Positions 1-56,861 are shown, numbered from the whole stretch's first letter. The stretch is DNA of 56,861 nt, filler included, from Bipalium vagum (GCA_037834085.1; 3 parts of 3 records of this genome joined end to end with filler, not necessarily neighbours in it), one strand, 5' to 3'. Numbers and translations are program-made. The notes: generated by a model from the sequence alone, not told the origin.

Positions 1-220
1 TTGTTTAATATTTTCTTATATAGAAAAATGACTTGACCAATGTGATAAATTTACATGGTGAAAACCAATTGAAAATTAAAAAAAGTCAAAGTAACAATAC
101 GATAAAAAAGCAATTGGTTATAAAGTAATTTGAAGAAAGAAATATATTTGTAATGTGTTGATGATAAATAAGACAATTTTCTCTAATTAAAAAATTATTA
201 TTAACATTGTTTCTTTGTAG

Positions 221-295
221 ATTTCAAATCAACATTTATATGAAGCGTCAAAGGAAATTGAATTCAAACAATGTCAATGCCAATTGAACTGTTAA
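221..295 (+). other. Possible terminal exon of an upstream plus-strand gene
   Basis: Good acceptor (ttgtttctttgtag) followed by a short open frame, either ISNQHLYEASKEIEFKQCQCQLNC* or FQINIYMKRQRKLNSNNVNAN*, then AATAAA near 360. The frame is ambiguous. Confidence 0.3.
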
Positions 296-1143
296 AAGTT
301 ATTAATGATATTTAGAAAGCAAGTCTATTGATCGTATTTAAATTTGAAATTGAGAATAGAATAAATTGATAATGGCAATGAAATGAATGCAAGTTTGGTG
401 AACAAATTATTAAAGTAACTACTGTAATTATTAATTAATTATTAATTATAGATGTGAAAAGAAAAATTATATTGTTATTTATAAATTTTTATTTGAGTCT
501 TGAAATTCACTAAAGTTTATAAGTTCATAGTTATAAGAATAGATCACCATACAAAGTTAAGAAAAGAATTGAAAACTGAGTTTGAATTTATTATTCTGTA
601 TTTTTTAATATTTATAATTTTCCGCTTTATCTTTATTTCCATTTTGAAAATTGTTTTCTAATTTCTCGCAGATATTTATATTAATATTTTTTAATTATTA
701 TGAAGTTTTTATTTTACATGATTTAATAATGCATAATGTAATAATTTTAAATTAGATAGTTTTTTTCATTTTTTTATTTGATATATTTAATTGTTCTTTA
801 AAAAATAACTTTGCCGATGTTATTTTGAAAGATAATCAGTTATTTAAAGAAAATAAATCGAACACTTCTTAATAAGAAATATTTTTTTATTACTATTATT
901 ATTAATATAAACATTATTATTTTTATTATTGTTGTATAAGTGATATAATTCTGTTACTAATACTTGTGTTAAACTTTTATTTGATTAGGAAATATAAAAT
1001 TTAAATTAATACATTTGAGGCGGTATCAAAGCAAATATCAAATTAAGACTTTACAAGATACCTTATAATTGATTAATGTCAGTGAGATAACTGTTTCAAC
1101 ACACTCATTATATGTTGTGAAAAACGTAATCCACTTTACATAA

Positions 1144-4100
1144 TTACAAACCACTAAAACCCAGAGTTTGGCCTAAATAAGGAGCATTTGTTCCATTAAA
1201 TCCACTCAATGCTGGAAGATCTCCAAACACATTAACATATGACTTTTTCAAAAACTGAACGTATGTCTGCAAACTGCGATTGGTATTTTCTGCATGTTCC
1301 AGCTGTACGGTTATATCATGCAATTTACTGTTACACTTTCTTTCCGTCTCTTCGCACGCTCTACGCCATTTATTGGTTTCAGCTTGCTGTTGAGCAAGGT
1401 GGGATTCTGTCTCACGGAATCGAGATTTTAGATTTCGGTCTTTTCCAACATTCGATTCTCGTGCATTCTTAATAGAAAAAATTACATCAAAATCACATTC
1501 AGTTACATAATACAATCAGAAATCATTTGAAATACGACTAATGAAATCAAATTTAGTTTTATCTATAAGGTATTTAATGTGAAATATCTCATCATAAGTT
1601 TAAAATAAATAAAAGCAAAAAAAATAATAAAATTATTTCTTGTTAATCTGAAATAGAGTTCTGATAATACTGACTGCCTCATTTTTATAAAAAAAATCAA
1701 TATTTACAGGTTTTTTATTGTTAAAATAAAAACAAAATCTAAGTTTTTCAAAAAAGAATTAAATTGAAACAGTATAAAAAAATATATAAATTTTTCAATA
1801 TTTCCAACAATATACAGGGTATTTATTATGTATGTTAACATACTTTCATTTTAAATATTTTAACAAACAATAAAGATAAAAGTATGTAACATATATTTAA
1901 AAACAAATACAATAAGTAATTATATAATTTGACGCCCGTTGATAGCTAGGCAATGGCTTAATCGAGACAGTACATTTAGATATGCTCGCTGGCACATTCC
2001 AGTATCTACTTCATTACAAACATGACCGGTTTTATCCTTGGGCTCAGCGATTGTATGAGGTCTGTCTCTATACACATTTTGTTTTATATATCCCCATAAG
2101 AAGACAAATATATTATAATGTGTGAATTGATTCTTCTCGTTATGTCAATTAATTAATGATTTTTTTTAAAAACATATTAATCAATTACTTCTGATTTATT
2201 TTGGTTTAAAACTATTTTAATAATATTTCGGTAATAAACGTTTGGAATTGTAAGAACACTTGTTTAATTCAATAAAAATATCAAAAATTTAACTGCAAAA
2301 ATAACACTTCAGGGAAATGCTTCTATTTCCGGCTTCTATTTGAAAAGATAATAGCCAAAGCTTATCGTCAAACAGTTCCGAGCGATAAATTATGCTGAAG
2401 ATGGTTAAGACGTTTCAAGATTCATCATTTCATTGTCTAAGACAAATCTCATTCAGGTTGATCAAATTGATCCATGTCAATCTAAAAATGCCCTCGTTCA
2501 ATTGTTAAATGTTGAGAATAACAACAATTCCTGTGATTCTGGCAACCATGGGAAAGATTTATAAAGGAAATTAGTTGTCATATAAACTGAAAGACAGATG
2601 CCTAAAGAGGTGAAACACAATGTGTAAAATCTTACTTGAAAAGCAAAAAGGAATTTTTTGCACCGCATTGTATAACTTTCATAATATTAAACAAAAAAAT
2701 CGAAATCTAAAACAGAAAGCGGAACATTTACAGAAAAAATGTATTGATCTGTATATTGTTGGATCAAAGCGGCGTAGTATATGAAGAGTTGTGAAAAGAG
2801 TATAAAATCATCATTGCTGAAATTTAAAAACAATAATTAATTGATTTTAACAATGGGTATAAAAATAAGTGACCGGAATATTAAAAGAGACACAGCAAAG
2901 TTATCTCCCAGTTTAATAACGCCTGATCACATTTTGCAAAGATAGTGAAGGTTACTTAGAAATGTCTTTCGAATGTTAGTGACTCAAGTGACAGAAGGTT
3001 TCGGAACAACATTTCAACAATTACAAAAAAATAGAAAGATAGTTCAAAGAATGGATCAATTCGAAAGACGACTTGTTTTCCGTCAATGATTTCATTAATT
3101 GCCAGTCAGTTGGGAAAAAATTATGGCAAACGATAGACAGTACTTTGATTAATATTTTTCTTATAAAGTTTTTTGTATTACGAAAACTGACCGAAGTAAT
3201 TAACAGGCATAATGTACGTAATATATTTATATACTCCACACCTTTAAAAACCAGTTTTATTTATTTTAGAAAAGAATTTGTAAGTCTAGTTTGTTTAATT
3301 GTTGTAATATTGATTATTCTAGATGGCTCTATATAATGATAAGAAAATATTAATCCTAATCCAGTATGAGAGGATTCTCATGAAAACTGGCAAAGTACGA
3401 AACAATTGAAAGTCTATGCGATGCATTCATTGTTAACAAAGATTACGAACGCGACTTACGAAAGAAAACTTTTGAAACAGGTACTCTTTTAAGAAAGAGT
3501 GGTTCAGGAAGAAAGCATATCAAAGGATATTTCTGACAGACGACAAGGAGTTGTGGCATCTATTTGGAAGTGAAGATCCTCTAGCATTATGTGTATTATG
3601 TCTGAGGAAATTGAGATTCAAGGAATTATCAAAGAAGGAATGCGACTTATTTTCAGAAAAGCATATCCTGCTAAATGATGACCAAAAATTGAAGAGTCTA
3701 AAATGGTGTCAACGGAATCGTCATCATCAATGGAAGGATCATGTTGACATAGATGAGAAGTTTTTTCAGTTGTATCCTTTCCAGCGGGAACGATATCACG
3801 ACATCAGTCCGCGAGGAAAACAGTTACTACTCAATAAAAGTAATCCACCAAAGATCATAATTTTCATAAATATTGCGAAGCCTAGTGTTGAAAATGAATT
3901 TAATGGATTGATTGGTATCTGGAGGATTCAGAAAATGTCAAGGCCCAGTGTTCTTCGAAAAATCATCATAAGGGTGACTCATACAAAATTGATTGCACAA
4001 TAACGGCATAGTATTTTATAATTTGATGACCATTAAAGTTATGCCTATAATTTGTAACAAAATGCAGTCGTGTCAGAATGTGACGGTACAAATGGAAATG

Positions 4101-7100
4101 CTCAGTATAACCACTATTAACCAACCAGCATAGTCGCCAGATTTAAATGCAAACGATCGATTTTTCAAGTCTCTCAATAAGCGAATTCTTATGAATAAAT
4201 GTAAAAATGTTGAAGAATTGTAATTTTCATGAGAAGAGAATTTCTGGTCAACTAAACTTGAAAGATTGATTTCTATTTTTAAATCAAATCTCGGAAAGTA
4301 GCGGGAAGTATAAAACAGAAATATTGAAATTTTAATGTACCACGTTCGTCATATTAAACTTTTTTTTAATATTATATCTTACTTTATTATAATCAATTTT
4401 AATAAATCGGGTTTTTTATGGTATGGAGTTTAGAGATGCTAATAGAGTGACTATATCAAGAAAAATAATGTTTTTGCTTTTATATTTTTAGTTATTGTAT
4501 TATCATTTTTATTTATTTTGTGAACCCTAGAGATAGATCATCTTTATATAAAAAATCCTTTTAATAATTTCACAATTAAACAAATTCACTCATCATAGAA
4601 GATAATAATAATAATAATCATCATCATCATAAAATATTAATTTTAACTAATTCACACACAACTTAAAAATATACATATTGAATGTGCTTTGTGGATTTCT
4701 TTGAGAAAACAAAATATATCATAATTAAATCAAGTGTAAATAGGCTTACATCAACATTTCGCTGCGAATCGGTTAAGGCAGTTTCTAATTGACGCATCAA
4801 TGAAGCATTCTCTCGAACCAAATCATCAACCTTATATCGATTATCCGTAACAGAGCTGTCCTTTTGTTGAATAGCATGTTTCATCTCAGCATTTTGACTT
4901 TCCAATTTAACGATTTTCTTTCCTAATTCCTCAATTTTCAACTGATTCGTCTGATTAGATTTCTCTGAAATCTGATATGAAATTAAATTTAACCAAAGTA
5001 TTCTCCGAAATGATCATCCAAAAAGACCTCTAATTTTTCTAACAATTTCGATAATTTATAATTCTGATCACTGTTTTCATCTTCATTTTCATCCGACAAC
5101 GTTCTTTGAATACTTTTCATTTCTTTTTCCACGTCCCTCAGGCGAGATTCGCACTGATCAGCTAACGACCGGAGACTTTCATTTTCCTGATCAGTTATAA
5201 TAAAATGATGATCATGTATAAAATAATCCACAACTTTTTCCTTACACTTGAACTTTAAAAATATCATTCACCTAACCCTGATAACAACATTCAGATTATT
5301 TTTTATGTACATTAAAAATAAACATTTTATTTTATTTATTAATTTTACAATAAAATACTTAAGTCAAAACTTAGAAAAGCTAACAGTTAACATTTTAGAA
5401 GCTTTGAGAAAAAAGACCTTCTTAAGCAAAGGCTTAAGGTCAGATCATATGTTCTTCCATAATCCAATATGAAACAGGCAGAATAAGGTGAGTGGGTTAA
5501 GTAATTAAACATCAATAAAATCATAGTCAATATTTGTCTAATATTTTGTAGACAGAGTTATATTTTTTATTATACTTTCACTTTTCATCCGAATAGAAAC
5601 GTGTACATTATACTTTCAATAATGAACAGAATTTATAATATAATTAATATGTAAACAATACTAAATGACTACTGAATAATTTATGCGCAACAGTTACAAC
5701 TGTGTTTCAGTAAGCGAAAATCATGCACATTTTTAATCCAAACTTTTATTACATACAATGTATGTCGTACATAATTATATATTGCTCGTTTTTTTTCTTA
5801 AGATTATAAAGTAAACAAAAATGATTGTTTAACATTTTAGAAATCGTATTTTGATCGGTTCAGACAAATTTTGATCTAATAGTAATTCGAGTTGTGTCAT
5901 CAAAATTTTTTTCTGCTAGCTTCCATTACCTGTTCTTGTGTTTCTTCAACTCACAACAAGATTTAAGCTTAATTTTTGGTAGTTGATAGTCCACTTACAA
6001 ATCGTCGCTACTATGGATTAATTAAAGTTTTTTTAATTCATCTTTGAAATCTATTTTCACAAGAGAGCAAAATTTTATTAAAATGTAATAATAATAAATA
6101 AAACTAAACTCTTTTTATGCAAAACGTAAAAAGTTCACACAGATTGTGGCAAAACTTTATCAAGTATAAATTAATTGATCTCTGATCTCAAATTAGATGA
6201 TTCGCTATTTTCTGTGAAAATTTGGTTTATAAATGATGAAAATTGATCAAGTGTATCTGATTAGGTAATTATTCTTAAATGAATAGATCTTTATAGAATA
6301 GTTCAAAAAGTACTTAGACCGCTTTTTATTAACTATCAGTTCTAGACATAAAATTAAGAAATATTCTGAAAAAAATAATTTCATTTAAAAATTTCTTTAC
6401 TTAAACTCAAACTTAAACAATTAAGTCTGAAATAAAATTTTAAAATATAATCGTGAAAAATAAAGTCACACAAACTCTGAGGATCACCGAAGAAATATAT
6501 TTCACTAAAACCCTTATATCATCTTAGGTAAGCGACTGTGTCAACTCAGAGCTAATTTGTGAATGTTAAACAAAATTGTTAAGTACATTCTAAAAGAACT
6601 TAAAATAATAATAAAAAAATCCTTACATCAAAAAATAAAAAATATTTCACAACAAAAATAAAATAAATATAGGGGACCGCAAAAAAACTTCGCTTTTTCT
6701 AAATTATTTATTATACTACAAAACCATATTTTATAATATTATAATAATAATATATAATAAAAATATAATTTAGTAAAAACGAAGTTTTTTTGCGGACCCC
6801 TATATATTAAAAAATATAATTATTTTTGAAATTTTAAATTAAAATAAAAATTGTTTAATTATATTATATTTTCTTGTTGTTATTATTATTTTTTATTTAT
6901 TTATTTTTTTGTTATAATAGAACATATCCATGTATTTACCCGCTTTAAATTAATAATTATTCTTTCTTTATCATCTTTCATTAACTGCCTCTGTAACTGT
7001 TCACTTTCATCAACCATGTCGTTCATATCTTTCATATTTCTCTGCTCATCGGGATTGGTAGACTGTAAAAATCGGGATTGTAAATTTCAATGTTAAAATA

Positions 7101-10100
7101 ATAAATAAAATCCAAGAATTGTTATAAGTATTCATAAGTTCTTGTTGCGCGGTTATCTATAAGCGATAACTTTAATACTTTTATGTCCTTATAATTTATC
7201 TGAAAAGAATTTAATCAGCAGCATTTCTATTTGTGAAATTTATTGAAAAGAGATGAACTTGGGCCATTTTTTAACAACATGATACCTACCAATAAAATTG
7301 GATCACATATGATAATAATATAAGAAAAATATTATCTAAAAAGGACGAAGCTCCTCAAACTAATGTAGACCAAAGATTATCTTCAAGAAAAGTGATATTT
7401 TCTGTTTTCTGGAATTTGAAAGGAATCGCGCATTAAGAGCTGCTAGAACCTGGTTAAACAATTTATTCTGTATCCTATTGTTAGTAACTTAACAGATAAA
7501 ATCAAAGGATGAAAAAATCTGTATTGATTTATTCAACAGAAGGATAGTTGTGTTCCATTAAAAAACTCCCAGCCTTAAACATTTTAATAACTCACCAAAA
7601 ATTGAAATACCTATCCGGAAGTTCTGTTATATGTCTAGCTTATAGTTCAGATCTGTAACATCATATTACTATTTGTTTCTGTCTCTTCAGAATTTTCTTA
7701 ATGCAGTTCCAATGGTTTCAAAAGAAGACTGTAAAAAGTACATTATATAACTTTTCAGAACTTCAGCAGTGATGGAATTATGAATTTACAAGATAATAAA
7801 TAGCGAAAGGTTCTTCAAAACACTAAACGATAGAAAATTATTCATTCAAAATGAACTGGAAAATAATGGGAAAACCTTAGAACACATCGGAATGCATAAT
7901 TTATATTACAGGTCTTCATAAACGTAAAACCTTAAATAAAAATAAAAGCCGAGCATGAGTCACAATGATATGTTACCCATGTTAAAGTTGTATCTAAAGA
8001 TTCGTGATCATTATTCTGAAATTGAGTTTCATTCAGATTCTTTTGACAATTTTCTCTTCCAAAATGTATCTGGTCATAACAAATTAAACATTTATAATTT
8101 TATTTATTAATAATATATATAATAATAAAATAATAAAGCATAATAACCTGAAATTTTATAATATTAATAATTTCAATATTTTTATTTTTGTAGCACGATA
8201 AATAAACAAACAAATATATATATGAAGCCAATAGCATTTAACGCCAAATGTTGCGAAAAACGATATATTTCGCAAAAATAAAAATAAAAAGATTATTCTT
8301 TACCGAGTGCCAACTTTTTTTTAATGACAGATTATCTAAAGAATGATATCGTAAACTATCTGGACAGTGATCACAATGATTTTGTCCATATTTGGTTCTA
8401 ATGGGTTCATGTTGGTTCAAACGATCTAGGTCCAATTTCCTTTGCTGATCGAATAAATTATTGTAACAAATTACACTTTTAATTTTGTTAGAAAAAAATT
8501 TCTAAAAAAGATAAAAATAATATTTACAAGAATTTCTTCAATTTGTCTTTCCTTTTCAGCTAAGATGGTTGTTAATTCCAGAATTGATTCCTCCGCTTTT
8601 AAAGCCCTTTGCTTCTGAGCTCGGGCTGCTTTTTTCAATACATCTCTGTCATTATATGAGCGAGACTTAGGATTTTTCAGTAATTCTATCAAATTCTCTT
8701 TATCCAGCCGTTCTTTAATAAGTTCATTTTCCAAAGTTCTTATTTGCACAGATAATCTGTAATTTAAAAAAAAATTATTATTTAAATGATTTTAAATAAG
8801 AAAAGGATTGATTATTTATTCAAAAATTTTGTAGAAAACAAATAGTAACGGATATTTCCAATTAGTATCCCTACTCCAAACAGTATCTCCATTCTTAAAA
8901 TAAACATGCAGATACTATTTATAATAATATCCAATGTTAGTACACTGGTGGCCAAATAAATGTAATACACTTTTTCATTAATTATTTTTTAACTTTCAAT
9001 TAATATATTTTCAACCAATATTTACGAATTCAATTGAATAAATTAACAATCAATGTTTGTGACCCTATATCCAGCATCAAGTACGATTCGTCTTGCGGTA
9101 GGTAAGCAGCAGGTTAATTTATTCACTTTTATTCATTCATAACCAGCTTTGGTCACTGGCTTGAAACGATTCTTTTGACACTCAAAACCAAAGCTGCTTT
9201 TTGTTTTTCTGTTGTTCTGGAAAGACGGCCAAATGCAGTCTTTCTGTCAACATTGCCTTCTTTTCGAAATTGGTCCCAGCACTTTTGGATTGTCGTAATT
9301 GTTACAACCATTCTTTGTGCGACATTACTGATGCTCATACCAGCCTCCAATAATCCACATAGAAAGCCTTTTTGAAATTCTGATAATTGCACCATTATTT
9401 ACAGCAATAAGTGAATAAAAAGTGAATAATCTTAGTGAATAATCTAAATCAAATACCACAACGTAATATCTATATAATTCCTAAAAACTATTTTTTCAAA
9501 ATTCTTCAAATTTCATAATAAAAGTGTACTACTTTCTTTTGGCAACCAGTATATTTGGAAATATTCGTTAATTAATTATTTGTTTATTTTTAATGTACAA
9601 AAATATTTTTAATTTGAAATCAATAAAAAAAATAAATAATTTGATTTCAAATAAATAATTTAACGATGTTAATGGATTGAAAAATTACATCGAGACTTAT
9701 TGACAATATTTTTTTAATTTAATTAACGAAATTAATTAATTAAGGAAAATTTGAAAATATAAAAATTATTTAAAATTTAAGAAAATTAATGTTTAAAAAA
9801 AAAACAATTGTGTAGCTTAACAGATGTGACATAAATAATTAGTAACTGGCCGGAAATTTTGACTTTGTTTAACTTTATGTTTAACCCTTTTAATATTGAC
9901 CCAAATTTTCTTCATTTTTACTTAAATACTATTGACTAATAAACGATTAAAAAACGAACTAACATGCTTCAGCCTACTATATTTTTTATTAAATAATTTA
10001 AATAATATTTCCAATAAAGAATTTCCAGATTCAAGATTAACTAGTAAAAACAAAAAAACATTAAAATAATAACAATTTTGATTGTTTGTCACTTTTTATC

Positions 10101-13100
10101 GATTCATCTTATAAAGTATTAATTGTAATATTATTCAATTCAGTTAAATATAAAGTAAAACTGTATTGTTTTCAGTTAAATAATTTAATATTTACCGATT
10201 ACAATCTCCAGATTTTTGCTTCAACTGCTGCTGCAAATGACCCTTAAGGTTTTCAAGTGATTCGTGAGTACTGGCGAAATTGATCGATTCCTCATTTTTC
10301 AATGCCAATTTTTTACGAAGATCATCAATCAAACGATCTTTATCGCGAATATCGTGTTGAAAATTAGAAATATCTTCTTCGAAATCTTTGTGTCTTTTAA
10401 TTAAAATTGTGTTTTCTCGTTCCAATTCTGTGTGGCCAATAACTTCCTTTTGTTGTAATTCTTTTAATAATTCTCTCAAATTAACATTTATGGACTTAAA
10501 ATCAAACAGTCTGGACTCAGTATCATGAAACAGGGTTCTGATTCTGTCAATGTCATGACTGTTGATCTCGTGCCCCTCTTTGAAAAATGATTTCAAAAAG
10601 TCAAATACGTGCTGCATTTGGTGACTCGACCTCTCACCAGCCAATTCAGCTTCTATCAATAGCTGGATGAGTCTATCGGAATCTTGGTTAATATTCATAT
10701 TTGATCGGGATTTACAGAGATTATTTTTGAGTGAATAATTTTCTTTTTCAATTGAATCATTTTCCTAAAATTTATTAAAACTCTTATCCAATGTTAATTG
10801 AAAATCTTAAGTCAAAATAAAAGATCATATAAAATAGCAAAAAGACGATAATTTAAAATCTACAAATTTTAATATCCGTTAGAAATGATATTTTAATGCA
10901 TTATTTTTTCACAAAATTATTATTATTATTATTACCTACAATAATCAAGAAAATAATAATAATAACTCGCTTTCAATACTCCATCCATGAAAAGTTATAT
11001 TTTTAAGAGTAAGAAAATCAATCATCAAAATTATATACAAATATATAATTAAAACCAATATAATTTATTATGAGTATTCAATAAATTAGAGGTACCTAAT
11101 TAACTATTTATTTTTTACGGGTGATCGGAAAATTTTTGAACAAAATAAAATATATTTTTCTAAATCAATTTGAATATTTATTTCATAATTTTTAAAATAC
11201 AAAAATACAATGTTAGTTTATTTTAGGAAGACTATCTGTTCTAGGTAGACCATTTTTAAGTAATTTGATGACTCGACAAAATTAGTGCTCTTGGATTACG
11301 TTCATCTTGAAAATGTTTAATGATAAAATTTTTAATTCGTTTCGAATATGCTCATTTTTCTATAAAGGTTTTCATCGTAGTCATGTGCAAATCTATACGC
11401 AATTGATTTTTAATTTAAAGGTTTAAGTGTTTTTTTGCAATATGTTTTATGCCAAAACATTCCGACTACCCATCAATTTCAATTTTATAAATCAAAAAAA
11501 AGTTTTCAATCTTTTCTTGAAATATTCAACTACCTGCTTCAATTCTTCAGTCTCATCGTCTTGACTATCATCTCCTTGTGTATGTCCTTTTTCAACTTTT
11601 AACTGTTCTCGCAAGTCGTCGACTTCTTCTAGAAGATCATTTATTTGCTGTTCATAATCTTGCTGATTGTTTTCTGCTTCTGCATCATTATAAAATGAGG
11701 CTATGGGTGACTTGGAAGCTAATTCAATATAATATGTAAATCAGAATCGAACATTTAATTAATTATCATGCAAAATAATTATGTGGATTACTATAACCAT
11801 GCAATATATATAGAAATCAAGTAAGTACTTTTATAATGGCATTTACAAAAGTATTGATATGTTGTTTGATTCCTACAACCTGGAGAATGTAAAAGAATAA
11901 TTGAAATTAGCAAAAGAAATAATTTAAAAAACAAATACACAATAACATAATCTGTAAAATACGACTGAAAAACTTTCTCTGTGAATTTATTTAATAAAAG
12001 ATATTCAGTAGATTATTTTATTGTTCAGATGGTTGCCTAATTGTGAGACCTTTCCAACAACTTTCAATATTTATTTTATGAAAAATAAGTCGATTGAACT
12101 TAAAATATTTTTCCTCGTAAAATGAGAGCTCCATTCATAAATTTGATTAAAAAGCTATTAACCATCAGTAATAAGACCTCTCAAGAACCAGTACAATCGA
12201 CACCCGATTTCATTTATTACAGTGCGCGTGAAGTCTGTTCACCCAATATAAAAATTACAAATTTTAATTGAAAAGAATATTTTAAACAACCAAATTTGTT
12301 AAATACACAAGTCTTAATATTTAATAGGATATCCATTTGATTTTTTAACCAATTCTAATCTTTTGAGCATCGAGAATAAAATTTTTTGGCATAGATTACG
12401 AGAAAAGTTGATCATTTGCTTTTGACTTAATTCCATAATTCTTGAGCAGAATTTTGTTTCATTGGTCTTAGTTGGCCTTTAAGGATACCCTAAATATTTT
12501 CTATGGAATTCAGATCAGAAGAATTACCTGTCCAAGGTATAACATCAATATTTTTATTTTTTAGGAAATCCTGGGTAATGTTGGCATTAAGAGGTGGAGC
12601 CAAATCATATTGAAAAACGTATGCTACTTTTGGAACGACTAAGCATTTTCCAACTATTTCTTTTTCATGAATTATCTCTTTTTGATATCTCTCGGCATTC
12701 ATATTTCCATTGATTCCTTTCAGAAGTCCAACTCAATTATTGTTGAAGCAACTCCAGACATTTATGGATGGACCATGTCCCATAACTAGATGGTTGAAGG
12801 CAGGGTTGCACTTTTGCAATGCGGTTCTTCGAATCAATAATTTATTTGATGAAGAATATAACAGAAAGAAACACTCGCTGGTGAATATCATATCTTCTCA
12901 TTTATCTGCATCCCAAGAACTGTATGTCTTGAACCAGGAAAGTCTTTTGAGAGGTTGATGAATTCTCAAATACGGCTTCTTAATTGCTGCATAACCTCGA
13001 GTATTATAGTATTAGTTCAACATTTAAGTAATAATTAACGATTTTCTGTTTTTTTAATAAAATTAGATAAAAAATTAGAATAATTTATTAAAGCTAACAT

Positions 13101-38754: not shown

Positions 38755-41700
38755 ATGAATCTAGTTAAAATTTTTAATGATGCTGGTGCAACACTAGGAA
38801 GAATTATCCAGGTAAAATGAAAATAAAGTTTTTAAATTTTAAACAATTCTAAACATAGCAAGCGGAAGAAGTATTTTTAGATGTACCAAAAACGAAATAT
38901 AACGACGAATACTTAGAAAATATCAAGAAAATTGATTTTCTGATCATTTTAACAGAAAGATTAATAGCGGATGCAGAACAATTTTTAAATCCTAATGCTG
39001 GTTATAATATTATAATTTTTATTTATTATTTAATCGATTAATTAAATTTATTACGAGTTTTGTCATGTAACAGATACGTATTTCTAATAGAGTTTTGGAT
39101 TATTTTTCATAATTCTTTAAAATCATATTCAATGTTGGAAGAATATCCAGTTTCTTAGAAAATAGTCTTGCAAAAATTCGTTATAAAAACCTCTTTTTCT
39201 TTAAATTGAATTTTAAATAATGATAATATAACGTCGATTTAAATTTTTATTAAAAAATATTCACAAGAGAAAATCATTTAAAAATTTGTAATTCTTTCTC
39301 GTTTAGTGAATGTTATATTTATATTATTAATTTAATAAATGGACTAAATCTTATAAGCGATTTATAGTTTTTGTGTAAGTTATTTACAGTCATTGTAAAA
39401 AATTAAAAAAAAGAAATTATAAAACTTTAACGGTTTTTTATTTTAATATTTTCTGAAACATAAATGACATTGTGGAATCTAATTAATATCAGTTTATCAA
39501 TAAAAACAAAAATTTTAATTTTTATGGATTATTGAAAAATTACATACAAGATTATTATATGAAAATATTTTTCAACTATATACAAATTAAGCATGTAATA
39601 TAGAAATTCAGTTACAATATAGAATATTTTAGAGGTCACAGAAAGATGGATACCTTTAGAAGAATTTGGAAATACTCTTCAAAATCCAGTTTTAGGATTG
39701 AAAGACTTTTCAGAATCTTTCAGTAAGTTCTGTTTTATATTTCTAAAAAATGTCATTAAAATTTTATTATTGTCACTTCAAGTAGAAAATCATTTAATAA
39801 AAAGTAGTCGGAGTAGGATTTCGTCTGATTGTGTGGGTTTACTTTTGGTGATAATAAGTTTAATTTATAAAAATCAATATAAAATTCTCATATGACAAAC
39901 ATTCATAATTTCTTAAAAATCCAGCTTCTCAAGAAAATATTAAAATAAATTTTAAAAAATTAAAATTGCACTTCTGTTAATTTAAACTTTTAAAATTTAC
40001 TCAATTATTTTCTATGGAGTGTTAAATCTGTTTAATTTTTTAAGAAAATGAAAATTATTTTAAAATTCTTTTATTTTAAAATTATTAATTATGTAAATTA
40101 ATGTCTAATAGACATATTAAAGATAACAAGTAATAAGAATATTCAGTTAATTGAAGTTACGGTTTTATAACAGATATAAACAATGTATTTTTGTTTAAAT
40201 TCATACAGAACAACTTTTCATATCATTAAAACAAAAATTTTTAGATGATGATCTGTTCAAAGCGGGAAAATATCAGAAAAAATTGGCATTCTCGATGAAA
40301 AACTTCAAAGATAAATCAATTGAAAAATATGTTCAGAAATTGAAAAATATTTTAGAAGTTGATTTGAAAAATTTCAAAGTAAATTTTTTGAAATTTCATT
40401 TGGTATTAATTAAAAATGAAACCTGTTAATTTAAGCACCCAAAAATTTTGTTAATAAAAATTAAATATTGATTTTTGCTTTCATGAACTCTTTATAATTT
40501 GGCATCACTATATTTTGGGAAAAATTTTCGGTCCCAGTGGTTTCAATGTATATAAAACAAAAGGTAAAAATAATTTATTAAAAAATTTTGCGACAAAATT
40601 TTGTTTTACATATTATGTATTAGGTTGGTGGAAAAGAAAGTGCCGTCTTCGAGGTTTAACTTTAAAACTATAAGACAAACATGTAACAAAACTTTTATTA
40701 ATTAAAATAACAACTATTCGATGGTTCAAGTTTATTTATTTCAGTCAAATAAAAGTCTGGTTTTCTGAAGGTGACAAATTCGTTCTGGTTCTTGAAGATT
40801 TTTTCCAGAATGAAAGAGGTCAGATGTTTGAAAAAATGATAATCAGTAGGCGAGAGGTCCAGTGAATAAGAGAAGTGAGGTAGAGTTTCACATTCGAATT
40901 TGTGCAACTTGTGCATCGTAATTTTTGAGATGTATGGTCTTGCATTGTCGTGCAGGATGATTGATCTTTTACTGTTGACCAATCCAAGGTTTAAACGTAG
41001 AAGCTTATGGTTCATTTAATGGATTTCTTGGAAATATTTCCCCGACAAATCGTTTCATTTTGTTTTATGAAGCTGAAGTATATTAAAACCCATTCGTGAC
41101 TATTAAACCGCCACTCTCATCTATTTTTGGTGTAAATTCGACTTAGAAAGGTACCGTGGAGATCGTTTCCTATTGTTGTACACAAGCCATTTTTCGTCAC
41201 ATGTTACGATACTTTCAAGATATGTTTTCTTGAAAAAAAGAAGAGACGATGAGACTTCTAAACGGTATTATTTTTGTTTGTATGTCAATTCATGTTGTAC
41301 CAATTATTCTAATTTTTCACCTTTTTTTTTAATGATGCCCTACTGCTGTAAGATCAACAAGTAGTTCTACAAGTTCACGTGTGGATTTTCCACGGTCAGA
41401 ATCGAGTTCAGCTTTTAGTTGATCGTTATCCAGTGCTATTGATCAAGTTCCGTGCTTCTCATTTTGCGTACTTTCATCTCTGGTACAGGATTTAGAAAAC
41501 CACCATTGAACTGTTCGTTTATTAGTAGTACCTACCTCGAAAGGAGCATTAATGTTACAGTTGTCTAGCCTACTCCAAGGCCATTTTTAAATAAGTATAA
41601 AAAGATTTCGATTTCTCATCTTGCTTGAAATGATTTCTAGAGGCCAAAAATAAATTAAAAAGTAATTTAAATCAAATTTAATTAAACAAAATATAAGCTT

Positions 41701-44700
41701 CAAATTGATATAATGATTAATACGAGGGTTCTAACAAAATTTCTCGTAGTAAAAATTACTGGCGACTCAGAAAACCTTTATTAGAACCCTCGTATTTATA
41801 ATTAATACATTTAAACAAAAATACAAAGGATTGAGCATTATTAAAACGTTAATTTCTTTTGCACCAACTTAATATTACAGTTTGATGCAAAATTATAACA
41901 TTACAGCATTTCTTTGGTTATTATTAAGTTATTTTAACAAATTTGAAAATATATTTATTTAATATTATTACAACAAATTATAAGTTGGTTTGCAGGTATT
42001 TCAGAAATGTCTACATTTTTATTTTAGTTAGATACAGTTTTGGTTAAAAATGATTGGTGCAAAATTATAACCTCACATCAGTTTTTTTAAAATAACGGGT
42101 TTACATATATTTTTTATTTATATCTATAACAATATTAACCCTAGTATTTGGCTTTTCCTTCCTTAAAAAATTAAAAATTCTGCTTGGAGTGCTGTCTGAT
42201 TGTTTTCTTAATTCTTCAATTGAAAGATTTTCTCATGCTTTGTTGATTTCTATTGATGAAATTGGAAAATTTCTTTCCATCAGAATACACATTTCTGGCC
42301 ATACTTTACCTATTCTAATATTATTATATTTTATTAATAATTAATTAATGAATTACTTTTCCTAAGCTATCAGTAATAACTTAGCAAATAAAATTTTAAT
42401 TATAATAACAATTTATTCTGATATACTTATTGATTCTAATAGACAAAATTAATAAAATTGATTTATTGACAGTTTTAAAAGTAAATATTTTTAAAAACAA
42501 TTAACATAAAAAGGGACATGATTAATATTAATGAAATTTAAATAATTTATTAGAAAATTTTCAAGAATTAAATTTTTTAAAATCATAATTGTCACAATAA
42601 AATTAATACAATCATTATTATTATTAATTAAAATAGTGTTCAGCTGATTGATTGGATATACAATCTTACATATCTAATTTAAATGTATGATCTCAATGAA
42701 TGATTACAGGTCTAAAGAAACCATATCTTTTAAATGAATCTTTAAAGAATGTTTTCATATCTATGTCTATCAAAACATGGTTATATTTTGCAAGACGCTT
42801 TCATTGAAAAAATAAGAGAAATATTGCTTTATTAAGTTTTATCTTGAAAATATTTTTGTTTTACAGATTAAAGTACTTTTCAGTGCCTTTGATCTGATCA
42901 AGAAATAGACGACCTTTATTATTTTTATTGTTATTAAAATGAATATTTAATAAATTGAAATCAATAAATGAGATCTAGGTTTGTACTGTGAAGCATAACA
43001 AAATATTTTAAGTTTACTGAATATATTCACAAAAATTATTATTATTATTATTATTGTTATTGAGTAATCAAGATGGTTCCTAAATTCATATATTTTTTCA
43101 TTGTTGAACATACAGAGATATTGTGTATGTTAAAATGTTATTGTTATCTCATATAGGCATTATAACAACCTTTAACAAAAAGAATTCAATGCTAATATCA
43201 ATAACATCAGAAATACCTTTACAAGTTAGTTAACCGAACCAAAACCACTTTACCTTAATAATATTATTTGTTTTAAATATAACTGATTATTTTCAATAAT
43301 TTGATTCATTTTCCTCAAAGAATTGTCTGAAAGTCCAGAATTTTCAGTGGGAAGTTTAATAAAGAGTTTTGATCTATGACTGTTTTTGATTAGTGTATTC
43401 AGTTTAGATTCATTAACTTTTAAGAATTAACGAAAAGGCTTTGGTAAACAGGACATCATCTGTCTTGTTCAACAGATTATCTATTTTTAATTTTTGCAAT
43501 AAGCATTTCTAAATAGAGATTCAGATTCCATGAAGGCGTACAGAGGTTTTTTGATAAAATGATGATTGATTAAAATATCACAATATCTTTATCTAAATTT
43601 TTAAAAATTAAAATCTCCGAATGATATTTGCACATCCAATCAACTAAATATTGGTCCATAACACACTATAAATAAATAATGGGACATTTCTTTAATGTTA
43701 CAAAAAAAAGATCAAGATATTTAATAAAGGTAGAGAGATTTGAAGTCGTATTAAAATCCTTTATTTATAAAAAATTAAGAATTGTTTGACCCCAAACCTG
43801 GATATGTAGTGTAATCTACGGTGAACATCCAGTACTCGTTTTTATATATATTATTTAAGTTTTCGCAAATTTTGGGTACTAAAATTCTTATTATATACAC
43901 CTCGCTACAAATCTGTCAAAATCTTAAATTGGCCGAATTTCAGGAAATTTTCCCGATTATTACCTTTTCAACAAAATTCACGTTCTTATCTCGAAATTAG
44001 TTCAGTATCTTTTTCGCGTAGTGAGATGAGCCTAGATCAGGCAAAAATACGTCATTATGGTGCTTGATGAATGACATCAACTGATGCTTAATGCATTCAT
44101 TGAGGTACACCTCAATGTTAATTGCCTGCTTTGCCAGGACAAGAATTGTTCGAAAACAACTAAAGATGAAAAAAAAATCATATCAATACCTTTTTTTCAT
44201 ATTATGACTTTAAATGTTGCCTAATATTATCCAACGTGGTTGTCATTTTGTTTGAATAAGTTATTTAGAAATATTAAAATAATATAAACATAATATATTA
44301 TAACTATAATATGAGGAATTAACAGCCCTACCGGAATTAATTTACGGATCCCATAAATTATAATACATATCTATTTAAAGTCTTTTTTAATGTGGTTGGA
44401 CATCAATTAAAATTATTTGCATTAAAAAATCACTAAACAATTTCAATTGAAAGTAAATTAAATTAAGAAAAGTAAAAGAACAATAAAGATAAAACACTTA
44501 TTTACGAAACTTTCTTAATAATAAAAAATATAATGCTTAAATTTTAAGTCAGTTTTAGCATAAAATAAATGTTTTAATGCTTCGTTGGACTACCTTTAGT
44601 GATCTATATCCCAATTTTTTTTGCATTGACATTGCACTTTTCTCTAGTGTTGATTTATGGACCCTTTCCAATACCCTGAAATAGTGTCCTAGTTCTTTTA

Positions 44701-47700
44701 AAGAGTTTTCCTTCAATATTTACCAGTATTATTAAATACCCCAAAGGATCCAAGATAACCAAGGAAATATCACAATATTTCGATCTTGAGTTTTATTAAA
44801 TTTTAAGTTTAAAAATGACTAAATTTTGCTTTTAATTTACAGTTGCATTATCTTAGATATTTTGAAGTTATGTCTAGTTTAGTAGAATATATATTTTCAT
44901 TATTATGTCAATTATAGGAGTGCGTAAATTATTTCTGGTTGTGCTGCATTACTTAAATGAAAAATAAAATTCGAGAACAATATCAGATGAAGAAATGTCA
45001 AAATATTCATAAATTTTTAACAATATTTTATTATAAAAAAGACTTATTTAACCAGGACGAAGAAGCCGCTCTAGAACACATTCGACTTGATCATGATTAT
45101 CTAAAGAATCGGGTAGACAACGCCTTCACCAGTGCCGGTAAAGAGGCCGTAAGTTAAATTCAGATATTATTGTAAAGCATAGCGGAGACTGATTTCTTTC
45201 TACCGACAGCTCGAAAAAGAATATGAGAAGACAAGAGCTATCTTCGAAAAGCATTACGATAGTACAATAGAGCTTTTCAAATCTGCTGACAGTTATTTTG
45301 TAAGCTTTAGTCTGAGTCTTTGGTGTCATTAAATGCATTAATATCTTTATTAATATAGACGTTACATCGCCAATTGTTAAAGGAATTTATAGATATTGAA
45401 AGAAATTACTACAGAGAGTGTGAAAAGAATTTGACAATTCTTTTAAGAAAATTACATTGCGGTATTTTTTATTTTTAAATTTTTAAAAAAATATTATTTC
45501 ATATCAAAGAATTCGTTTTGTGATTTTCAATGAAAACTACGCATTTTTAAAGAGCAAAAAAATTAAAATAAGAATAAATAAGTAATTAAATAAATAAAAA
45601 AGATAAATAATAAAAAAGTATTAACAAATCTAAGTTAGTACATTTCTTTGCAAAATTGAAATTTTCAGAGAAATGTATATAATTTATTTTTTTAAAGATA
45701 TTTAATGTAGATTTTAATATATTTTTTTTCAATTAAAAACGCAATTATTTTCTTACCAATCTGTAACATTTATGGTGTGACAATAAAGTTCTGGGACTTT
45801 AGCTGTACAAGATCAAAAGTACATAATCAAATGATCATATATCGTTACTCAAAGTACTCATCATTGACTTGAATACACGTAGTACATTTTTTAAACAAAG
45901 CAGTAAAACTTTTTAGAAAGTTCTCTTAAGGAATTCTCTTCAGTTTGCTTGCAACATTGGTTTAAATAACCTCAATATCTTGAAAATTTCTTCCTTAAAG
46001 TATGGCTTTCAGCTTTGGGAATAGTCAGAAATTTGTTGGAGATAAATCCGGTGAATATGGTGGATGGTTGTTCATCGTAAAATTCATTTTACGATTTTGT
46101 AATTTGAGTTATAATAATAGTCCTGGAACTTTATTGATACGCAATGTATCTTTATATTTATTTCTTGATTACTGATTATTTAGGATTAACAGTTTTCAAA
46201 AAAAAATCAATAAAATCTTTTTTGACACAGTCATACTTCTTTCTCATTAAAGTAAATATATATTTATTATATAATATAAAATTTTAATTGAACCAAATAG
46301 ATTTTATTTGATTATTTTTTCATATTTAATTGGATATAATGCAAATGTATTAATAATTTCTTACAATTTTCAATCGCGCGCTATTAAAAATTTAATTCTT
46401 GAAAATTAGAAATTATTTTTATTCTTATTTAGACTCATTCAAAATTACATATGATTTACAATTTGATCACGATGGATTTATTAGCACGTCCGATGTCGAC
46501 GAAAGAATACGGAGGAAAAAAATTATTGAGCTTTCTAAACTAAGTGAAAATCCAGAAATGGAAAGTAATAAATTTTCACCAATAGATAAGCACGGAGGAC
46601 ACTTTGAAAAACCCTTTCAATACGATAATGACGTCATGGACAGTGAAATATCAGTTCGAAGAATTAACGGCTCTGTTGAATGCAGCTCACAAGGTTTTCC
46701 CATTGATGGTTAGTTTAGTATTATTATATATATTTTTATTATTTATTATTTTTAATTAATATTTATTATTTTCACCAGAAGTAAGTCAAATTAAGTCATG
46801 TAATTATTGGAATGAGTGAAAACTTACGATTTACTGATTTAACAGTCCTTTCAATGAGAAAATTTTTGAGAAATTTAAAAGGAAAGGTTTTCAGAAGAGC
46901 TTAGCCAATCTTCTGAACCAATTGACAAGAAACTGAATAAAATTCCCGATTCAAAAAAATTATCTAAAATTGGTTTTGTAAATAAAAATAAGAAATTTAT
47001 TATTACTAGAGAAAAATTATGTTGTATATTTTTTAGTTACACATTTAAAATCACTTAAAAAAGAAGTTGAAAATAATTCTTATTTATTAAAATAAAATAA
47101 AACTAAATTAAAATGTATAATGCATGGATTGAAAATTATGAAAAAGAAATCACCTTGCAATAGTAACGATTCAATAAATTGAAAGAAAATCTTATCAGAA
47201 TTATTTTATTTGTGAATATTTAAAATGTCTTTTAATAAATTAAATTTTTAATAAAATAAATATTAAAAATTTTTTAAAAGTAATAATAAAATCTAAATAT
47301 TACTTAGTTAAATTTTCCAATCATGTTAACGTTTTAAATTACCAGCAAATTATCGGTAAATTCCAAAAAAATAATAACTAGATTTATTAAATCTTTATAA
47401 TATTTTAAAAAATATTTAACATATTATTTTTTTGATGTAAAATAATAAAAACGCGAGACATTGAAACGCACTAAAACCATTTATTTCTTTTGGTACTGGA
47501 CTGAGTTTTTACTCAAAATATTTATCTGGATATTGTGATTTATTTACTAATTTTAATAGTTTAAATTATATCTAATTAACGTTAAAAATTGATAAATAAA
47601 CAATTTTAGTATGATGAGAATTAAAAGGTTTCTATTTAAACAATAATACAATTTTGAAAGGTGACATAAAATTTGACTGGAAAGTTTCAATTAAAACATA

Positions 47701-50700
47701 TCCATGAAAATTGACAAATTATTAAAATATAAATGAAAAATAAAATAAATTAAAAAAATAATTAAAAAATAAGAGAGTAATTAAAATTTAGAAAGTGATC
47801 ATCACGTTATTACTAATGGAATTTATAAATCATATCCTTTACGCGTTGTTATGGAAAATGAAAATGAAGGAAAAGCTCTGGATAGTTCTGGTTAGTTATT
47901 TTTATAATATTTATTGATTTATTTTAAGAATTGATTAATTTTCACTCTATTAATAATGTATGTTAGATCATATAAGGTCGTAAATTCGATATTAATGGTT
48001 TTTCTGATTTACGATTGTTATGTATATTACCCCAAGAATAATCTCACCTAAAAGTTTTTTATTTATGTCATCCTAAAAAACATTTCTTTTTATTCAGCTT
48101 AATAAATCTTTTTATGATATCGCACAAAAGTTCATCATTTCCTTTTGGTTTGTGTAATTTGAGGATATATTTGATTTTTTCATAAGCTATAAAATCTTTG
48201 ACATGACAATTTTAAATCAATCAATAAAAAAGCCTTTAATTAAAGGTAACAAGGTTAAAGAAACTTCACTTTTTATTTATAATTTTGCAACGAAGAAAAG
48301 TTAGAGGATTTGATTATACCTTTTTTTACTGTCTGTATAGATTTAAAAATTTTTCTAAAGAGTAAAATAGTGACTTGACAAAGAAACCCTTTACTGTAAA
48401 GATTTTAATTTGTGACGAATGAATTTTCATCCCGCTGAAGAATTTCCCAAGAAAGAACACAAACTTAATCTTCATCGACTAAGCATTATTTATTAAGAAT
48501 AAAAGCTATTACATGAATATGAACTTAATCGACAGTTTCAAAAATTCATTGAAAATCTGAGACTGATTATTGATAATTTGTGAATATTTACAATTTTAAA
48601 TTTAATTTTTTATCATCACTTAAATTGCAAAGAATTTTAAAGGTAGACAGATTTTCTTAATGTTCTTTCTAAGTACTGTAACTTTCTTTTTAGCACAAGA
48701 TAAATAAAATTTTGCTGACTTACTTAACAAGTCCATCTCTTTATGATTCTAGAATATTTTAACTTAACATTTGTTTATTTAATGATCTTTCTAACAACTT
48801 TTGAAGTGTTTCTAGAATCAACAAATGATCATATATACTAGGGTGTATCAAAAGTCTTTTCCTATAAAACAACATTTATTCAAATGTACATAAAAAAGAA
48901 CAAAGGATGATTATTAATCTTCGAAATATAGTCCGTTGTTTTCAATGATCTTAAGCCATCTTTCTGCCAATTGTAGTATCTGTTAAAAATACCATTCCTT
49001 GGGAAAACTCACAAAAAGCCTGTTCGACCTCTTCAAACCGTCGACCCCGAAGAAATGCAGCCATAGAGCGAAATAAGCCATAATCTAAAGGGGCTTCTGT
49101 ATCGTGGATGTGGAAGTAATTGTACTCCATCCATTTTCTCAAGTTCGGCTGTAATCAATGAGATCGGCGCGGGGCAGCAATATCCTGTTGTAACAGATCG
49201 CACTTTCTGTTACTTTAAAATATTATTGACACGTCCTAACTGTTCTGCGTACAACTCAGCATTCACTGAGGAACCTGTAGTACACAGTTTTAATTTTAAT
49301 TTTAAAAAATGAATGCGTTTTTTCATTAGGGTTCATTGCAAAAGAAATAATTATTTTATCAAAGTTTTATTAAAACAAATTACTTCAAGAAGACTCATAA
49401 AATACAACACATTAACTTATTATTAAACGGTAACCATCCATATTATTAGGTTTTAAGATTAGGAAAAGAAATTTGAACATTTTAATGTTTATTTTTACAT
49501 TTTCAATACATAATATTTAATAAGCAAAATAATTATTTCTTTTTATTTACTTTAGCAAATGCATCATCTGGAAATGATGATGAAGAAGAACATTTGGGAA
49601 AATCGACTGTTGTCTTGACGAAGCATGAGATAGAATCAGAAACTCCTGAATTACCATGTTAACTTAAAATATTTTTTTTAAATTAATAAATAATAAATAA
49701 AAATAAAATTTTACCATTAATTAAAATTCATTGAAAAAATTAATAATAATAATTAATTTAGGCTTCCTTAAGATAGAGAAAAGTGAAATTGAAATCATGC
49801 CATTGGAGGAAGGTATAAAGATCGAAGATCCTGTGATGAAAGAATCTACCGAAAACCAATTTGAAGATACAATGAGTAACAAAAATATTAATATTTATTA
49901 ATAAATTATTTTATTTTTTATTTCTGTTGTGTGTTTATCATGTCTATAAACTCTGTGAATATTTAATTCATAAAATAAAAGATATTTTATAATTATAAAA
50001 TAACTTTTTTAAATGGTTATTTTATTAGTTAAAATAATAAAATTTAATCTTGAAAGGTTATTTCTTTATAGTAAGTTTTTTCTATATAATCTCTCATATT
50101 ACACTTTTATCGTTATTATTATTGAAATATTCCAGTGAGTTCAAAAATAAACTTTACTTGTGAAGATAACATTCAAGCGGAGACTGATCCAAGTGTACAT
50201 GCTCTTCCGGTCGCAGAAATTCATTTAATTGCAGACCATGCAGAAAGCGAACATTCTTTGGATTCTTCCAGTAAAATAATTCATTTCCAGTGAATTTCAG
50301 TAATGCCTGAACTTTTACATTTTAGATAAATTAGAATTGAATATCCATAGTGAGGCAGCTTTTGATCCAAATCTCTCGGAAAATCTTGAAACTAAAACTC
50401 ATGAACACGAATCGATCAAATTTGAAACTGATCTTCCAAGTGTTTCTTGTAAGTTACACTCTTTGTAAAAGAAGAAGAAACTTTTCATTATTAATATTGG
50501 AATATTTTAAAAAAATATCTTGAATTAATTGGTGTTATTTGTCTTTATATTAAATATATTTAATAAAAATATTTATTTATATATAAAAATAACACTCTAT
50601 TTATATAAAATTTTAATAATAAAAGAAATAAGAAATATTTTCAGTAGAACAAAGAAATAAAAATAAAACAAATTATTGTTTTAAGTAAACTATTTTGTTT

Positions 50701-53139
50701 TAATTGTTGAATATCTTAATTAATAAATTTTTTTTTCAAATATTTTAAAGAAGAAATTTTGTTATGAAAATACTTATTTAAACCTTTATTGAACCAATGT
50801 AACGGATTCGTGTATTTGTGTTTCTTTAACAATTAATGTCAAATGTTAACATTGAATCTTTTAATGCTCTTTTGGTCTTCAGTTTTAAATTACTTATATT
50901 TTTATTAATACTAAATGCTCATTAGTGAAAATGGAAAGCAGTTTACCTTCTGAGGATCAAAATGTCTTGTCAAAAGAGACTTTTTCAACTGATGTGCATG
51001 GTTCAACAAGTGATGAAAAAGCAAATGATATTCATCGTTAGTGAGATTGCATACTAAAACTCATTAAAAATATTTTTTTAATTTCTTAACTTTAGTAAAT
51101 GTGGCTCTGGATCATGCAAAACATGACGAACAACTGAATATAGAAGAGGCCACTGTACCTCATTCTGATCAAAAGTTGGAAAGTACAGCTCCAGGTATGA
51201 TATTTGTCTTCATTTCCGATTTTAAATAAATAATGAAAACTTTTTCTGGAACTGTATTATAATAAGGCTCAACGTTACCTTTAAGTCTTTGAATAAGCTT
51301 TTGAAATTATAGACATTTTAAATAAAGCTAAAATCCAGACAAATATTCATAATGAAATAAAAAATAAGAAAACATAATTCGTGTTTTACTTTGGTTGTTT
51401 TGTAAAATTACAAAAATCTTGAAATATTTTTTTCAGAAAACGAAGCAAATATTAATCTAACTCTTCAAGCTGATTTACATGTGGACCAAAAGCTTGATAC
51501 TGAAGGAGAAGGTAATGACATTGTCTTACAAAATAATTTTATCAATTTTATTTAAGGTACAATCGAATGAAATTGTTTAAAAAATAACAAATTTTTCAAT
51601 TTTAAAATTTGGTTTTCATTTGTATTTTAATAATTATTTATCAAAAAAAATTATTTAGACCCAAAAAACAGCACGAAAAATAGCGATATTATATTTTTTA
51701 TACTGAAATATATTTATATACCCAGGCGTTTTTTTAAAATTTTCAGCAATTGGCCGCAGCTCTTTGGGTGAAAAACAGTTTCATTCTCGACTTAGAGATT
51801 TTTTTTGTGCTTCCAAATTTTAGTGACGCTTAGCACATACCCTGCTCTCCAAAATAGACCATATACTGTAGTCTATCTGGTTAAGATCCAGGGAGTATGG
51901 CGGTCATTCTTGAGACGTGATAAAATCCGGAAAATTGGATTTGCACCATTCCTGAGTTTATTTGGCCTTATGGGCTGGAGTGGAGTCTTGTTGAAAGATC
52001 CATTCTTCGTTTATAAAATGCTGTTTGGACCAAGAAAGTAATACAGATTCCAATATGTCCCGTCGATATACTTCTTGGTTGATTTTCACCCCTTATCCAC
52101 GAAAATTAGAGAAGTTTTGCCACTTGCACAGATACCACCCCAGGCCATGACAGATTCTGGATTTTGGCGGTCTTCCATAGTTTTGGAGTTCGCAGTAGTC
52201 TTTGGTGACCATATCCTATCGTTTTGGTGATTATGGGATTGTCCGATGGTAAATAACTTCTCATCTGAGAAAAAAATTAGCTCCCAGTGCTGATCTGCAC
52301 CCACAGTTTCAGTACTCGACATCTTTGGAGTCTTACTCATCTGTTTTCATCCGTTAAGAGCTAAACTTTTTGGAACTTGTAAGGCCTGAGCTGCAGCTCG
52401 TTTTTTGCTATCATTCAAACAGATTAACGTTTGAGCCCAGTCTTACTGGCGACTTTTCTCATAGAGAGTCTGGGATTTCGCTTGATCCTCTTATTAATAT
52501 TTGGCGATTGGAAGAGATATTAATTGTCCGTTTCCTTCCACTTCCTGGACGTCGACCACTATGGCCAAATTCTTTGAATCGCTAAATGTCGTCAGAGACT
52601 TTTTGTTTTGGGACATTCAACAATCGACTAATTTCACTTAAACTTTTTCCGGAAAGAAAAATCTCAAAAATTACACTAAATATGATCAATATTTAAAAAA
52701 AGAAAAAATCACAATATTAAAATGTGCCTAGATTTCAGTTGGATTTTTAAATAAAATTATCCAGATCAATATAAACTATATCGATGAGTTCGTAATGCTG
52801 AAGGATTTTTGATTTTATTATGGAAAAAATTTGTGTGATACAAATAATTTTAAGAATGCACCCAATATCGAGAGGTACGTTATATTGAGCTTTAAATGTA
52901 ATAATAATAATAAAAATTTTCAAAATACTATTCATGAAACGATACAATACATTCTTTCTCTTTTATTGTGATTACCTTTAGAAGGCAAAGACTTATCTAT
53001 ACATTTGGGGAAAACTGATGATAAGAATGACATTCCGAATCCGAGCATTGAGGGAAATGTTGTTCAAAGGAATAAATTTGGTTGGAATGGTGATTCTGAG
53101 AGATCTAAAAAGGATAAGACAGAAGACGATAATAAATGA
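38755..53139 (+). CDS. SH3GLB1: Endophilin-B-like N-BAR domain protein lacking SH3, with a long acidic low-complexity tail; 17 exons, ~666 aa
   Basis: Exons: 38755-38811, 38859-39000, 39633-39722, 40245-40378, 45056-45148, 45210-45299, 45359-45461, 46433-46708, 47792-47890, 49556-49657, 49762-49875, 50136-50270, 50326-50448, 50926-51036, 51096-51194, 51437-51511, 52982-53139. All introns are GT-AG; total 2001 nt = 667 codons. The N-terminus MNLVKIFNDAGATLGRIIQQAEEVF..KT..EQFLNPN and the segments LFKAGKYQKKLA, LEHIRLDHDYLKNRV and LLKEFIDIERNYYREC are colinear with the endophilin B BAR domain. AATAAA near 53233 follows the stop. The symbol is family-level only. Confidence 0.82.
40620..41872 (-). 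mobile_element. Near full-length degenerate mariner (DD34D) with both TIRs
   Basis: TIRs TTAGGTTGGTGGAAAAGAAA and TTTCTTTTGCACCAACTTAA, TA-flanked, ~1.25 kb. IVTCDEKWL, ILHDNARPY and FSYSLDLSPTDYHFF motifs. Confidence 0.9.
41721..41794. mobile_element. ~70-bp mini inverted-repeat element inside the mariner
   Basis: TACGAGGGTTCTAA...TTAGAACCCTCGTA perfect terminal inverted repeat. Confidence 0.7.
45773..46146 (-). mobile_element. Internally deleted mariner-like element with TIRs
   Basis: GTGTGACAATAAAGTTCTGGGACT and AGTCCTGGAACTTTATTGATACGC; internal HPPYSPDLSP..LFPKLK motif. Confidence 0.8.
48838..49290 (-). mobile_element. Mariner 3' fragment
   Basis: APLDYGLFRSMAAFLRGRRF and IIENNGLYFED* C-terminus; TIR-like TAGGGTGTATCAAAAGTCTTTT. 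Confidence 0.75.
51650..52690 (-). mobile_element. Degenerate maT/DD37D-like transposon
   Basis: FFSDEKLFTIGQSHNHQNDRIW..SVMAWGGICASGKTSLIFVDKG, FQQDSTPAH and PYSLDLNQIDYSIW motifs. Confidence 0.85.

Positions 53140-56861: not shown

Follow-up and report, generated by a model that had tools for sequence, protein, structure and literature searches.

A 17-exon gene model from Bipalium vagum that joins an N-BAR-like module to a long acidic tail encoded by symmetric phase-1 exons

The window analyzed here, a stretch of 56,861 nucleotides of Bipalium vagum DNA (GCA_037834085.1), contains a 17-exon gene model on the + strand, spanning positions 38755-53139 (Table 1). On balance, it is read as one gene, coding for an N-BAR module of the endophilin-B/P29 type followed by a strongly acidic, mostly unstructured tail, with no SH3 domain. 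The exons would be joined in a single mRNA with a predicted coding sequence of 2001 nt, that is 666 codons and a stop, which agrees on recomputation with the 666-aa length of the original prediction. A search of sequencing runs for the locus retrieved a single, DNA-like run and no RNA run.

Table 1. Exons of the gene model, in positions of the window; coding scores refer to a model trained on exons 1-7.
Exon	Position	Strand	Length (nt)	Phase in/out	Bits/codon	Remarks
1	38755..38811	+	57			start codon; 19 residues, predicted amphipathic helix (H0-like)
2	38859..39000	+	142			putative first BAR helix
3	39633..39722	+	90	1/1		AG/GT borders, open frame
4	40245..40378	+	134			AG/GT borders, open frame
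5	45056..45148	+	93			AG/GT borders, open frame; GC 0.49
6	45210..45299	+	90			AG/GT borders, open frame
7	45359..45461	+	103	leaves in 1		end of BAR part; weak donor GCG/GTATTT
8	46433..46708	+	276	1/1	0.25	first tail exon
9	47792..47890	+	99	1/1	0.15	donor CTG/GTTAGT, score 6.0
10	49556..49657	+	102	1/1	0.59
11	49762..49875	+	114	1/1	0.49	alternative internal phase-1 donor at 49813
12	50136..50270	+	135	1/1	0.49
13	50326..50448	+	123	1/1	0.48
14	50926..51036	+	111	1/1	0.32
15	51096..51194	+	99	1/1	0.72
16	51437..51511	+	75	1/1	0.70
17	52982..53139	+	158		0.39	terminal, TGA 53137-53139

Exons 1-7 encode 236 aa and, judged from their sequence, look like an N-BAR domain, in which an amphipathic helix is followed by the BAR helices. 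The 18-mers of exon 1 combine a hydrophobic moment of 0.58-0.64 with a low mean hydrophobicity, in accordance with the N-terminal amphipathic helix of the N-BAR subtype. Pfam scans, which were run exon by exon, matched exon 2 to positions 12-56 of the BAR profile PF03114 (19 bits, E 0.0012; below the cut-off of 28.5) and exon 7 to positions 257-284 of the 286 of BAR_2, PF10455 (E 0.065, sub-threshold); the two matches, both sub-threshold, are collinear in profile position, and exons 3-6 gave no BAR match in the same exon-wise scans. Searching PDB sequences with exon 2, exon 4, exon 7 or a two-row profile returned only noise. In a search of 1.84 billion proteins, exon 2 yielded one real match, the relative P0003, a 96-aa fragment covering exons 1-2, which is 68-70% identical to exon 2 and conserves the start of exon 1, keeping 15 of its 19 residues. 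Three matches of exon 2 to repeat proteins in this search were discarded as spurious, being short stretches matched many times. P0003 has no more cluster mates and no relatives by word search; neither a JGI scan with the alignment of exon 2 and P0003 nor an atlas search with exon 2 retrieved anything. Of the proposed endophilin-B-like BAR protein, the BAR-like character of the N-terminal portion is supported by the exon-wise, sub-threshold Pfam matches; no endophilin emerged from the exon-wise searches of the PDB and of the 1.84 billion proteins. A resemblance to endophilin B, seen by eye in the N-terminus and in the NPNA motif, is taken as no more than a lead.

To evaluate the coding character of the tail, a model was trained on the seven BAR exons alone, and 82 intronic frames served as controls. 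The tail exons score 0.15-0.72 bits/codon, and the predicted frame is the best one in 10 of 10; the controls have a mean of -0.18 (sd 0.18) and a maximum of 0.23, so that nine of the ten tail exons outscore all of them, exon 9 being the weakest and lying inside the upper control range. At the first, second and third codon positions, the tail has a GC content of 0.50/0.31/0.24 vs 0.43/0.24/0.28 in the BAR exons, a pattern that is common to both parts, and the two off-frames of the tail contain 16 and 65 stops. In the tail region, GC amounts to 0.31-0.41 in exons vs 0.07-0.33 in introns.

The lengths of exons 8-16 were read directly and recomputed, and coincide with the nine originally listed; introns 7-16 are all in phase 1, as had also been stated. 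Exons 8-16 are flanked by AG/GT, and the frame is open throughout. The chance that nine lengths are all divisible by 3 is about (1/3)^9 = 5e-5. The chosen tail acceptors are the best-scoring AG of each stop-to-stop block or fall at most 0.1 below it, the sole higher-scoring AG sitting within exon 12 and being likewise in phase 1; moreover, no usable acceptor comes between any of them and the stop preceding it. With every acceptor in phase 1, the phase chain is independent of free site choice. The chosen donors are the best GT of their block in 8 of 10 cases. Disordered regions made of symmetric exons are usually recognized by such a run of phase-1 introns, here ten, and, by arithmetic only, the layout permits in-frame skipping of exons 8-16. 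Schistosome micro-exon genes consist mostly of very short symmetric exons (from a few to ~36 nt) and code for a secreted product; the resemblance to them that had been suggested is superficial, as the exons described here are ordinary-sized (75-276 nt) and share no mutual similarity, and the N-terminus appears to be the helix of a cytosolic BAR module, not a signal peptide.

Exons 8-17 encode ~430 residues, among which E, S, D and H are abundant, as predicted (12.6, 11.2, 9.5 and 5.0%, respectively); D+E amount to 93 vs 41 K+R, with a net charge of about -52. On a charge-hydropathy plot, all tail exons fall on the disordered side and the BAR part on the folded side, while exon 8 folded alone by AlphaFold2 from the single sequence gave a mean pLDDT of 46.6, with one helix. 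From this crude evidence, a plot and a single-sequence fold, the acidic tail of ~430 residues is probably unstructured; I+L+V+F make up ~22% of it, and parts may therefore be structured. Amphiphysin-like endocytic BAR proteins have a disordered linker with clathrin/AP2 motifs and an SH3 domain; the tail exons carry no clathrin-box, DPF, DPW, FxDxF or NPF motif and just one PxxP, and no SH3 is found on the + strand from exon 7 to the window edge.

No detectable similarity exists among the tail exons, and no trace of tandem duplication is left: the best of 45 exon pairs reaches z = 3.6, pooling the protein scores of exons 9-16 gives z = 1.16, a level attained by 34 shuffles out of 300, and no DNA repeats besides AT-rich low complexity were found. 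A z of 3.3 for exon similarity at the DNA level was not counted, since it refers to a mononucleotide shuffle only. With exon 8 as the sole query, no relatives of the tail were retrieved by word search, by the JGI metagenome scan or in the atlas.

The endophilin B (SH3GLB) subfamily is characterized by a C-terminal SH3 domain. Among 133 + strand open frames of at least 24 codons in 45462-56861, none matched an SH3 family in Pfam at E <=1, and a regex search revealed no ALYDY or GxFPxxYV motif adjoining coding sequence; the stated absence of an SH3 motif was borne out within the window. The further claim that the tail replaced an SH3 domain shares this observed absence, but a history of replacement finds no support. 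Since the BAR part has the seven-exon, ~236-aa layout of P29, a BAR-only gene that gained a tail is no less likely than the replacement of SH3.

One rival reading is a canonical endophilin B, with its SH3 exon past the window edge and exon 17 as nothing but an alternative terminal exon. Just 3.7 kb, mostly retroelement, separate the stop codon from the window end, and SH3 exons of <24 codons would slip past the Pfam scan; however, the stop of exon 17 is followed by an AT-rich flank carrying AATAAA motifs, as strings of the poly(A)-signal type, and the negative result on all 133 frames and both motifs makes this arrangement most improbable. A different objection concerns the tail exons themselves, some of which, exon 9 first, may be unreal, or real ones may have been missed, in which case both their count and the all-symmetric picture would change. 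Indeed, open segments that merely lie between AG and GT abound on the + strand, where 97 candidates in phase 1/1 reach >=60 nt; exon 9 scores below the best control, other sites are available for exons 11 and 12, and another open phase-1/1 segment lies at 46895-46972. This segment, however, scores 0.06, within the controls, and was rejected as an extra exon for now; furthermore, the flanking stops pin the tail exon borders to within a few codons, the GC content of the exons stands out against that of the introns, and the coding scores place nine of ten tail exons above every control, so that an artefact of this kind is quite doubtful.

The junction between the two parts of the model raises another alternative, namely a BAR-only, P29-like main product of ~241 aa ending in intron 7, through either read-through or polyadenylation, with exons 8-17 representing a minor long isoform or a separate gene for an acidic protein. 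Such a product is conceivable because the intron 7 donor is weak, scoring 3.5, among the lowest of the tail region (4.5-6.0 for six of the nine others), and because an in-frame stop is present five codons into the intron, where read-through from exon 7 ends with TAA. The agreement in size with P29 (238 aa, 7 exons; PMC4031130) of the seven-exon BAR part, and the many AATAAA strings in the AT-rich intron 7, point in the same direction; nevertheless, a base composition of this kind should produce such strings by chance. The acceptor of exon 8 is strong and is entered in phase 1, the phase left by exon 7; an in-frame ATG is lacking in the first half of exon 8, whose frame opens just 12 codons before the acceptor, ATG being absent from those codons. 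Intron 7 contains no coding block on the + strand, its transposon remnants being on the other strand. Taken with these features of exon 8, a BAR-only main product appears unlikely, and a single gene carrying both modules is the preferred reading.

The statement that BAR-only, endophilin-B-like proteins occur in tapeworms is correct: Echinococcus P29, which is annotated as endophilin B1, is a BAR-domain protein of 238 aa with a seven-exon gene, and its identity to endophilin B1 is ~25% (PMC4031130). Compared by layout, the two BAR modules are alike in size (238 vs 236 aa), in their seven exons and in the absence of SH3, and the P29 exon borders inferred from the nucleotide and residue positions given in PMC4031130 are near those found here. 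Unlike P29, which stops just past the BAR domain, the Bipalium vagum model runs ~430 residues further. With endophilin B1/Bif-1 (SH3GLB1), the model shares the predicted N-terminal amphipathic helix and BAR part, exon 2 matching the Pfam BAR profile that covers endophilins; it differs from it in having no SH3 in the window and in being very divergent, to the point that the exon-wise searches did not recover any endophilin.

As for the tail, N-BAR domains linked to unrelated disordered domains of 380-430 aa drive membrane fission through steric crowding, and likewise amphiphysin; shortening of the disordered region in a splice variant was discussed as likely to weaken it (PMC6363457). In amphiphysin/BIN1 and FCHo1/2, similarly, the BAR domain precedes ~400 aa of disordered sequence (PMC6363457), whereas the tail described here, which is far more acidic, has no clathrin-box, DPF/DPW, FxDxF or NPF motif and no terminal SH3; homology is not supported. 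Regarding the exon pattern, disordered sequence is a preferred content of symmetric exons, which lend themselves to in-frame skipping (Schad et al. 2013, PMC3632108), and the Bipalium vagum gene resembles such genes in its run of exons divisible by 3 that encode predicted disorder.

By analogy with these systems, the BAR part may dimerize and bind curved, negatively charged membranes, and each dimer would carry a pair of bulky tails of like charge above the membrane. Repelling each other sterically and electrostatically, these tails would hinder dense packing of the scaffold, and stable tubules would be disfavored relative to curvature sensing or fission, as for amphiphysin and the chimeras of N-BAR and disordered domains. 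The idea of a crowding brush is thus a reasonable one by analogy, and its principle is not new, given the precedent of N-BAR domains joined to disordered ones (PMC6363457). A bolder version, where the symmetric exons are real cassettes and their combinatorial skipping, together with a BAR-only form ending in intron 7, provides graded tail lengths on one N-BAR scaffold, seems very unlikely; if true, splicing would tune steric and electrostatic crowding and, hence, the balance between tubule stabilization and fission.

If transcribed as drawn, the gene would represent a natural combination of N-BAR and a bulky, acidic, disordered tail without SH3 or endocytic motifs, close to the artificial chimeras showing that crowding by disordered domains can turn a BAR scaffold to fission; it would offer a clean natural test of the crowding idea and of the role of tail charge, and would indicate that BAR-only proteins of the P29 type can bear long extensions. 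The combination of BAR with bulky disorder is a known theme, as is the encoding of disorder by symmetric exons, and this gene is a modest variant of them; its present value is likewise modest, because searches with exon 8 detected no relatives of the tail and because precedents exist for the architecture as well as for the exon phases.

In the surrounding sequence, Rfam and tRNA scans of the window were empty, and short transposon frames gave no Pfam match. Intron 4, after exon 4, is 4677 nt long and contains a mariner remnant; the mariner matches in the window reach only ~50% identity and are spread over many groups of animals.

The gene model was re-derived base by base on the + strand and comprises 17 exons, with GT...AG introns throughout and a TGA stop codon at 53137-53139; its 2001 nt make 666 codons and a stop, 236 of the codons belonging to the BAR part (exons 1-7) and 430 to the tail (exons 8-17). 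It lies in the piece at 37901-56861 (JBBMKC010014656.1), which is strongly AT-rich, with GC mostly between 0.19 and 0.30 in 1-kb windows. The rebuild returned the lengths given in the original prediction for the nine exons 8-16 (276, 99, 102, 114, 135, 123, 111, 99 and 75 nt), and the phase-1 introns proposed to flank them were recovered as well, introns 7-16 being in phase 1 in every case. The simplest account of the sequence is a single gene, which would encode an N-BAR protein of the kind of endophilin B and P29 (a BAR-only protein of Echinococcus, annotated as endophilin B1); its tail would be long, acidic and disordered, and an SH3 domain would be absent.

Exons of the gene model and transposon remnants within its introns
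Feature	Position	Strand	Basis
Upstream exons 1-7	38755-38811, 38859-39000, 39633-39722, 40245-40378, 45056-45148, 45210-45299, 45359-45461	+	model from sequence
Exons 8-12	46433-46708, 47792-47890, 49556-49657, 49762-49875, 50136-50270	+	model from sequence
Exons 13-17	50326-50448, 50926-51036, 51096-51194, 51437-51511, 52982-53139	+	model from sequence
Mariner-type transposase remnant, intron 4	40698-41015	-	105-aa frame, ~50% identical to PF01359-bearing fragments
Mariner-type transposase remnant, intron 7	about 45900-46075	-	by eye only
Mariner-type transposase remnant, intron 9	48951-49142	-	by eye only
Mariner-type transposase remnant, intron 16	52086-52340	-	by eye only

Open AG...GT segments of at least 60 nt with the same phase are frequent by themselves on the + strand (97 were counted), and the model was therefore checked in three ways, by exon borders, codon periodicity and coding score. 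The stop-to-stop block around each tail exon exceeds it by only a few codons. The acceptor used is the best-scoring AG in nine of the ten blocks, while in the tenth it scores within 0.1 of an AG inside exon 12, which is also in phase 1; all ten acceptors used in the tail are in phase 1, and the donor used is the best-scoring one in eight blocks, the exceptions being exons 11 and 12. Across codon positions 1/2/3 the GC fraction runs 0.50/0.31/0.24 in the tail versus 0.43/0.24/0.28 in exons 1-7, and the two off-frames of the tail exons contain 16 and 65 stops. The coding score was obtained from a 3-periodic model trained on exons 1-7 only, with introns as background, and 82 open frames of at least 24 codons from introns served as controls (mean -0.18, sd 0.18, maximum 0.23 bits per codon). 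The scores of the tail exons range from 0.15 to 0.72 bits per codon, with the predicted frame highest in every exon, and nine out of ten exceed all the controls, exon 9 (0.15) being the one that does not. Simple arithmetic puts the chance that nine exon lengths are all divisible by three at ~5e-5. On the strength of these border, periodicity, score and length results, the predicted exon array is upheld as a gene model, in which exon 9 is the least certain exon. Among sequencing runs searched for the locus, a single one matched, which is DNA-like and probably the source sample, and no RNA run did.

Inside exon 11, an alternative phase-1 donor, AAG/GTATAA at 49813 (+), outscores the modelled donor at 49876; if used, it would cut the exon to 51 nt and keep the frame. 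A 78-nt segment of intron 8 at 46895-46972 (+), open in phase 1/1, its acceptor decent but its donor weak, was considered as an extra exon and provisionally rejected, its score of 0.06 bits per codon being within the controls.

Domain scans of the BAR part were performed exon by exon. Exon 2 matches the Pfam BAR profile PF03114 at positions 12-56 (E 0.0012; 19 bits, under the 28.5-bit cut-off), and in exon 7 the match is to BAR_2 PF10455, over the final 28 profile positions (E 0.065); both are placed as expected for the two ends of a BAR domain. Exon 1 forms a strongly amphipathic helix (hydrophobic moment 0.58-0.64), similarly to N-BAR proteins, which also begin with an amphipathic helix. The N-terminus and the NPNA motif of the model presumably recall endophilin B, which we take as a lead only. 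Searches of PDB sequences, by single exon or by two-row profile, returned only noise, and the BAR domain is therefore divergent. Among 1.84 billion representative proteins, the search with exon 2 yielded only one credible relative: P0003, a gene call of 96 aa from an 836-bp contig of the ENA metagenome assembly ERZ27256860. It covers exon 1, an in-frame intron of 45 nt and exon 2, with 68-70% identity; no further kin of it was found in the databases searched. P0003 shows that the predicted gene start is conserved in some related organism, and a related AT-rich organism is thus represented in a metagenome of environmental or host-associated origin.

The absence of SH3 was examined from the end of exon 7 to the edge of the piece, by comparing each of the 133 + strand stop-to-stop frames of at least 24 codons with Pfam: none matched an SH3 family at E up to 1, and two SH3 signature patterns gave nothing relevant. 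The claim that the tail lacks SH3 is thus borne out within the piece; an SH3 exon may lie past the piece edge, or be divided into very small exons. The original prediction further held that SH3 had been replaced by the exon array. The absence agrees with the results in the piece, but replacement is not the sole history, because the BAR part, with 236 aa in seven exons, has a layout close to that of P29, a BAR-domain protein of 238 aa in seven exons that shares about 25% identity with endophilin B1 (PMC4031130); addition of the tail to a gene already without SH3 fits equally well. An unspliced transcript, or one terminated in intron 7, would instead give a BAR-only product: exon 7 read into the intron (45462-45478) continues with G-I-F-Y-F and then TAA, intron 7 has a weak donor, and the resulting ~241 aa are the size of tapeworm P29. 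However, exon 8 takes up, at a strong acceptor, the phase 1 in which exon 7 ends; this agreement, together with the lack of an ATG upstream of exon 8 within its open block and of any other + strand coding block in intron 7, favours the joining of the two exons.

The tail of the one-gene model consists of 420 in-exon residues and 10 junction codons and, as predicted, is rich in E, S, D and H (12.6, 11.2, 9.5 and 5.0%, with K at 7.8%), with 93 D+E versus 41 K+R. The charge-hydropathy boundary separates every tail exon, on its disordered side, from the BAR part, on its folded side; a single-sequence fold of exon 8 by itself, a weak test, gave one helix and a mean pLDDT of 46.6. The motif search of the tail exons found a dozen CK2-type sites and no clathrin-box, DPF/DPW, FxDxF, NPF or SH3-ligand motifs. 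No mutual similarity of the tail exons was detected (best of 45 pairs, z = 3.6; pooled z = 1.16), nor DNA repeats besides AT-rich runs, and the exons may or may not have arisen by tandem duplication. Narrow searches with exon 8 only (length-limited word search, JGI metagenomes and atlas) gave no relatives.

A BAR domain with a long disordered domain is an already known architecture. Full-length amphiphysin, and an N-BAR domain joined to the unrelated disordered domain of epsin (432 aa), cause membrane fission by steric crowding, whereas tubules are stabilised by N-BAR alone; the authors also discuss a splice variant which, its disordered region being much shorter, would be likely to exert less steric pressure (PMC6363457). 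By analogy with these proteins, a 430-aa tail carried by each BAR monomer, its net charge being near -52, would be expected to act by steric crowding, and the anionic membrane and adjacent tails would add electrostatic repulsion; the tail could also inhibit the BAR domain by folding back onto its basic face. Symmetric exons of the human genome code preferentially for disordered regions, the alternatively spliced ones for the most disordered (PMC3632108); such a phase pattern is thus a signature already known, not a new device. The proposed likeness to micro-exon genes was not confirmed, since exons 8-16, unlike those of such genes, are of ordinary size (75-276 nt). If the model is real, what is new is the combination of a P29/endophilin-B-like N-BAR, without SH3 and endocytic motifs, with an unusually acidic orphan tail encoded across ten consecutive phase-1 introns; its interest is modest until transcripts are seen.

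The surroundings contain transposon remnants. The frame in intron 4 matches PF01359 (Transposase_1), "SETMAR" and "Mariner Mos1" fragments from many animals, among them a bat, a bee, Strongyloides papillosus and hookworms; Pfam gave no match on this frame or on those in introns 9 and 16, and Rfam and tRNA scans were empty. The stop codon is followed by AT-rich sequence, beyond which frames resembling retroelements run on the opposite strand to near the piece edge. Immediately 3′ of the gene, the region at 54104-55762 (-) resembles the remnant of a retroelement, although its frames had no Pfam match; it contains minus-strand open frames of 122, 82, 62, 55 and 50 aa, is richer in GC (0.37-0.41) and includes, at about 54690-54725, a run of (CCT)n.
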